A DNA stretch of 64,000 bases from Alphaproteobacteria bacterium (lineage in GTDB: Bacteria > Pseudomonadota > Alphaproteobacteria > UBA828). The number at the start of each line of letters is the position of its first letter. Positions within the stretch are counted from its first letter, which is position 1. Below, one piece after another: positions 1-64,000 of this stretch. The stretch spans positions 2,880,001 through 2,944,000 of the forward strand of contig OZ243972.1 in the NCBI GenBank assembly GCA_965214705.1, written 5' to 3'. Both the position numbers and the translations under genes were made by a program. The notes beneath the pieces were generated by a model. That model was not told the origin of the DNA. It made no database searches and saw only the letters and a program-made list of their open reading frames with translations.

Positions 1-648
1 GGCGTCGAGACGGTGTCGACCCCGACCACGGAGTGGGGGCCGATCCTGGCCAAAATCCGCGAGGCCAACCCCGCGGCGATTCAGAACTCGCACTTCTATG
101 CGGGCGACATCGCGCAGTTCATGATCCAGTTCAACCAAAACCCTATCGACGCCTTGATCTACTTCCCCTGGGGTCCGCTGCTCTCGGCGTTCACCGAGAT
201 CGGGAAGGAGAACAGCGTCGGCGTGACGACCTCGACCGTGATCGGCCTGCTGCAGGACGAGAAAGGCACGGATTTCAGGCGGCGCTACAAGGAGAAGTTT
301 GGCCCGACCGCGAGCGCTGTCGGTGCGACGGTGTCGTATCCCAACATGCACCACTTCGCGATCGCCGCGGCGGTGGCGGGCGGCACTTCGGAGCCGGGCA
401 ACGTGGAGCAGGCGGAGAAGGTCGCGGCGCAGCTCAAGCGAATCGCCTATCGCGGCGTCAACGGCTCGGTCGCGTACCACCCGGTCTGGCAGTCCGCCAT
501 TCCGTATCCCGACTTGTCGAGCGACCCGTCGCTCGGCATGCCGCACTTGTTCTTCCAGATCAAGGACTGGGAGAAGCAGGAGCGGATCCTGATTTCGCCC
601 CCGCCGTACAACACGGGCGATTTCTTCCTCCCGCCGTGGTTCACGTAA
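1..648 (+). CDS. ABC transporter substrate-binding protein, Liv/branched-chain amino acid family (5' part outside window)
   Basis: Frame open from position 1 to TAA at 646-648; periplasmic-binding-protein-like C-terminus (YRGVNGSVAY); directly upstream of LivG/F/H/M-type genes. Confidence 0.8.
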   Translation, partial: GVETVSTPTTEWGPILAKIREANPAAIQNSHFYAGDIAQFMIQFNQNPIDALIYFPWGPLLSAFTEIGKENSVGVTTSTVIGLLQDEKGTDFRRRYKEKFGPTASAVGATVSYPNMHHFAIAAAVAGGTSEPGNVEQAEKVAAQLKRIAYRGVNGSVAYHPVWQSAIPYPDLSSDPSLGMPHLFFQIKDWEKQERILISPPPYNTGDFFLPPWFT

Positions 649-687
649 ACGAAGGGAGCGGTTGAGGGCGCGGCGTCGCGGCACAGC

Positions 688-1494
688 GTGAACAGTCCGC
701 AAGACGGGCCGCTGCTGGCTTGCGACGCCGTTTGCGCCCACTACGGTGCCATGGCCGCGGTGGACGAATTAAGTTTCACCGTCGGCCATGGCGAAATTCT
801 CGGCGTTGGCGGGCCGAACGGGGCCGGTAAGACGACTCTGTTCGACGTAATTTCGGGCCTGACCCCCGCCAGCGGCGGCACGATCACATTTGACGGTCAG
901 GATCTCACCGGAAAATCCGCGGACCGCGTGTGCCACGCAGGCATCTCGCGCACGTTTCAACTCAACGCGGCGTATGACACGCTCACCGTCAGGGAAAACG
1001 TATTGTGCGCCTCCTATTACGGCTTCCGCAACGTCGTCTTCCCCAAGTTCCGGTTCGATCGCGCGACCCGCACGCGCGCCGATGAGGCCATCGCCTTCGT
1101 CGGGCTGGAAGACGACACGGAGACGGTGGTGGGCGAACTGCCCATCCTGCAGCGCAAGCTGCTCATGCTTGCCGCCGCCGTCGCGCGCCAGCCCAGGCTG
1201 CTCTTGCTGGACGAGCCCGTCGGCGGTCTAAATCGGCAGGAAATCGACCTCGTGATGGGCATCTTGCGTCGGTTCCGTGACGAGCAAGCGCTGACCATCG
1301 TGCTCATCGAGCACGTCATGCGTTTTCTTGTGGCGCTCTCGGATCGCGCCTTGATCATGCATCACGGCCAGAAGATCTACGAAGGGCCGGCGGACGGATT
1401 AGCGCGCGACAAGACCGTCGTCGAGGTCTATTTGGGAGAGCGCCTGGCCCAGCGTCTTCGCCTCGGGATAGAGGAAGCGGAAGCCGGTGACTGA
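688..1494 (+). CDS. ABC ATP-binding protein, LivG-like
   Basis: Walker A GPNGAGKTT, ISRTFQ, Walker B LLLLDEP, IEH switch, terminal VVEVYLG. Confidence 0.92.
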   Translation: MNSPQDGPLLACDAVCAHYGAMAAVDELSFTVGHGEILGVGGPNGAGKTTLFDVISGLTPASGGTITFDGQDLTGKSADRVCHAGISRTFQLNAAYDTLTVRENVLCASYYGFRNVVFPKFRFDRATRTRADEAIAFVGLEDDTETVVGELPILQRKLLMLAAAVARQPRLLLLDEPVGGLNRQEIDLVMGILRRFRDEQALTIVLIEHVMRFLVALSDRALIMHHGQKIYEGPADGLARDKTVVEVYLGERLAQRLRLGIEEAEAGD

Positions 1495-2209
1495 GGCTTC
1501 GCTAAACGTCGACGCGATTACCGCCGGCTATCGCGGACGGCCGGTTCTCCGCGATGTCTCGCTCTCCGTGCCCGAGGGGAAGGTGGTAGGCATTGTCGGG
1601 CCAAACGGCCACGGCAAGACGACGCTGCTGCGCTGCATATCCGGCATGCTTCCGCTGTCTTCGGGACAAATCGTCTTCCGGGACAAGATTTTAAAAGGGT
1701 TAGCGATCGAGAAGATCGCCGAGCTTGGGGTGATTCATATTCCGCAGGGTGATCTCATCTTTCCGGACATGTCGGTGCGCGACAACCTGCTCATGGGCGC
1801 ATACATGCCCGCGGCCTACGCCAACGTCGAGCAGCATCTGAACGCGGTCCATGATCTGTTTCCCGTTCTCCTCGAGCGACGGGATCAGATCGCGAGCACG
1901 CTGTCCGGCGGCGAGCGGCGGATGCTCGGCATCGGCCGGGGCCTGATGTGCGGCGGCCGGCTGCTGATGATCGACGAGCCGTCGCTCGGACTCGCTCCCA
2001 TCGTCATCGAGCAGATCTATGCGGTGCTCAACGAGCTGAAGCGCGAGGGCAGAACCATTCTCCTGGTGGAAGAAAACGCGGCGCGCATGCTCGACCTGGT
2101 CGACGAGATCTACCTACTCGACCATGGCGAGTTGGTTTGGAACGGCACGCCGGCCGAGTTTGAAGAGCGTCAGGAGGTCCTCGAGACCTATCTGGGCGCG
2201 GACCTGTAG
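1487..2209 (+). CDS. ABC ATP-binding protein, LivF-like
   Basis: GPNGHGKTT, LSGGE signature, DEPSLGLAP, terminal TYLG; overlaps the upstream stop. Confidence 0.92.
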   Translation: MTEASLNVDAITAGYRGRPVLRDVSLSVPEGKVVGIVGPNGHGKTTLLRCISGMLPLSSGQIVFRDKILKGLAIEKIAELGVIHIPQGDLIFPDMSVRDNLLMGAYMPAAYANVEQHLNAVHDLFPVLLERRDQIASTLSGGERRMLGIGRGLMCGGRLLMIDEPSLGLAPIVIEQIYAVLNELKREGRTILLVEENAARMLDLVDEIYLLDHGELVWNGTPAEFEERQEVLETYLGADL

Positions 2210-2211
2210 CC

Positions 2212-3093
2212 GTGGAAGCCTTTCTGCAAATCCTGTTCAGCGGCCTGACGCTCGGCGCCATGTACGCGCTCAGCGCGGTCGGCCTGACCCTGCTCTGGGG
2301 CGTGGTCGGCATGCTCAACATGTCGCAGGGAGTCATGCTGGCGATTGGCGGCTACGCCTCCTACAGCGCGATCACCTATCTGGGCCTCCCGTGGCCGCTG
2401 GGTCTCCCTGCCGCGATTATCGGCGGGTTCATCACGGGGCTGGTCTTCTACCACGTGATGGTGCGCTGGATGTACCGTGCCCCGGCGTTCGAAGTGAACA
2501 TCATCATCGCCACCGTCGGCGCGGCCATCGTGCTCGAAAGCCTGATGATCCGCGTGTTCACCGGCTATCCCCTCGATCAGCCGTTTTCACTGCCGGGGGG
2601 CTTCCGCATCGGCGGGATACAGCTCCCCTTCCAGACGCTGATCAATCTCGGCGTCGCGGGCATCATGACGCTGGGGCTCGGCTGGCTGCTGCGCTCGACC
2701 CGGCTGGGTCGCGCGATCCGGGCAACCGCCCAACGCCGCGATGCCGCACAACTCCTGGGCGTTCCCGTCGCCCGGGTCTATCTCCAGGTGATGATCATGG
2801 CGGGCATCATTGCCGCCATCTCTGGAGTCATGCTGACCGCGTCGGTGGCCAACCTCTCCCCCTACGCGGGGACCAACCCGATGCTCAAGGCGTTCTTCAT
2901 TTGCGCCATCGCGGGCCTCGGCAACATCCCGGCGGCGGTGGGCGCCTCGCTAATTCTCGCCTTCATCGAAGGCAGCATCCAGTATTCTGTAAGCGCACGG
3001 TTCGGCTTCCCGACCATGCTGGGCTTGGCAATCGTTGTCCTCATCTGGCGTCCCTACGGCCTGTTCGGCCAACGGACCGTTGAGCGGTCATGA
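2212..3093 (+). CDS. ABC permease, LivH-like
   Basis: N-terminal SGLTLGAMYAL...LN, TRLGRAIRA motif, multiple hydrophobic segments, RPYGLFG end. Confidence 0.92.
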   Translation: MEAFLQILFSGLTLGAMYALSAVGLTLLWGVVGMLNMSQGVMLAIGGYASYSAITYLGLPWPLGLPAAIIGGFITGLVFYHVMVRWMYRAPAFEVNIIIATVGAAIVLESLMIRVFTGYPLDQPFSLPGGFRIGGIQLPFQTLINLGVAGIMTLGLGWLLRSTRLGRAIRATAQRRDAAQLLGVPVARVYLQVMIMAGIIAAISGVMLTASVANLSPYAGTNPMLKAFFICAIAGLGNIPAAVGASLILAFIEGSIQYSVSARFGFPTMLGLAIVVLIWRPYGLFGQRTVERS

Positions 3094-4151
3094 ACGGCGC
3101 CGGCTTCATCCGCATGACCCCGATCAGGCGCGACATCGCCATCGGCTTCTTTTTCCTCGCAATTGCGATCGCCATTCCCTTCATCGATTCCTCCCGCTCG
3201 ACGATGACGCAGGTAATCCTGCTGTTCATCTGGGCGAGCATCGTCACCCAGTGGAATCTCGTCTTCGGCGTGGCGGGAATCTTTTCCCTGGCGCAAATGG
3301 CCGTGTTCACCATGGGCGGCTACACCGCCGCCATGCTGAGCCTCTATATGGGCTGGTCGCTATGGTTGACGAGCTTCCTCGGCGCCTTCATGGCCGTGCT
3401 CGTGAGCGGCATCATCGGCGCGGCGACCATCCGTCTCAGGGGCGCCTACGTCGCGCTTCTCACCATCGGCTTCGCCGTCGTGATGCAGGTGCTGATCCTG
3501 ACGGACTCCGATTGCTTCTTCTATCGCGGCGTCACTTGCTACAATTTCACCGGCGGATCGAGCGGCCTCTCTCAATTCGGAGATTTCGGGTTCCGCGACT
3601 GGCTCGGCTACAAGCAGAGCCTTGTCGGCAAGTATTATCTCGCACTCTTTCTCCTGGTGCTTGGAACGATCTTCGCGCTGGTGATCATGCGTGGCCCCTT
3701 CGGCTACGCGTTCCGAGCGCTTCGCGATAATGCCAACTGCGCCAGCTCGCAGGGCATCAATCGGGTCAAGTATCAGATCCTCGTGTTTGCTCTGTCGGGG
3801 TTCTTCACCGGGCTTTCCGGCGCATTCTATGCCGGGCATTACAAGACCATCGGCCCGACGATGCTCGATCTATCAGTCCTGCTGCTACTGCTCTCGATGA
3901 TGGTCGTCGGTGGGCTGGGCCGCGCCTGGGGCCCGCTCTTGGGCTGTATCATTCTGATGTTCATCGACGATCAACTGAAAGTCTATGCGGAGTGGCGCAC
4001 GGTCGGCACTGGGGCGATCACCATCCTCTTCATCATTGTGTTCCGCCAGGGCGTCGCGGGTCTCATTGAGCAGCTATGGGAGCGCCTGTTGGCTTTGCGC
4101 GGCGCGCGGACCGCCGGCGCCTCGGCGACCAACGATAAGGCGACCGGATAG
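3090..4151 (+). CDS. ABC permease, LivM-like
   Basis: WNLVFGVAG, RLRGAYVALLT, TGGSSG, VVGGLG motifs; ATGA overlap with the previous gene. Confidence 0.92.
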   Translation: MNGAGFIRMTPIRRDIAIGFFFLAIAIAIPFIDSSRSTMTQVILLFIWASIVTQWNLVFGVAGIFSLAQMAVFTMGGYTAAMLSLYMGWSLWLTSFLGAFMAVLVSGIIGAATIRLRGAYVALLTIGFAVVMQVLILTDSDCFFYRGVTCYNFTGGSSGLSQFGDFGFRDWLGYKQSLVGKYYLALFLLVLGTIFALVIMRGPFGYAFRALRDNANCASSQGINRVKYQILVFALSGFFTGLSGAFYAGHYKTIGPTMLDLSVLLLLLSMMVVGGLGRAWGPLLGCIILMFIDDQLKVYAEWRTVGTGAITILFIIVFRQGVAGLIEQLWERLLALRGARTAGASATNDKATG

Positions 4152-4172
4152 GCTCCACGCCGCGTGCGGGGG

Positions 4173-5216
4173 TCAGCCATGACTGCCGGCGGCGGCTCCA
4201 CCCTCTGCCGCGAGATCGGCGGCGTCGCGCTTGAAGCACGCGACGAGCCCGCCCGCCGAGCCCACCTGTAGAGGCGGCCGACTTCGCTCGCAATCGTGGT
4301 CGCCTTCCGGGCAGCGACTCAAGAACGGACAGCCCGGCGGCACGTCGATCGGGCTCGGAATTTCGCCCTTGATGGTGTGCAGCGCGCTATCTTCGGCACC
4401 AACCCGAAGGCGCGGCGTCGACTTGAGCAGTGCCTGGCTGTAGGGGTGCCCCTCCGATCCGAAGAAGGCCTCCGTCTCCTGCAGCTCCATGAGCTGACCC
4501 AGATAGAGCACGGCGACACGGGTGGCGATCTGCCGCACCACGCTCAGGTCGTGCGTGATGAAGATAACGCTGAGATCGAGCTCCCGTCTCAGTTGATCGA
4601 TCAGGTTGAGGATCTGACCCTGCATCGAGACATCGAGCTTGGCGATCGGCTCGTCGGCAATCAGAACTTTGGGCTCCAGCGCCAGCGCGCGGGCGATGAC
4701 CACCCGCTGCCGCTGGCTCGCATTGAGTTCGTGGGAGTAGTGCTCGGCTGTCTCGGGCGGCAGGCCGACTCGTGCCAGGAGCGCTTCGACCCGCGCCGTC
4801 GCCTCTGCCCTGTCGCAGATCCTATGCACGAGGAACGGCTCGGCGAGCACGCCGCCGACCCGCAGGCGCCGATTGAGCGCCGACGTCGGGTCCTGAAAGA
4901 TCACTTGGACCAGCTTCGCACGCTCCCGAGCACTCGGGCCGGTGAGCGCGCCGGCACGCGCGAGCATGACGTCATCGAGCCAGATCTCTCCCGCGACGGG
5001 TACGAGCGAGCCCGCGATGCAATTGGCGAGAGTGGTCTTGCCCGAGCCGCTTTCCCCGACGAGCGCGAGGCACTCGCCCCGGTGGAGATCGAGGCTGACA
5101 CCGTCGACGGCGTGCACCCACTGCTTGACGCCCAACACCCTGTCCCGCAGACCGCGCTTCACCGGGAACAGCATGCGCAGCTCCTTGATGCTCACGTGAA
5201 TGTCGGGGCCGCTCAT
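4173..5216 (-). CDS. Oligopeptide/dipeptide ABC ATP-binding protein (DppF/OppF-like)
   Basis: HAVDGVS, GESGSGKTT, ADEP, HPYSQALL, C-terminal GCPF...C; start placed at ATG 5216 overlapping the upstream TGA. Confidence 0.9.
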   Translation of the reverse strand: MSGPDIHVSIKELRMLFPVKRGLRDRVLGVKQWVHAVDGVSLDLHRGECLALVGESGSGKTTLANCIAGSLVPVAGEIWLDDVMLARAGALTGPSARERAKLVQVIFQDPTSALNRRLRVGGVLAEPFLVHRICDRAEATARVEALLARVGLPPETAEHYSHELNASQRQRVVIARALALEPKVLIADEPIAKLDVSMQGQILNLIDQLRRELDLSVIFITHDLSVVRQIATRVAVLYLGQLMELQETEAFFGSEGHPYSQALLKSTPRLRVGAEDSALHTIKGEIPSPIDVPPGCPFLSRCPEGDHDCERSRPPLQVGSAGGLVACFKRDAADLAAEGGAAAGSHG

Positions 5217-6223
5217 GGGGTCGATGCCGCCGCTGACGATCCGCTCACGGTCGCGTCCAGCGGGCTCCAACAACGATAGCTATGCCCGGCCAAAGGACTC
5301 TCCTCGTGCGGCGTTTCGCGCGCGCAGACGTCGAGGGCACGAGGACAACGAGGATGAAACTGGCAGCCGCTAATCGGCTCGTCCCTCGGATTGGGCGGAT
5401 TGCCCGGCAGCGTCGCGAAGGGGAAACGGTACTCCTCGACGGAGGGCGAGCACGCCAGGAGAGCAGCGGTATACGGATGGCGCGGCGCGTTGAAGACCGA
5501 TGGCGCGTCGCCCTGCTCCACGATGCCGCCGGCGTACAGGATGAGGAGCCGTTCGCAGATCGTCGAGACGACGCGGAAGTCGTGCGAAATATAGATGAGT
5601 GCGAGCTTACGCTCGTCGACGAGGTGGCGGAGCAGCTCCAGGATCTGGGCCTGGATCGTCACGTCGACTGCAGACGTGGGGTCGTCCGCGATGAGCAGGC
5701 TCGGCTCGCTGGCCAAGGCCATGGCGATGGCGACTCGTTGCTTCATACCGCCCGATAGTTCACTCGGGAATGCTCGGAGCCGCCGTTCCGGTTCGGGAAT
5801 ACCCACCTGCCCCAGAAGCTGCACGCTTTGTCGCGCGGCTTCGGCTCTGCTGACCGAGAGGTGTGTGCGAATCACCTCGCCGAGCTGGACGCCCACCGGA
5901 TAGACCGGCGTCAACGACGCTGCAGCATCCTGAAAGATGAGCGACATGCCGCCGCCGCGCACCCGCCTCAGCTCGGGCCGCCGTAAGTGAAGGACATCCT
6001 GGCCCGCGAACACGACTCGCCCCGCCGTGATGCGCCCCGGTGCGCGGATGATGTTCAACAGAGAGAGTGCCAGGACGGACTTGCCGCTGCCGCTCTCGCC
6101 GACCACGCCGAGCCGCTCTCCGGCCTGACACGTCAGGCTCACATCGTTCAGCGCCGCGAACTCACGGCCACCGACCCGGTAGACCGTGGTGAGACCCTCG
6201 ACGCTGAGCAGTGGATCGTTCAC
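5213..6223 (-). CDS. Oligopeptide/dipeptide ABC ATP-binding protein (DppD/OppD-like)
   Basis: GESGSGKS, LSGGMKQR, HPYTAALL, GCQFHPRC; GTG start at 6223 overlaps the dppC-like stop. Confidence 0.9.
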   Translation of the reverse strand: MNDPLLSVEGLTTVYRVGGREFAALNDVSLTCQAGERLGVVGESGSGKSVLALSLLNIIRAPGRITAGRVVFAGQDVLHLRRPELRRVRGGGMSLIFQDAAASLTPVYPVGVQLGEVIRTHLSVSRAEAARQSVQLLGQVGIPEPERRLRAFPSELSGGMKQRVAIAMALASEPSLLIADDPTSAVDVTIQAQILELLRHLVDERKLALIYISHDFRVVSTICERLLILYAGGIVEQGDAPSVFNAPRHPYTAALLACSPSVEEYRFPFATLPGNPPNPRDEPISGCQFHPRCPRALDVCARETPHEESPLAGHSYRCWSPLDATVSGSSAAASTP

Positions 6224-7074
6224 CGGCGCTCTGTGGGATCGAGGTGGTAGCGCAGACGCGCGCCGAACACGTTCCACGCAAGCACGAGGATGATGATCGC
6301 AAGCGCGGGGAAGATCGCGAGCCAGGGCGCCAGCAGCATGCTCTTCTGCGCCTCAGCCAGCATGTTGCCCCAGTCCGGCGTGGGTGGCTGCACGCCAAGT
6401 CCGAGGAAGCTGAGCGCGGCAAGGTCCACGACCGCGTAGGCCAGTACGATGCTCGCCTGCACGATGATCTGAGACAGGCAGTTGGGCAGCACATGGCGCA
6501 AGGCGATGCGTAGCGGCGAGTAGCCGAGAAGCCGGCCCGCCTCGACATACTGCTCCTTCGTTTGGATACGCGCCTGCGAACGCACAACCCGCGCCGCCGT
6601 CGGCATGTAGACGAGGGCGAGCCCGACCACCACCGGGATCAGCCCTGGACCGAAAATGGCGACGAAGAGCACACCCATGATGAGAGCGGGGAAGCTCAAC
6701 AGGATGTCGCCGATGCGCATCATGATGTTGTCGACCCGGCCGCCGATGTAGCCCGCGATGAGGCCGTACACCGTGCCCAGGCCGACATCGATGACGACGA
6801 CGGCAAACGCGCCCAGCAACGCCATGCGGGTGCCGACGATGAGCCGGCTGAACAGGTCCCGTCCGCTGCGGTCGGTACCGAACCAGAAATCGCCGGAGGG
6901 CGGCAGATAGTTCGAACCGGGATTGATCTGGTTCGGGTCCTGAGGCGCGATCCAGGGGCCGAACACCGCAATGATGACGAAAAGCACCACGAGCGTCGCC
7001 GATATGGCGAGGGCGGGATCGCGCCGGAGAGCCGAGAGGACAGCCGCGGTTCGCATCCCTGCCCTACCTGTCAA
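6220..7074 (-). CDS. Peptide ABC permease (DppC/OppC-like)
   Basis: FGTDRSGRDLFSR, YVEAGR (EAA loop), HVLPN, LSFLGLGVQPPTPDWG. Confidence 0.93.
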   Translation of the reverse strand: MTGRAGMRTAAVLSALRRDPALAISATLVVLFVIIAVFGPWIAPQDPNQINPGSNYLPPSGDFWFGTDRSGRDLFSRLIVGTRMALLGAFAVVVIDVGLGTVYGLIAGYIGGRVDNIMMRIGDILLSFPALIMGVLFVAIFGPGLIPVVVGLALVYMPTAARVVRSQARIQTKEQYVEAGRLLGYSPLRIALRHVLPNCLSQIIVQASIVLAYAVVDLAALSFLGLGVQPPTPDWGNMLAEAQKSMLLAPWLAIFPALAIIILVLAWNVFGARLRYHLDPTERR

Positions 7075-7997
7075 TCGGCATAGCGAGGATCGAGCCGCGA
7101 GGCCACGATATCCACCAGCAAGGTCGTCGCTGTGAATGCCACGGCAATGCAGACCAGGATCGCCTGAACGACCGGGTAGTCCCGCTGATTGACGGCGTCG
7201 ACCAGAAGCTGGCCGATGCCGCCCATGCCGAACACGAAGTCCACCAGGACCGTGCCGACGATCATGTAGCCGAACTGTACGCCCAGGATGTTCACCACCG
7301 GGACCATCGCCGTGCGGAAGCCGTGACGGATGACGGCGATGGGTCTGAGGCCGCGCGCTTCGGCGGCGAGGATGTACTCCCGATTAAGCACGTCGATCAT
7401 GCCTGCGCGCAGTGTGTTGGTCTGCGCGGCCGTCATGGCGAGCCCGAGGACACACCAGGGCATGAGGAGGTGAGAGATTCGATCCCAGCCGAAGCCCTCG
7501 CCGCGGCCGAAGGGCGGCAACCAGCCGAGCCAGAAGGAGAACACAATGATCGCGAGGATACCGGCCGTGAACACGGGCACCGAGAGCGTAACGAGCGTGG
7601 CGCCAATGATGAGTTGATCGGAAAGCCGCCCCTGCCTGAGCGCGGCAATGACGCCGAGCGGTATTGAAATGAGCATCGACAGGATCAGGCCGCCGATGAG
7701 AATTGTCAGCGTAATCGGCAGCGTTTCGCCGAGAAGTTCGGTTACCGGCTCCCGGGTCTTCAGAGAGATACCGAAATCGCCCTGCACCGCGTTCTTGGCC
7801 CAGTTCCAGAACTGAACTGTCAGCGGCTTATCCAGGTCGAACTCCCGGCGAAGCTGCTCCTTGACCTCGGCGGGCACCGGGCTTCCGGCAGTCAGCACCG
7901 TCACCGGATCGCCGGGCACGACCCTGAGAGCGAGGAAAATCAGGATCGAAACGGCGATGACGATCGGAATGAACGCGATGAGCCGCTGGGCGATCAC
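7071..7997 (-). CDS. Peptide ABC permease (DppB/OppB-like)
   Basis: VPGDP, LDKPL, GDFGIS, AEARGL, RDYPVVQ, terminal DPR. Confidence 0.93.
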   Translation of the reverse strand: MIAQRLIAFIPIVIAVSILIFLALRVVPGDPVTVLTAGSPVPAEVKEQLRREFDLDKPLTVQFWNWAKNAVQGDFGISLKTREPVTELLGETLPITLTILIGGLILSMLISIPLGVIAALRQGRLSDQLIIGATLVTLSVPVFTAGILAIIVFSFWLGWLPPFGRGEGFGWDRISHLLMPWCVLGLAMTAAQTNTLRAGMIDVLNREYILAAEARGLRPIAVIRHGFRTAMVPVVNILGVQFGYMIVGTVLVDFVFGMGGIGQLLVDAVNQRDYPVVQAILVCIAVAFTATTLLVDIVASRLDPRYAD

Positions 7998-8162
7998 GGC
8001 CGGTACCCGCCCGAGCGAGGGTCAGGTCGAAGGGGGGCGCCCAATCTCGGACGCCCGCCCGTCGACCGGAACCAATCGATAACCTGCCGCTCCACCGTAT
8101 GCCGGTCGCCACCGGCTCCAGCGGACACCATTACATCAAATGACTTTCCTGCTTCGGGTCAC

Positions 8163-9755
8163 TCACTCACTGAAGGCGATGTCGGCGTAGCGGTCGTACA
8201 CATAGACCGGCAGGGTCTGTGCACCCGTAAGCCTGGACGACTGGAAGCGCACCGTCTGCGGGAACGCCAGGCAAAGCGACGGTTGTCGCTCCGTGAGGAT
8301 CCGCTGGCATTCCTTGAAGGCAACTGCCCGTTCGGCATCGTCCGTGGTGTAAAGCGATGTCTCGAAATGCTTGTCGTACTCCTCGTCGGCGTGCTCGGTG
8401 AAGTTGGGTCCGAACTCGCCGCCATTGGGGCCGTACCACTGCAGCAGGAAGCTCGAAATATCCGTGTAGTCGGATATCCAGTACATCAGGATGCTGTCGA
8501 AGTCGTGCGAGTAGGCCAGTGCGATGGTATCCGGCGCCGGCAGCCGCTGGATGGTGAAGTCGATACCGAGCGGCTTGACCTGCTGTTGGATCGCGAGCGC
8601 CAGTGCCTCGTAGCGGACACCGGGGTTCACCGCCATGTTCGCGGAAAAGCCGTCCGGCAACGAGCTCTCGGCCATCAGTGCTTTGGCCTTCTCGATGTCG
8701 GGCGCGTAGGTGCCCGCGTTCTCGTCATGCGAACTGAACGGAACGTTGGGCGGAATGAAGGATCCGTAGGCCGGCTCGATGTACTTCTTGCTAAAGGCGG
8801 CGAGCGCTGCGCCCGGATCGATCGCATAGCGGATCGCTTGCCGCACCTTGACATCGTTAAATGGCGGCTTCTGGTTGGCCATGTGGAGCAGTGTGTGCTC
8901 CCAGCCCGGCGCGGTCTGGATGTCCACTTCGTCTGACCGCTCGAGGATTATGGCCTGGTCGCGCGGCACGTCGTAGGACAGATGAATGTCGCCGCTCTGT
9001 AGCCCGGCGACGATGGTGGTCGCGTCCTTGATGTTGCGGAACTCGATCCGCTCGATCGGCGGCTTGCCTTCGTAATAGTCCTCGAAGGCCTCGAGCACGA
9101 CGCGGCTGGGGTCGCGATCGACGAACTTGTACGGGCCGGCGCCGACAGGACTGGTTCCGATACCGTCTCCCAGTTCCTGGACATGCTCCTTGTTGCAGAT
9201 GTTGCCGCCTTCGAAGTAGCCGATGAACTGGAACTGGTGGTCGGGCTGTTTCATCCGCACCTCGATCGTCAGATCGTCGAGGGCGACGGCTTCGTCCACA
9301 TTGACGAACATGTAGAGCTCCCACGCTCCCTCATTCGGGTCCGCGATGCGATTGAAGGTGAAGGCGACATCCTCCGCCGTCACGGGCGCGCCGTTATGGA
9401 ACTTCGCCCCCTCGCGAAGCGTGTAGCGATAGGTCAGAGGGTCCGGATTCTCCCAGGACACCGCCAGGCTCGGACGCAACTCGCCGGTTACCGGATCCTC
9501 ACGCATGAGCGTGTCGTAGATTTGGGTTTGCACATAGATCGCGGCGAAGCCGCCCCAGACCTTGGGGTCGAGGGTTCCGACCTCTTCCACGTGAGCGACC
9601 ACGAGGGTGTTGCCCTCGGTCCTCGCTTCCACAATCCGCGGCAAGATCAGCGAAGAAGCGCCAACCGCGGCGCCGGCACCGAGGCTCCGCTGGAGGAACT
9701 GCCGTCGCGTTTGAATACGCTGCATAATTGATTGCACGCCAAGGTCGTCGTTCAT
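8163..9755 (-). CDS. Peptide ABC substrate-binding protein, family 5, Tat-exported
   Basis: TRRQFL twin-arginine signal; LDP, KFHNGAPVTAEDVAFT, GAGPYKF, PFNDVKVRQAI motifs. Confidence 0.92.
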   Translation of the reverse strand: MNDDLGVQSIMQRIQTRRQFLQRSLGAGAAVGASSLILPRIVEARTEGNTLVVAHVEEVGTLDPKVWGGFAAIYVQTQIYDTLMREDPVTGELRPSLAVSWENPDPLTYRYTLREGAKFHNGAPVTAEDVAFTFNRIADPNEGAWELYMFVNVDEAVALDDLTIEVRMKQPDHQFQFIGYFEGGNICNKEHVQELGDGIGTSPVGAGPYKFVDRDPSRVVLEAFEDYYEGKPPIERIEFRNIKDATTIVAGLQSGDIHLSYDVPRDQAIILERSDEVDIQTAPGWEHTLLHMANQKPPFNDVKVRQAIRYAIDPGAALAAFSKKYIEPAYGSFIPPNVPFSSHDENAGTYAPDIEKAKALMAESSLPDGFSANMAVNPGVRYEALALAIQQQVKPLGIDFTIQRLPAPDTIALAYSHDFDSILMYWISDYTDISSFLLQWYGPNGGEFGPNFTEHADEEYDKHFETSLYTTDDAERAVAFKECQRILTERQPSLCLAFPQTVRFQSSRLTGAQTLPVYVYDRYADIAFSE

Positions 9756-10041
9756 GCTTGCCTCCCATTGCGCCGCGCCGTTCCGTCTCTCGTGCGGAAC
9801 GTGTCACGGTGATGCCCGCGCCACATTGCGCGTGGCGTTCAATCCCATCGGCGGGACGCTCGCGGTCGGCCAATCGCCCTACTGCATGCGGCGACCGTGT
9901 GACCCGCCGCTCCCTCGACCGTGGTCGTGAGCCGATACTTAGTCATGCTCCCGACGATGACCGATGCTAAATCAATTCCAAGAAAGCACGCTTCACTATT
10001 CGCGACGACGGTACCAGAAAGCCCAAATGCCGTACAGACTT

Positions 10042-10069
10042 TGGAATGGGCCCTCTGGGGCCCACTCCA
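10042..10069. repeat. 28-bp palindrome resembling fused IS3-family left and right inverted repeats
   Basis: TGGAATGGGCCC-TCTG-GGGCCCACTCCA; has TG...CA termini; right arm resembles the IS3 end at 19892 (TGCAGTGGGCTCC). Confidence 0.4.
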
Positions 10070-10109
10070 GCTGGTGGTCGTTACGATCCGCCTCAGGGGT
10101 GTGGACTGA

Positions 10110-10366
10110 TGCAGGCAGCTCATGGTCGCGCTCGACATGCAACTGGAGACCAACGAGAGCTACACCAAGTGGCAGCCGCGCGCGCGGCGGCTCGTCGACG
10201 CCGGCCATGCCATCCTCGACGACAGCAAGCGCTACGGGATCTACCTTGAGGAATCCCCGAAACTACGCAGCGTATCCAGAACAGCCTCAACCGCCTCAAT
10301 ACGGCTCTCGGCCGAGATGAAGAGGCCGCCAAACGCCGCTCACAACGTCACGGCTTCAAGCTCTAG
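10110..10366 (+). pseudogene. C-terminal remnant of a mobilisation/relaxase-like protein (frameshifted)
   Basis: Coding-like frame to ~10268, then a shifted frame ending ...EEAAKRRSQRHGFKL*, a basic tail like those of relaxases; lies next to an integrase fragment. Confidence 0.3.
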
Positions 10367-10571
10367 CACAACGTGAACACCAGATTGGTACGAGGCAGGA
10401 ACGCATTTCGAAAAGCCCTTTGTGTTCAATGGCCGCGTTCTGGCGGCTGAAAAGTGTGGTGCTGAAATTGTTGTCAAGCGCGCAATGCTGTTGTCCGGCG
10501 CATGGGTTCGGTGCCGATCGGCGCGGTAACCCGTTGATCTTGGTGGATTGTGAGGGGTCAACAAGGCGCGC

Positions 10572-10871
10572 TTGACAACAACCGATCTCGGGCGGCCACT
10601 TTCGCATCACCCGCCGCTCTGGCGCTTGGCGCGCAAGGAAGCCGGGATCGAAGACGTGCGCCTTCATGACCTTCGTCACTCGTTCGCGAGCCGCGCAGTT
10701 CTGCAAGGCATCCTGTTGCCGGTCGTCTCTCGCTTACTCGGTCACAAGCGTCCGAACATGACGATGTGCTACGCCCATGTCGGCGAACGCGAGACCGAGG
10801 CGGCCGCGGAGCGCATCGGTGCGTCCATCGCACGGGCGTTGGATGGCAGGTGGGTCAGCTCATACGGCTGA
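10572..10871 (+). pseudogene. Tyrosine integrase C-terminal fragment
   Basis: HDLRHSFAS, LLGH and MTMCYAH catalytic boxes; N-terminal two thirds absent. Confidence 0.85.
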
Positions 10872-11124
10872 CTCTCCCGCGTATCGTCGTTCCGACCCTA
10901 CACTTCGCCCAACACGAGCAGACGGATCACGTCGGGTTTCGAAGGGCCCCTCTGCAGCGCATCACAATGGCGCCCGCGGAATGAGCCCGCCGCGAGCGTG
11001 CTGGACGAGAAAAATGCGGACCAGCCGTCATGTCACGCTGCCGCGCCGTGCACATCTGCGCCCATTGTCAAAGTGACTTGCCGAATCGCAGGGATGAACG
11101 ATTTCAATCCTGCTCGCCGCAGTC

Positions 11125-11574
11125 TCAGTCGTACCGGTGGCGGCCCAGCCGCTCCTGATAGTCGTGCGTCCGCCAGTTCGCGCGGAACAGCCACTGCTCT
11201 TCCGGCTGTCGTTGGGCGAGAGCCCGGTCGATTTCCACCTCGTCGAAGCCGCTTCGCCGGACCATGGCGTACTGATCTGCAAGGATGTGGCCTGTCGCAC
11301 GCAGCCGACCCCGGTAGCCCAGCAGCCGCAAGTGGCGGGCCAGCGAGAAGCCTCGACCGTCCATGTGCGATGGGAAGGCAATGCGAATGAGGGCGATGCG
11401 CTCGAAGAGGGGCACGATGTCTTCGGCCGGAGCGGTGTTCTCGACGTCGAGCGTGGCCCGGTCAGGCAGAGCGGAATGCTCGTCCTCTCCGCTCCACCGG
11501 ATGAATTCGCCGCGCCAGTCGTCGTCCTGAAACCCGCAGTCGCGGACGAGAATGCCGGGGCTCCCGCGTTCCAT
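11125..11574 (-). CDS. DUF934 family protein (sulfite reductase-associated)
   Basis: FPSHMDGRGFSLARHLRLLGYRGRLRATGHILADQY signature; follows cysI. Confidence 0.9.
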   Translation of the reverse strand: MERGSPGILVRDCGFQDDDWRGEFIRWSGEDEHSALPDRATLDVENTAPAEDIVPLFERIALIRIAFPSHMDGRGFSLARHLRLLGYRGRLRATGHILADQYAMVRRSGFDEVEIDRALAQRQPEEQWLFRANWRTHDYQERLGRHRYD

Positions 11575-11576
11575 GC

Positions 11577-13247
11577 CTAGCCTCCTGCGGCCACGGCGGT
11601 GTCGGGATAGAGCGCCGCCTTGAAGGGCTGCATGCCGACGCGTCGGTAGGTCGCGAGAAAGACTTCGTCTTCATCCGACCGCAGCTCGAGGTAAGCGTCG
11701 ATCAGGCGCTCCACGGCAGGGACGACGTCATCTGCGGCAAAGCCAGGGCCTGTGCGTTGGCCGAGCGCGGCGGTCTCCGTTCCGTCGCCGCCAAGGGTAA
11801 TCTGATAATTCTCGGCACCGGCACGATCGAGGCCGAGGATGCCGATGTTCCCGACATGGTGATGTCCGCACGCATTGATACAGCCGGATATCTTGATCTT
11901 GAGACCGCCGACATGGCGCTCGTCTCCGCGCTCTTTCATCCGGCCGGCAATGCCTTGGGCGATCGGAATGGAGCGTGCGGTGGCGAGATTGCAGTAGTCC
12001 ATGCCGGGGCAGGCGATGATGTCCGACGCCAGCCCTACATTGGCGGTCGCGAGGTCCGCCTCCCGCAGGGCCGCATGGACCGCCGGCACGTCGCGCCTGT
12101 GCACGTGAGGCAGAATACAGTTCTGCTCGTGGCTGATGCGGATCTCGTCATGGCCGTACCGCTCCGCCAGATCGGCGATGACGCGCATCTGGTCTGCGGT
12201 GGCATCGCCCGGCGTCGCGCCGTGGGCCTTGAGCGAGATGGTGACGATCGCGTACTCGGGATTCCGGTGCGGGTGCAGATTGGTGTCGACGAACGACCGG
12301 AACACAGGATCGCGCGCGAGCGCCGTATCGAAGGCTCCGGCCGGCGCCTCGACGTATGCCGGCGGCTCGAACATCGCGCGCATGTCTTTGAGCAGCGCCC
12401 GGTCCGTGCCCCCGAATGCCGCCCGCTGAAGCGGGAAGCGTTCCTCGACGCGGTCCCGGAAGGCCTCGATCCCGAGCTCGCTCACGGTGATCTTGATGCG
12501 CGCCTTGAACTTGTTATCGCGGCGGCCGATGGCGTTGTAGACCTGCAGAATGGACTCGACGTAGGGAAGCAGGTCCGCCTTAGGAAGGAAGTCACGGATG
12601 ACCGATCCGATCACCGGGGTGCGCCCGAGCCCGCCGCCGACGGAGACTTCGTATCCGATCTCACCGGTCGCGCTCGGGACGATGCGGATGCCGATGTCGT
12701 GCCCGCGGGTCACGGCACGGTCGACCGGGGAGCCGCTCACTGCGATCTTGAACTTGCGCGGCAGGAACGCGAATTCCGGGTGATCCGTCGACCATTGCCG
12801 GAGAAGTTCGGCGGTCGGGCGGGGATCGGCGATCTCGTCGGCGGCCGCACCTGCGAAGTGGTCGGCGGTGACGTTGCGGACGCAATTGCCGGACGTCTGG
12901 ATCGCATGCATTTCCACGTCCGCGAGGGCGTCGAGGATGTCCGGCACGTCCTTCAGCCTGGGCCAGTTGAACTGGACGTTCTGCCGCGTGGTGAAGTGTC
13001 CGTAGCCCTTGTCCCAGCGCTCCGCGATATGGGCCAGCTGCCGCATCTGGCGGCTGTCGAGCGTGCCATAGGGGATGGCCACACGAAGCATGTAGGCGTG
13101 CAGCTGCAGGTAGAGCCCGTTCATCAGCCGCAGCGGCCTGAACTCCTCCTCGGTGAGCGAGCCGTCGATCCGGCGCTCCACCTGTTGGCGGAACTGCGCG
13201 ACCCGCTTGCGCACGAATTCCCGGTCGAAGCCGTCGTATCGGTACAC
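11577..13247 (-). CDS. cysI: Nitrite/sulfite reductase hemoprotein
   Basis: MYRYD...LMNGLYLQLHAYMLRVAIPYG, TTRQN, SGNCVRN, CPGMDYC and SGCINACG siroheme/4Fe-4S ligands. Confidence 0.95.
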   Translation of the reverse strand: MYRYDGFDREFVRKRVAQFRQQVERRIDGSLTEEEFRPLRLMNGLYLQLHAYMLRVAIPYGTLDSRQMRQLAHIAERWDKGYGHFTTRQNVQFNWPRLKDVPDILDALADVEMHAIQTSGNCVRNVTADHFAGAAADEIADPRPTAELLRQWSTDHPEFAFLPRKFKIAVSGSPVDRAVTRGHDIGIRIVPSATGEIGYEVSVGGGLGRTPVIGSVIRDFLPKADLLPYVESILQVYNAIGRRDNKFKARIKITVSELGIEAFRDRVEERFPLQRAAFGGTDRALLKDMRAMFEPPAYVEAPAGAFDTALARDPVFRSFVDTNLHPHRNPEYAIVTISLKAHGATPGDATADQMRVIADLAERYGHDEIRISHEQNCILPHVHRRDVPAVHAALREADLATANVGLASDIIACPGMDYCNLATARSIPIAQGIAGRMKERGDERHVGGLKIKISGCINACGHHHVGNIGILGLDRAGAENYQITLGGDGTETAALGQRTGPGFAADDVVPAVERLIDAYLELRSDEDEVFLATYRRVGMQPFKAALYPDTAVAAGG

Positions 13248-13250
13248 GCG

Positions 13251-13553
13251 TCAGCTCCCCGCCTGCTTGCCGTGGTGGTAGTTGGAGGGCCCGCTTGCGC
13301 GGAGAACCTCCCGGATGTGGATCGGTTCGGGCCCCTGGTGACCTCCGGGCACGGCCGCCGCCAGATAGGGGCCGACGACGGCAACCTCCTGCGCTTCGGC
13401 CGCCGCAAGGCAACCGCTCGCCTCGGCCTCGGCCTCGAAGAGGCGCGCGGCGCCCGGACGGCGCGTCCAGGCGCCATCGGGTGCGAGATAGACCACGTCG
13501 CCATCGAAAAGGTCGTTCGCTGTCAGAATGCAGGGTGTGAAGGCGCGGACCAT
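13251..13553 (-). CDS. DUF2849 family protein
   Basis: TANDLFDGDVVYL...VVGPYL...REVLRASGPS; ATG overlaps the cysG stop (TGATG). Confidence 0.9.
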   Translation of the reverse strand: MVRAFTPCILTANDLFDGDVVYLAPDGAWTRRPGAARLFEAEAEASGCLAAAEAQEVAVVGPYLAAAVPGGHQGPEPIHIREVLRASGPSNYHHGKQAGS

Positions 13554-14956
13554 CAGACTGCCTCCCGGCGGACCTCGCAGCCCGCATCCACCTTCCACAT
13601 GGCGTCGCGGGGCAGGATGCCGAGCATCAGCACCACCGCCCCCGGAAACTGCACGTCGCCCAATGCCTCGGGCAGCCCGAGCAGCGTCGTCGCGACGATC
13701 CGCTTGTTCCGGCGCGAAGCGTTCTCGACGATCGTGACCGGCGTCGACGGTGCGGCGCCGCGCATCAGCAGGCGCCCGCGCAGGAAGGCGGCTGCCCGCT
13801 TGCCCATGTAGATCGCGGCGACGGCTCCGGGCCGGGCAAGGGCGGCCCAGTCGTGCTCGGCGAAGCCGTCGACGTCGCGGGCTGTGAGGAGCCGAAGCTC
13901 CGAGTTGCGCCCGCGACGCGTGAGCGAGACCCCCATGTCCGCAGCAGCACCGGCGGCTGCCGTGATTCCCGGAACGACCTCCCAGGCAATGCCTTCGGCC
14001 TCCAGCGCCTCGATCTCTTCGTCCAGCCTGCCGAACACCGCCGGATCGCCGGACTTGAGGCGGACCACGTGATTGCCGGCCCGGGCATGGCGGACCAACA
14101 GCGCGTTGATGCGCGCCTGCGACCACGACGGGCCGTATCCCGTCTTGCCTGCGCAGACGCGCTCCGCTTCCCGTCGCGCGAACTCCAGGACCTGTGGGGA
14201 GACGAGCCGGTCATGCACCACGATGTCCGCCTCGTGCAGCAGGTTGCGGGCCTTGAGCGTGAGCAGCTCCGGATCGCCCGGCCCGGCGCCCACGAACGAG
14301 ACCAGGCCCGGAGGGCGCGTCGCGGTTGCGGCCTCATTGAGCAGCGAATGGAGCGCTTCGCACGCGCCCTTCTCGCCGTCTCTCGCGAACGAGCGGGGGC
14401 CCTGCCGCGAGAAATACTCGGACCAGAGCGCCCGTCGCATCCGGCCCGAAGGCACGCTCTCGCACCTGCTGCGGAACGCCTGTCCGATGCGCGCGAGCGG
14501 CCCCAGAGAAATCGGCAGCTGCGCCTCGAATGCCGCCTTGAGGTTCCGGGCCAGCACCGGCGCTGTCCCTTCGGTTCCGATGGCCACCGTGACCGGATCG
14601 CGGTCCACGATGGCAGGCGTGATGAAGTCGCTGCCTTCGAGATTGTCGACGATGTTGACGGGGATGCCGCGCCGCCGGGCCAGCGCGGCAGCGCGTGCGT
14701 CCTCCGAGGGATCGTTGCTCGCGCAATAGAGGAGCGCTGCGGCGTCGAGGTCGTCGGTTTCCACGTGACGCTCTTCGTGGCGCAATGCCCCCTCGCGGTG
14801 CCACGACAGGATGGCCGGGTCCGGGCCGAGACCAAGTACAGTGATCTCGGCGTCGGTCTTCAGCAGCAGGCGCAGCTTGGCCACCGCAGCCTGCCCGGCG
14901 CCGGAGACGACGACGCGCCGGCCCGCGAGACGGAGGAAGATCGGAAAATGCTGCAC
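13553..14956 (-). CDS. cysG: Siroheme synthase
   Basis: QHFPIFL start, AKLRLL, DFITPAIVDR, VGAGPGDPELLT, RLKSGDP, PGITAA; GTG start inferred at 14956. Confidence 0.93.
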   Translation of the reverse strand: MQHFPIFLRLAGRRVVVSGAGQAAVAKLRLLLKTDAEITVLGLGPDPAILSWHREGALRHEERHVETDDLDAAALLYCASNDPSEDARAAALARRRGIPVNIVDNLEGSDFITPAIVDRDPVTVAIGTEGTAPVLARNLKAAFEAQLPISLGPLARIGQAFRSRCESVPSGRMRRALWSEYFSRQGPRSFARDGEKGACEALHSLLNEAATATRPPGLVSFVGAGPGDPELLTLKARNLLHEADIVVHDRLVSPQVLEFARREAERVCAGKTGYGPSWSQARINALLVRHARAGNHVVRLKSGDPAVFGRLDEEIEALEAEGIAWEVVPGITAAAGAAADMGVSLTRRGRNSELRLLTARDVDGFAEHDWAALARPGAVAAIYMGKRAAAFLRGRLLMRGAAPSTPVTIVENASRRNKRIVATTLLGLPEALGDVQFPGAVVLMLGILPRDAMWKVDAGCEVRREAV

Positions 14957-15001
14957 CACGACCGCCCGTTGCCGATTTCGTTGGTGTCGGCGGATAGGGT
15001 T

Positions 15002-15043
15002 AAGGGTTGGGCAGGCTCTCTCTCGAGAGCCTGCCCAACCCTT
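15002..15043. repeat. Perfect 19-bp-stem hairpin at the 3' end of the IS91-like element
   Basis: AAGGGTTGGGCAGGCTCTC-TCTC-GAGAGCCTGCCCAACCCTT. Confidence 0.9.
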
Positions 15044-16459
15044 TTGAACGAAGCCGCGGGCCACGAGAGGCGAAGTTGAGCTATGTGGAAAGTGCGCTGA
15101 TGTCAGCGTCAGGCGGCATCCACCGGCAGCAGAGTTGCGCATAAAATCGACGCTCGCGCCGGTCTTTCGGCAGGCATGCGGGCGCACGCTGCGAGGACTG
15201 AGCGGGGTGTGAGCCGAGGGCTGTCAGCCCGGCTCAAGCGGAGACAGGTTCGGTCGTGCGTCGGCGCTTTGGCGCCGTTGCGCGGGGCCGAAGCGAGCGG
15301 GCGTCTCACGGTTTCCCCCTGTGGGTCGGCGGCAGCGCCGGCGGGCCGCGCGTCGAGCGGGGCTCATGGCGGCGGCGGATTTCGCGGACGAGGCGCATGA
15401 CGCCGCCGCAGTGGGGGCAGGCCACGGGCGCGGTGCCGATCTCGGGCTCTTCGTCGGGCTCGGCCCGAGCGCCGTCCACGCTTCCCTCGGGGGCGGCGCA
15501 GCCGAGGGCGCCGAGAGCCTGGCGTGCTCTCTCCAGCGTGCTGGCGCGGCAGCCGTTGGCGAGGATGCCGAAGTAGCGAATGCGGTGCATGCCGTCCGGC
15601 AGGACGTGCCTCAGGAAGCGGCGGATGAACTCGTCGGCGCTCACGGTGGCGATGCCGTAGCGCGGCTTTCTCTGCCCCGGCGCCTTGGGCTTTCGGTGGC
15701 GGAAGGAGACCGTCTCGCCGTCGAAGGAGACGATGCGGCTGTCGGAGATGGCGATCCTGTGCGTGTAGTGCGAGAGGTACCGGAAGACCTGCTCAGGCCC
15801 GCGGAAGGGCCGCTTGGCGTAGACCACCCAGTCCCTGGCCCGGGCGGCGGCAAGCGTGGCGTGGAACTCGCCGGGATTGGCGAGGTGGGCGAGGGTGCCG
15901 TGGAACTCCAGGTCCCCCCGGCCGTGGGCGCGGGCGAGCTCCTCGAGGAAGAGGCGGCGGAACAGGCTGCCGAGGACCTTGACGGGGGCGAGGAAGGTGG
16001 TGCTCCCCGTCTTCCACTCGCCACTGTCTACGTCGAAGCCCGCGTTGGGCACGACCACGTGCAGGTGCGGGTGGAAGCGGAGCTTCTGATCCCAGGTATG
16101 GAGGACCGCGGTGCCGCCGATGCGCATGCCGCCGTGGCGGGGATCGGCGGCGATGGTGCGCAGGGTCTCGGCGACGGCCCGGAAGAGGATGTCGAACACC
16201 ACCCTGCGGTTGCAGAAGGCAATGGCGGCAACCTCCTTGGGCAGGGTGAAGACCACATGGAAGTAGGGCACCGGCAGGATGTCCCCGGCGCGCTCCTCGC
16301 TCCAGAGGTTGGCGGCGAGACCCTGGCAGGTGGGGCAGTGGCGGTTGCGGCAGGAGTTCTTATGAGCTCTCTCCGCAAGGCCCGGCTTCATCTACGTCAA
16401 TGGCATTCGCAATCTCTCCACTCGAATCCGCGGCCGATGTCCAGGCAGAACGTCGTTTC

Positions 16460-16680
16460 CACGCAGCGATCCGCCACGCTGCTCAGCTCTTATCCGGTTC
16501 GGAACTCCGGCGCTTGCCGGCTCCGTGACCCCAATACCGCATCCAAGCGGTGGTGACGTTCCGGGAGGCGGGACCCATCTGTAGAACGGTGCCAAGCGGC
16601 GACCCAACTCTTGCCCGGTCACACGCCTTGCCCGGCATCCTCCGCGGCCGCGTCCGACCACGTCGGAACCTCCTGTATTT
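16460..16680 (-). ncRNA. Predicted bridge/seek RNA in the IS1111 right end (boundaries approximate)
   Basis: Two internal loops with guide-like segments: GAGTTG and GTTCTACA match the target; GGTAT and ATAAGAG match the circle junction; each pair flanks a hairpin. Confidence 0.72.
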
Positions 16681-16703
16681 TCCCGTTCGTTCGGCCGGTG
16701 CCC

Positions 16704-17900
16704 TCAGGAGACGATGGCGCCCTCAGGCACCAGTCCTTGGGTGGCATAGCGCCACAGCGCGATCAGCAGCTTGCGCGCGACCCCCACGATCGCCCGCTTC
16801 CTCGCTCGCCGGTCCCTCCCGCCACCGGCATCCCTGGCGACGTAGGCGTGGAACCACTTCGTGATCGCGCTTTCCGGTTGCAGCTTCAGCCAGCGCCAAG
16901 CCATCTGGATCATGTGCTTCCTGACATGCGAGGGGCCGGCCTTGCTGATGCCAAGATCGTGGTCGACATCTCCGCTCGCCCACGGCACCGACGTCAACCC
17001 GGCCCAGCTGCCCAACTCCCGGCGATTGCGGAAGTCCCGATAGAACACCTCGCCAGCCAGCAGTGTGGCGTCATTGAGGCCGATGCCATGGATGCGCGTA
17101 AGCGCCGCGATCATCGCCGTCCCGTCACGATTGGTCGCGTCCTGGGCTTTCCGGCCAGCCTTCAGCAGGGCCCTCTTCTCGGCCTCGATCATCTCGATAT
17201 GCTCCTCAACCAGGCGAAGCATCCCCACCGCCCTCTCAATCTCTGCCCGCGCACGCGGCGGCAACGGCGCCCCATAGCCCGTCCGCGCGGTCGCGAGGCG
17301 TTCGAGGAAGTCCGGCTTGCGCGGCGCCAGATCGAAGATGCCGTGCAACTGCAAGAGCCCTTTGATCCGGTTGTTGACGCGGGTACGCTCGCTGATCAGC
17401 GTGTCCCTCTCGCGCAGCAGGCGCTTGGCATCCTCCTGGTCCACATCGGGCACGCGCACCCAGGACATGGCCTCCGAATCGCCTTGGTCCCATGCCTTCA
17501 GAGCCCGAACCATCCTCCTCGCGTCGATACGGTCGGTCTTTTTCTTCTTGGCGCGCCGGTTCACCCGCAGGCTCGCCGGATCGTTCATGAAGATATCGAT
17601 CTCCGCGTCACGGCGCTCGATATCGCGGGCAAGCCAGAACCCCTCGTAGCCCGCCTCGTAGGTCAGCATCACCCGAGGACGGGCGCCGAGCTCCCTCGCC
17701 ACCCGTTCCCGCACCGACCCGACGAGATCCAACAGTCCCGCCGTGTCGGCAGCAGCCAGTGTGTGGATGCTGATGCTGCCACCCGAGGCATCCGGGCAAT
17801 GCACGCCAACGATCCACGATTTGAGGCTGATCTCCACCGCGACATAAATCGTGCTACTACTTGCGCCTGTCAGCGCGGTCGTGTCTGGACCATCCGACAT
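16704..17900 (-). CDS. IS110-family DEDD recombinase/transposase
   Basis: YVAVEISLKSW, YEAGYEGFW, KTDRIDA, GIG, WASG (catalytic Ser), ISKAG, ARKLL motifs. Confidence 0.93.
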   Translation of the reverse strand: MSDGPDTTALTGASSSTIYVAVEISLKSWIVGVHCPDASGGSISIHTLAAADTAGLLDLVGSVRERVARELGARPRVMLTYEAGYEGFWLARDIERRDAEIDIFMNDPASLRVNRRAKKKKTDRIDARRMVRALKAWDQGDSEAMSWVRVPDVDQEDAKRLLRERDTLISERTRVNNRIKGLLQLHGIFDLAPRKPDFLERLATARTGYGAPLPPRARAEIERAVGMLRLVEEHIEMIEAEKRALLKAGRKAQDATNRDGTAMIAALTRIHGIGLNDATLLAGEVFYRDFRNRRELGSWAGLTSVPWASGDVDHDLGISKAGPSHVRKHMIQMAWRWLKLQPESAITKWFHAYVARDAGGGRDRRARKRAIVGVARKLLIALWRYATQGLVPEGAIVS

Positions 17901-18203
17901 CCGTCCACTCCGTTGTTGACGATTCCGCTCGGAGAGAAGGTGCTGGCCTTCTCTCCGAGCTTGTCTAACCGCCAGAATCGATTCGGTGCCACCGTGCTCA
18001 TGGTATCTGAAGAGCGGATGCTCGCGCCCGCAGCCCTCGCAGGCGTACATGTGGCCGCCGAGCACGGCGGTGCGGCACGCCTCGATGGCGCCCATGACCT
18101 TGAGCCGGGCGGCGTCGATGCGCCCTTTGTGGCGCTCACGGAAAGCGGCGCCGGCGCGGCGGAAGATCTCCGCCACGCCCGCGCGTTCGGCCTCCACGCG
18201 CCG

Positions 18204-19082
18204 TCAGTTGCGCAACGCTGCGAAGCCTGAGATCGGGTGGTCGAGGCCCTCGAACATCTTGCCGGTGACGCGGGCGTAGTGACGGGTCGTGTTCGCGCTT
18301 CGATGGCCGAGCATGTCCCGGATCACCTCGATATCGCCGCCGCGCTCGAGGAGATGGGTCGCCGCCGAATGGCGCAGGCAATGGAAGGTGTAGCTGCGGT
18401 CGAGCTCGGCAATGTCGCGCGCCCTCCTGAAGGCGGCCTGCAAGGTCTCCGTTGCGATGGGCCTGTCGAGCGAGACGCCGTAGAAGAGCCAGCTCGTCGG
18501 ACGCGGCCAGATGTTCCTGTAGTAGACGCGCAAGTAGTGGATGACGATGTCCGGCAACGGTGCCATTCTCTCGGTGCCGCCTTTGCCGGAGGGGATGTGC
18601 AGCAGCTTCTTCTCCGACAGGATGTCGCCGACCTTGATGGCCAAGGTCTCGGAGATGCGGAGCCCGCCGCCATAGCCGGTGACAATGGCAGCACGGTGGC
18701 GGAGGTCGGGTGTCGCAAGGATGAGGTGCTCGACCTCCTGCTCCGACATGTAGCGCGGCAGCTTGCCGGGCTTCTTGCGGGAGCGCAGGCCGGCGACATG
18801 GTCAGGCCAGCCGAGTGTGTCGATGTAGAGGAAGTTCAGCGCGGCGAAGGAGACGTTGGTCGTGCCCGGACTGAGCCCCTTGTCGATCCGCCCCAGGTAC
18901 CACTGGCGCACCTGCTCGGCGTCGAGCTCGTCCGGCGAGGCGTCGTAGTACCTGGCCAGGTTCTTGATCTCGCAGATGTAGGCCTTGGACGTGCTCGCGG
19001 CCAGATTGGCGATGCGGAGCTGCTCCTCCATGCGCTGGCGAAGAGGGGTGACGGTGTTCGTGTCGCACGCGGTCCCGGTCAT
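18204..19082 (-). CDS. Tyrosine recombinase/integrase of the IS91-like element
   Basis: TPLRQRM N-terminus, GLRISE, KGG, HCLRHSAATHLLE, LGH, YARV; RBS AGGGAG upstream of ATG 19082. Confidence 0.93.
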   Translation of the reverse strand: MTGTACDTNTVTPLRQRMEEQLRIANLAASTSKAYICEIKNLARYYDASPDELDAEQVRQWYLGRIDKGLSPGTTNVSFAALNFLYIDTLGWPDHVAGLRSRKKPGKLPRYMSEQEVEHLILATPDLRHRAAIVTGYGGGLRISETLAIKVGDILSEKKLLHIPSGKGGTERMAPLPDIVIHYLRVYYRNIWPRPTSWLFYGVSLDRPIATETLQAAFRRARDIAELDRSYTFHCLRHSAATHLLERGGDIEVIRDMLGHRSANTTRHYARVTGKMFEGLDHPISGFAALRN

Positions 19083-19314
19083 TATCGATCTCCCTGGATC
19101 GCGACGGCGCGCCGCCGGACCGATCCGGCGACGGTCCGTCGCAGGGGTCGATACTAACCACTGGTGATCGGGAGGCTGCTGGGGATCCGCCACCCGACGG
19201 GCGGAGCGCCACTGACGCAACCGGGAAGCGAACGCACAGAACAAACGGCACCCGCGACGCCTCGGAAATGAATGAACTCTACGCCGCTAACTCCGCGTAG
19301 CGGCTTCGTTCAAT

Positions 19315-19370
19315 ACATATTTTCCATGTATCTAACAGCACACCAGAAAAATAAGGACATATTTTGCATG
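19315..19370. promoter_or_regulatory. AT-rich divergent promoter region with a 14-bp direct repeat (putative Lrp-family operators)
   Basis: ACATATTTTCCATG (19315-19328) and ACATATTTTGCATG (19357-19370), 42 bp apart. Confidence 0.55.
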
Positions 19371-19417
19371 AATTGGGATTTCTTGGAATATACGTCCTGT
19401 ATTTGACGGAGGATGAG

Positions 19418-19879
19418 ATGGCTGTGCAACTCGACGGCGTCGATCGGAATATCCTTGCGGCGATGCAGGAGGATGCGTCGCGCTCCCTCGACGACATTGC
19501 AGAGAAAGCCGGCGCCTCGCGGACACCCGTGTGGCACAGAATACGAAAGCTCCGGGCCGCGGGGATCATCAGGAAGAACACGGTGCTTCTCGACCCCGAC
19601 AAGCTGGGGCTGGAGGCGTGCTTCTTCGTGCTCATCCGGACCTCCGAGCACCAGAAGGACTGGCAGGAACGGTTTCTGGAGACGCTGAAGGGACGGCCGG
19701 AGGTGATGGAGGCCCACCGTCTGGCCGGCGACGTCGACTACATCCTGAAGGTCCGGGTGCGGAACGCCAGGGCCTACGACGATTTCTACCAGGCGCTCAT
19801 TTCCCAGGTGAAGATCTTCAACATCACCTCCCTGCTATCCATGGAGGAGATCAAGTCGACGACCGAGTTGCCTCTCTAA
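19418..19879 (+). CDS. Lrp/AsnC family transcriptional regulator (DecR-like)
   Basis: LDGVDRNIL...TPVWHRIRKL HTH, HRLAGDVDYILKV, SMEEIKSTTELPL; RBS GGAGG; divergent from cysG. Confidence 0.92.
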   Translation: MAVQLDGVDRNILAAMQEDASRSLDDIAEKAGASRTPVWHRIRKLRAAGIIRKNTVLLDPDKLGLEACFFVLIRTSEHQKDWQERFLETLKGRPEVMEAHRLAGDVDYILKVRVRNARAYDDFYQALISQVKIFNITSLLSMEEIKSTTELPL

Positions 19880-19891
19880 GCGCTTGATGCT

Positions 19892-20100
19892 TGCAGTGGG
19901 CTCCTGAGACGGCACAGTTTCATGCGGCCGATTTGACCGGGGTGCGGGAGTGGTTCTCCTCGAAGCGGTTGGGGCTGAGGTATCCGAGCGCCGAGTGTAG
20001 GCGCCTCTCGTTGCAGCTGTCGATGAAGCGCGGCAGATGTTCCGCGACGTCGTCTACGCTCTCGAAGGCCATGGGATAGACGCCCTCGACCTTCAGCGTC
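19892..20100 (-). mobile_element. IS3-family right-end remnant (transposase tail plus IR)
   Basis: Translated tail LKVEGVYPMAFE...NERRLHSALGYLSPNRFE is an IS3 integrase-core end; followed by ...GGAGCCCACTGCA. Confidence 0.82.
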
Positions 20101-21550
20101 GTCTTGAGCGCCTTGTAGGCGTCGTTCGCGCCGAGGAAGTAGGCGTGGCGGACGAAGAAGCTCTCCTCGTTGTAGTCGGCGTCGACGAACCAGCAGGCGA
20201 TGCCGTCGGCGCCGTCGCTCCCCACCTCGCCGGTGTTGGGGTGGAAGACGTCCACGCCGTTGATCCGCACCCGGATGGTTTCGTCGCCGTCCGGCAGGAT
20301 GTCGATGTCGGGATCGCCGAAGATGACGAAGAGGTTGCCCTTGCCGGTGTTCTTGAGATCGCCGGCCATGTGCAGGTCGGCGTTCATGCGCGCCTTGAGC
20401 ACCGGGATTGGCCCCAGCTTTTCGAACTCGGCGGCGTGGGCGTCGTAGCTGGAGGCGCAGGCGATTAGCACGTCGAAGTCGGCTTCGGCGGTCTCGCGCG
20501 CGGCGGCGACCAGATCCGGCTTGGCGATGGTGCCGAACTCCGGCCCGATGAAGACGCCGGCACGCCGCGTGGCGCCTTCTTCGCCGCCGCCCTCCACATA
20601 GCGCCCCTCCGCGCAGACGTAGTGGCCGGGCCAAGGCGTGAGCGCGGTGAATTCGATGCGGTCCTCCCTGTGCGCCTGCTGCACACCGGCGGTCCGGAGG
20701 TTCTCCAGGATCATCTCGGTGAAGTTCGCCGCCTCGCCGTAGCCGAGCTTCTGGTCGGTGAGTGCGGAGAAGAACTCGTCGTTCTCGTCCACCGCCAGCA
20801 TGCGGTGCGGCGCCAGGCTCTCGACCGTGAAGGGGCCGGCGACGCGGATGCGCGCGTTGTCGACATAGGGCTTGTCGTAGAGATACTCGTGGTCCGCCTT
20901 GGCAGCGATGGAGGCGTCGATTTCCTTCTGGCGGGCGATGCGCGCTTCCCACCAGTCGGCGTGCGCGGCCGTGGCGTCGGCGGGCCAGTCGTCGCCAGCC
21001 TCGCGGGGGATTTCCCACTCTTCCCGCGCTTCGCCGAGAGCGGCGTTGAGGCGGGTGAGGAGCGGTTCCAGGGTCTCCTGCCAGCGCTCCCAGATCACGT
21101 CGATTTCGGCGTTGTTGGCGATGGATTTGAGGGTGATGTGCGGCACGCGCTCGTAGACGAAACCCTGGCGGATGTTGTTACCGGTCGGCGCCTCGGACGG
21201 CGCGCGCTGTGTGATCTCGGCTTCCTTCTTCTGCCCCTCGGGGCTGTCGGCGAGCAGATACCAGGGATAACGCGCGCCCATGATACGCGCCCGCGCCAGC
21301 GCCACGCGGGAGGTGTCAACGGTGATCTATTGCCGGCCCTACTGCTCGGACACGTAAGCCGTGGTGCCGGAGCCGCAGGTCGGGTCCAACACGAGATCGC
21401 CGGAGGCGGTGGTCTTCAGGATGCAGCATTCGATGGGCTTCGAGCCCGTTTGAACTACATACTTCTTGCCTAACGCAGGGGCCGCATCTAGCCAAATGTT
21501 GTGAATAGGAGAGGGGCTTCCCAAGGTTTGAGAGACACCCTCGGGACACG
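20090..21550 (-). pseudogene. Site-specific DNA methyltransferase (type III Mod-like), truncated and with stops
   Basis: YVVQT, DLVLDPTCGSGTTA, EQ*GRQ*ITVDTSRVAL (two TAG where Trp is expected), AGPFTVES, WFVDADYNEESFFVRHAYF; N-terminal DPPY half absent. Confidence 0.85.
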
Positions 21551-21561
21551 GCAAATTTGCG

Positions 21562-24018
21562 TCAATCAACAGATACGGAAGAGCCCTCAGGGTCTCCAGT
21601 ATTGTAGCGCTTCCAAACCGGCACGAACGATTCGAGCTTGTATCCCTTCGGCGTCGCACCCGACTCGAGCCGGATCGTGCACGGCGTGATCTTGAAGCGC
21701 TTGAGCAGCTTCGCCAGACCACGCGGAGATAGTGGCCGATTGCGTGAATATTCCGACCAAGGGTGCCCCTCCATTGCGATTAGTGCCGGGAGGATGGCGG
21801 GATTAAATTTGTCGTAGGCGGCGTCAGATTTGCCGGTTGGCAGATGCGGCGGATCCGCTGCTTCGTAAAACACCTGCCGCATATCGGCCAGCAGTATTTC
21901 TGCTATGTCCGTCTCATCGATGGTAGCAGCCGTGATGGCCATGCAGGCTCTCCACGCGCGACCGTTTGTCTCGGCCCACTCTCCGCCTGCGCATTCGGCG
22001 ATCGAATGCAACGGTGCCCAAGCGTCGCGGGCCCGGTCGTGGAGGCCGGGCGGGAAGACCACATCACGCCGTGGTTTAGCCAGCGACGCGCCATTGTCAT
22101 TCGTCCATCGGGCCATTTTCCGCCGGATGGCTTGCGTCTCTTCCTTATTGCGGTCCCCCCAGAACGGCATATTCTTGGCGCCCGACGTGCGACGTTCCAG
22201 CTCAATCACGATTGAGCGATCAAGTATTGTACCGGGAACAGTGCCGATTCCGACGATGACCTTGGGGCAGTATGTGGCAAAGCAAGCTGGTTGCCAAATG
22301 TCTCCCAGTTTGACCATGCGCAATGCTTGAGCGCCCTTTAGGCGTTGAGAGCCATTGATTAGGCCACGCAAGTTTTCATCTTCTCTAAGGTACGTATCGG
22401 CCTCGTCGAGAAGAATTGTTGGCCGATGCTGCTCGATCGTACGGAATAGAGCTGCCGATGTTGTGTGCCCGCTTAAGTTCAGCGGGCGAATTGCGAATTC
22501 CTCAATCACCTCCACCAACAGGGACTTGCCGCACCGCTTTGTCGCGCTTGTGATGTTCAGGAAGGTCGATATTTCCCATTGATTATGTGACCACGAATAC
22601 ATGACCCATAGTGCCGCGGTATCGGCCTGCGCCTCCGACATGTCGACATGGAATTTGAACTGTGCGGCCAGTTCACCTAGCAATTCGTCACCGTTTACTT
22701 TGTCGTGCCAGAGCTCATCCTCCGGCCACTCCAATGTCTGCCCTCGCGAGGCTAGGAGTTCCAGATCTTGGCTCCTCTTTTTCAGTTCTCTGTCAAGCTC
22801 TCCGACAGGCACCTTAGCCTTGAACCGCAGACTGGCTCTAAGGCGCATCCACGAGGCCATGTTGGTGTGCTTAAGTTTCCTTATCTTCTCTACGATTTCC
22901 GGCTCGAACGGAGCGCCGGGGTCATTCTCCGCTCGCTTAAGGAGATCTTTAGTCCAGTCCGTGCTGTCTGCTATATCCGTCGTATCTGTGGCTTCGCCTG
23001 CGTCCGGTGAGTCCGGCGCGTTTGGGGCCGCGCGCTCATCCGGCGTGTCTGCGGTACCGCCGGCACCCGGCGTGTCCGCGGCTTCGCCCGAGCCCGGTGT
23101 AACTGCGACTTGGAGCTTCGGCGGCTCGTAGTCCTTCGCCAGGCCCTTGAGCCAGTTGGCGGCGCCTTCGGTGCCGCCCTTCTCGAACTCGTCGGCAATG
23201 TCGTCACCGCTTTCGCCGAGGGGGAGCGCGACGCGCACCTTGCACTCGTGCTTCACGAGAAGTTGAACGATTCCAGTCATCGCCTCGCGCCCGGTCTCGT
23301 CGGCGTCCGAGACGAGCAGGACCTTGCGGCCGTAGATCGGCGAGAAATCGGTGAGCCGCCATGATTGGGTGCCGTGTGACCAAGTGGTGACGCAGGCTTT
23401 CGGAAACGCCTCGAGCGTCGCGTGGACGCACTTCTCGCCCTCGACGACGATGACCTGCTGGCCCTTGGGGGCCTTTAGGAGCCGGGGCAGAAGGTAGAGC
23501 GGGCGATCCTTCTTCATGAGGTTCTTGATGATCCAGCCGCGTTTGTTCCCCTTCTTGCCGCGCGTGTAGGGCCAGAACCTCCTTTTGCCGTCGGGGCCCG
23601 GCGGGAGCTTCGCGATTTTGAACTTGAGCCGGCCTTCAGCGTCCACGTAATCCCAAATCGCGAGCGCGTTCCGGGGCAGCTCGGTAACGAACGGAGGTTG
23701 TTTAGGCTTGGCGTTGGCCTTGTGATCCGGGGAGCGGTCGAGGCCTTCACGGCTCGGTTGTGCCCCATTAGAAGGCGACCCTTTGTGCAAGCGAAGGGCC
23801 GCCTTCTTAGTGAGTTTACGGGCCTTCTCGAGGTAGGTGACGCAATCACCCCCCTCGCCACAGCCAAAGCACTTGTAGAGGCCTCCTTTCCCCTTCTCGA
23901 GATCGATGCTGAAGGATGGGGTCTTCTCTTGGTGGAAGGGACAGAGCGCCACCCACCGGCTGCCTTCCTTGCGCGGCTCGATGCCGTCCTCGCGGAGGTA
24001 GTCGAGCAACGTCTTCAC
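21562..24018 (-). CDS. Primase-like replication protein: CHC2 zinc finger, Toprim and DUF3631-type C-terminal domain
   Basis: CPFHQEKTPSF...CFGCG, VVEGEKC, DADETG, DDIAD; C-terminal KRCGKS, LLDEAD, DRARDAW, RLESGATPKGY. Confidence 0.85.
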   Translation of the reverse strand: MKTLLDYLREDGIEPRKEGSRWVALCPFHQEKTPSFSIDLEKGKGGLYKCFGCGEGGDCVTYLEKARKLTKKAALRLHKGSPSNGAQPSREGLDRSPDHKANAKPKQPPFVTELPRNALAIWDYVDAEGRLKFKIAKLPPGPDGKRRFWPYTRGKKGNKRGWIIKNLMKKDRPLYLLPRLLKAPKGQQVIVVEGEKCVHATLEAFPKACVTTWSHGTQSWRLTDFSPIYGRKVLLVSDADETGREAMTGIVQLLVKHECKVRVALPLGESGDDIADEFEKGGTEGAANWLKGLAKDYEPPKLQVAVTPGSGEAADTPGAGGTADTPDERAAPNAPDSPDAGEATDTTDIADSTDWTKDLLKRAENDPGAPFEPEIVEKIRKLKHTNMASWMRLRASLRFKAKVPVGELDRELKKRSQDLELLASRGQTLEWPEDELWHDKVNGDELLGELAAQFKFHVDMSEAQADTAALWVMYSWSHNQWEISTFLNITSATKRCGKSLLVEVIEEFAIRPLNLSGHTTSAALFRTIEQHRPTILLDEADTYLREDENLRGLINGSQRLKGAQALRMVKLGDIWQPACFATYCPKVIVGIGTVPGTILDRSIVIELERRTSGAKNMPFWGDRNKEETQAIRRKMARWTNDNGASLAKPRRDVVFPPGLHDRARDAWAPLHSIAECAGGEWAETNGRAWRACMAITAATIDETDIAEILLADMRQVFYEAADPPHLPTGKSDAAYDKFNPAILPALIAMEGHPWSEYSRNRPLSPRGLAKLLKRFKITPCTIRLESGATPKGYKLESFVPVWKRYNTGDPEGSSVSVD

Positions 24019-24310
24019 GGGGGCAAGATCCCGCAGAGGCCCGCGATCTGCTCGAACCAGCCTTCAGGGTAGCCCTGCTCGTGGCGGATCCGCTCGATCT
24101 CCACACAGGGATCGTGGGACCGCCGCGCCTCGCGGATCCGGCGCTCGACGTCCGAGCTCCTAGGCTTCTTGCCGCCGCTCTCGCCGTGCTTGGTCTTCGG
24201 CAGGACCTCCTGCAGCTCGACGCCCACCTCGAGCACAGTCTTGGTCGCCGGCGGTGTCCCGCAGGTCGGGCATGCGGGCTTGCGGGCAGGGTAGACCGTG
24301 GCGCTGTTGC
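24015..24310 (-). pseudogene. Possible C-terminal remnant of a phage-type helicase
   Basis: CPTCG knuckle, ELQEV and GYPEGW resemble phage SF2 helicase C-termini; TGA overlaps the primase start; no convincing 5' part. Confidence 0.4.
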
Positions 24311-24423
24311 GAGCGCCGCGGGTGCGGGCTAAGTTATTTGCGGTCTCGTGTCGATTATGAGATCCGCCGCGCCCGTCCTGGACCCTGCATCCAGGCGGGC
24401 GCGTTCCTTTTCGAACCATAGGA

Positions 24424-24636
24424 TCATGACTTGCCCGCGTGCTGGCGCTTCGCATCGGGGAGATCTGCCAGCCACTTCTGGATGTCGGAGAGGCGCCACG
24501 CGACTGCGCCGTTTGACCCAGGCCCGATACGCTTTGGAAGCGGAAAGCGCCCCTCTCGCATTGCGGCGTAGAGTCGCGAGGTGCTCATGCAGGTTATCTC
24601 CTCGACCTCGGGCCGGCGTAGCAGCCTGTCCGCCAT
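24424..24636 (-). CDS. alpA: AlpA family excisionase/regulator
   Basis: RLLRRPEVEEITCMSTSRLYAAMREGRFPLPKRIG...VAWRLSDIQKW; alternative start at 24669. Confidence 0.9.
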   Translation of the reverse strand: MADRLLRRPEVEEITCMSTSRLYAAMREGRFPLPKRIGPGSNGAVAWRLSDIQKWLADLPDAKRQHAGKS

Positions 24637-24728
24637 CAGGTCGGTTGCTGGTGTGCCATTTGTGGCCATGGGCCCGCTCCTGTTCATCGAACTTGCCCAG
24701 GAATAGGTAATAATTGCTGCCCGCACGA

Positions 24729-24755
24729 GAGACAGAATTCGCGGAATTGTGTCCC
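24729..24755. promoter_or_regulatory. Imperfect palindrome upstream of alpA (putative operator)
   Basis: GAGACAGAATTC-GCG-GAATTGTGTCCC, 10/12 inverted match. Confidence 0.45.
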
Positions 24756-24984
24756 TGTTAGGAGACCGCGTCTGCCTTCGCCTCCCTCTTCTTCGCCTTC
24801 TTCCTCACCCGGTCCCGTATTTTTGCCGTGAAAGTTTCTTCGGGACGGGCACGAGTAGGGGAATTACGACGAGGCGTCGCGTTGTCGGCGTGAGGCCGCG
24901 CTCGCGGCGCTTGGAGACGCGGTCGGACTTCGGGCTGCCCTGGATTGTGGCCCGGTGCCGACCGTGCTCCGACCAGGTAATGCT

Positions 24985-26247
24985 TCAGGCGGTCGCGGCC
25001 ATGGCAGTTGGGATACGACCGGGCTCGAGCAAGCCGTGCCGGCGGAGCATGCGGATCCAGCGCGGGGCATTTCGCCTGACCATGAGGGCTTCGTAGTCGG
25101 CTTCCGGATCGTAGTAAGGCTTGGCGTCGCGCAACACGACGTAGAGGACCCGCAGCATCTTGTGCGCGGTGGCGACGATGGCCCGCTTGTAACCGCGTCG
25201 GATCATGAGAGCCTTGTGGTAGCCGCGGAACTGGCAGCCATGGGTTCGCGCCGCGCCATGAGCGCATTCGACGAGCACGGCGCGCAGGGTCTTGCTGCCC
25301 ATGCGTGTGCGGGCGGCACGGCGCTTTCCGGCGCTTTGGCTGTTGCCGGGACAGAGACCGGCCCATGCGGCAAGCCGATCAGTGGAGCCGAAGGCGTCGA
25401 GGTCGGGGCCGATCTCGGCGAGGATGGCGCAGGCCGAGGCCCGGTCGATCCCGGGGATGGTCTGGAGAAGCAGGATGCGGTCCTCCCAGGGCACGAAGCC
25501 ATCGTCGATGGCCCGGTCGAACCCCTGGATGCGCTCCTCCAGCGCATCGTGCTCGCGAAGCAGATCGCACAGGATCAGGCGGTCCGCAGCGCTGAGGGAG
25601 AGGCTGAGGGCGTCGCCGAGCCGCTCGACCTTGTGCGCCACATGGTGGCTGAGCGAGGCCAGGATGGCGTCCGGTCCGAGCCCCTCAGCCAAGCCGTCGA
25701 GAACCCGTCTCCCGTTCGTGCCGAAGACGTCGGAGAGGACACCGCCGACGCGCACGCCGCTGCGGTCCAGGACCTTCTGCACCCGATTGCGCACCCGGCT
25801 GCGCTGACCGACGAGGGCGCGCCGGTAGCGGGTAAGTGCGCGCATCTCCCGGAACGCCTTGGGCGGCACGTGGCTGGGGCTTGCCAGACCGAACTGACAG
25901 ACCCGCGCCAGCCAGACGCTGTCCGCCACATCGGTCTTGCGGCCCTTCAGCTGCTTGACCTGCCGGGCGTTGACCAGCACCACGGAGATGCCGGCCGCCT
26001 CCAGCGCTTCGAACGGTGCCACCCAGTAGATGCCGGTGCCCTCCATCACTGCGGCATCGACTTTGCGCGCGAGCATCCATGCCACCATCTCGTCGATGCC
26101 GCTGGGCAGAGCCTCGAAGGTCCGCGTCGCGATCTGCGGCTCGCCGCCGCCGGGTGCACAGATGCGGATCGATGTGGTGATCTGCATCTTGTGCACGTCA
26201 ATGCCGGCGGCACGAGCATGGACGACGTGCAGTGTGTCGGTTCTCAT
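24985..26247 (-). CDS. IS110-family DEDD recombinase/transposase
   Basis: GIDVHK, MEGTGIYW, GRKTDVADS, TIPGI, CPGNSQSAGK, AHKML; RBS GAGGTG. Confidence 0.95.
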   Translation of the reverse strand: MRTDTLHVVHARAAGIDVHKMQITTSIRICAPGGGEPQIATRTFEALPSGIDEMVAWMLARKVDAAVMEGTGIYWVAPFEALEAAGISVVLVNARQVKQLKGRKTDVADSVWLARVCQFGLASPSHVPPKAFREMRALTRYRRALVGQRSRVRNRVQKVLDRSGVRVGGVLSDVFGTNGRRVLDGLAEGLGPDAILASLSHHVAHKVERLGDALSLSLSAADRLILCDLLREHDALEERIQGFDRAIDDGFVPWEDRILLLQTIPGIDRASACAILAEIGPDLDAFGSTDRLAAWAGLCPGNSQSAGKRRAARTRMGSKTLRAVLVECAHGAARTHGCQFRGYHKALMIRRGYKRAIVATAHKMLRVLYVVLRDAKPYYDPEADYEALMVRRNAPRWIRMLRRHGLLEPGRIPTAMAATA

Positions 26248-26269
26248 GATCTCACCTCTCGCTTGGGGA

Positions 26270-26460
26270 AGGCGGAGGCGGACGGGCCGGTCGGACTGAA
26301 CACACACCCGCCTCGGGTGCGGTGCGGTTTGCCGCGCGTCCACGGCTCGGCGGCCGGGAACAATCCGGGGCTCGGAGCCGACCGGCCGGGGCCAGTTTTT
26401 GATCGGGAAGCAGTGCTCACCACTAAAACGACGGCCATTGTGCCGCCTCCACCGACCGTG
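26270..26460 (-). ncRNA. Predicted bridge RNA in the IS110 left end (boundaries approximate)
   Basis: 9-nt ATCAAAAAC (26395-26403) matches the left target flank plus core; GCGGCAAAC (26327-26335) matches the donor junction at 8/9; each precedes a hairpin. Confidence 0.72.
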
Positions 26461-27336
26461 ACTCTAATGCCGCTATGCCACGCAGGGGCAGCGTTCATTC
26501 CCTCGACCGAGGCACCGGACTTTCATCATCCGGGGTGGATCGCTACACGCCGGCCATGTCTGTTTTTGATGGTCTCCGGGTCCGCATCGATGAGGCCTTC
26601 CTTTCGACACGCCGCTGCAACTATCTCCAGCGCATCCTTCAGTTTCGAGTTTGTCAGCTTGACCAAGATATCGATTGCCAAAGTAATCTTCTGGTCGCGC
26701 CTCCAATTCATCGGCTTCGGTCCCCGTCGGCGCTCTGGACGATCAGTGAACAGCGCGGTGCTCACCCAATTTCGCAGACTGGGCGGAATCGGCTCACCCA
26801 AACTGACAATCAAAGCCACGAGATGACGCAATAAACTGTCGGCTCGCGGGTCGGTCTTGGCCTGTTCCAGCCACTTTCGGCATTGCAGACATGCGTCGAA
26901 CCGGTAGTAGACATCGAGCATGCTGATAGCCTTGTAGCGCACAATGGCGTCTTGGTAGGTCAATCCGGCTAGCGTTCCGTCCCCGACATTCAAGATGTGC
27001 CTGGCCATCAACTCGCGCCGAGAGTCGATCTTCTCCGCTGCCTCTCTATCTCTCGACGCAGGCTCCAAGAATGGACTAAAGCGCTTCTCTTCAGTGGCCG
27101 CTACATTCCAGCCCCGATCAAACTCTGGATCATCATCCCCTCCGTCGTTAGGTTTTGGATTATCAACGACCAAGCTTTGGCACGCTTTGAAGTGGTCGAT
27201 CCGATCTTTCTCACTTAGGTATTGCTTCAGGTCCGCCAAGCTGTGTTCGATCAAGAAGGGGCCATCCTCATAGACGAGGGCGTGGAGGCGAGGAGGGACA
27301 GGGGGCGAGCACCCTTCCAGGCAGGGGCAACGTGGC

Positions 27337-28529
27337 CTATCCAAGGTGGCGCACCATCGGCACGACGCGTCCTTCCTCGCCCTCCAGGTAGGCCGCCCAT
27401 TGCTCCATAAGAGCGCGGCGCTTCTCGAGCAGCGTAGACCGCGCGTAGGCCGCCTCGACGGCGTTGCCCACTGCGTGGGCCAAGCAAAGCTCCATGACCG
27501 CGTGTGGCGCGTTCGTACACTCGCCCGCCCAGTCCCGGAAGCTCGACTGGAAGCCGTGGACGGTGGTGCGATCGGCGAATTCGAGATCGCGCAGCAGCTT
27601 GGTCAGTGTCATGTCACTCATCGGCTTGCCCGGCCGCAGAGGCGACGGAAATACGAGGTCGCTACCGAAATGTTGGAAGGACTTGGCTTCCGCCAAAATC
27701 GCCATGGCCCGAGGCGAGAGGGGCACCCGGTGCTCGACCTTGGCCTTAATGCGTTCCGCTGGGACGGTCCAGGTGGCGGCGTCCATATTTATCTCTGACC
27801 AGAACGCCCCACGCGCCTCGCCGCTGCGCGCGGCCGTCAGGATCAGGAACTCGAGACACCACTTCGACGCCAGGGAGGCTCTCGATCACCGCACCGCCTC
27901 GATCACCTTATGCACCTCTTCGTAGGGCATCGCTCGAAAATGGTTTTTGACTCTCGGCATGGGCGGCAGAGCACCGTCGATGGTCTCGCCGGCGACGTTA
28001 TTCTCGACATACCCGTGAGCCATGGCCCACTTGAGGATCGTGCAGACGCGCTGCCGCACGCGCCGCGCGCTTTCCATGCGTACATGCCAATGGGTGTAAG
28101 GATTCGCAGCATGTCCTCTCGGCCGATCCGGTCAACGGGCATGTCGCCGATGACCGGAAAGGCGTGCCGCTCAAGCGACTGCCACCAGCCCACCGTGCGC
28201 TTGCCGTTCCGCCATCGCGGCTTGTTAGCCTCGAACGTTCGTTCCGCAGCCTCGCGAAACGTGGGTGTAGCGACCTTGCGCTTCTTGGCGAGCGGGTCGC
28301 CGCCGGCCGCGATCAACCTGCGGTTGTGGGCTACAGCCTCGCGAGCCTGGGCAAGTCCGACATCTGGGAACCGCCCCAGACCGATATCTCGCCGCTTGCC
28401 TGCGACCACCACGCGCTGGATCCACGACCGTGCGCCGGTGCGTGAGATCTTGAGGTAGAGTCCGGCTCCGTCGCCGTGCAAGCTGGGCGTCTTCAGGCTC
28501 CGTATCCTCGCTGCTGTCAGTTTCGGCAT
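27337..28529 (-). pseudogene. P4-like (Arm-DNA-binding) tyrosine integrase, inactivated
   Basis: DGAGLYL, GLGRFPDVGL, TAARSGE; 1-bp deletion near 28089, TGA at 27886-27888, catalytic HGFR changed to HGFQ. Confidence 0.9.
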
Positions 28530-28668
28530 TTCCCATCCCCACATTCGTGCCAACATCAATGTTGGGAATATATGTAAAGCGCTGAGAACACGCGGGAGAG
28601 ATTGTCTCTATAAGATACTGAAGTAGGGGAGTTTTTAGAACTTTCCGAAAGCACTTGGGGAAGGAGAT

Positions 28669-28756
28669 TGGCGGAGGGACGGGGATTCGAACCCCGGACA
28701 CCTCTCGGTGAACACGCTTTCCAGGCGTGCGCCTTAAACCACTCGGCCATCCCTCC
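28669..28756 (-). tRNA. tRNA-Ser(GGA)
   Basis: 88-nt cloverleaf GGAGGGA...TCCCTCC-GCCA, anticodon loop CT-GGA-AA, long variable arm CACC-GAGA-GGTG, GTTCGAATC T-loop. Confidence 0.97.
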
Positions 28757-28767
28757 GCGGGGGCGGA

Positions 28768-28795
28768 ACAATAGCAACAACCCCTGGCGCTGCAA
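28768..28795 (-). promoter_or_regulatory. Putative sigma70 promoter of tRNA-Ser
   Basis: TTGCAG-N16-TATTGT followed by a GC-rich discriminator. Confidence 0.55.
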
Positions 28796-28832
28796 TATCG
28801 GAGACACCATATAGGCCGAAAGGAGGCGTCAT

Positions 28833-29135
28833 ATGGTGATTCTTCGGCTTGTCGGGGTCGTGCTCTGCCTGATGTTCCTCGCGGTGCTCGGCCATGAGAT
28901 CTACGGTGCGGCAACGGGCAGCGGCTATCGCCTGATTTCGGGCGGCGAGTTGTGGTTCCGCTTCGACGGGAACAGCCTTGTCGGTTTCCAGGCCCTGATC
29001 GAGAAGAACATCGCCCCCTGGCTCTGGTCGGACATCGTGCTGCCGGTGCTGCGCGGGCCGGCCTGGGCGATTCCCCTGGTGCCGGCGGCGCTGATGCTCG
29101 TGTTCGCGAGACCCCGGCGCCGTCAATACGCCTGA
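28833..29135 (+). CDS. Small membrane protein, unknown function
   Basis: Strong RBS AAGGAGG; two hydrophobic segments; GELWF...SL..FQALIEK pattern. Confidence 0.8.
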   Translation: MVILRLVGVVLCLMFLAVLGHEIYGAATGSGYRLISGGELWFRFDGNSLVGFQALIEKNIAPWLWSDIVLPVLRGPAWAIPLVPAALMLVFARPRRRQYA

Positions 29136-29147
29136 TCCAGCAGCGGC

Positions 29148-30950
29148 CTATGACTCGCCCATCTTGAGCGCGGCGAGAAAGGCTTCCTGAGGGATCTCGA
29201 CGTTGCCGATCTGGCGCATGCGTCTCTTGCCCTTTTTCTGCTTCTCCAGAAGCTTGCGCTTGCGCGTCACATCGCCGCCGTAGCACTTCGCCAGTACGTC
29301 CTTGCGCAAGGGGCTCACGGTCTCGCGCGCGATGATCTTGCCGCCGATGGCGGCCTGGATCGCGATCTTGAAGAGCTGGCGCGGAATCAGCTCCTTGAGG
29401 CGGACGCAGAGCGCCCGGCCGCGCCGCTCGGCCTGGCTCCGGTGGGCGATGAGCGCGAGCGCGTCCACGGGCTCGCCATTGATCATGATGGCGAGCTTGA
29501 CCAGGTCGCTCTCCAGGTAGTCCTCGAGCCGGTAGTCGAAGCTCGCATAGCCGCGCGAGACCGACTTGAGACGGTCGTAGAAATCGAAGACGACCTCGTT
29601 GAGCGGTAGCCGGTAGATCACCATCGCCCGGTTGCCCGCGTAGGTGAGGTCGAGCTGCTCGCCGCGCTTCTCCTCGCAGAGCGCGAGCACGCCGCCGAGA
29701 TGCTCGTCGGGCACCAGGATCGTGGCGTGAATCCAGGGCTCGTCGATCCGCCTGATCCGCGTGGGGTCGGGCATGTCCGCCGGGTTGTGGAGCGAAAGTT
29801 CCTGCCCGTCGGTGAGCGTCACGTGGTAGACCACGCTTGGCGCCGTCGCCACGAGGTCGAGGCCGAACTCGCGCTCCAGCCGCTCCTGCACGATCTCCAG
29901 GTGGAGGAGGCCGAGAAAGCCGCAGCGAAAGCCGAAACCCAGAGCCGGCGAGCTCTCGGCGTCGTAATGAAAACTCGAATCGTTGAGGCGGAGCTTGGCG
30001 AGGCTCTCGCGCAGCCGCTCGTAGTCGTTCGAGTCGACCGGGAAGAGTCCGCAGAAGACTACGGGCACGCTGGGGCGAAAGCCCGGCAGCGCGTCCGCCG
30101 CAGGCCGTCTCACCGCCGTGATCGTGTCGCCTACCTCGCAGTCGGCCACGTCCTTGATGGCGGCTGTGATGAAGCCGATCTCGCCGGGCCCGAGGCTGTC
30201 CACCAGCGTCTTCTTCGGCGTGAAGACGCCGACCCGCTCTACCTCGTGCTCGGCGCCCGAGGCCATCATCCTGATCTTCGTGCGCGGCGTGAGGCGGCCG
30301 TGCACCACGCGCACGAGGATCACCACGCCGAGATAGGGGTCGTACCAGCTATCGACAAGCAGGGCCGTGAGCGGCGCGTCGCCGTCGCCTGCGGGCGGTG
30401 GCAGGCGGGCGATAAGCGCGTCGAGCACGGTCTCGATGCCCTGGCCGGTCTTGGCCGAGACCTCCAGCGCGCCCGACGCGTCGATGCCGATGACATCCTC
30501 GATCTGCTGCTTCACGCGTTCCGATTCGGCCGAGGCGAGATCCATTTTGTTGAGCACGGGAACGATTTCGTGGTCGTGGTCCACCGCCTGGTAGGCGTTG
30601 GCGAGAGTTTGCGCCTCCACGCCCTGGGTGGCGTCGACCACCAGCAGCGAGCCTTCGCAAGCCGCGAGCGAGCGGCTCACCTCGTAGGAGAAATCCACGT
30701 GGCCGGGGGTGTCCACGAGATTGACCATATGCTCGGCGCCGTCGGCGCTGCGATAGGCGAGGCGCACGGTCTGCGCCTTGATCGTGATGCCGCGCTCGCG
30801 CTCAAGCTCCATCGAGTCGAGCACCTGGCTGGTCATCTCGCGCTTCTGCAGGCCGCCGCAGCGCTCGATGAGCCGGTCGGCAAGGGTCGACTTGCCGTGG
30901 TCGATATGGGCGATGATCGCGACGTTGCGGATGCGCGCGAGATCGGTCAT
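29148..30950 (-). CDS. lepA: Elongation factor 4
   Basis: [41 protein letters not shown]. Confidence 0.98.
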
Positions 30951-30987
30951 GGCCGCGTCTCCACGCGTCGGCCGGCGCTCGGGCGGG

Positions 30988-33396
30988 TCAGCCGCGCAGC
31001 ACGCCGCCGGTCATCTTCGCCACGTTGGCGACGATCTTCGCGGCCGCCGCGTCGATTTCCGGGTCAGTCAACGTGCGGTCCTGCGCCTCGAGACGAACGG
31101 TGATCGCGAGGGATTTCTTGTCCGCCTCGATACCGGGGCCGGCGTAAACGTCGAACACCGTGACCGCCTTGATCAGCGCCTTCTCGGCATTGCGGGCCGC
31201 GCGCTCGACCTCAGATGCGGGCACACCGCCGTCGAGGATGAACGCGAAGTCGCGCTCGGCCGCCGGATAGTCGGAGGCCGCGAGCGGCGGCTTGGCGCGC
31301 GTCGCCTTGGCCTTGGGCCGGGGCAGGGCGTCGATCATCACCTCGAAGCCCACCATCGGCCCTTCAGCCGCAAGCTCCGCAAGGACGCCGGGATGCAACT
31401 CGCCGAAGGTGCCCAATACGTTGCGGCCGAGCCCGAGCGTGCCGACCCGGCCGGGGTGGTACCACGCCGGGCCTTCCGTCCTGGTCTGGAGGCCGCCGAG
31501 TGAGACGCCGGCCGCACTGAGCGCGGCGAGCGCGTCGGCCTTGGCGTCGAAGGGGTCAACCGGCCGCTCCGGCGCGTGCCAGTTGCGCGGCACCGCCGCT
31601 GCGGCCCGTACACCGGCGACCGCCGTCCGCTGCTCGTCCGGTGCCGTGCCGGCGTAGACCGGCCCGGCCTCGAACAGCGCCGCGTCTGCGAGACCGCGGT
31701 CGGCGTTGCGCCGGCAGGCCTCGATCAGATTGGGCAGGATCGAAGGGCGCATGGCATCGAGTTCGGCGTTGATCGGGTTCGCCAGCACCAGCGCGTCGGG
31801 CGCATCGCCGAAAAGCGCGGCGTGCTGCCGTGGCATGAACGACCAGGTCACCGCCTCGAACATGCCGCGCGCCGTGAGCGAGCGGCGCACGGCACCGAGC
31901 CGGCGGCGCGTGGGCGAGAGCGCCGGACGCGCCCGCTCAACTGCCGTCGGGCTGAGGGAGACCGCGGGGATCTGGTCGAAGCCCGCGATCCGCAGCACTT
32001 CCTCGACAAGGTCTGCCTCGCCGAGGATGTCCCCCCGCCAGGGCGGCGGCGCGACCGAGACCAGGTCATCGTCCCGTTCTTCACAGGCAAAACCCAGAGC
32101 CGAGAGGATGCCGAGCGACTCCGAGGGCTCGCAATCCACGCCGCCAAGCGCCTTGACCCTGGAGGGGCGGAAGGCGATCTCGCGCTGCCACGCGGGCTCC
32201 GCGCCGGCGACCACGACCTCGCTCGCCTCGCCGCCGCAGAGCTCCATCACGAGCCGCGTCATCAGCTCCATGCCCGGCCCAGCGAAGGCCGGATCGACCC
32301 CGCGCTCGAATCGGTAGCGGGCGTCGCTCTCCAGGTTGAAGGTGCGCCCGGTCGCGGCGGTGCGGACGGGGTCGAAGAGCGCGATTTCGATGAAGACATC
32401 CGTCGTCTCCATCGTGCATCCCGTGGGCTCGCCGCCCATGACTCCGGCGAGACTGATCACGCCGCTCTCGTCGCCGATCCCGGTCATCGTGTCGTCGAGC
32501 GTGTATTCCTTGCCGTTGAGCGCGGCGAACGTCGCGCCGCCCTGACCCAACCTCAGCCAGATGTCGCCCTTCACCTTGCCGGCATCGAAGACGTGCACCG
32601 GGCGGTTGCGGTCGATGGTCAGGAAGTTGGTGAGGTCGACCAGCGCCGAGATCGGGCGCAGGCCGACCGAGGCGAGCCTCTCCTTGAGCCAGCGCGGGCT
32701 CTCGCAGTTGCGCACGCCTCGGATGTAACGGCCGAGGAAGAGAGGGCAGGGGCTCGGCCCGTCGCCGGGGAAGTCGAGGATCACGTCGATGGGGCTCGTG
32801 AACGTGCCGGCGACGGGCTCGATGTCGGTGCTCTTGAGACGGCCGAGCCCGGCTGCCGCGAGGTCGCGGGCGATGCCGTGGACGCCGAGGCAATCGGCAC
32901 GGTTGGGCGTGATCGCGATGTCGAACAACGGGTCGTCCAGGCCCATCACTTCAGCGAAGGGCGCGCCCACCGGGGCTTCGGGGTCGAGCTCGATGATCCC
33001 CTCGTGCTCGTCGCTCAGACCCATCTCGCGCTCGGAGCAGAGCATGCCGCAGCTCTCGACGCCCCTGATCTTCGCCTTCTTGAGGACGACGCCGGTGCCG
33101 GGGATGGTGGTGCCGGGCGGGGCGAAGACGCCCTTCATTCCCGTCCGCGCATTGGGCGCGCCGCAGACCACTTCCACCTGTTCCGTGCCGGTATCGACCG
33201 TGCAAAGCCTCAGCTTGTCGGCGTTGGGATGCTGCCGCGCCTCGACCACGTAGGCGACGGTGAAGGGCGCAAGCTCGTCGCCGGGCCGGCGCACCCCCTC
33301 CACCTCGAGCCCGACGGCGGTGAGCTTGGCCGCGATGTCGTCCAGCGACGCATCGGTCTCCAGATGCGTCTTCAGCCAGGAGAGGGTGAACTTCAC
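30988..33396 (-). CDS. pheT: Phenylalanyl-tRNA synthetase beta subunit
   Basis: MKFTLSWL, HPNADKL, CGAPNA, TPNRADC, RFERGVD, ERDFAF. Confidence 0.98.
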
Positions 33397-34469
33397 GCGC
33401 TCAGCCCCGCGGCCAGGCTCGGCACGTCGAACGGCGCGAAGCCGTAGTGGCGCAGCCAGCGCAGGTCGGCGTCGAAGAAGCTGCGCAGGTCCGGAATGCC
33501 GTACTTCAGCATGGCCGGGCGCTCAACCCCGATGCCGAAGGCGAAGCCCTGGTAGCGCGCGGGGTCGAGCCCCACGATCTCCAGCACCCTCGGGTGCACC
33601 ATGCCGCAGCCCAGAATCTCCATCCAGTCGGCGCCGTGGCCGATGCGCAAGCCGCCGCCTTCCCGCGAACAGCCGATATCCATCTCGGCGGACGGTTCGG
33701 TGAAGGGGAAGTAGCTCGGCCGGAAGCGCACCGGCAGGTCTTCGACCTCGAAGAACGCCCGCGCCAGATCGATCAGGCAACCTTTGAGATGGCCCATGTG
33801 GGTGCTCTCGTCGATCACCAGCCCCTCGATCTGATGGAACATGGGCGTGTGGGTCATGTCGTAGTCGCAGCGGTAGGTGCGGCCCGGCGCGATGATGCGG
33901 TGCGGCGGCGGCTCGGCCTGCATGTGGCGGATCTGCACCGGCGAGGTGTGGGTCCTGAGCAGCATGCGCTCGCCCGCCTGGTCAGCGCCGAAATAGAAGG
34001 TGTCGTGCATCTGGCGCGCCGGGTGCTCGGGCGGAATGTTGAGCGCCGTGAAATTGTGGAAGTCGTCCTCGATGTCCGGCCCTTCGACGACGCGGAAGCC
34101 CATGTCGGCGAGGATCGCGATCAGCTCATCCAGCACCTGGCTGATGGGATGAACCGTGCCCTCCGCCTCGGGACGGGCAGGTAGAGTGACATCCACACGC
34201 TCCGTCGCGAGGCGTTGATCCAGGACCGAGCGTTCCAACGCCGCGCGGCGCGCGTCCACGGCGTCGGCGAGCTTGCGCTTGATCTGGTTGAGCCTGACTC
34301 CCGCTTCCTTGCGGGCGTCGATATCGAGCCCGCCCAGGCCCTTCATCGCTTGTGAGAGAGGCGACTTCTTGCCGAGCGCGGCAACGCGCGCCTGCTCCAG
34401 TGCGGGCAGGTCGCCGGCCGCCTCGATCCCGGCCAGCATCCGCTCTTCCAGGGCGTGAAGGTCTTCCAA
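33393..34469 (-). CDS. pheS: Phenylalanyl-tRNA synthetase alpha subunit
   Basis: HPARQMHDTF, LRTHTSPVQ, FRPSYFPFTEPS, GCGMVHP; TTG start inferred at 34469 after GGAG. Confidence 0.97.
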   Translation of the reverse strand: MEDLHALEERMLAGIEAAGDLPALEQARVAALGKKSPLSQAMKGLGGLDIDARKEAGVRLNQIKRKLADAVDARRAALERSVLDQRLATERVDVTLPARPEAEGTVHPISQVLDELIAILADMGFRVVEGPDIEDDFHNFTALNIPPEHPARQMHDTFYFGADQAGERMLLRTHTSPVQIRHMQAEPPPHRIIAPGRTYRCDYDMTHTPMFHQIEGLVIDESTHMGHLKGCLIDLARAFFEVEDLPVRFRPSYFPFTEPSAEMDIGCSREGGGLRIGHGADWMEILGCGMVHPRVLEIVGLDPARYQGFAFGIGVERPAMLKYGIPDLRSFFDADLRWLRHYGFAPFDVPSLAAGLSA

Positions 34470-34512
34470 GGACCCTACTCCGACGGCCGTGCCTCGCTGG
34501 CCCGGCGGCCGA

Positions 34513-34878
34513 TCAGCCGGTCGCGCCGTGCGCGCTCCGCGCCTGCTCCACGACGGCCGCGAACGCCGCCGGCTCACGGACGGCGAGGTCCGCCAGCACC
34601 TTGCGGTCGATATCCACCTTGGCGAGCGCGAGCCCGTGCATGAGCTGAGAATAGGTGAGCCCGTGCTCGCGGGCGGCGGCGTTGATCCGCTGGATCCAAA
34701 GCGCGCGGAAGCGGCGCTTGCGGGTGCGGCGATCGCGATAGGCGTATTGCAGCGCCTTCTCGACCCGCCCGAGGGCCACCCGGTAGCTGGAATGGCCGCG
34801 CCCGCGATAGCCGCGGGCCAGCTTCAGCACCTTCTTGTGCCGGGCGTGGTTGGTCACGCCCCGCTTTACCCGTGCCAT
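34513..34878 (-). CDS. rplT: 50S ribosomal protein L20
   Basis: [33 protein letters not shown]. Confidence 0.98.
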
Positions 34879-34899
34879 GGGGATGTTCCTCCGACGCGC

Positions 34900-35097
34900 T
34901 CAGAGATAGGGCAGGAACTGCCGCACGATCGCCGCATCCGGCGCGGAAAGCACCTGGGCGCCGCGCTGGTTGCGCTTCACCTTCTTCTCGCGCTTGGTCA
35001 GATTGTGGCGGTGGTAGGCGGCACGCCGACGCAGCTTGCCGCGCCCCGTGGCGGAGAACCGCTTCTTCGCGCTGCTCTTGGTCTTGAGCTTGGACAT
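34900..35097 (-). CDS. rpmI: 50S ribosomal protein L35
   Basis: [14 protein letters not shown]...LPY; lies between infC and rplT. Confidence 0.97.
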
Positions 35098-35278
35098 AAG
35101 CGTCTCGCGATCGTCGTCGTTTCTCGAAAGGGTGGGGCACGCCGGGCGCGCGCCCTTGTACTCGCAGTGCTGGCCGGATTCAAGGGTAGATGCGCTGGCG
35201 CGGCGTTCGCGCCAGGTCGTCGCAAAATGGAGGCCGTCGCTGTGCTCGGCTACAAGGCGCCGGTGCGGCGCCCGGCGG

Positions 35279-35815
35279 CTACTTGCAGGTCATCACCATG
35301 GTCATCTGGCGGCCCTCCATCTTCGGCATCTGCTCGACCTTCGCCAAATCCTCGAGATCGTCGCGCACGCGCATCAGCACGTTCATGCCGATGTTCTGGT
35401 GCACCATCTCGCGGCCCCTGAAGCGCATGGTCACCTTGACCTTGTCGCCTTCGTCAAGGAACCGGCGAATGTTGCGCAGCTTCACGTCGTAGTCAGCCGC
35501 ATCGATGCCAGGCCGGAATTTGACCTCTTTGATATCGATCGTTTTTTGCTTCTTGCGGGCTTCGCTGGCCTTCTTCTGGGCCTCGTACTTGTACTTGCCG
35601 AAGTCGAGAAGCTTGCACACCGGCGGCTCCGCGTCCGGTGCGACCTCGACCAGGTCGAGCCCCGTCTCGTCCGCGAGCTCTAGAGCCCGCTCCACGGCGA
35701 CGACGCCGACCTGTCCTCCGTTTTGATCGATGAGGCGGACACTTGCCGCCTGAATGTCATCATTGACGCGCGGTCCTTCACGCGTCGGTGGTGCCGCGAC
35801 CGGATGTCTCGCTAT
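35279..35815 (-). CDS. infC: Translation initiation factor IF-3 (non-AUG start)
   Basis: GPRVND...LDLVEV, PPVCK, KEVKFRP, FRGRE; in-frame ATA at 35815 behind a purine-rich RBS. Confidence 0.95.
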
Positions 35816-35880
35816 CCCCCGTCTCCCTTCATCGTGGCGCTAGACGGGCCGACGGCATCGTCATGGATAGTGTCGCTTCG

Positions 35881-37821
35881 TCAACCCGTTCCCTCCTGGG
35901 CGGCTCGCCGGCTGAGCGGACTGGCCGCTTGGTGGCAAAGTGTAGTGACGGCCTCGTCCAGCGCAAGAATTTCTTGATCCCTGGAGCCCAGGCGGCGCAG
36001 GGAGACTGTGCCCTGCTCGGCCTCCCGCGCGCCGACGGCGAGGATCAGCGGGATCTTGGCCGCGCTGTGCTCGCGCACCTTGTAGCCGATCTTCTCGTTG
36101 CGCAGGTCGGCGTCGACGCGCAGCCCGGCGCCCTGCAGGCGCGCCGCCACTGTCTTCGCGTAGGCAGCGTGTTGATCGGTGATGCTCGCTACCACGGCAT
36201 GCGTGGGCGAGAGCCAGAGCGGCAGGTGGCCGCTGTAATGCTCCAGCAGGATGCCGATGAAGCGCTCCAGCGAGCCGAACAGCGCCCGGTGCAGCATCAC
36301 CGGCCGGTGCCGCGCGCCGTCCTCGCCGATGTAACCTGCGTCGAGGCGCTCGGGCAAGTTCAGGTCGACCTGAAGCGTGCCGCACTGCCACTCGCGCCCG
36401 ATGGCATCGCGCAGCACGAACTCGAGCTTCGGCCCATAGAACGCGCCCTCGCCGGGATTGTGGCTGTAGTCGATCCCCATGCTCTCCAGCGCACCCTGGA
36501 GCGCAGCTTCCAGCTGGTCCCATACCTCGTCGGAGCCGATCCGCTTGGGCGGCCGGTCGGCGAACTTGATCTCCACGTCGTCGAAGCCGAAGTCGCGGTA
36601 AATGTCGAGGCAGAGCTCGGTCACGCCCCGGCATTCCTCCTCGGTCTGTTCCGGCGTGCAGAAGATGTGAGCGTCGTCCTGGCTGAAGGCGCGCACCCTG
36701 AGCAGGCCGTGCAGCGCGCCCGACGGCTCGTAGCGGTGGACCTTGCCGAACTCCGAGATCCTGAGCGGCAGGTCGCGGTAGCTCTTGATGCCGCGCTTGT
36801 AGACCTGCACGTGCCCCGGGCAGTTCATCGGCTTGATCGCGTAGTGCCGGCCGTCCTCGGTCTGCGAGACGAACATGTGCTCGCGGAAGGTCTGCCAGTG
36901 GCCGGAGGCCTCCCACAGCACGCTGTCCATCATGTCGGGCGTGCTGACCTCGTGATAACCGGCGGCATCTTGCCGCGCGCGCATGTAGTCGACGAGGGAG
37001 CGGAAGAGCGTCCAGCCCTTGGGGTGCCAGAACGCCGCGCCCGGCGCTTCCTCCTGAAAGTGGAAGAGCCCCATCTCGCGGCCAAGCCGCCGGTGGTCGC
37101 GCTTCTCGGCCTCCTCGAGCCGATGCAGGTAGGCCTTGAGCTGCTTGTCGTCCGGCCAGGCGGTACCGTAGATGCGCTGGAGCATCTCGTTCCGCGCATC
37201 GCCCCGCCAGTAAGCGCCCGCGACCTTGAGCAGCTTGAAGGCGCCGACCCTGCCGGTGGACGGCAGGTGCGGCCCGCGGCAGAGATCGACAAAGTCTCCC
37301 TGCCGGTAAAGGGTGATGGCCTCGTCCTCCGGAATCGCCGCGATCAGCTCCGCCTTGTAGAGCTCGCCCATGTCCTGGAACATCTCGACCGCGTCGTCGC
37401 GCGACCAGACCTCGCGCTTCACCGTCTCGTTCCGGCTCTTGATCTCGGCCATGCGCGCCTCGATCAGCTCCAGATCGGCCGGAGTGAAGGGTTCGTTGCG
37501 GGCGAAGTCGTAATAGAACCCGTCCTCGATGGCGGGGCCGATGGTCACCTGGACGTCGGGGTAAAGCTCTTTGACCGCCTCCGCCAGGAGGTGCGCGGCA
37601 TCATGGCGGATGACCTCGAGCGCGTCCTCATCGCGTGCGGTGACCACGCGCACCGCCGCGTCGTCTTCGATGGGCCGGGAGAGGTCACGCAGCTCGCCGT
37701 CGACCTCGACCAGAAGTGCCGCCTTGGCGAGTCCGGGTCCGATCGACGCCGCGAGGTCGGCGCCTGTCACAGGGGCGTCGAACGAGCGCGCCGCGCCGTC
37801 CGGCAACGAGAGTGTCGGCAT
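35881..37821 (-). CDS. thrS: Threonyl-tRNA synthetase
   Basis: [43 protein letters not shown]. Confidence 0.98.
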
Positions 37822-37864
37822 GGCGGCGTCGTCGAATCCCTGCTTGCTCGGTGAAAGTCGCGGC

Positions 37865-37892
37865 ACTCTATCCAGGGCGCTTCGCCTGTCAA
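37865..37892 (-). promoter_or_regulatory. Putative sigma70 promoter of thrS
   Basis: TTGACA-N16-TAGAGT, 43 bp upstream of the start codon. Confidence 0.65.
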
Positions 37893-37910
37893 GCAGAGCG
37901 GCATGTCCGC

Positions 37911-40113
37911 CAGGGCAAATTTGTCCAAGCGGCTGGTAGGCAGTTGAGTTCTGGCCACGGGTTGTGCGGATCGGCTTTGTTGCGGGGTTTGCGGCGGGGT
38001 CTGGCCGAGCATCCGGTTCGGTCAGAGGGTTCTGGCATTACCGTGTGGGCGGTGCGGGCGGTGCCGTCGCGATTTGGCGGTGCCCCGACATGATGGATCG
38101 CGCCACCGGCGTGGTCGGGAGCGAGGGCAGGTACGATCTTTGCGCCCGGCTTGCCGGGCGCCGGGGTTCAGGCCGGCGCGGCGCGCTTTGCGGTCCTCGG
38201 CTGGGTGTTCCCGGTCATTTTCAGGAAGTCGAGGACGGCGCGGACGTTGCGGGCGAGCCTGCGCACGGTCGAGGCGACCTCGAGCCCCCGGCCCTTGATC
38301 AGGCCGATGGCGAAGCGCCGCAGGCGGGTCATGTTCTCGGGGCCGAAGCCTGTGCGTATGCGGCTGCGGTCCTCGTCCCAGGTCCAGTCGAGGCAGTGGT
38401 GCGAGCTGTTCTCGATGCACCAGTGGCCGCGGTTGAGGGCGAGCAGGCTCTGCGCGTTGGCCGTGCCGGGCGTGTGGCTGGAGATCCCGTAGGCGGTCTC
38501 GGTGCCGGTCTCGCCGGTCTTCTTGTCCTGGCGGGAGCGCTCGATCATGAAGACCTGGCCGACGCCCGGGAAGTCGAGAAAGCCGTTCAACTCCGTGCTC
38601 GTCCAGATTGCCCGCTGCTCGATGCGTCCGTGCGACAGCGCGGCCTCCTCCTCGAAGTCGGGCTCACGCTCCGGCGCCTCTTCGAAGAGCAGCGTCACAT
38701 CGTCCCGCATGGTCTTCTGGTTCCCTTTCACGATGAACATGAAGTGCGCGCCCCGGTCGAGCAGGTAGCGGGCGAACTTGCGCTGGGTTAGCAGCGCGTC
38801 CGTCGTGACCGTCTTGCCCGCGATGTTCGGGATCAGGTCCACCAGCGCCGTCACGGTGCCGATCTCGTTGGTGCGCTTTGTCTCCTCGTCGGCCCCGACT
38901 TTCAGGAGAAGTTTTTTTGGGCGAGCGTGGCCTTGGTCTCGTGCCCGACCGCGCTCATGACATGAGCCTGGGTCCCGTCCTCGTCGATGGCCCCCCTCAG
39001 GGTCTTGCCGTCGATGGCAAGCGCCGCGTCGCCTGAGCCGTGGGCCTCCTGCCACTTGCGCAACGCCTCGTCCAACTGGTCCGGGTCCACCCGGATCACC
39101 ACATTGCGGATGGTCGACATCGAAGGCGGCCGGCGCACCCCGTCGCGCAGCCGCACGCCGAAGCGGGCCAGCGCCTTCTCGCCGAGATCGTCGACCCACT
39201 CGGACATGGCCTTCCAGCCTCGCATGCCGCAGAGCGTCGCGCCACTCGCAAGCGCGAGCACGCTGGGCAGCGAATGCCGCCGTCCCTTGCGCGTGCGGGG
39301 GTCGTCGATGTCCTTGAAGTAGGCGTAGAGCGACTCTTGCTGAGCGGCGCTGATCATGGTTCTCGGAACTCCTTTCTTCCACAACTCCCGATCCAGCCCG
39401 GCAGCGGACAGCCGGCGGCAGGCGTCGGGAACCAGGGGGCGCAGCAGCACAAGCTTCGGCGTCGAGCCGGCGACATAGCCCGAGCGGTGGCGCCGGAAGC
39501 CGCGGGTCTGGCCGACCGCCAGCCATCCAGCCGCCCGGTAGACCGTGCCCCGGAACCTCGCCGCGTCCACGAATGTTTCCAGCATCAGCACGGGGTGGCC
39601 GAAGCGGGCCGGCCAGTCGCGCGCCAAGCGCCGCGCGCAAAGCCCCAGCACCCGCGAGCCGAGGTTCGGAACACCCCGTCCCGGCAGGATCAGGAAGCGC
39701 GCGTTGTTCGCGATCAGATGCAGCCGCCCGTGCTGCGTGCGGAAGTCCCAGCCGATCCACTCGTCCCGCGCCCGGCACTTGCGCGCCGCAGCCGAAAACA
39801 CGGCCAGCGCCAGCCACTCGCCGCGCCGATGGGCGACGTACCACGCCGTCGCCCCCACCTTCGCAGACGCACCCAGGTAGTGATGCCCCTCCATCAGCGC
39901 GCGGAACCGGGCCTCGTCCTCCGGCCGGACAGCAGCGACATCGACCTCGGAAAGATCCACCGTAGAAACCGTCCCCCTGCTCGAAGCCGATCCGCAGCAG
40001 AACACCGCGAATCCAGTCGCCTCAATCCATAGCAGGGTTGGCGCGCGCTGACCAGACCCAAGGTCAACTCGTAGCGCAGAACTCAAAAATCAGGCTTGGA
40101 CAAATTCGCCCTG
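37911..40113 (-). mobile_element. ISAs1-family insertion sequence
   Basis: 20-bp terminal IRs CAGGGC(A/G)AATTTGTCCAAGC (19/20); 10-bp target duplication GCATGTCCGC at 37901-37910 and 40114-40123. Confidence 0.95.
38168..39960 (-). CDS. ISAs1 transposase with N-terminal DUF4338/DruA-like domain, read through a probable -1 frameshift
   Basis: Frame 1: HHYLG, RDEWIGW, NNARFLILP, ETFVD, YRAAGW, then DPR and AIDGKTLRG. Slippery AAAAAAAC at 38911-38918. Frame 2: TNEI, TTDAL, VKGNQ, HGRIE, RGHWCIEN, WDED. Confidence 0.85.
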
Positions 40114-40190
40114 GCATGTCCGCAGCAGTTGGCTGACTCGGATCAGGCAGATATGAGACGGCGCTCAAGCGAGAGGGATGGGAACGCACG

Positions 40191-40290
40191 ATGTCAGACA
40201 ACTACAGAGCACTCGTCGTCGACAAGCAGGACGACGGCGTCGGCGCCGAGATCAGGACGCTCACCGAGGCCGCGTCGTGGTCGACGTCAA
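40191..40290 (+). pseudogene. N-terminal remnant of an AcuI/YhdH-like oxidoreductase
   Basis: RBS, then MSDNYRALVVDKQDDGVGAEIRTLTEA and a shifted VVVDV; the rest is missing before greA. Confidence 0.55.
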
Positions 40291-40299
40291 CAAGTAGGG

Positions 40300-40770
40300 T
40301 CAACCGTAAAGGACGGCGGTGATCTCGTAAGTGTGGCGGCCGCCGGGGGTTTCAAGCTCAACGGAATCCCCGGTCGAGCGGCCGACCAGCGCCCGCGCCA
40401 ACGGTGAGGTTATGGAGAGCCGGCCCTCGCTTGCGTCGGCCTCGTCGGCGCCGACAAGCTGGTACGTGCTCTCAGCCTCGGTGTCCTCATCGACAATGGA
40501 GACCGTCGCGCCGAACTGCACGCGGTCGCCGGAAAGCGTGCTGGTGTCGATCACCTCGGCGCCGCCGAGCTTCGATTCCAGCTCCAGGATGCGGGCTTCG
40601 GTGAGGCCCTGGCGGTCTTTCGCGGCATGATATTCGGCGTTTTCCGACAGATCGCCGTGCTCGCGGGCCGCAGCGATCTCGCGCACGATACGGGGACGCT
40701 CGGCCTTCAGCCGGCTAAGCTCCTCCTTGAGGCGCTTGTGCCCCTCGGGCGTCATCAAATGTCTGTCCAT
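40300..40770 (-). CDS. greA: Transcription elongation factor GreA
   Basis: MTPEG, AREHGDLSENAEYHAAK, SPLARAL. Confidence 0.98.
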   Translation of the reverse strand: MDRHLMTPEGHKRLKEELSRLKAERPRIVREIAAAREHGDLSENAEYHAAKDRQGLTEARILELESKLGGAEVIDTSTLSGDRVQFGATVSIVDEDTEAESTYQLVGADEADASEGRLSITSPLARALVGRSTGDSVELETPGGRHTYEITAVLYG

Positions 40771-40844
40771 CGTCGGACTGCCGCGCACCCGCGTTCGGGG
40801 CCGCGTCCCCTCCCGAGCCTTTCGATGATCTCCCGCTGCCGGCG

Positions 40845-43800
40845 TTAGGCGCCGACGTTCTGATTGGCTTGAGAATAGGACTGCAGCGGAGCCACATCAA
40901 GGCTGCCGCCCTTCAGCGCCTCGACGCCGCGGATCATCGCGCGGCTGCCCGAGAGAGTGGTGAAATAGGGCACCTGATGCTCCAGCGCCGCGCGGCGCAA
41001 CAGGTAACTCGCCAGCCGCTCCTGCGCGCCCTCGGTGGTGTTGACCACGAGCTGGATGGTGCCGTCCTTGATGGCATCGACGATGTGCGGGCGGCCCTGC
41101 TGCACCCGGTTGACGTGCGTAGCCGCGATGCCCGCCCGCGCCAGGGCTGCGCGGGTCCCACTGGTGGCGACGAGGTCGAAGCCGAGCCCCGCCAGGCTGC
41201 GAGCGATGGCCACCGCCGCCGGCTTGTCGTCGTCTCGGACCGAGATAAAAGCACGGCCTGCGACCGGCAGGTGCATGCCGGCGCCGATCTGCGCTTTGGC
41301 GAAGGCGCTGCCGAAGTCGCGGTCGATGCCCATGACCTCGCCGGTCGACTTCATCTCCGGCCCGAGCACCGTGTCCACGCCTGGGAAGCGGGCGAAGGGG
41401 AACACCGCCTCCTTGACCGCGACGTGCTCAGGCGCCGCGCCGCCGTTCAGGATTGCCTCGGGCAACCGCGCGCCCGTCATGGCGAGCGCCGCGAGCTTCG
41501 CGATCGGGGCGCCGATGCTCTTGGCGACGAAGGGCACAGTGCGGCTCGCCCGCGGGTTGACCTCCAGCACGTAGACGGTGCCGGCCTGCACGGCGTACTG
41601 CACGTTCATCAGGCCGCGCACGTCGAGCGCGCGGGCGAGGGCGATGGTCTGGCGGCGCAGCTCGTCCACCGTCTCTTCGCTTAGCGAATGCGGCGGCAGC
41701 GAGCAGGCCGAATCGCCCGAGTGGATGCCCGCTTCCTCGATGTGCTCCATGATCCCGGCGACGGCCACGTTCTCGCCGTCCGCCAGCGCATCGACATCCA
41801 CCTCCACTGCGTCCTTGAGGTAGCGGTCGAGCAGGATCGGCCCGTCGCCGAAGGCCTCCACGGCATCGCGCATGTAGCGATTGAGACCGTCGCTGTCGTT
41901 GACGATCTCCATGGCCCGCCCGCCCAGCACGTAAGAGGGGCGGACCACGACGGGATAGCCGATGCGCTCGGCGATGCTCCGCGCTTCCTCGCTCGACGTG
42001 CAGGTCTCGTTCGCGGGCTGCCGCAGCCCGAGGTCCCCAAGCAGCGTGCGAAAGCGCTCTCTGTCCTCAGCCAGGTCGATAGCGTCGGGCGCGGTGCCCA
42101 GGATCGGCACGCCCGCCGCCTCCAGCGCCTTGGCGAGCTTGAGCGGCGTCTGCCCGCCGAACTGGATGTTGAGCCCGACCAGCTCGCCCGCGCTCTGCTC
42201 GACGCGGACGATGTCGAGCACGGTCTCGGTCGTGAGCGGCTCGAAATAGAGCCGGTCGGAAGTGTCGTAGTCGGTGGAGACGGTCTCCGGGTTGCAGTTG
42301 ACCATGATGGTCTCGAAGCCCGCGTCCTTGAGCGCGTAGGCCGCGTGGACGCAGCAGTAGTCGAATTCGATGCCCTGGCCGATCCGGTTGGGCCCGCCGC
42401 CGAGGATGACGACCTTGCGGCGGAGGCTGGGATCGGCTTCGCATTCGGGCGGCGCGTCGCCGGTCCCCGTCTCGTAGCAGGAGTACATGTAGGGCGTGCG
42501 CGATTCGAACTCGGCGGCGCAGGTGTCGATCCGCTTGAACACCGGGTGGACGCCGAGTTCCGCCCGCTTCCCCGCGACCGTCGCCTCGTCCGTGCCGGCC
42601 AGCGCGGCGAGCCTGCGATCGCCGAACCCCAGCGCCTTCAACCGGCCGAGCGCCGCTGCGCCGTCCGGCACGCCATGCACGCGGACCTCCGCCTCGGCGC
42701 GCACGATCGCGTCGATCTCCCGCAGGAACCAGGGATCGACGGCGCAGGCCTGGTGCACCGCGTCGATGCCGACACCGCGCCGAAGCGCCTCGGCGATCAC
42801 CAGCAGGCGGTCCGGTCTCGGCTGGCCTAGGGCTGCGATGATCGGATCGTGATCGCCTTCCTCGGCGCCGGGAATGGCGATCTCGTCGAGGCCGGTGAGC
42901 CCCGTCTCCATCGAGCGGAGCGCCTTCTGCAGCGATTCGCAGAATGTGCGCCCGATCGCCATTGCCTCGCCCACCGACTTCATCGAGGTGGTGAGCAGGG
43001 GCTCGGCGCCGGGGAATTTTTCGAACGCGAAGCGCGGGACCTTGGTCACTACGTAGTCGATGCTGGGCTCGAAGGAGGCCGGCGTCACGCCCGTGATGTC
43101 GTTCGCGATCTCATCGAGGGTGTAGCCGACGGCGAGCTTGGCCGCGACCTTGGCGATGGGGAACCCGGTTGCCTTGGACGCCAGAGCCGACGAGCGCGAG
43201 ACCCGCGGGTTCATTTCGATGACGACGAGGCGGCCCGTGGCCGGGTCCACGGCGAACTGGACGTTGGAACCGCCGGTCTCGACGCCCACCTTGCGCAGCA
43301 CCGCGATGGCGGCGTTGCGCATGAGTTGATACTCCTTGTCGGTGAGCGTCAGTGCCGGCGCTACGGTGATCGAATCGCCGGTGTGGATGCCCATCGGGTC
43401 CACGTTCTCGATGGAGCAGACGATGATGGCGTTGTCGGCCTTGTCGCGCACGACCTCCATCTCGAACTCTTTCCAGCCGAGCACCGATTCCTCGACCAGG
43501 ATCTCGCCGGCGGGCGAAGCATCCATGCCGCCCGCGGCGAGAGCCACGAACTCCTCACGGTTGTAGGCGATGCCGCCCCCGGTGCCGCCGAGGGTGTAGG
43601 AGGGCCGGATGATGGTCGGCAGTCCCACTAGGTCGAGCGCCTGGCGGGCCTCGTCGAGCGAGCGCGCGATCCGGCTCTTCGGGCATTCCAGCCCGATCTC
43701 TCCCATCGCTTCGCGGAAGGCCTCGCGGTCTTCCGCGATCTCGATCGCCGCCCGCGAGGCGCCGATCAGGTCCACGCCGTGGCGCGCGAGCGTGCCGTCG

Positions 43801-44111
43801 TCGGCGAGCGCAAGCGCCGTGTTGAGCGCGGTCTGCCCGCCCATGGTGGGCAGCAGGGCGTCCGGCTTCTCGGCAGCAACGATCCTCGCCACGATGGCGG
43901 GCGTGATCGGCTCGACGTAGGTGGCGTCGGCAAACTCCGGGTCGGTCATGATCGTCGCCGGGTTCGAGTTCACCAGAATCACCCGGTAGCCCTCGTCCTT
44001 GAGCGCCTTGCAGGCCTGTGTGCCCGAGTAGTCGAACTCGCAGGCCTGCCCGATCACGATGGGGCCGGCTCCGATCACCATGATCGAGCCGATGTCGGTG
44101 CGGCGGGGCAT
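40845..44111 (-). CDS. carB: Carbamoyl-phosphate synthase large subunit
   Basis: [47 protein letters not shown]. Confidence 0.98.
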
Positions 44112-44128
44112 GACGCGGAAGCCGGCCG

Positions 44129-45280
44129 TCAGTCCATCAGCCCGACGAACCGCTCGAAGAGATGCTGGGCATCCTGCGGGCCGGGCGACGCTTCCGGGTG
44201 GTACTGGACCGAGAAGATGGGACGATCGTCGACGGCGAGGCCTTCCAGCGTGCCGTCGAAGAGCGAGACGTGGGTAGCCGTGACGCCGGCAGGCAGCGTG
44301 TCCGCCATGACCTCGAAGCCGTGGTTCTGGCTCGTGATCTCGACTCGTCCCGTCGCCAGCTCTTTGACTGGATGGTTGGCGCCACGATGGCCGAAGGGCA
44401 TCTTCTTGGTCTCGGCGCCGAGAGCCAAGGCGAGCAGCTGATGGCCGAGGCAGATGCCGAAGATCGGCAGCCCGCTCGCGATCAGCGACTGAATGACCGG
44501 CACCGCATATTCGCCTGTCGCGGCGGGGTCGCCCGGCCCGTTCGAGAGGAAGATGCCATCCGGCGCGTGGGCGAGAATCGTGTCTGCGTCCGCCGTTGCG
44601 GGCACGACGGTCACGTCACAGCCGGCGGCGGCGAGCGAGCGCAGGATGTTGCGCTTGGCGCCATAATCGACCGCGACCACGCGGTGGCGCGGCGAGGCGA
44701 GGGTGCCGTAGGCGCCGGTCTCGACATCCCAGGTGGTCTCGGTCCAGCCGTAGGCCTGGCGGCAGCAGACCGCCTTGGCGAGGTCCATGCCCTCGAGCCC
44801 CGGCCACGCACGGGCCTTCGCGATGAGCGCGGCCTCGTCGATGGCCTCGGGCTCGGATGTGTGGATCAGCGCGCCGTCCTGCGCGCCGCCGGTGCGCAAC
44901 AGGCGGGTCAGACGTCTGGTATCGATACCGGCGATGCCGATGAGGCCGCGCCTTTCAAGCCAGCCTTCGAGGTGCTGGACCGCGCGCCAGTTCGAGGGCT
45001 CGGTGACATCCGCGCGCAGCACAAGCCCGAGCGCCGCTGGCGTTCCCGCCTCCAGGTCGTCCTCGTTGGTCCCGACATTGCCGATATGGGGGAAGGTGAA
45101 GGTGATGATCTGCCCGGCGTATGACGGATCGGTGAGAATTTCCTGATAGCCGCTCATCGCGGTGTTGAAGCAGATCTCGCCCACGGCCTCGCCGCGCGCG
45201 CCGAGGCCGCGGCCGCGAAAAACCGTTCCGTCGGCGAGCGCGAGCGCCGCAGTTGCGGTCGGCGATCCAGACCCTGACAT
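44129..45280 (-). CDS. carA: Carbamoyl-phosphate synthase small subunit
   Basis: [35 protein letters not shown]; start placed at ATG 45280. Confidence 0.97.
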
Positions 45281-45507
45281 CGAAGTTCCTGCGGACGGGC
45301 CGCGCGTCCTCGCCGCCCTGTCCGACTCGTGGTGCGCGCGGAGTCGAAGGTGCGCGCAGTGTAGTCGGGGCCATGCCGCGGTCAAGCATCGACCCGTCGC
45401 GGTCGGGTATCGACCCCAATTGCCAGTTGCAAGGTAAGCGAAGCGCCCAATTCCGTCGCCGGAAGGCCCCGTCCGGAAACGAGATTCTTGTCAAGGGAGA
45501 ATCGTCG

Positions 45508-45535
45508 TTGATCGGCGTTTCCGGGCGTCTATAGT
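45508..45535 (+). promoter_or_regulatory. Putative sigma70 promoter of yqeY-dnaG
   Basis: TTGATC-N16-TATAGT. Confidence 0.5.
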
Positions 45536-45559
45536 CCTCGGCATTCCAAATGACGGGGG

Positions 45560-46024
45560 ATGCCCATGCTGCGACCGCAGCTGGAGGAGGCGCTAAAGCG
45601 TGCCATGAAGGCGCGCGAGCAGTGCCGGGTGGCGACCATCAGGCTTATTCTTGCGGCGCTCAAGGATCGCGACATTGCAGAGCGCGGCAAGGGCAACGGC
45701 GAATTGGATGACAACCAGATTCTGGCTCTGTTGCAGACCATGATTCGCCAACGGCGCGAGAGTATCGAGCAGTATGAACGGGGCGGCCGGATCGACCTCG
45801 CCGAGCGCGAGGCCGAGGAAATCGCCGTGATACAGACCTTCCTGCCGCCGGCGATCGAGGGCGATGATCTGGTCTCAGTTGTGCGCGGCGTCGTGGACGA
45901 CCTGAATGCCAGCACGATCAAGGACATGGGCCGCACGATGGCGTGCCTGAAGCAAAAGTATTCGGGCCGCATGGACTTCGCCAAGGCGAGCGGGCTGGTG
46001 AGGGAACTGCTCGCTTCCGGCTAA
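45560..46024 (+). CDS. GatB/YqeY domain protein
   Basis: AMKAR...RLILAALKD, QRRESI, DLAEREAEEI, KDMG; conserved position divergent from carA. Confidence 0.93.
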   Translation: MPMLRPQLEEALKRAMKAREQCRVATIRLILAALKDRDIAERGKGNGELDDNQILALLQTMIRQRRESIEQYERGGRIDLAEREAEEIAVIQTFLPPAIEGDDLVSVVRGVVDDLNASTIKDMGRTMACLKQKYSGRMDFAKASGLVRELLASG

Positions 46025-46161
46025 TCGGAGGCAGCCGGCAGGATTGGTGGGCCGGCGGAGAGTGATCTGCTCCACGGGGATGGGTCGTCCCGTGAGGGAC
46101 AGACAGGCTGGGAAACGGGCGCTGACCGCGCCATGATGAGCGCTCAGCCGGGCGTGAGGGG

Positions 46162-47991
46162 ATGACGTTCCCACCGAGTTTTTTGGACGAGATTCGCGCG
46201 CGCGTTCCGCTGGAAGGCGTGATCGGCAAGCGCGTGCGGCTCGTGCGCCGCGGGCGGGAATCCATCGGCCTCTGCCCCTTCCACAAGGAGAAGACACCCT
46301 CCTTCACGGTGAACGAGGAGAAGGGCTTCTTCCACTGCTTCGGCTGCGGCGCCCACGGCGACGTCATCGGCTTCCTCATGCGGGACGAGGGCCTCCCGTT
46401 CCCGGAGGCGGTGGAGCGCCTGGCGGGCGATGCGGGCCTGGCACTCCCCGCACGCGATCCGCGCGCCGAGGCGCGGGAAAAGGAGCGGCACTCGCTCTAC
46501 GGAGTGACCGAGGCTGCGGCCGCCTGGTTCGAATCCGAGCTGGCGGGGCAGCGCGGCGCGGCGGCCCGGCGCTATCTCGACGCCCGCGGCGTGGATGAGG
46601 AGACCCGCGCGCACTTCCGTATCGGCTTCGCGCCCGACAGCCGCACCGCACTCCGCACCAAGCTGGAGGGCGACGGCGTGCCCGAAGCCATGATGCTGTC
46701 GGCCGGTCTCGTCATCGCGCCGGAGGATGGCGGCACGCCCTACGATCGCTTTCGGGGTCGGATCATCTTCCCCATCTGCGACCGGCGCGGCCGGGTCATT
46801 GCCTTCGGCGGCCGGGCGTTGGGCGAGCGCCAGCCCAAGTATCTCAACTCGCCGGAGACGCCGCTCTTTGCCAAGGGCAGCCTGCTCTACGGCCACCATC
46901 TCGCCGCGCCTGCCGCCCGCAAGGCGAACCGGGTGATCGCGGTCGAGGGCTACATGGACGTGATCGCGCTGCATCAGGCGGGCATCGTCGAGGCGGTGGC
47001 GCCGCTCGGCACTGCGCTTACCGAACAGCAGCTGGAAGCACTCTGGCGGCTCGCGGAGGACCCGGTGCTCTGCTTCGACGGCGACGAGGCCGGCGCCCGT
47101 GCCGCCGCCCGTGCCGTCGAGCGAGCCTTGCCTCAGCTCAGCGCGAAGCGCTCGCTGCGGTTCGCGACGCTTCCCACCGGCCAGGACCCCGACACGATGG
47201 TGCGCGATCGCGGCCGCCGGGCGATGGCCGAGATCGTCGCCGCTGCGATCCCGCTCTCCGACCAGCTTTGGAAGATGGCGGCGGGCGGCCGTGCGCTCGA
47301 AACACCCGAAGCGCGGGCCCGGGTCAACAAGCAGCTCCGGGACCAGGTCGCGCGAATTCCCGACCGCGACCTCGGTTTTCGATATATGGAGGACTATCGG
47401 CAGCGCCTGCGGTTGCCGTGGCAGGGGCGGCGGCAGGGCGGCGCGCCATCGTTTGTTGCCCCCGAGCCGCCGGTGCGACGTGGCGAGGCGCTCGGCGCCG
47501 GCGGGCAAGGCATCGCGCAGCCCCGCGAGCGTGCCTTGCTCCAGATCCTGCTTAGCTTCCCCGCATTGGCGCTGGAGCAGCACGAGGCGCTGGCTGGGCT
47601 GCACCTGGAGACGCCCCGATTCGCGGCCGTCACCGCCGCGCTGATCGACTGGGCCGAGTCTGGGCCCGAGCCAGAGGGCGCGGAACTGCGCGCGACCCTT
47701 GTTGCGCAGGGTCTGGATGGCGTGGTCGAGGAGCTGGTGGGGCAGGACGCCCAATTTCTCGACAGGCCGACCGGTATCGACCACGCGCGTGATTTGTTCG
47801 TGGATGCCCTGAAAAGGCAGTACCAGCGCCTCGAAGAGCAGGCGACGCGGGCCGAGGCCGAAGCTGCCCACACCGACGAAGAGGCTTGGGAGCAAACCCG
47901 CGAGCGGATTCTGCGTCTGCAGGAGACCGCGAAGGCGGAGACGGACATACCCGATTTGGGCGTTTCACCGAGGGCAAGCGGGGCACAGTGA
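46162..47991 (+). CDS. dnaG: DNA primase
   Basis: CPFHKEKTPSF, DRFRGRIIFP, KYLNSPET, EGYMDV, FDGDEAG, QDPD. Confidence 0.97.
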   Translation: MTFPPSFLDEIRARVPLEGVIGKRVRLVRRGRESIGLCPFHKEKTPSFTVNEEKGFFHCFGCGAHGDVIGFLMRDEGLPFPEAVERLAGDAGLALPARDPRAEAREKERHSLYGVTEAAAAWFESELAGQRGAAARRYLDARGVDEETRAHFRIGFAPDSRTALRTKLEGDGVPEAMMLSAGLVIAPEDGGTPYDRFRGRIIFPICDRRGRVIAFGGRALGERQPKYLNSPETPLFAKGSLLYGHHLAAPAARKANRVIAVEGYMDVIALHQAGIVEAVAPLGTALTEQQLEALWRLAEDPVLCFDGDEAGARAAARAVERALPQLSAKRSLRFATLPTGQDPDTMVRDRGRRAMAEIVAAAIPLSDQLWKMAAGGRALETPEARARVNKQLRDQVARIPDRDLGFRYMEDYRQRLRLPWQGRRQGGAPSFVAPEPPVRRGEALGAGGQGIAQPRERALLQILLSFPALALEQHEALAGLHLETPRFAAVTAALIDWAESGPEPEGAELRATLVAQGLDGVVEELVGQDAQFLDRPTGIDHARDLFVDALKRQYQRLEEQATRAEAEAAHTDEEAWEQTRERILRLQETAKAETDIPDLGVSPRASGAQ

Positions 47992-48037
47992 CACGCGCGG
48001 CTCCATCGACCTTGCTATGCCGCCAGTCAAGGTGCGC

Positions 48038-48066
48038 TTGACACTCGCTCGCGGGTTTTTCAGACT
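48038..48066 (+). promoter_or_regulatory. Putative sigma70 promoter of rpoD
   Basis: TTGACA-N17-CAGACT. Confidence 0.6.
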
Positions 48067-48226
48067 GGTTGGCGTAGGGGAGGCTTGACCCGGAGGCCTC
48101 CGACCCCACATCACCCCAATCGGGCGCGAGCGGCGCAGGTGCGCCCCGAACCGTCCGCTGGGTCCAGCGCGTGCGCGAGCCCGAGCGGTGCCCGCCCGAT
48201 CCCGAGGTCTGGAAAGGAAGAGCCGC

Positions 48227-50215
<1,989 letters not shown>

Positions 50216-50375
50216 GCGCTGAGGTCAAAGAGGCGCCGCGAAAAATACAAATTTGCAAAACGAACCCAATTTCTCATAACCCATTGATCTGATTGTATAA
50301 TAGGGCGGACGACAGCGCTATGGACTGGCGTTCGGGCCGTCTCCCGGCCGCGTGCTATGGTCTCTCGGCAACGGC

Positions 50376-51323
50376 ATGGTGAGCGACATGGCGCCCGGTG
50401 AAGCGACGACCGCACCAGAATCGCCGCCGTCGCGTCGTCACCAGCTCGTCTCCTTCGCGCTCCTCATCGTCTGCGGCGGCACCTTCGGGCTGATCTTCTC
50501 GGCCAACAAGATCGCCGTCACCGGGGGCATTCCGTTCTTCGCCTATGTCTTCTGGCAGACGCTCGGCGGCGGCCTCGTGCTGTTGCTGCTTGCCGGCGCG
50601 TTCCGCCGGCGCCCGCGCCTGAGTTGGCCCCATATAAGGGCCTATTTCGTGATCGGCTTCTTCACGCTGGCCTTTCCCTTCGTTCTCATGGCCTTCATCG
50701 CGCCCAAGCTGCCGGCCGGGGTGATCAGCCTGGGCGGCACGCTCAGCCCGACCATCACCTATATCCTGGCGCTGGCGCTCGCGATGGATCGCTTTCGCTG
50801 GCTCCGGATCGGCGGCATCTCGCTCGGGCTCGCCGGCGTTCTGCTGGTGGTGCTGCCGGAGACAAGCCTGCCCGAACCCGGCATGGCCGGCTGGGTGCTG
50901 CTCAGCCTGCTGGTCCCGGTGAGCTACGCCTCCGGTACGATCGCGGCCGCCCGCCTCGCGCCGGCCGACGGCGATTCGCTCACCACGGGGAGCGGACTTC
51001 TCTTCGCCTCGTCCATCATGGTCTTCCCCTTCATGGCGGGGAGTGGGCAGTGGTGGTTCTTCTCCGGCCCGATGAGCGATGCCGACTGGGCACAGATCGG
51101 CGCCGTTCTGATCAACGCCGCGTTCTTCTATCTGCTCCTGGAGATCGTCAGGCGCGCCGGGCCGGTCTTTTTCTCGACGCAGAACTATGTCGCCACGCTG
51201 GCGGGCATCGGCTGGGGAATTCTGATTCTGGCCGAGAGCCACAGCGTCTACATCTGGGGCGCGCTCGCGCTGCTCTTCGCCGGCCTCTTTCTGGTGACCC
51301 GCCGCGCGCCGCGCGCCACGTAG
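50376..51323 (+). CDS. DMT/EamA family transporter
   Basis: About ten hydrophobic segments, two EamA-like halves, GPVFFSTQNY; start uncertain (50376 or 50388). Confidence 0.88.
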   Translation: MVSDMAPGEATTAPESPPSRRHQLVSFALLIVCGGTFGLIFSANKIAVTGGIPFFAYVFWQTLGGGLVLLLLAGAFRRRPRLSWPHIRAYFVIGFFTLAFPFVLMAFIAPKLPAGVISLGGTLSPTITYILALALAMDRFRWLRIGGISLGLAGVLLVVLPETSLPEPGMAGWVLLSLLVPVSYASGTIAAARLAPADGDSLTTGSGLLFASSIMVFPFMAGSGQWWFFSGPMSDADWAQIGAVLINAAFFYLLLEIVRRAGPVFFSTQNYVATLAGIGWGILILAESHSVYIWGALALLFAGLFLVTRRAPRAT

Positions 51324-51352
51324 TGCGGGCGCGACGACGGGAGGTTTCCGGT

Positions 51353-52111
51353 CTAGGGCTCCGCGACAAGGTCCAGCAGGCGCTGGGTCAGGAGCTCGCC
51401 CTCGGGCCAATCCAGGCCCCGGTCGGCGAGATAGCGGCGCACGGCGCTGTGAGTCTGTTCGCCGGGAATGCCGTCCGCCGGCCCCGGGTCGTAGCCGTGG
51501 GCGGCAAGGCGCCGCTGCAAGGTCTCGACCTGGCGCTCGGAGAGAATCAAGGTGGCTGCCGCCGACCGGACCGGCGCTTCCTCCGGGCTCGGCGTGAAGG
51601 CACTGGCGCGGGCTTGTGCCGCCTCGAGCTCATCTTCCTCGAGCAGTGGCGTCAGTTGGGCGGCGGCGTCGGCCGCTTGCTCCCGCTCCGTACCCTCGCC
51701 GAGTCGCGTCGCGACTTCGAGCCAGAAGAGCGCCTGCGCCACGTCCTGCGCCACGCCGCGCCCAACCTGGTGAAGCAGCGCCAAATTGTACTGCGCCCGA
51801 ACCATGCCCTGCCTAGCGGCCCGTTCGTACCAGCCGGCAGCCTCGGCAGGGTCCTCGGTCACGCCCCGGCCGGTCTCGTGGAGGAGGCCCAGGTTGAACT
51901 GCGCCAGCGCGTCGCCGTCCTCGGCGAGCGGGCGCCAGATTTGTGCCGCCTCGGCATAGTCGCCGGCCTCGAAGGCTGCAGCGCCTTCGGCCAGCAGGTC
52001 GGCCGTCGCCGCCGGCCCCACCGCCGACGCCCACAGAGCTGTGGCCGCGAGGAGCGGAGCAACCGTCGCGAACGCGCGCCTAACGACTCGGATTGCAGGA
52101 TTTGGTGTCAC
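51353..52111 (-). CDS. Exported Sel1-repeat protein with peptidoglycan-binding domain
   Basis: Signal peptide; AQFNLG/AQYNLA repeats; LQRRL...GYDPGPADGIPGEQT. Confidence 0.88.
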   Translation of the reverse strand: MTPNPAIRVVRRAFATVAPLLAATALWASAVGPAATADLLAEGAAAFEAGDYAEAAQIWRPLAEDGDALAQFNLGLLHETGRGVTEDPAEAAGWYERAARQGMVRAQYNLALLHQVGRGVAQDVAQALFWLEVATRLGEGTEREQAADAAAQLTPLLEEDELEAAQARASAFTPSPEEAPVRSAAATLILSERQVETLQRRLAAHGYDPGPADGIPGEQTHSAVRRYLADRGLDWPEGELLTQRLLDLVAEP

Positions 52112-52286
52112 GGCGTCGCAACATTATCCCGATTCTCGCGGCGGGCAATAGAAAGCAGCCCTTCGCCATGCTTACCCGGTCTTATGCCACACCCGTCGAA
52201 CCATGACCCCGAAGAATGGTCCGGGCTAGAATGCGGCGCGCCGTTCGGGCACCGTCCAGCGGCCTTGGGAAGCAAGGGAGAGCAGA

Positions 52287-53858
52287 ATGCCGACAGGTCC
52301 AGTACCGCCGAGCGCCAAGAAGGTTCAGGAGTTGGCCGAGTCGTTCGGCTTTACGATGAGCGACGCCGACGCCGACCTCTACAGCGAGATGATGGCGGGC
52401 ACGCTGCAGAGCTACCGCCGTCTCGACGCGATGCAGGAGACCAAGCCGCCGGTTAAGTATCCACGCGCCGGTTCCTACCGGCCGGGTCCCGAGGAGGACC
52501 CGTACAACGCCTGGTACGTCAAGGGCGAGATCAAGGGCGCGGCGGACGGTGTGCTTGCCGGCAAGCGGGTCGGCATCAAGGATGCAATCTGCGTCGCTGG
52601 CTTCCCCATGATCAACGGCGCCAAGGGGATGGAAGGCTACATCCCCGACATCGACGCCACGGTGGTGACGCGCGTGCTCGATGCCGGCGGGACCATCCTC
52701 GGCAAGACCAACAGCGAGGACTGCTCGTTCTCCGGTGGCAGCCACACCTCGGCATACGGCCCCGTGCGCAACCCGCACAAGCCGACCCATTCGACCGGCG
52801 CGTCCTCCAACGGCAACGGCGCCGCGGTTGCGGCCGGCGATGTCGACGCGACCATCGGCGGCGACCAAGGCGGCTCGATCCGCATCCCGGCGAGCTGGAG
52901 CGGCATCGTCGGCCTGAAGCCGACCTACGGCCTCGTGCCCTACACCGGCGCCATGATGATCGAGATGACCATGGACCACCTCGGCCCCATGGCCGACACG
53001 GTGGAGAATGCCGCCCGCATGCTCACCGCCATCGCCGGCGAGGATCCACTCGATCCGCGCCAGCGGGGGCTGATTCCGCCGGGGTTGGACATGGACTACG
53101 TCACCGGCCTCGATGCGGGCTGCAAGGGCATCAAGATCGGCGTGCTGAAGGAGGGCTTCGATCAGGGCGCCGGCGAGGAGACTTGGGGCGACACCGGGCT
53201 GCCGCCGGGCGACAAGGTGGTCTCGGACAGCGTGCGCGCCGCCGTCGAGCGTCTTGCGGGAGCTGGCGCCGAGGTGACCGAGGTCTCCAACCCGCGCCAC
53301 GAGGATGCCTACCACGTCTGGGTGCCGATGTGCGTGGAGGGCGCGCAGGCGGTCATGCTCAAGGGCAACAACACCGGTACCAACTGGCGGGGCTTCTACA
53401 ACACCCAGCTGCTCGACAACGTGGCGAAGGGCTTTCGCGCCCGGCCCAACGACATGGGCGTGATGGTGAAATACGTGCTGCTCTTCGGCGAGTACATGCA
53501 GTCGGACTATTACGGCCGCTACTACGCCAAGGCGCAGAACATCCGGGGCCAGATCGTGCAGAGCTACGACGACCTGCTGGAATCCTGCGATGTGCTGGTG
53601 ATGCCCAGCACGGCGATCCTGCCGACGCCGATTCCCGACAACGACGCGCCGCTCAAGGAGCGCATCATTCGTACGCTGGACATGATCCACAACACCTGCC
53701 AGTTCGATGTGACGGGGCATCCGGCGATCTCGGTGCCGTGCGGCGTCCGCGATGACCTGCCCATCGGCTGCATGATCGTGGGCCGCCACTTCGAGGACGC
53801 GAAGGTGCTGCAGGTCGCAGCGGCGCTGGAGGCCGCGAAGGACTGGAAGACCTGCTGA
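52287..53858 (+). CDS. Amidase (amidase signature family)
   Basis: IKD, GASSNG, GGDQGGSIRIPA, GLKPTYG, GHPAISVP; RBS GGGAG. Confidence 0.95.
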   Translation: MPTGPVPPSAKKVQELAESFGFTMSDADADLYSEMMAGTLQSYRRLDAMQETKPPVKYPRAGSYRPGPEEDPYNAWYVKGEIKGAADGVLAGKRVGIKDAICVAGFPMINGAKGMEGYIPDIDATVVTRVLDAGGTILGKTNSEDCSFSGGSHTSAYGPVRNPHKPTHSTGASSNGNGAAVAAGDVDATIGGDQGGSIRIPASWSGIVGLKPTYGLVPYTGAMMIEMTMDHLGPMADTVENAARMLTAIAGEDPLDPRQRGLIPPGLDMDYVTGLDAGCKGIKIGVLKEGFDQGAGEETWGDTGLPPGDKVVSDSVRAAVERLAGAGAEVTEVSNPRHEDAYHVWVPMCVEGAQAVMLKGNNTGTNWRGFYNTQLLDNVAKGFRARPNDMGVMVKYVLLFGEYMQSDYYGRYYAKAQNIRGQIVQSYDDLLESCDVLVMPSTAILPTPIPDNDAPLKERIIRTLDMIHNTCQFDVTGHPAISVPCGVRDDLPIGCMIVGRHFEDAKVLQVAAALEAAKDWKTC

Positions 53859-53880
53859 TCGGGGTCGGCTGACACGCTGT

Positions 53881-53922
53881 CCCCCACCACCCCGACCCTC
53901 TCCGCCCTAGGGACGGAGAGAG
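53881..53922. repeat. REP-like palindromic unit / hairpin after the amidase gene
   Basis: CCCCCACCACCCCGACCCTCTCCG-CCCTAGGG-ACGGAGAG resembles the CCCTCACCCCGACCCTCTCC palindromic-unit family. Confidence 0.5.
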
Positions 53923-54195
53923 TCACAAGGTTGGTTGCGTCTTCGTTGTACGTAGCCCAAGCCGAGCCGTAGCGACCAACTAATCTTGGGATGGCATGGG
54001 ATCTAATGAGATGTAGCGAGGTATAGAGAGACGGCGTTACGTATTGCCCCCACGCGCGACTTCTCTTGGGGTTGCGCAAAGGCTCTGCGTGGTTGTCTTT
54101 GAGTCCTGTATTGGAAACCGAGCACTCTCAAACGACCCGAACCCGAAGACGAGGAAGGATCGGCACCCCCCTCCATAACAGCGCCCTCCTCTTTA

Positions 54196-56291
54196 CCCAT
54201 CTTTGCCACTTTTCGGTCCCGAAGGCCTGATTTTGGGTAGCCTTTGGGATCTAAGGCACTGATTTTGTTGGATTGTGTTTTGGGAAGTCCATTGTAGTGC
54301 CATAATCTTTGGTCTGTGGGCCGGCGCTCCTTGACAGTCCGCAAACTGTCCGTGACCCTGCCGCCATGTTCATTCGCAAAACCCTCACCGGTCGCGGAGA
54401 CGGTGGCGAGCGCTATGCCACCTACCGCCTCGTGCGCAGCGAACGCATCGGCGGAAGGGTGCGCCAGGTCACGCTCCTCAATCTCGGCGCCGACTTCGGT
54501 GTGCCCGAGGAGCAATGGCGCGAATTGGCGCTTCTGATCGAAACCCTTCTCGCCGGCAGCGAGCCGCTGCTGGAGCCGGATGCCGCCTTGCGCCCCGTCG
54601 CCGAGGACGTCGTACGGCGGCTTCACGCCCGCGATCTCGGCGCGTCGCGGCCCGGGGACGAGAGCGACCTGGCCACGGTCCGTCTCGATAGCCTCTCCCA
54701 CGAACAGGTCCGCTCGGTGGGCTGCGAGCGCCTGGCTCTCGCCGCGCTTGACGACCTTCGCTTCATCGAGACGCTGGAGAGGCTGGGCGCAAGTGAGCGC
54801 GACGCACGCATCGCGGCGGCACTGGTGGTCGCGCGCATGATCCATCCCTCCAGCGAGCGCGAGGCCTTCCGCTGGCTGAGCGCGAACAGCGCGACCCTGG
54901 AGTTGCTCGATGTCGACAGCGGCAAGTCGCTCACGCTCAGCAAGCTCTACCGCATCGGCGACCTCTTGTGGCGTCACCGCGCGGCGCTTGAAGAGGCGCT
55001 GTGCGCCCGGGAGCGCGATCTCTTCGGCATCCCCGACACCATCGTCTTCTTCGACCTGACCAACACCCATATGACCGGACGGCCCAGCTCCGCGCTGGCC
55101 CGCTTCGGGCGCTCGAAGCAGAGGCGTGACGATTGTCCGATCGTGACCCTGGCCCTGTCGCTGAACCAGGCCGGCTTTCCGCAGCACAGCGAGATCCTGC
55201 CCGGCAACATCTCCGAGCCGGCCACTCTCGCCGACGCCATCGGGCGGCTGGAATGCCAAGCGCGCGGCAGCAACGCCCCCAGGCCCACGGTCATCATGGA
55301 CGCCGGCATCTCCACCGAGGCCAACCTCGCCTGGCTGCGGGCGGGCGGCTATCACTGGATCACCGTTCGCCGCGGCGTCTCGGCGCCGCCCGGGCGCGAA
55401 GCCGATGCCGCCTTCGAAACCCGGGCCGGCCACGATGCCCGCGCCTGGCGTCTCGCGGCAGGGGACGACGAAGCGCACCTGTGCGTCTGGAGCCATGAGC
55501 GCCAGCAGAAGGACGAGGCCGTGCTCGCCCGTCAGCGTCACAACTTCGAGGACGCCCTGCGCGCCCTGCATGGCGGGCTGTCGAAGAAGAACCACATCAA
55601 GCAGTTCACCAAGGTGATGGAGAAGCTGGGCCGGCTGAAGGAAAGGTACAGGCGCGTCCACCGTCAGTACGACATCGAGGTCGAGCCCGGAGAGAAGGGG
55701 CGGGCCAGTGCGGTCCGCTGGAGGCGCAACGCTCTCCATGCCGAGCGCGACCGCCAAGCGGGCATCTATGTGCTGCGCACCAGCCACGTCGAGTGGGATC
55801 TTGAAACCGTGGTCCGAACCTACTGGAAGCTCACAGAGCTCGAGGCCACCTTCCGCAGCCTGAAATCCGAAATCGGCCTGCGCCCGGTCTGGCACTCCAA
55901 GACCTCGCGCATCGCCGCCCACCTGTTCATCGCCGTCCTCGCCTACCACGCGGTTCATCTGCTGCGAACCCGTCTGGCGGCGCACGGCTTGCATGACCGC
56001 TGGAGTACGATCCGCGACAAGCTCGCGGGCTGGGTGCGTCTCACCTCCACCATCCGGGAGGTGGACGGAAACCGCATCGTCATCCGCCAGGATGCTCAAC
56101 CCGACGCCGAGGCGCGCGTCATCGCGCAGGCGGCGGGCCTCACGGTGGATCCCCACAGGCGCCGGGCGGTGCTCCCGGGAGTGTCGCGATGAGCGCACAA
56201 ACGTAGTGCCATAATCCCAGATGGGCCAGAAAATCAGCCCATCATCGCAACTACTTAGGTCGCAGGCGCGCGCCAAAATGGCAAAGATGGG
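54196..56291 (+). mobile_element. IS1634-family insertion sequence
   Basis: 17-bp IRs CCCATCTTTGCCA(C/T)TTT (16/17); flanked by TTTA on both sides. Confidence 0.92.
54366..56192 (+). CDS. IS1634-family transposase
   Basis: MFIRKT, LVRSERIGGRVRQ, FFDLTNT, FGRSKQRRDDC, IMDAGI, EATFRSLKSEIGLRP. Confidence 0.93.
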   Translation: MFIRKTLTGRGDGGERYATYRLVRSERIGGRVRQVTLLNLGADFGVPEEQWRELALLIETLLAGSEPLLEPDAALRPVAEDVVRRLHARDLGASRPGDESDLATVRLDSLSHEQVRSVGCERLALAALDDLRFIETLERLGASERDARIAAALVVARMIHPSSEREAFRWLSANSATLELLDVDSGKSLTLSKLYRIGDLLWRHRAALEEALCARERDLFGIPDTIVFFDLTNTHMTGRPSSALARFGRSKQRRDDCPIVTLALSLNQAGFPQHSEILPGNISEPATLADAIGRLECQARGSNAPRPTVIMDAGISTEANLAWLRAGGYHWITVRRGVSAPPGREADAAFETRAGHDARAWRLAAGDDEAHLCVWSHERQQKDEAVLARQRHNFEDALRALHGGLSKKNHIKQFTKVMEKLGRLKERYRRVHRQYDIEVEPGEKGRASAVRWRRNALHAERDRQAGIYVLRTSHVEWDLETVVRTYWKLTELEATFRSLKSEIGLRPVWHSKTSRIAAHLFIAVLAYHAVHLLRTRLAAHGLHDRWSTIRDKLAGWVRLTSTIREVDGNRIVIRQDAQPDAEARVIAQAAGLTVDPHRRRAVLPGVSR

Positions 56292-56380
56292 TTTAGATGC
56301 ACGACGCTTTGAGGGCTGGGTCAACCCGTATGAGACTCGGTCCTCTGAACCGCTGTGGCCCTGGCCCCTTATTCATCTTC

Positions 56381-57961
56381 TTACTGGCTTGCCAGGGTAT
56401 CGGCCGTCGCAGCAGCCAAGACCTCTTCTTCCGTCGTTTCCGCGGTTTTGTAAGTTCCCACCACGGCGCCCGCTCGCAATACAACTATTCTGTCTGCGGT
56501 GAGAAATATCTCCTCAAGGTCCGAAGATACCACCATCACCGCTTTTCCTTCCTTTGCCAACTCGTCGATTACGTCGTAAACCTCTTTCTTGGTGGCGATA
56601 TCGACACCTTGGGTCGGATCATGAAATATGAAGATGTCCGGATCGCTGGCCAGAAGGCGCGCGATCACGACCTTCTGCTGATTACCGCCGCTCAGTTGGC
56701 CGATGAGATCATCCGTTGAGCTGATCTTAATTCTGAATCGATCGACATATGACTTCGCGAGCGTTGCTTCGCCAGATGGCTTCAGCACGCCTCCGGCCGA
56801 AACATCGGAAAGCATGAGCAGCGTAATGTGCTGCGCGACCGTCAATACCGGAAATATCGCGTCCTTGCCGCGATCTGCCGGCACATACCCAATGCCGGCC
56901 CTGATCGCCTCACTAGGAGCTCCGATACTCACAGATTTTTCATCAACGGAAATAGTCCCCGTCGGATGAACATGGCTCATACCCAGCAAGCTGCCAACCA
57001 AAGCGTCGGTTCCAGAACCGACCGAGCCAAATACGCCTAAGATTTCTCCGGCATGAATTGACAGCGTAACCGTCGACAGCTGTGCCGGGCCTAGCCTATT
57101 GAGAGGCGCCAACGATAGGTCCTGGATGGACAGCATTTCCTTGCCGCGCTCATAGCCCGTTCTGCTTTCCAGTTGGACGCTCCGTCCTACCATCGCCCGC
57201 ACGACGCGCTGAGTCACCTCTACCGGGTCGCCACGGTCAAGGTGATCAGCCACGCGACCATCCCGGAGCACGGTAATGCGATCGGCGATACTGGCGATCT
57301 CGTCCAGCCGGTGCGAAATGTAGATGATCGAAATGCCGCGGTTCTTCAGTTCAAGGACGTAATCGAATAGCACTTGTGTTTCCGTTTCCGTCAGCGCCGC
57401 CGTCGGCTCATCCAGCGCAAGCACGCGGACACCACGTGCCATCGCTCTCGTAATAATGACGAGCTTCTGTTTGGCGGCAGACAAGCTCCTCATCGAGTCG
57501 GTGGGGCTGCAATCAATACGAAAATCGTCGATTAGCTTCTTGGCATCGCCGAGCATTCTGTTCCAGTCGACTATGCCGAAGCGGTGCGGCTCGCGATTAA
57601 GGAAGATGTTTTCTGCAACGCTGAGTTCAGACACGACCTGAAGATCTTGCGGAACGAGGAATATTCCTGCGGCTTCAGCTTCCGAGATGTTGTGAGTATT
57701 GAGCCTCTTACCTTCGAGACGAAGTTCTCCGTCATATGTGTTGACTCCGTAAACTCCACAAATCACTTTCACCAGAGTTGACTTTCCTGCACCATTTTCA
57801 CCCACAACCGCATGCACGTCGTGTCGCCGGAATTCAACTGTGACATGGTCCAGGGCGCGGGTCGCTTCAAAGTTCTTGCTGATATCATCCGCGGTCAAGA
57901 TGACAGAGTGCTCGTGACCAGAAACCCGCTCTACTGCTGATTGGTTTTGTGGTTCATACAT
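56381..57961 (-). CDS. Sugar ABC ATP-binding protein (two NBDs, XylG/RbsA-like)
   Basis: GENGAGKSTL, LDEPTAAL, YISHRL, LSGGNQQK, SSDLEE. Confidence 0.92.
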   Translation of the reverse strand: MYEPQNQSAVERVSGHEHSVILTADDISKNFEATRALDHVTVEFRRHDVHAVVGENGAGKSTLVKVICGVYGVNTYDGELRLEGKRLNTHNISEAEAAGIFLVPQDLQVVSELSVAENIFLNREPHRFGIVDWNRMLGDAKKLIDDFRIDCSPTDSMRSLSAAKQKLVIITRAMARGVRVLALDEPTAALTETETQVLFDYVLELKNRGISIIYISHRLDEIASIADRITVLRDGRVADHLDRGDPVEVTQRVVRAMVGRSVQLESRTGYERGKEMLSIQDLSLAPLNRLGPAQLSTVTLSIHAGEILGVFGSVGSGTDALVGSLLGMSHVHPTGTISVDEKSVSIGAPSEAIRAGIGYVPADRGKDAIFPVLTVAQHITLLMLSDVSAGGVLKPSGEATLAKSYVDRFRIKISSTDDLIGQLSGGNQQKVVIARLLASDPDIFIFHDPTQGVDIATKKEVYDVIDELAKEGKAVMVVSSDLEEIFLTADRIVVLRAGAVVGTYKTAETTEEEVLAAATADTLASQ

Positions 57962-58994
57962 CTTCGGAGTTCCCGCCGCGACTGGTATTGCGCTCCCCGC
58001 CCTGAGCAGGGATCGTTTCAATGCTTGCTGGCGAGGTAAGTTCTTCAAACTGTCGCCGAAGCTCAATTGCCTCTTCGATGCCGATCAGTTTGAACCGCAA
58101 GATCTGTCCGGGCCGGGCCTGACCAATTTTCCAGAGCGACGCAGACACCACCACTACAGGATTTATGAAGCCCCCCATGGTCGGAGCGTCTGCCGGCAGA
58201 ATGATCGGTGTATCGCCGCACAGATTGACCGCCCCCAATGGGTAACCAGCGCTTACGACATTGGTGGGATCGGGCCCATGCTGGGGATCCTTGTCCAGAG
58301 CTCGCCTCGAAAAGGTCAGCTGAGGCCCCTTCAGGCGCATCCCGGTTCGGTCGCTTCGGCCGGTAATCTTCCATGGCCCGTCGAGGAGGGTTTCCTGCCC
58401 GTTCGAATCGAGCCAATCGAAATGAGGACCCACCGTAACCTCTACAGACCACTCGTTCGGATAGGTGGGCCGCCCCGCGGCTTTGACCCGGCATTCGGTT
58501 GCCGCCGCTGCAGTGCCGAAGCTAAGCAGCTCGTCGGCCTTGAGAGGTCCCGCACCGCCGAAACCCGACGGAAATGCGGATTTGCTGCCGAGTATTGTCT
58601 CCGCTTCAAAACCTCCCGCGATGGCGATGTAGAGCCGTGCTCCTGTTCGGGCCCAAGGGCACGCCAAGATCTGCCCCGACCGCGCGCTGACAGTTTCCCA
58701 GAGCGGAATCGGCTCGTCATCCAGAAGGGGCTGCCAGTCTCCGCCCGTCAATGCGATGACTGCATCACCGAGAAACTCGAGTTTTACCCCGACAAATTGG
58801 ACTTCCAATGCCGCGGCAGTTGGCGGATTACCGACCAAGAGATTGGCAAGCTTAAAGGCGGCCGCATCCATGGGGCCCGATAATGGAATCCCTACCCGCC
58901 AGTAGCCGATCCGCCCAGGATAATCCTGGATGCAGGTTTGCAGACCGGGCTCTAAGACGCGGATCGAGTTCGACATCGCTGTGCCATCAATCAT
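57954..58994 (-). CDS. PxpC-like carboxyltransferase-family protein (allophanate hydrolase subunit 2)
   Basis: PGLQTCIQDYPGR, SGPMD, ANLLVGN, SDRTGMRL, DAPTMGGF, GQARPG. Confidence 0.9.
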   Translation of the reverse strand: MIDGTAMSNSIRVLEPGLQTCIQDYPGRIGYWRVGIPLSGPMDAAAFKLANLLVGNPPTAAALEVQFVGVKLEFLGDAVIALTGGDWQPLLDDEPIPLWETVSARSGQILACPWARTGARLYIAIAGGFEAETILGSKSAFPSGFGGAGPLKADELLSFGTAAAATECRVKAAGRPTYPNEWSVEVTVGPHFDWLDSNGQETLLDGPWKITGRSDRTGMRLKGPQLTFSRRALDKDPQHGPDPTNVVSAGYPLGAVNLCGDTPIILPADAPTMGGFINPVVVVSASLWKIGQARPGQILRFKLIGIEEAIELRRQFEELTSPASIETIPAQGGERNTSRGGNSEDV

Positions 58995-59920
58995 ATGTGG
59001 TCGGCAGAACGGTCCAAACCTGCAAGCCAGTCTTCATAGCGCGAAAACGAAAAAACCTCGTAGCCCCATATCAAATAGCGGTACGTGCCTGCCTTCACCT
59101 GCGCCTCAATGAACTCGTTTTCCTCGGACGATATTGGGCGAAACTTGATGCGATCGCCGGGCTCCAGGAGCGTTGCCTTCTCCCTGAACGGGACGAGACG
59201 GGTGTCCAAGCTGTAGATCGGAGTTGGCGTCCGGCCGATGATGTAATAGCCCCCTGGTGAGTCCACGGGGTAAATCGACGTGAAACCGCCCCCGACGCCA
59301 ATCGCGCCGGCCACTGTATAAAGTCGCGGCGGATTGTACTTGGGCACTGTCAGCGTGACCCGTGGATCCAGCGGCAGCAATTCAGGAGTTCCGGCATAAA
59401 ACCCGATGCCCGCCACCCAGTGTTGTGTGCTTGAATGACGTCGCACCAGCTCTTCGGGCCCGCTAAGCCCATTAATTCGAGCAACATAGGTTGGGTTATC
59501 TTCCATTGGAGCAATTTGCCTGTTGTATTGCTCGACACATTCCCGAGTGAGCGGATCACGATAGTAAACCGGGAGCTCCATCAGGCGCGAAGCCAAGGTC
59601 ATGTCGACTTCGTCCGCCATTTCGTTCCACACTGTCTCAACAACACTCCTGAGACGAGTCGGAGACAAGGCAAGAGAATCATAGTGAATGAGAACGGAGA
59701 CAAACATCGGGAGGGTCTCGATGATCCCTTCTATCTTTTCGTCCATAATCCGCTTGGCCAGCTGAATGACCTTGATGTTCAACGACAATTCCATCCCTTC
59801 GCCAACCTCGACCAGAACAAAGCGATCCCCACCCAGAAGAAAGCGAATGCCTCCTTCGACAATAGGGGGCGGCATATCGGCAACGCCTGCCTTCGCTGCC
59901 TTCGGGGAGTTCATCTGCAC
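58991..59920 (-). CDS. PxpB-like carboxyltransferase-family protein (allophanate hydrolase subunit 1)
   Basis: GGDRFVLVE, IHYD, PKYNPPRL, IYPVDSPGGYYIIGRT, PGDRIKF. Confidence 0.9.
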   Translation of the reverse strand: MQMNSPKAAKAGVADMPPPIVEGGIRFLLGGDRFVLVEVGEGMELSLNIKVIQLAKRIMDEKIEGIIETLPMFVSVLIHYDSLALSPTRLRSVVETVWNEMADEVDMTLASRLMELPVYYRDPLTRECVEQYNRQIAPMEDNPTYVARINGLSGPEELVRRHSSTQHWVAGIGFYAGTPELLPLDPRVTLTVPKYNPPRLYTVAGAIGVGGGFTSIYPVDSPGGYYIIGRTPTPIYSLDTRLVPFREKATLLEPGDRIKFRPISSEENEFIEAQVKAGTYRYLIWGYEVFSFSRYEDWLAGLDRSADHI

Positions 59921-59961
59921 GCGTTCCTCTATTGCCCGTCAACGAACTCAAAAAGCCGCTT

Positions 59962-61140
59962 TCATCGCCCGGAGGCTCTGCCACGCTTGTCGAGGTAAAC
60001 AGCAACGAGCAAGACCAATCCATTGGCAATCATCTGGTAATTAGTGTCTATGTTCATAAGCCCCATTCCATTGTTGAGGCTTTCCAGGAGCAAGGCGCCA
60101 ATAACCGCCCCCAGCGGTGTACCGATGCCGCCGAAAAGACTGGTGCCCCCGATGACCGCTGAGGCAATGACGGCGAGCTCCAGCGCAATGCCGGCATTGG
60201 GAACGGCAACACCAACGCGGCCATCGAGAATCAGGCCAGCCATTGCATAGAGTGAGCCCATTAGCGTGAACGCGGCGAAGACATTCCACTTGGTATTGAT
60301 GCCTGCATAGATCGCCGCAGAGGGATTGCCGCCAATCGCATAGAGGCGTCGGCCAAAGACCGTGCGCGCCATCAGGAAGGTAACAATGGCTATGACTGCT
60401 CCGAGTATCGCAATCGATACTGGCGTCCCCCGATATGAGAAGGCGATTCCGGTTACGGCGATCGCGAGCAATCCCATCAAAAGCACCGGCAGACCTGCGG
60501 CAGCGAAAAAGCTCAGAGGTCGATTCGGGTCGGCAATGCGAGACCGCGCCCGCCAGTCGAAATACTTGGTTATGCTATAGCCAGAAACGACAACGGCCAT
60601 TGCAATCGCGGTCCAGGACGCGGAAATAAAGTCAGCAGCAAGAAACGTCAGGAGGCCATTATGGGTAACGGTCGAGCCTCCGGTTATGGTCAATGCGGCG
60701 CCGCGAAGCGCGAGGAGGCTTGCTAAAGTCACAATGAAGGCGGGCACACCCATCCAGGCAACCCAAAAGCCTTGCCACATGCCGATGAGCAGTCCAAGTC
60801 CTATGGTAATCGCGCAAATTAACAATGGGTCCGTGGTAAAGCCCAAACCCCTTACGGGATCGACAAGCAACGCCGCAAATACGCCCGTAAAGGCCACTGC
60901 AGAGCCTATGGATAAGTCAATGTGCCCTGGTACCATCACCATGACGATGCCAACGGCTAGAATCGCGGTGATTGCGACCTGGATTGTTAGTGTCGTCAGA
61001 TTTCGTGGAGACAGGAACAGTCCGTCGGTCAGAACTTGAAACACGATCCAGACACCGACGAGGACTCCGACGAGGGTCAGGGCGCGCAGCTGCGCGACTG
61101 GGATCCGTCCGCTTACGAAGAAAAGGCTAGGGAATCGCAT
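59962..61140 (-). CDS. Sugar ABC permease (XylH-like)
   Basis: FLSPRNL, IDLSIGS, PAFIVTL, FGRRLYAIGGN, VIGGTSLFGG. Confidence 0.92.
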   Translation of the reverse strand: MRFPSLFFVSGRIPVAQLRALTLVGVLVGVWIVFQVLTDGLFLSPRNLTTLTIQVAITAILAVGIVMVMVPGHIDLSIGSAVAFTGVFAALLVDPVRGLGFTTDPLLICAITIGLGLLIGMWQGFWVAWMGVPAFIVTLASLLALRGAALTITGGSTVTHNGLLTFLAADFISASWTAIAMAVVVSGYSITKYFDWRARSRIADPNRPLSFFAAAGLPVLLMGLLAIAVTGIAFSYRGTPVSIAILGAVIAIVTFLMARTVFGRRLYAIGGNPSAAIYAGINTKWNVFAAFTLMGSLYAMAGLILDGRVGVAVPNAGIALELAVIASAVIGGTSLFGGIGTPLGAVIGALLLESLNNGMGLMNIDTNYQMIANGLVLLVAVYLDKRGRASGR

Positions 61141-61353
61141 GAAGCCTGCTTGTCCTACTCTTCTAGGTAGGATGTGAGTCGCTTCATGCTAAGTTTGGCC
61201 GGAATTTCGTTCAACGACAATACTTGGAGAGCATGAGCGAATTCGCAAATCGGAAAAGATCGCGGGTCCACTATAGGGAACCCGCGATCCATTCCAAAGA
61301 TCGCCTCAGGTCGGCGAAGCAACCCAAGCGACCGAGTCTTCGGAAACCGTATC

Positions 61354-62451
61354 CTAAATCCCCAGTTCTTCCCGGGTCACCCACCATGGGTTGGCATCCG
61401 CAAACTCGGAAACCGAAATGGAGTCCGGCTCCGTGCCGTCGATCGTCACGTTGACAATGTCGATCTTATCCCAGGGAACGTCGCCCCACCCATTGTTATA
61501 GGTGGAATTGGCACTACTGGGGAGACCTGCCAGCTTCTCATAGAGAAGATCGGCGGCCCGAGAGCCCATCAAGTCAAACTTGGTCCAGGCCGTGACGAGC
61601 GTTTCTTTTGCGAGGACCAGCTTGAGTGCCTGAGGCTCCGCATCTTCACCGGTCACGGGAATCTTGCCGGCCAGCCCTTGCGCGCGCAGTGCCTCGATCA
61701 CGCCGTATGCGCCGCCATCCCAGGAGCACGCGACCGCAGCGATGTTATTGTCGTTTGCGGTCAGTGCCTGCTCGACCTGCTTGCGTGCCAACTCGCCCGA
61801 CCAAGCGCGCATGTACTGGTCGTGGACGATTGTTATGGCCCCACTGTCAACGAACGGCTGAATAATTTCCATGATGCCCTGGTGTTTCAGCCGGGCGATG
61901 TCGGTGCCGATGTCGCCATTGGTGAAAACGTAGTTGCCCTCCGGCGCAGCCGCCGTGGCAGCGCGGCCAAGCATGCGGCCAAGCTCGACTCCATCTCGGG
62001 CGGCGATGCCGGCCAGCTCCACATTCGGGATAATGTAGTTCTCCGAAACGACCGGAACGCCCGCATCATTGCACTTTCGAACGCTGGCGACCGCCGCATC
62101 GATATCAACGGGAACCAGCGCAAGCCCATCGATGCCTTGAGTCAGCATATTTTCTACTTGGCTTGCCTGAAGAATGGGATCGCTATTGGAGGAAATTAGG
62201 GGCAACGGTTCCATTCCCAGCTCTTCAGCACGACGGTTAAAGTACTCTCCATCGGCTGCTTTCCAGCGTTGCTGATCAAAGCTGGGCAGAATAATCGCCA
62301 CCTTGAACTTCTTGGTATCGCCATACGTAATTCGGGGAATGGTCGCCGCAGCAACTGTTGCAGCGGCTGCCCCGGATGCCTTGGTCAAGACCTCCCGCCG
62401 CGTATGCTTCTTGACGCCTTGGTCCTTCTTATTGGTTGTTTTTTCCGACAT
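61354..62451 (-). CDS. Sugar ABC substrate-binding protein (XylF-like), Tat-exported
   Basis: TRREVL signal; QQRWKAAD, QVENML, GNYV, VTGEDA; RBS GGGGAGG. Confidence 0.88.
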   Translation of the reverse strand: MSEKTTNKKDQGVKKHTRREVLTKASGAAAATVAAATIPRITYGDTKKFKVAIILPSFDQQRWKAADGEYFNRRAEELGMEPLPLISSNSDPILQASQVENMLTQGIDGLALVPVDIDAAVASVRKCNDAGVPVVSENYIIPNVELAGIAARDGVELGRMLGRAATAAAPEGNYVFTNGDIGTDIARLKHQGIMEIIQPFVDSGAITIVHDQYMRAWSGELARKQVEQALTANDNNIAAVACSWDGGAYGVIEALRAQGLAGKIPVTGEDAEPQALKLVLAKETLVTAWTKFDLMGSRAADLLYEKLAGLPSSANSTYNNGWGDVPWDKIDIVNVTIDGTEPDSISVSEFADANPWWVTREELGI

Positions 62452-62806
62452 GATCTAATCCTCCCCTGGGTTGATAAAAATCTGTGCAACCGTATCGTAT
62501 CACCTTCAAACCTCTATTGCAAAGCGGCCATCTTCGACTGTGATCGTAAAAGGCATTTGATTACATATGGTTATGTGTCGGCGGTGGCGCTTATCACCGC
62601 AAGCCGGGCCAGGTATGCCGGGGGTGCCTTGGCAAGCCGGGGCATGCTCTTCCGGGAGCTGGTCGCGTTAGCGCAGCACGGCTATGGTATGGGTGGGTGA
62701 CGTCGCAGCGTGGCACGAAGATGCCCTCGTATCTGGTTCCTCAGCCAGCCTGCCGGGATCGATCTCGGGGGCGGCACCAGGAGGGCATTTGAGCGACGCA
62801 CTCTCC

Positions 62807-63406
62807 TTACTTCACTAAACTCCTTACAAAATGCAATATCACCCATAACTTCATGCCCTTCTGATTGGTTTTGATTTCACGCAATTCTACAACGACGTCT
62901 TCAACTTCAAAAGCGATCGATAACTGATTGAACCAATAGGCGTGATCTATGGGTTCACCGCCGTAAAATCCGAATATGATATAGCTGTCGTTTCCGCTAA
63001 CCTTGATTCTCGCGAACGGAACTCGAGCCGATGTAACTTCCTCTTCCAAGCGGAGCCAAGCCTTGCGCTGCTCCATCAGGAATTGTTCCCCGGCTTCATT
63101 TCGAAACACAAACCTTGTTATTTCAGGGCTGCCTGGAATTTCGGCCAGACCAGCAATCGTGTATCCGCGAGGAATTCTAAGCGGACGAACGACATCAAAG
63201 CCTGCCGTCTTGCAAGCCTCTTCAATCAACGCCAGCTCGGCGTCTTCCGATACTTTGCGAAGAGAACGCAAAAGCGGACCACACAATAGTGAAACGATGT
63301 TGGCAACATGTATTCGAACCTTGAACCGCCACTTTTGGTATGCCGTCGCTCTTGATTCCGGAAAAGTGCCGTAACGGCCGCGAGAAAAAGAATCACCTGA
63401 ACTCAT
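62807..63406 (-). CDS. Hypothetical protein
   Basis: 199-codon ORF in AT-rich DNA; EEACKTAGFDVVRP.RIPRGY loosely resembles DUF4367-type domains. Confidence 0.65.
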   Translation of the reverse strand: MSSGDSFSRGRYGTFPESRATAYQKWRFKVRIHVANIVSLLCGPLLRSLRKVSEDAELALIEEACKTAGFDVVRPLRIPRGYTIAGLAEIPGSPEITRFVFRNEAGEQFLMEQRKAWLRLEEEVTSARVPFARIKVSGNDSYIIFGFYGGEPIDHAYWFNQLSIAFEVEDVVVELREIKTNQKGMKLWVILHFVRSLVK

Positions 63407-63549
63407 GGATGAACGTTAGCCCAAGGAAATAAACGCAGCAATCACATCGGGGAGCCAAGCTGTTGATCGCAATGCTGGGGTGGACCAAGTTCAGCACCGT
63501 CTGCGGTACGCTTTTCGCCACGGGCGCCTCGGTCGGCAGGAATGTGACT

Positions 63550-63757
63550 GGGGTAGACGGCCAAATCGAAGGTAAGGCTTATCCCTCTGGCTCCGGTTCC
63601 CCAACATGTTGTACCGGCCACCTCGGCGGCGGTATCCGACACGGTCGCAGTTCCTTCCGTGTCTCAATGGGTTGCCCGTAAAGTGCCCAGCGATCCGGCA
63701 CCCCACATATGGAGAAGCCGGATGTAAGGGGATAAGCCTTTCGAAGGTATCATCCCC
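63550..63757 (-). ncRNA. Candidate rod-like structured RNA or long imperfect palindrome
   Basis: Nested inverted repeats, including a perfect 12-bp and a perfect 7-bp stem; three stem mismatches become G-U pairs on the minus strand. Confidence 0.5.
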
Positions 63758-63868
63758 GGCCTGGTCGCGTTCCGCCGCAGCCCATCTCGTCCTGACCGGC
63801 TGGAGGAAGAGAAGTGGGTATGGGTTCGGCCAGCACGGCCTGACCCAAGCCGCAACGCGTGCGCCACG

Positions 63869-63901
63869 CCAGCGGCCTGTTACCAGCGGCCTGTTACCAG
63901 C
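63869..63901. repeat. 14-bp tandem repeat (about 2.4 copies)
   Basis: CCAGCGGCCTGTTA-CCAGCGGCCTGTTA-CCAGC. Confidence 0.85.
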
Positions 63902-63940
63902 TTATTGCAGATCGGCTCACGCGCCTCAGCAGAAAGGTAG

Positions 63941-64000
63941 ATGACGATGTCGCAGCTTGAGAAATACCAGATGTACATTGGCGGCAAGTGGGTCGATCCG
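63941..64000 (+). CDS. Probable aldehyde dehydrogenase, N-terminus only
   Basis: RBS GAAAGG, then MTMSQLEKYQMYIGGKWVDP, a typical ALDH start; runs off the window. Confidence 0.65.
   Translation, partial: MTMSQLEKYQMYIGGKWVDP

Follow-up and report, generated by a model that had tools for sequence, protein, structure and literature searches.

Within the window, a 64,000-nucleotide stretch of DNA, an insertion sequence (IS) of the IS110 family lies inside the Y2 transposase gene of an IS91-family element, here called the host (Table 1). Read on the minus strand from 18008 to 16359, the IS runs from AGATACCATGAGC to GAGCTCATAAG; the left flank stops at ...CATCCGCTCTTC (18009) and the right flank begins with AACTCCTGCCGC (16358). 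When its 1650 bp were searched in the genome with blastn, 26 HSPs came back, and the 18 full-length ones share identical ends, which fixes the boundaries exactly. Fourteen of these are at least 99.9% identical, with single copies at 96.7, 96.0, 92.1 and 86.2%; the same search found 3 copies interrupted by a 2752-bp insert and 2 fragments. In runs X9 and X10 there are contigs in which 16357 is joined to 18008. The extent of the host element was set by an outward walk over 12 empty copies. Its transposase matches the NF033538 IS91 family transposase model (326 bits; cut-off 125) and Y2_Tnp (185 bits), and the Zn_Tnp_IS91 match is divided between the two fragments (positions 1-48 and 52-90 of the profile). 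In one empty host copy the intact transposase ORF is 413 aa long, and the IS cuts it at codon 63/64, confirming the suggestion of the initial annotation that the IS breaks the transposase of its host.

Table 1. Features of the IS and its host element, with positions in the window.
Feature	Position	Strand	Description
Host IS91-family element	15005..19305	minus	2651 bp; 4301 bp here with the IS inside
Tyrosine-recombinase ORF of host	18204-19244	minus	Phage_integrase match
Y2 transposase gene of host, split	18009-18197 + 15306-16358	minus	broken between HPLF and NSCRNRHCP
Left half of target	18009..18013	minus	TCTTC, codons Leu-Phe, in host gene
Right half of target	16349..16358	minus	AACTCCTGCC, codons Asn-Ser-Cys-Arg, in host gene
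Whole IS	16359..18008	minus	1650 bp, IS110-family; simple insertion without target duplication
Left end	17996..18008	minus	7-bp extension AGATACC (18008-18002), then subterminal repeat ATGAGC (18001-17996)
Transposase/recombinase gene	16704..17900	minus	398 aa + stop
3' non-coding region, predicted bridge/seekRNA	16359..16703	minus	345 nt, two-loop fold by comparison
Target loop, 5' arm	16605..16615	minus	GGCAAGAGT+TG; complements top strand of right half-site (CA)ACTCTTGCC
Inner hairpin between target-loop arms	16588..16604	minus	GGTCGCC-GCTT-GGCACC
Target loop, 3' arm	16577..16586	minus	TTCTAC+AGAT; TCTAC same sense as left half-site
Donor loop region	16487..16538	minus	GGTATT (16538-16533); ATAAGAG (16493-16487)
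Right end	16359..16367	minus	subterminal repeat GCTCAT, then 3-bp extension AAG

The transposase of the IS scores above the cut-off of NCBIfam NF033542, 'IS110 family RNA-guided transposase' (174.4 bits; cut-off 140), and matches Pfam PF01548 (DEDD_Tnp_IS110; 33 vs 29) and PF02371 (Transposase_20; 45.8 vs 21.3). As a single protein it retrieved neither IS621 nor ISCro4, nor any other match, from the PDB sequences with phmmer; a 9-sequence profile of its clade matched ISCro4 at 5.5e-10 and IS621 at 8.7e-08 (8wt6, 9t56). Residues E82, D123, D126 and S309-G310 are invariant across 9 relatives, and together with E23 we presume them, by position, to be the DEDD tetrad and the Ser-Gly pair. Using the single protein as query, we found 3 related loci in genome contigs, and a class-level protein search at E <= 1e-80 gave matches in at least 7 of 401 genomes, an undercount in that 4 candidates per genome were scored. 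The transposases of relatives are 384-412 aa long.

The layout of the IS resembles that of the IS1111-type seekRNA elements ISEc11, ISKpn4, ISPst6 and ISPa11 (Siddiquee et al. 2024, PMC11187229). As described there, the long non-coding region lies downstream of the transposase gene (345 nt, against 108 nt upstream), the complement of the top strand comes first in the guide and the bottom-strand match second, the two overlapping where the element inserts, and the subterminal repeats are followed outward by extensions, 7 bp long on the left and 3 bp on the right, with no bases added. Unlike in those elements, the subterminal repeat has 6 perfect bp in this IS (ATGAGC/GCTCAT) and 7 bp in the 55% relatives (ATGAGGC), against a usual 11-13 bp (PMC11187229) or 7-17 bp (PMC11208160), and the transposase has 398 aa against 330-350 (PMC11187229). 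In relatives the left end reads AGATCCT+ATGAGGC, and the mirror at the right end here is GCTCAT+AAG. Because the repeat is only 6 bp and the protein 398 aa, strict IS1111 membership is borderline: the initial assignment to IS1111 holds for the layout (3' non-coding region, guide order and 7/3-bp extensions) and fails for repeat and protein length. The predicted RNA shares with that of IS621 and ISCro4 two loops, one for target and one for donor, each pairing with both strands, and the protein would share with theirs a DEDD domain and a C-terminal Ser-Gly domain (PMC11208160); in contrast, their RNA lies in the left end and the guide order is reversed (PMC11208160).

We examined the folding of the non-coding region, whose structured, guide-bearing part spans 16475-16666. 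A consensus structure over 17 relatives contains 38 pairs; 97.5% of its cells are paired, compared with 26-51% when partners are slid, and 12 pairs show compensatory changes, compared with 1-3 in the slid controls, indicating that the RNA structure is conserved. The inner hairpin keeps 3 pairs across the 17 relatives, one with a CG-to-UA change in 3 of them. Folded on its own, 16480-16660 (-78.3 kcal/mol; z -0.33) is no better than its shuffles, and we therefore take the predicted structure from comparison only. An Rfam search of the region gave no family at E up to 5-10, only chance-level matches to unrelated families. In RNA-library run X19 there are contigs from ~89% relatives of the host and the IS, with DNA carry-over possible; in these the non-coding region has more summed depth than the gene, a measure that cannot rank parts of a gene when it is taken from contigs.

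GAGTTG (16610-16605), CCGTTCTACA (16589-16580) and the hairpin between them (16604-16588), which the initial annotation had pointed out, lie where it placed them. The arms of the target loop ('handshake guide' is reportedly the term in the IS621 structure paper) read the site as follows. On the right, GGCAAGAGT(T) pairs with (A)ACTCTTGCC, so that the right-hand guide is 9-10 nt rather than GAGTTG and the ideal site becomes TCTAC-A-ACTCTTGCC (Tyr-Asn-Ser-Cys); the Tyr-Asn-Ser reading of the ideal target survives this revision, and the guide length first given does not. The 10-mer first put forward as ideal occurs, taken alone, 10 times in the genome and is occupied at none of them. Since the guide, with ACTCTTGCC as its ideal target, is longer, the local site departs from it at two bases, TTC for TAC and TCC for TCT, where a single mismatch had been claimed. 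The 5' arm matches the local flank ACTCCTGCC at 8/9 positions; next to the 96.7% copy, at C3:428447, the match rises to 9/9 (10/10 with the adjacent scaffold G). In the 3' arm, TCTAC matches the local TCTTC at 4/5, the metagenome hosts reading TCTAC, and AGA(T) is identical to the bases with which the left end of the IS begins.

In the donor loop, GGTATT complements left-end GATACC with one G-U pair, and ATAAGAG has the same sense as right-end ATAAG followed by left-end AG. The A/G position of ATAA(R)AG agrees with the A/G of the right end CATAA(R) in 17/17 relatives; the assignment of GGTATT is weaker because it lies partly inside a predicted stem. We dropped GGAGTTCC (16509-16502) as a second right-half guide, since it forms a conserved donor-loop stem that stays constant while the target changes. 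A required 2-nt AG core was also rejected: donor and target of IS621 and ISCro4 share a CT core (PMC11208160), whereas here the target has AA and the donor AG, with a single A demonstrably shared. AG is present at that core position in most relatives.

If the arms act as guides, they should follow their flanks across lineages. Compared with the reverse complement of the right flank, the 9-nt 5' arm agrees on average at 6.9/9 positions, and 304 non-self pairings average 3.85/9. For the 6-nt 3' arm and the left flank the agreement is 4.75/6, and 238 non-self pairings give 1.81/6. For each arm, 0 of 10,000 permutations reached the observed match (18 and 16 lineages, related to one another and partly non-independent), which bears out the initial choice of these two arms as guides. 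In the 86%-identical variant from the same genome, the blocks of change in the non-coding region are exactly the two arms (AATAGGCGT/TCCAT). This copy is inserted at GTCCAC/ACGCCTAT (here and below, a slash within a site marks the insertion point) in an IstB gene, matching its new arms, and an empty version of the site is present elsewhere in the genome. Natural retargeting between close relatives is likewise described for ISEc11 and ISXne4 (PMC11187229). One paralogue matches its right half perfectly at a single-copy site and at 7/9 at its transposon-gene sites. We consider it extremely unlikely that a protein rather than an RNA reads the site and that the complementarity to the flanks is incidental. 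Such a reading would suit an RNA that is so far predicted and a single-sequence fold that is unremarkable; however, transposases with 88% identity (the reference compared with the 86% variant, and L021) insert at sites that are unrelated, only the arms change in blocks, matching the new flanks, and the family is experimentally RNA-guided (PMC11187229; PMC11208160).

Insertion is site-specific: 19 of the 21 IS elements in the genome sit between ...CCGCTCTTC and (A/T)ACTCCTGCC. Among 91 host copies with both flanks, 71 have the uninterrupted CCGCTCTTC/AACTCC, so the empty site proposed at the outset is real; 18 are occupied, one has an added AG and one is without AAC. A 19th occupied host copy has its left flank disrupted by another element, and overall about a fifth of the ~90 host copies carry the IS at this site. 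Changed sites are found in 12 host copies (CTCTCC in two, ...CCTACC in two, CTTTTC, CTGTTC/AACTCG in two, CTTTAC/AATTCC in three, +AG and -AAC). None of the 12 is occupied, which has an expectation of ~8% if about a fifth of canonical sites are occupied and is not significant.

A single ancestral insertion could instead have made a composite that was then copied, either in trans by intact IS91 transposases or into sister copies through gene conversion or homologous recombination. In its favour, the 300-bp flanks of most hosts are 100% identical, 14 IS copies are at 99.9% or more, the commonest host haplotype holds 6 of the 18 occupied hosts, and 1.3 kb of homology is available on either side of the IS. 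Host copies are mostly identical over 2.65 kb, and for those gene conversion may have spread the insert. As an account of the whole distribution this is nevertheless very unlikely. The 18 occupied hosts are spread over 11 of 30 host haplotypes (1400 bp), 4 of which have empty members as well; identity to the main type is as low as 76-86% in one occupied host, and in two others SNPs found nowhere else lie 12 and 17 bp away from the junction. Diverged IS variants (96% and 92%) sit at the same site, as do IS copies in ~80%-identical hosts from two metagenome contigs. Copying of a composite would also leave unexplained why the loop arms spell the flanks and why arm and flank covary.

We looked for the same site in other DNA. 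An unbiased scan of metagenome contigs with the guide plus scaffold 19-mer gave 5 stretches; 2 are real IS copies, and the remaining 3, chance matches in unrelated low-GC genes, were dropped. Both copies, from two contigs, lie in diverged IS91-like genes at CCGCTCTAC/AACTCCTGCC, that is, HPLY/NSCRNRHCP. The IS is 91% identical with the same 5' arm, and the hosts are 78-85% identical to the local host, the homologous site reading TAC: CTCTAC/AACTCC (Tyr-Asn-Ser). Contigs from 4 of 23 runs (X8, X9, X10 and X19) were also used; empty and occupied forms occur together in those of X8, X9 and X10, which come from three other studies. The flanks of relatives thus show both the guide covariation and the insertions at TAC/AAC TC in IS91-like genes that the initial annotation had anticipated. 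Its remark that YNSC is usual in the family, this copy having FNSC, agrees with a sample from the class, where YNSC occurs in 15 of 19 distinct IS91-family sites.

The guide might have been shaped for some other sequence, such as the Walker-A codons of IstB, with IS91 a tolerated off-target that dominates through its ~90 copies. At C3:428447 an IstB gene holds the 96.7% copy in antisense orientation, inserted at ...GGCACGGGCAAGAGTT/GG over Gly-Lys-Ser codons, and the right half there matches at 9/9 (10/10 with the scaffold G), against 8/9 at IS91; the paralogue whose right half matches perfectly at its single-copy site, but at 7/9 in transposon genes, shows a similar pattern. But the left arm matches the IstB site at only 2/5, a single copy uses it, and an identical IstB site is still empty. 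The IS91 site is matched by the two arms together (locally 4/5 and 8/9; the left arm in the metagenomes 5/5, counting one G-U), 19 copies here and 2 elsewhere use it, and the IS91 relative L086 has the exact right half TACAACTCTTGCC. We therefore regard a guide shaped for another sequence as very unlikely.

Taken together, the element is very probably an autonomous IS110-family IS of IS1111-type layout whose bridge/seekRNA is aimed at the codons of the IS91-family zinc-binding motif, and the initial interpretation of a guide directed at conserved IS91 transposase codons is supported as essentially right. The 3' non-coding region would yield a bridge/seekRNA with two internal loops, which the presumed DEDD/Ser recombinase would hold. 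In the target loop, the 5' arm, GGCAAGAGT followed by TG, would pair with the right half-site on its top strand, and TCTAC of the 3' arm with the left half-site on its bottom strand, the AGA(T) after it corresponding to the first bases of the IS. The donor loop would match the abutted right-end/left-end junction of an excised circle, which the recombinase would insert between TTC and AAC without duplication, probably crossing over at the single A common to target and donor. Because the guide spells (Leu)-Tyr-Asn-Ser-Cys of the zinc-binding motif, the IS lands in and cuts the transposase gene of the ~90-copy, 2.65-kb IS91-like element, and the local site (Phe for Tyr, TCC for TCT) is accepted with two mismatches. 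Against this reading we count that mismatches are poorly tolerated in IS621 screens (Durrant et al. 2024, PMC11208160), that the first catalytic position is E23 (VAVEIS) instead of D in 7/7 relatives covering it, that 71 identical targets are still empty, and that the 86% copy is one A short at its right junction compared with the simple model.

RNA guidance and the targeting of other elements' inverted repeats are already known. IS1111-group elements have reportedly been described that specifically target the terminal repeats of another mobile element; those targets likewise belong to a mobile element but are non-coding, whereas here a coding motif inside a transposase ORF is used. ISEc11, ISKpn4, ISPst6 and ISPa11 are directed to a short linear site, to attC ends and to REP sequences (PMC11187229), again in contrast to a transposase coding motif. 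What is new is that relatives with other guides are found in IstB, IS3-type, IS110-type and IS1380/701-like transposon genes. In the literature we found no report of an IS110/IS1111 element targeting IS91 or transposase coding motifs; the supplement and code of PMC11187229 (>300 IS logos) and the tables of PMC11208160 may hold cases.

We tentatively suggest, as a possibility that falls somewhat short of an even chance, that a widespread IS110-family clade with transposases of ~395 aa consists of hyperparasites of transposons, with guides that sit on hard-to-change codons. The guided codons would be those of the zinc-finger Cys, of Walker A and of the first catalytic Asp of DDE enzymes, offering a multi-copy, slowly evolving target across hosts, and every insertion would kill the transposase it hits. 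Members of the reference sub-clade have a left end whose open frame runs on from the victim ORF, and the recombinase could therefore be translated from the victim's expression signals. The IS may gain more than a multi-copy, slow-evolving landing site, and hitch-hiking on the host element, as put forward in the initial annotation, is a possibility. If this is true, such elements would be natural brakes on IS expansions, here a 90-copy IS91 bloom. RNA-guided IS elements can at any rate land on the conserved coding motifs of other transposons, a transposon-on-transposon parasitism that may limit IS blooms. The genome also offers a naturally occurring example of bridge/seekRNA retargeting that brings its own controls, since it contains the guide, 19 hits, 71 targets left unused, two hits outside the family and a sibling with a changed target, and the ~18 guide-target pairs, tolerated mismatches and G-U pairs included, for an uncharacterised IS1111-layout scaffold should be useful for engineering rules.

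Mobile group II introns are known to prefer IS genes. Like those homing into transposase genes, the IS would be RNA-guided and use a multi-copy, conserved transposon gene as its landing site; unlike them, with their reverse-transcription retrohoming and splicing, the IS does not splice, and the host gene is therefore killed. In 4 host copies of this genome a group II intron lies 10 bp upstream of the IS site, making the IS91 zinc-finger region a hotspot for two unrelated RNA-guided elements.

The IS interrupts an IS91-family transposase gene (NF033538, 326 bits) within the zinc-binding domain, between HPLF and NSCRNRHCP. The host is a 2651-bp element that encodes a tyrosine recombinase and a Y2 transposase; its near-identical copies, at least 91 at different genomic places, make up roughly 3% of the genome. 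When the IS was searched against the 7.9-Mb genome with blastn, 26 HSPs were found, representing 21 elements and 2 fragments, and 19 of the 21 elements are flanked by ...CCGCTCTTC and (A/T)ACTCCTGCC. A census of the 91 host copies with both flanks present shows that 71 are empty at exactly the target sequence and 18 are occupied; in one further occupied copy, the 19th, the left flank is broken. The hosts of the 18 insertions are spread over 11 of 30 host haplotypes, and one of these hosts shares only 76-86% identity with the main type. Filled and empty forms are both present in contigs from three other studies, and the empty sites of three different targets show simple insertion. The observation made in the initial annotation is confirmed.

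Coordinates of the IS, its host and associated features (window positions unless a contig, C1-C3, of the genome under study, G000, is named)
Feature	Position	Strand	Remarks
IS110-family element	18008-16359	minus	1650 bp; AGATACC-ATGAGC...GCTCAT-AAG
Transposase gene	16704-17900	minus	398-aa product
Perfect inverted repeat	17928-17960	minus	13 bp, CTCGGAGAGAAGG...CCTTCTCTCCGAG; IS positions 49-81
Host element with IS inside	15005-19305
Host-IS open frame	16704-18197	minus	497 aa
Frame from right-end ATG into host	15306-16391	minus	includes the remaining 350 host codons
Host copies with +AG and -AAC	G000:C1:3005632 and C2:15360
4121-bp insert (locus L102)	G000:C1:791409-795529		junction at about window 18019 seen in run X10, from another study
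IS copies split by 2752-bp element	G000:C2:518994-523403, C3:687404-691813, C3:1713791-1718200
Entry points of 2752-bp element	IS 1095-1102, 1119-1126, 1330-1337		three different positions
IS copy with partial right-end tandem	G000:C1:1873053-1874866		1814 bp between host flanks

The 398-aa protein scores 174 bits with 'IS110 family RNA-guided transposase' of NCBIfam, above the cut-off of 140, and both IS110 domains of Pfam are also recognised. When nine relatives are combined in a profile, it finds the solved ISCro4 and IS621 recombinases; as a single query, the protein gave no match to the structures of either. Its clade comprises at least 5863 proteins at E <= 1e-30 among 8000 candidates scored, and these, if named at all, are called only 'IS110 family transposase'. 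The initial annotation placed the element in the IS1111 group. Its layout, guide order and 7/3-bp extensions agree with that group, whereas its subterminal repeat (6-7 bp) and protein length do not fit, and we therefore assign it to the IS110 family, with an organisation of IS1111 type. The 13-bp inverted repeat, which precedes the transposase start in the IS left end, is kept in all five aligned variants.

We located the two loop stretches picked out in the initial annotation where it had placed them, in the 345 non-coding bases 3' of the transposase gene. Aligning four diverged copies from the same genome shows that the copy with 86% identity to the reference has changed in blocks at exactly both arms (GGCAAGAGT to AATAGGCGT and TCTAC to TCCAT); it has entered an IstB gene at GTCCAC|ACGCCTAT, a site that fits its own arms. 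The right arm, first read as 6 nt, is actually 9-10 nt long; the 96.7% copy, flanked by the perfect complement of this arm, ACTCTTGCC, is inserted antisense on the Gly-Lys-Ser codons of an IstB Walker A motif. We then compared relatives of about 50-57% protein identity (88% for locus L021) from this and other genomes, all of which have a common scaffold of TG(R)CCG, 9 nt, 2 nt, a short hairpin, CCG, 6 nt and AGA(T/A)GGG. Agreement between the 9-mer and the reverse complement of the right flank is 6.9 of 9 positions (18 lineages; non-self pairings 3.85, taking the best of five offsets for observed and control pairings alike), and between the 6-mer and the left flank it is 4.75 of 6 (16 lineages; non-self pairings 1.81). 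Neither value was reached in any of 10,000 permutations, in lineages that are related to one another. Because a match at the first base of the 6-mer is rare, the left guide is effectively 5 nt long. Several apparent arm-target mismatches are G-U pairs. On its own, the 10-mer of the initial annotation is found at 10 places in the genome, none of them occupied, indicating that both arms are needed at full length.

An RNAalifold consensus of 17 sequences contains 38 pairs, with 97.5% of cells paired against 26-51% when partners are slid and compensatory changes at 12 pairs against 1-3; none of 500 shuffles attains these values, which are favoured by the derivation of the structure from the alignment used to score it. 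In the predicted RNA, the target arms lie opposite each other across a single internal loop. A second loop contains ATAA(R)AG, whose R equals that of the right-end CATAA(R) in 17 of 17 sequences. It also contains GG(T)AT(T/C), the complement of the IS left end, which is a weak candidate for the left-end donor guide because it has changed only once in the tree and lies partly within a predicted stem. This target-loop/donor-loop plan is that of bridge RNAs, and the arm order is that of IS1111-type seekRNAs (Siddiquee et al. 2024, PMC11187229). The right flank starts with A in 16 of 18 lineages, or 17 if the right end of locus L047 is set at its second CATAA match. Since the IS and the right flank both begin with A, one A is common to donor and target; the reference shares only this A with its target, while most relatives share AG. 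The crossover position is inferred.

We scanned metagenome contigs for exact matches to a guide-plus-scaffold 19-mer, a query that carries no target information. Of five stretches found, three fall in unrelated genes and were rejected as chance matches. Each of the remaining two carries a 91%-identical IS inserted in an IS91-like gene, which shares 78-85% identity with the local host, at CCGCTCTAC|AACTCCTGCC, which reads Tyr|Asn-Ser-Cys. Both thus insert at the TAC that the initial annotation had predicted, where it was expected. YNSC, given there as the usual motif of these transposases, occurs at 15 of 19 distinct IS91-family sites in a class-wide sample, among which locus L086 has the exact right half-site, TACAACTCTTGCC. 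The local site thus has two mismatches to the guide, one in the left arm (A opposite A) and one in the right (A opposite C), instead of the single one first noted. With these amendments, the RNA-guided interpretation is supported.

Six of the 18 guide lineages lie within transposon ORFs whose domain hits pass the threshold: IS91 (twice), IstB, an IS1380/701-like DDE gene, another IS110-family gene and an IS3-type rve gene, the last entered at WVADITY|VPT. One is in an ISAs1-like gene scoring below the domain cut-off, four lie 0-160 nt from the end of a transposon ORF, three adjoin ordinary genes, and the other four are left unassigned. Loci L047 and L059, from other genomes, each follow a co-oriented transposase gene of another IS110-family element, at distances of 118 and 160 nt, and would thus be inside that element's own 3' non-coding region. 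RNA-guided target choice in IS110/IS1111 elements was demonstrated in 2024 (PMC11187229; PMC11208160). The kind of element is already known, and its choice of target, which is probably clade-wide, is unusual. Some IS1111-group members are reportedly aimed at inverted repeats, those of Tn21-type transposons or of IS1384; full-text searches, covering main texts, turned up no report of elements aimed at coding motifs of transposases.

Several further features surround the site. One of the 91 host copies has two extra bases (AG) exactly at the insertion point in an otherwise identical host, and in another the AAC codon at this point is missing; both may be scars of excision, or else alleles that destroy the target. 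The host 3' end has a hairpin, GGGTTGGGCAGGCTCTC...GAGAGCCTGCCCAACCC, whose Rfam match to mir-224 we reject as mis-scored. Four host copies carry a 4121-bp insert at GAGCA|TCCGC, with two ORFs that resemble reverse transcriptases and run antisense to the host gene, and with a group II intron D1-D4 match (RF02005, 172 bits); lying 10 bp upstream of the IS site, it is a second, unrelated RNA-guided element in the same zinc-finger region. Three IS copies are split by a 2752-bp element with GTAAGCGGTA... ends, presumably resembling those of IS66, and 8-bp duplications, giving three nesting levels. In another copy, the IS is directly followed by a repeat of its last 165 bp. Across the IS left end, the transposase frame continues without a stop into the host ORF, as it does in both metagenome copies in IS91 and in the 86% copy in IstB, where a gene caller gives a 660-aa IstB-transposase protein (P0002). 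At its right end, the IS supplies an ATG, 33 nt ahead of the junction, that shares the reading frame of the 350 host codons left beyond it. This frame continuity, seen in two independent target genes, is suggestive only.

What the first reader, a model, noticed from the sequence alone, without database searches (positions are those of the whole stretch)
24823..26563. IS110 with readable bridge-RNA guides and an insertion across a core mismatch
Seen (minus strand): junctions are ATCAAAA-AC-AGAC and ACGGCAA-AA-ATAC. The left non-coding end has ATCAAAAAC (26395-26403) and GCGGCAAAC (26327-26335), each 7 nt plus AC and each followed by a hairpin. Using the donor implied by the guide (ACGGCAA-AC-AGAC) gives an empty site ATCAAAA-AA-ATAC that restores the host frame (ETIKKIRDRVRKK...). 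Known: IS621 uses 7+2-nt left guides. Inference: a bridge recombinase with an AC core that accepted an AA target core. Right-hand guides are only tentative (GGAT and GTGT, each 3/4).
Basis: partly seen in the sequence, partly recalled or inferred. Interest (0 to 1): 0.7.

Follow-up and report, generated by a model that had tools for sequence, protein, structure and literature searches.

The report
IS110 element with readable bridge RNA
This is an intact RNA-guided IS110-family insertion sequence whose guide segments can be read from the DNA, but the supposed jump across a mismatched crossover site most likely comes from placing the crossover two bases too far right.

Summary
Window 26563..24823 (minus strand) is an intact IS110-family element: DEDD plus Tnp transposase, a 316-nt left end and a 162-nt right end. 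ATCAAAAAC (left target guide, LTG) and GCGGCAAAC (left donor guide, LDG) are real bridge-RNA guides. In 15 related IS lineages the same two slots track the left flank and the right end, inside an RNA fold with compensatory base-pair changes.

The "AC core that accepted an AA target" is not supported. The terminal AC of both guides also begins the element's left end in 14 of 15 lineages. Yet the two bases at that position of the right junction differ from site to site. In sister elements the crossover lies before it. The dinucleotide shared by donor and target is AA (donor ACGGC-AA-ACAGAC, target ATCAA-AA-AAATAC), so no mismatch is needed.

The right target guide is probably CGUUUU, on the 5' strand of the target loop. 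That strand order is the reverse of IS621's.

The main natural target is the A-run of an IS630-type transposase gene. Empty alleles seen have AAGAAAA or six A's, never seven A's, so the register within the A-run stays open.

Verdict: a new variant of a known system, of modest interest.

The parts
24823..26563 (-). IS110-family insertion sequence (ACAGAC...ACGGCAA), 1741 bp
   Evidence: 100% identical copies at C1:3959999-3961739 and C1:3989689-3991429, plus a 5'-truncated copy on C3. Identity with the other copies ends at these coordinates apart from shared A's.
24985..26247 (-). Transposase/recombinase gene (420 aa plus stop)
   Evidence: PF01548 1.7e-24 and PF02371 1.2e-19. NF033542 'IS110 family RNA-guided transposase' scores 268 bits against a cutoff of 140. 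It aligns to the IS621 transposase 8wt6 with GID, ME.TG, KTD..D and the S.G serine aligned. D17, E69, D106, D109 and S305 are invariant in 11 relatives.
26248..26563 (-). Left non-coding end (316 nt) that holds the bridge RNA
26271..26453 (-). Predicted bridge RNA body, closed by helix P1 (26453-26443 with 26281-26271)
   Evidence: P1 has 11 pairs, 7 with changes on both sides, 95% of cells paired. Model R2 scores 134.8 bits here.
26390..26436 (-). Target-binding loop: helix P2 (GGCCG 26436-26432 with UGGCC 26394-26390) encloses the 5' strand, hairpin P2a (26422-26404) and the LTG
   Evidence: P2 covaries: GGCCG/UGGCC, GGACG/UGUCC, GGUCG/UGACC, GAGCG/UGCUU. Its G-U pairs fit transcription of this strand.
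26423..26431 (-). 5' strand of the target loop, UCGUUUUAG. The candidate right target guide is CGUUUU (26430-26425)
   Evidence: It pairs with top-strand AAAACG(G) of the IS630 target: 6 Watson-Crick pairs plus 1 G-U. The equivalent strand gives Watson-Crick runs of 5 or more in 6 of 12 lineages, against 31 of 605 non-self pairs. L033 gives 7 after its right end was corrected.
26395..26403 (-). Left target guide AUCAAAAAC, read as AUCAA (left target) + AA (core) + AC (equal to the element's first two bases)
26327..26335 (-). Left donor guide GCGGCAAAC, read as (G)CGGC + AA (core) + AC
   Evidence: The slot covaries with the right end: CGGC, CAGC, UGGC and CAAC each match their own element's end.
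26300..26325 (-). Hairpin P5 directly 3' of the LDG
   Evidence: 11 pairs, 6 with changes on both sides.
26378..26387 (-). 5' strand of long-range helix P3 (GGCCGGUCGG). It pairs with 26294-26285 (CCGACCGGCC) and encloses the donor-guide region
   Evidence: Duplex energies beat shuffles, mean z = -2.5 over 16 sequences. The helix sequences differ between lineages while staying complementary.
26564..26570 (-). Left flank ATCAAAA. In my reading ATCAA (26570-26566) is the left target and AA (26565-26564) the left copy of the core
   Evidence: The register within the A-run is inferred, not proven.
24823..24829 (-). Right end ACGGCAA = left donor ACGGC plus the right copy of the core AA (24824-24823)
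24817..24822 (-). Right target AAATAC (host sequence)
   Evidence: The right flank is 100% identical to the paralog over 263 nt.
26564..27344 (-). Interrupted host gene, 5' part. No Pfam family. Its 3' remainder runs 24822..24758
   Evidence: An uninterrupted paralog lies at C1:~676.6-677.1 kb.

Best explanation
An active-looking IS110-family element whose left end encodes a bridge RNA of about 183 nt.

The target loop is an internal loop closed by helix P2.
- Its 3' strand carries the left target guide AUCAA-AA-AC. [quoted passage not shown]
- Its 5' strand carries the right target guide CGUUUU. [quoted passage not shown]
- The two guide pairings overlap on a 2-nt core, AA.

The donor guide (G)CGGC-AA-AC reads the joined ends of the excised element, ACGGC-AA-ACAGAC.

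The DEDD/serine recombinase exchanges strands at AA. That gives the left junction ATCAA-AA|ACAGAC and the right junction ACGGC-AA|AAATAC. The AC after the left core is therefore the element's own first two bases (right donor), not a core. Donor and target cores match, and no mismatch was crossed.

The element's usual target is the A-run (A/T)TCAAAAAA-CGGC in an IS630-type transposase gene. The window copy sits in a look-alike site of an island gene. There the left half and core match fully (7 of 7), while the right half pairs only through its A's.

Shown: family membership, the guide slots and their covariation, the RNA helices, and the junction sequences.

Inferred: the exact register in the A-run, the right target guide assignment, RNA expression, and the chemistry (by homology with IS621).
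For: (1) Protein. Pfam, NCBIfam and the alignment to IS621 place it in the family, with the catalytic residues conserved.

(2) LTG covariation. The 5 variable guide bases match the left flank at a mean of 3.33 of 5 over 27 sites in 14 lineages. Non-self pairs average 1.16 of 5 (627 pairs; 43 of 627 reach 3 or more).

(3) LDG covariation. The guide variants CGGC, CAGC, UGGC and CAAC each equal their own element's right end.

(4) RNA fold. 93.5% of cells are paired. 16 of 30 pairs change on both sides. 0 of 500 shuffles and no slid register come close. P3 is supported by duplex energies.

(5) Position of the crossover.
- IS-B (72% identical to this element, 10 copies at 9 sites) always has ...ACAA-AACAGTC on the left and CACGGCAA-NN on the right, with NN = GA, AG, AA, GC, AC, AT, AT, AG, AG.
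- IS-C copy L027 has ACAGCAA-TAAAG.
- So nothing after CAA is donor-derived at the right junction, and AA is the only dinucleotide shared by donor and every target.

(6) The right target guide pairing begins at that AA: L030 CGUGUU with AACACG, L035 CGCUUU with AAAGCG, IS-A CGUUUU with AAAACG, L033 GUUUAUU with AATAAAC.

(7) Other IS-A copies have (A/T)TCAAAA|AC on the left and ACGGCAA|AACGGCG on the right, in IS630 copies.

(8) In IS621 the top strands are cut immediately 3' of the core (PMC11208158 passages). That fits LT-AA|AC.
Against: - The register cannot be fixed inside A-runs. Conservation of A's requires (A's in the donor junction) + (A's in the empty site) = 10 for the window site and 9 for the IS630 site.
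  - A donor with 3 A's fits the LDG (GGCAAAC) and the paralog's 7-position run.
  - The X10 contig appears to be an empty allele with six A's, which implies 4 A's. Sister IS-B's tandem junction shows 4 A's directly.
  - Uninterrupted IS630 copies in relatives have A7, A8 or A6T, which implies 2 or fewer.
  - No single value fits all proxies.
- IS-B's nine sites pair with its candidate right target guide only through the AA (run of 2 in all 9). Either that assignment does not hold for IS-B, or IS-B inserts promiscuously.
- No right donor guide could be identified.
- L033 has GC instead of AC at its left end without a matching guide change.
- No sigma-70-like promoter was found, and there is no direct RNA evidence for IS-A.
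- The alignment used was fitted to the model.
Confidence: 0.7

Rival explanations
1. The guides are 7+2 as in IS621, the core is AC, and this copy inserted into an AA core. The mismatch was resolved as AC on the left and AA on the right.
For: - Both guides end in AC directly before a helix, which is the position of the CU core in IS621's 9-nt guides (PMC11208160 passages).
- The LTG matches the left junction 9 of 9.
- The donor implied by the LDG (GGCAAAC) has AC there.
- IS621 tolerates some variation at the first core position (PMC11208158 passages).
Against: - The pattern 'left = AC, right = something else' is seen at every junction examined: all 3 IS-A left and 4 right junctions, and the right junctions of the relatives. 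It would have to be the rule rather than an event.
- Targets show no AC enrichment at that position. Across the IS-B sites the dinucleotide directly after CAA is AC only once, in L017.
- Under 7+2, IS-B's left donor CGGCAAA should survive at the right junction. It reads CGGCAAG in L005 and L015. IS-C's CAGCAAA reads CAGCAAT in L027.
- IS-B's two guides would also carry different cores, AC and AU.
- With top strands cut 3' of the core and top-strand exchange dominant (passages only), a mismatch should give target core on the left and donor core on the right. The opposite is seen.
Confidence: 0.08
2. Same AA-core mechanism, in a different register. The donor junction has four A's (ACGGC-AA-AACAGAC, as in sister IS-B) and the pre-insertion allele had six A's (ATCA-AA-AAATAC). 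The LTG would then read 4+2+3.
For: - The X10 metagenome contig joins 24820 to 26563. Its right side is 99.4% identical (2 differences in 321 nt), and record positions 30-350 of that side follow a 29-letter left side. That gives ATCAAAAAATAC with six A's.
- The IS-B tandem junction TTTCACGGCAAAACAGTC shows four A's directly.
- IS-A and IS-B share their end sequences and nearly the same LDG.
Against: - The IS630 target would then have had only five A's, while relatives have 7-8.
- The LDG has three A's.
- The tool marks the X10 joint 'between: not known', and the left side is only 29 letters.
- The six-A allele breaks the frame that the paralog keeps.
Confidence: 0.3
3. The 9-mers are DNA-level features, such as subterminal repeats or protein binding sites that resemble the ends, and not RNA guides.
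For: No RNA data exist for IS-A and no promoter-like site was found. The single-sequence fold of the whole left end is not better than shuffles (z = -1.1).
Against: - The slots lie in loops of a fold with many compensatory changes and strand-specific G-U pairs.
- The variable guide bases follow the host flank, which is not part of the element, in 14 lineages.
- NCBIfam files the protein as an RNA-guided transposase.
- One coral metatranscriptome contig of the IS-B left end has depth about 300, against about 20 for neighbouring contigs. This is only a weak hint.
Confidence: 0.03

Closest known systems
IS621 (IS110 group) and its bridge RNA (Durrant 2024, PMC11208160; Hiraizumi 2024, PMC11208158; passages and section 12 read)
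   Same: - DEDD RuvC-like plus Tnp-serine recombinase.
- Left end longer than right end, with the RNA encoded in the left end.
- Separate target and donor guide segments. The left guides have the sense of the top strand, and the right target guide is complementary to it.
- A 2-nt core shared by donor and target lies in the overlap of the left and right target guides.
- Crossover directly 3' of the core.
   Different: - The core is AA, not CT.
- The left guides read 5(-6)+2+2, with two or three conserved extra bases (AC or AAC) after the core, instead of 7+2.
- The strand order in the target loop is right guide 5', left guide 3'; IS621 has the LTG near nt 50-58 and the RTG near 74-80.
- The donor guide lies between two hairpins inside a long-range helix (P3), not in a simple second internal loop.
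- An outer closing helix (P1) is present.
- Protein similarity is remote (E = 2.7e-16).
IS1111-type seekRNA/bridge RNA (Siddiquee 2024, PMC11187229, passages read; Durrant 2024 section 12)
   Same: The two target-recognising segments are in the reverse order relative to the IS110 type. Donor-binding bases sit in a multi-loop.
   Different: [quoted passage not shown] Here the RNA is upstream. I saw no such repeats by eye and did not test for them formally.
Half-match/off-target insertion and top-strand-first transposition of IS110 elements (preprints 10.64898/2026.08.31.748434, abstract only; 10.1101/2025.10.25.684509, passages)
   Same: - The window site matches the left target guide and core fully but the right guide poorly.
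- Sister IS-B inserts at sites that share little more than (G)ACAA.
- IS-B forms a head-to-tail tandem, a product that one of these preprints reports.
   Different: These are natural genomic copies. Nothing here measures the strandedness or efficiency of the reaction.

Membership tests
IS110 family (protein and element) | DEDD RuvC-like domain (PF01548) plus Tnp domain (PF02371) | tested here: met
   (1.7e-24 and 1.2e-19, both above cutoffs). NF033542 scores 268 bits against a cutoff of 140.
IS110 family (protein and element) | Catalytic D, E, D, D and the Tnp-domain serine | tested here: met
   D17, E69, D106, D109 and S305 are invariant in 11 relatives. They align with the corresponding IS621 motifs. 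The IS621 residue numbers come from PMC11208158 passages.
IS110 family (protein and element) | No long terminal inverted repeats; no duplication beyond a shared dinucleotide; site-specific insertion | tested here: met
   The junctions share only A's. All 3 non-window copies of the 4 IS-A copies lie at one IS630 site type (the truncated C3 copy shows only its right junction). Terminal repeats were judged by eye only.
IS110 group (as opposed to IS1111 group) | Left end longer than right end, and the RNA in the left end | tested here: met
   Left end 316 nt, right end 162 nt. The RNA model hits 26267-26458.
IS621-type bridge RNA | Left target guide with top-strand sense that covaries with the left flank | tested here: met
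   3.33 of 5 for self against 1.16 of 5 for non-self.
IS621-type bridge RNA | Left donor guide matching the element's right end | tested here: met
   four guide variants, each matched by its own right end.
IS621-type bridge RNA | Right target guide complementary to core plus right flank | tested here: inconclusive
   supported in 6 of 12 lineages, or 7 with L033. It fails for IS-B at 9 of 9 sites. The window site pairs only through 4 A's.
IS621-type bridge RNA | Core is the last two bases of the 9-nt left guides (7+2); CT core | tested here: not met
   The crossover lies upstream of the guides' terminal AC. The shared dinucleotide is AA.
IS621-type bridge RNA | Loop order: left guide on the 5' strand, right guide on the 3' strand | tested here: not met
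   The LTG is on the 3' strand of the loop closed by P2. The only variable single-stranded partner is the 5' strand.
IS621-type bridge RNA | Right donor guide | tested here: inconclusive
   Hand comparison of the segment 3' of P5 with the left ends of the lineages, using the alignment, gave no consistent pairing.
IS621-type bridge RNA | The RNA is made and binds the recombinase | not testable with these tools
   The only hint is a high-depth RNA-library contig of the IS-B left end.
IS1111 group | RNA in a long right end; 7-17 bp subterminal inverted repeats | tested here: not met
   The RNA is in the left end. Repeats were not searched with a tool.
Rfam families | Match to any curated RNA model | tested here: not met
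   0 matches at E <= 1 over 24700-26700.

The most novel reading that the evidence does not exclude
This lineage is an architectural intermediate between the IS110 and IS1111 groups. Its bridge RNA is encoded in the left end, but its target loop has the IS1111-like order (right guide first) and its donor guide sits in a multi-loop. In addition, the conserved AC (AAC in IS-B) after the AA core of the left guides may be a 'bottom-strand handshake': bases that cannot pair with the target but can pair with the donor's right half once the bottom strands are exchanged, pulling the reaction forward.
Probability: 0.2. Interest if true: 0.6.

Novelty: new variant of a known kind. Interest (0 to 1): 0.3.

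Why it matters
Bridge recombinases are being developed as programmable genome-rearrangement tools, and their design rules come almost entirely from IS621 and close relatives.

- This family shows that the IS621 '7+2, core last' rule cannot be copied onto other IS110 elements. Here the core (AA) sits two or three bases inside the left guides, and the two target guides are in swapped strand order.
- For annotation, the lesson is practical: fix the core from several insertions before calling a mismatch.
- Biologically, the element specialises in the slippery A-run of another transposon's transposase gene. That is a tidy case of one insertion sequence targeting another.

Tried and rejected
- Rfam, with permissive thresholds over 24700-26700: nothing.
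- Single-sequence fold of the whole left end: not informative (z = -1.1). RNAalifold on the first alignment gave only partial helices. A pair scan on alignment A2 was blurred by misaligned columns. Constrained folds and a covariance-model alignment were used instead.
- Model R1 was built with my dot-bracket off by one in P1 and lower P5 (found). It was discarded and never used.
- Plasmid collection, megablast: no match.
- Model R2 in 150 other genomes sampled from the class: 0 of 150 matched; only G000 did. Write this as 'not found in those searched'.
- Metagenome scan with the protein alignment: of the 80 loci kept, only L042 and L043 carry this RNA. L069, L120 and L058 give weak hits (E = 1.5e-4 to 1e-2), which I did not pursue.
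- Own genome: no uninterrupted copy of the IS630 target and no IS-A tandem or circle junction.
- Right donor guide: no consistent complementarity found by hand.
- Promoter scan: 0 sites.
- Number of A's in the donor junction: it cannot be settled. The proxies give 2, 3 or 4.
- Read laying: parts without contig cover are not interpreted. X19 gave only three short contigs.
- Supplementary files of papers were not opened. Durrant's supplementary tables and Extended Data Fig. 10c, which cover six diverse bridge RNAs, might already show a structure like this one.

Rows dropped:
- L026 and L027 (same IS as L025) and L039-L041 (partial proteins) were left out of the alignments.
- L029 and L036 were dropped after because their left ends did not align.
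- In one search L043 had no left junction by my regex, and L033 was mis-registered (scored 0). By hand they score 3 of 5 and 4 of 5.
- In one search the right ends of L024, L042, L043 and IS-B L020 were missing, and L033's was a false regex hit, corrected by hand.
Full report
**What is there.**
Read on the minus strand, window 26563..24823 is a 1741-bp insertion sequence. It consists of:
- a 316-nt non-coding left end;
- a 420-codon gene (26247..24985);
- a 162-nt right end.

The protein carries PF01548 and PF02371 and passes NCBIfam's 'IS110 family RNA-guided transposase' model at 268 bits against a cutoff of 140. It aligns with the solved IS621 transposase, with the GID, E, D..D and serine motifs in register. 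Those residues are invariant in 11 relatives.

The element interrupts a gene of unknown family. That gene lies in a P4-like island with an Arm-type integrase (in two ORFs), AlpA and a primase/DUF3631 protein.

**The observation.**
ATCAAAAAC occurs only at the left junction and at 26395-26403; 0.21 occurrences are expected by chance. CGGCAAAC alone is not unusual.

**Other copies.**
The genome holds two more full copies, 100% identical, and one 5'-truncated copy. All three lie in copies of an IS630-type transposase gene.
- Left: GGCATCACC(A/T)TCAAAA|AC|AGAC.
- Right: ACGGCAA|AA|CGGCGCAC.

Uninterrupted IS630 relatives in 8 loci of other genomes read TTC-A7-CGGCGC, A8 or A6T at this spot. The A-run sits where ...GITFKKTAHASEQ is encoded, and its length varies.

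**Empty alleles of the window site.**
- A paralogous island in the same genome has the intact gene with ATCAAGAAAATAC, reading ETIKKIRDRVRKK. Its right flank is 100% identical over 263 nt, and its left flank differs at 15 of 235 positions.
- A sponge-metagenome contig (X6) has the same AAGAAAA and shares four of the paralog's variants, so it is the paralog type.
- A second metagenome contig (X10) joins 24820 to 26563. Taken at face value this is ATCAAAAAATAC, six A's. The short side is only 29 letters, and the tool marks 'between: not known'.
- No allele with seven A's was seen.

**The guides are real.**
A sister element, IS-B (72% identical), has 2 copies in this genome and 8 in a congener. 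Thirteen further lineages came from MAGs and metagenomes at 56-80% protein identity. All share an alignable left end.
- *LTG slot.* In the slot cccg-N(5-6)-AAAC-ug, the variable bases follow each element's own left flank. The mean match is 3.33 of 5 over 27 sites in 14 lineages, against 1.16 of 5 for 627 non-self pairs.
- *LDG slot.* In the slot GGACG-N(1-2)-NNNC-AAA.., the bases CGGC, CAGC, UGGC or CAAC equal the element's own right end.
- *Fold.* A covariance model built on four helices aligns 16 strong members. On that alignment 93.5% of cells pair and 16 of 30 pairs change on both sides. No shuffle (0 of 500) and no slid register approaches this. The alignment was fitted to the model, which inflates pairing somewhat.
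- *P2.* This helix closes the target loop and shows GGCCG/UGGCC, GGACG/UGUCC, GGUCG/UGACC and GAGCG/UGCUU.
- *P3.* This long-range helix encloses the donor-guide region. Its mean z is -2.5 against shuffles, and the helix sequences differ between lineages while staying complementary.

**Where the crossover is.**
In this family the evidence points elsewhere.
- The guides' last two bases are AC in every LTG. The element's left end begins with AC in 14 of 15 lineages (L033 has GC).
- The two bases at the corresponding place of the right junction differ from site to site: TA, TA, GA, CA, GG, GG, AG, GC, TA, CT. IS-A has AA in both of its site types.
- For IS-B, nine independent sites all read ...ACAA-AACAGTC on the left and CACGGCAA-NN on the right. 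In L005 and L015 the base right after CAA is G.
- IS-C copy L027 reads ACAGCAA-TAAAG.

So donor-derived sequence at the right junction stops at ...CAA. The only dinucleotide that donor and all targets share is AA.

A head-to-tail IS-B dimer gives its donor junction directly: TTTCACGGCAAAACAGTC.

With AA as the core, the window insertion reads:
- target ATCAA-AA-AAATAC;
- donor ACGGC-AA-ACAGAC;
- products ATCAA-AA|ACAGAC and ACGGC-AA|AAATAC.

These are the observed sequences, with matched cores. The cut falls immediately 3' of the core, as in IS621 (PMC11208158 passages).

A genuine AC/AA mismatch, under top-strand-first exchange, should leave the target core on the left and the donor core on the right (same passages; preprint 10.1101/2025.10.25.684509 passages). 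The genome shows the reverse at every copy.

**The right target guide.**
The LTG lies on the 3' strand of the loop closed by P2. The only variable single-stranded partner is the 9-11-nt 5' strand. That strand is complementary to the top strand, starting at the AA and running into site-specific bases:

| Lineage | 5'-strand segment | Top strand paired |
|---|---|---|
| IS-A (IS630 site) | CGUUUU | AAAACG(G) |
| L030 | CGUGUU | AACACG |
| L035 | CGCUUU | AAAGCG |
| IS-C | UUAUUU | AAATAA |
| L033 | GUUUAUU | AATAAAC |

Watson-Crick runs of 5 or more occur in 6 of 12 lineages, against 31 of 605 non-self pairs (L033 corrected by hand).

Two results go against it. It fails for IS-B at all nine sites, and the window site pairs only through its four A's. 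So the window copy looks like a secondary site that matches the left guide and core but not the right guide.

Right guide first, left guide second, is the reverse of IS621, where the LTG lies near nt 50-58 and the RTG near 74-80. It resembles what Siddiquee et al. report for IS1111-type seekRNAs (PMC11187229 passages). Durrant et al. note diverse structures and multi-loop donor sites in IS1111 elements (section 12).

**What stays open.**
- *The register inside the A-runs.* The A's must add up: donor plus empty site equals 10 at the window site and 9 at the IS630 site. Three A's in the donor fits the LDG and the paralog's length. Four fits X10 and IS-B. Two fits IS630 with A7. I prefer three at about 55:35:10. 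All three keep a matched AA.
- *The role of the conserved AC.* IS-B has AAC, and its left end also has one more A.
- *The right donor guide.* None was found.
- *Expression.* No promoter-like site was found. A 394-nt contig of the IS-B left end has depth about 300 in one coral metatranscriptome, against about 20 for other contigs. This is a weak hint at best.

**Verdict.**
This is a genuine bridge-RNA element with readable left guides. The 'insertion across a core mismatch' is most likely a register error that comes from applying IS621's layout. The family is a structural variant of the known system in three ways: an AA core, 5+2+2 left guides, and a reversed target-loop order. It was not found in Rfam or in 150 other sampled genomes of the class. 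I could not see the supplements of the key papers, so the architecture may already be catalogued there.

Noticed in passing
G000 C1:363589-365014 and 425563-426988 (L005, L006); G032 loci L010, L015, L017, L019-L023: Sister element IS-B (72% identical) has 10 copies at 9 different sites. The sites share little beyond (G)ACAA and do not fit its candidate right target guide, so its target choice looks promiscuous. L019/L020 form a head-to-tail tandem dimer.
   Followed up: partly
G000 C1:3959989-3959998 and 3989679-3989688; window 26564-26573: The window site and the IS630 site share ACC(A/T)TCAAAA, more than the 5-7 bases the guide covers. One IS630 copy reads ATC (a perfect guide match), where 8 relatives' IS630 copies read TTC and a ninth (L129) reads ATTC. 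I have no explanation for this.
   Followed up: no
Loci L123-L129, L136 (IS630 copies in related genomes): The A-run in the IS630 transposase gene varies: A6T, A7, A8, AATAAAA. Some lengths are out of frame, as expected for a slippage or frameshift site. This run is IS-A's preferred target.
   Followed up: partly
L131 (G024:C2, ~19.2-19.6 kb): A transposase-less remnant of an IS-A-like element sits at the same IS630 site (..GCGGCAAAA|CCGCGCAC). It joins the distal part of the left end directly to a short right end.
   Followed up: partly
window 27337-28559 (minus strand): The island's integrase is split into two ORFs: Arm-binding plus central domain (27903-28559) and catalytic domain (27337-27786). 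It is probably a frameshifted pseudogene.
   Followed up: no
G000 C1:676635-677134 versus window 24560-24822 and 26566-26800: A paralogous island copy is 100% identical to the window on the right of the insertion site (263 nt) but only 93.6% identical on the left (15 of 235 differ). This is a sharp change of identity exactly at the insertion point.
   Followed up: partly
L038 (OZ242031.1, 3.63 Mb): This copy's LTG (UUUACAAAC) does not match its left flank (1 of 5), and its protein match is broken. It may be a decayed or off-target copy.
   Followed up: no
L069, L120, L058 (metagenome loci, transposases 36-38% identical): Model R2 gives weak full-length hits (E = 1.5e-4 to 1e-2) upstream of distant IS110 transposases, so the RNA architecture may reach further than the 15 lineages studied.
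   Followed up: no
Runs X6, X8, X13, X16, X18 (sponge metagenomes), X14 and X20 (coral): By their labels, runs that hold the element or parts of it are mostly sponge, coral and marine metagenomes. Of these, only X6 and X20 were laid.
   Followed up: no
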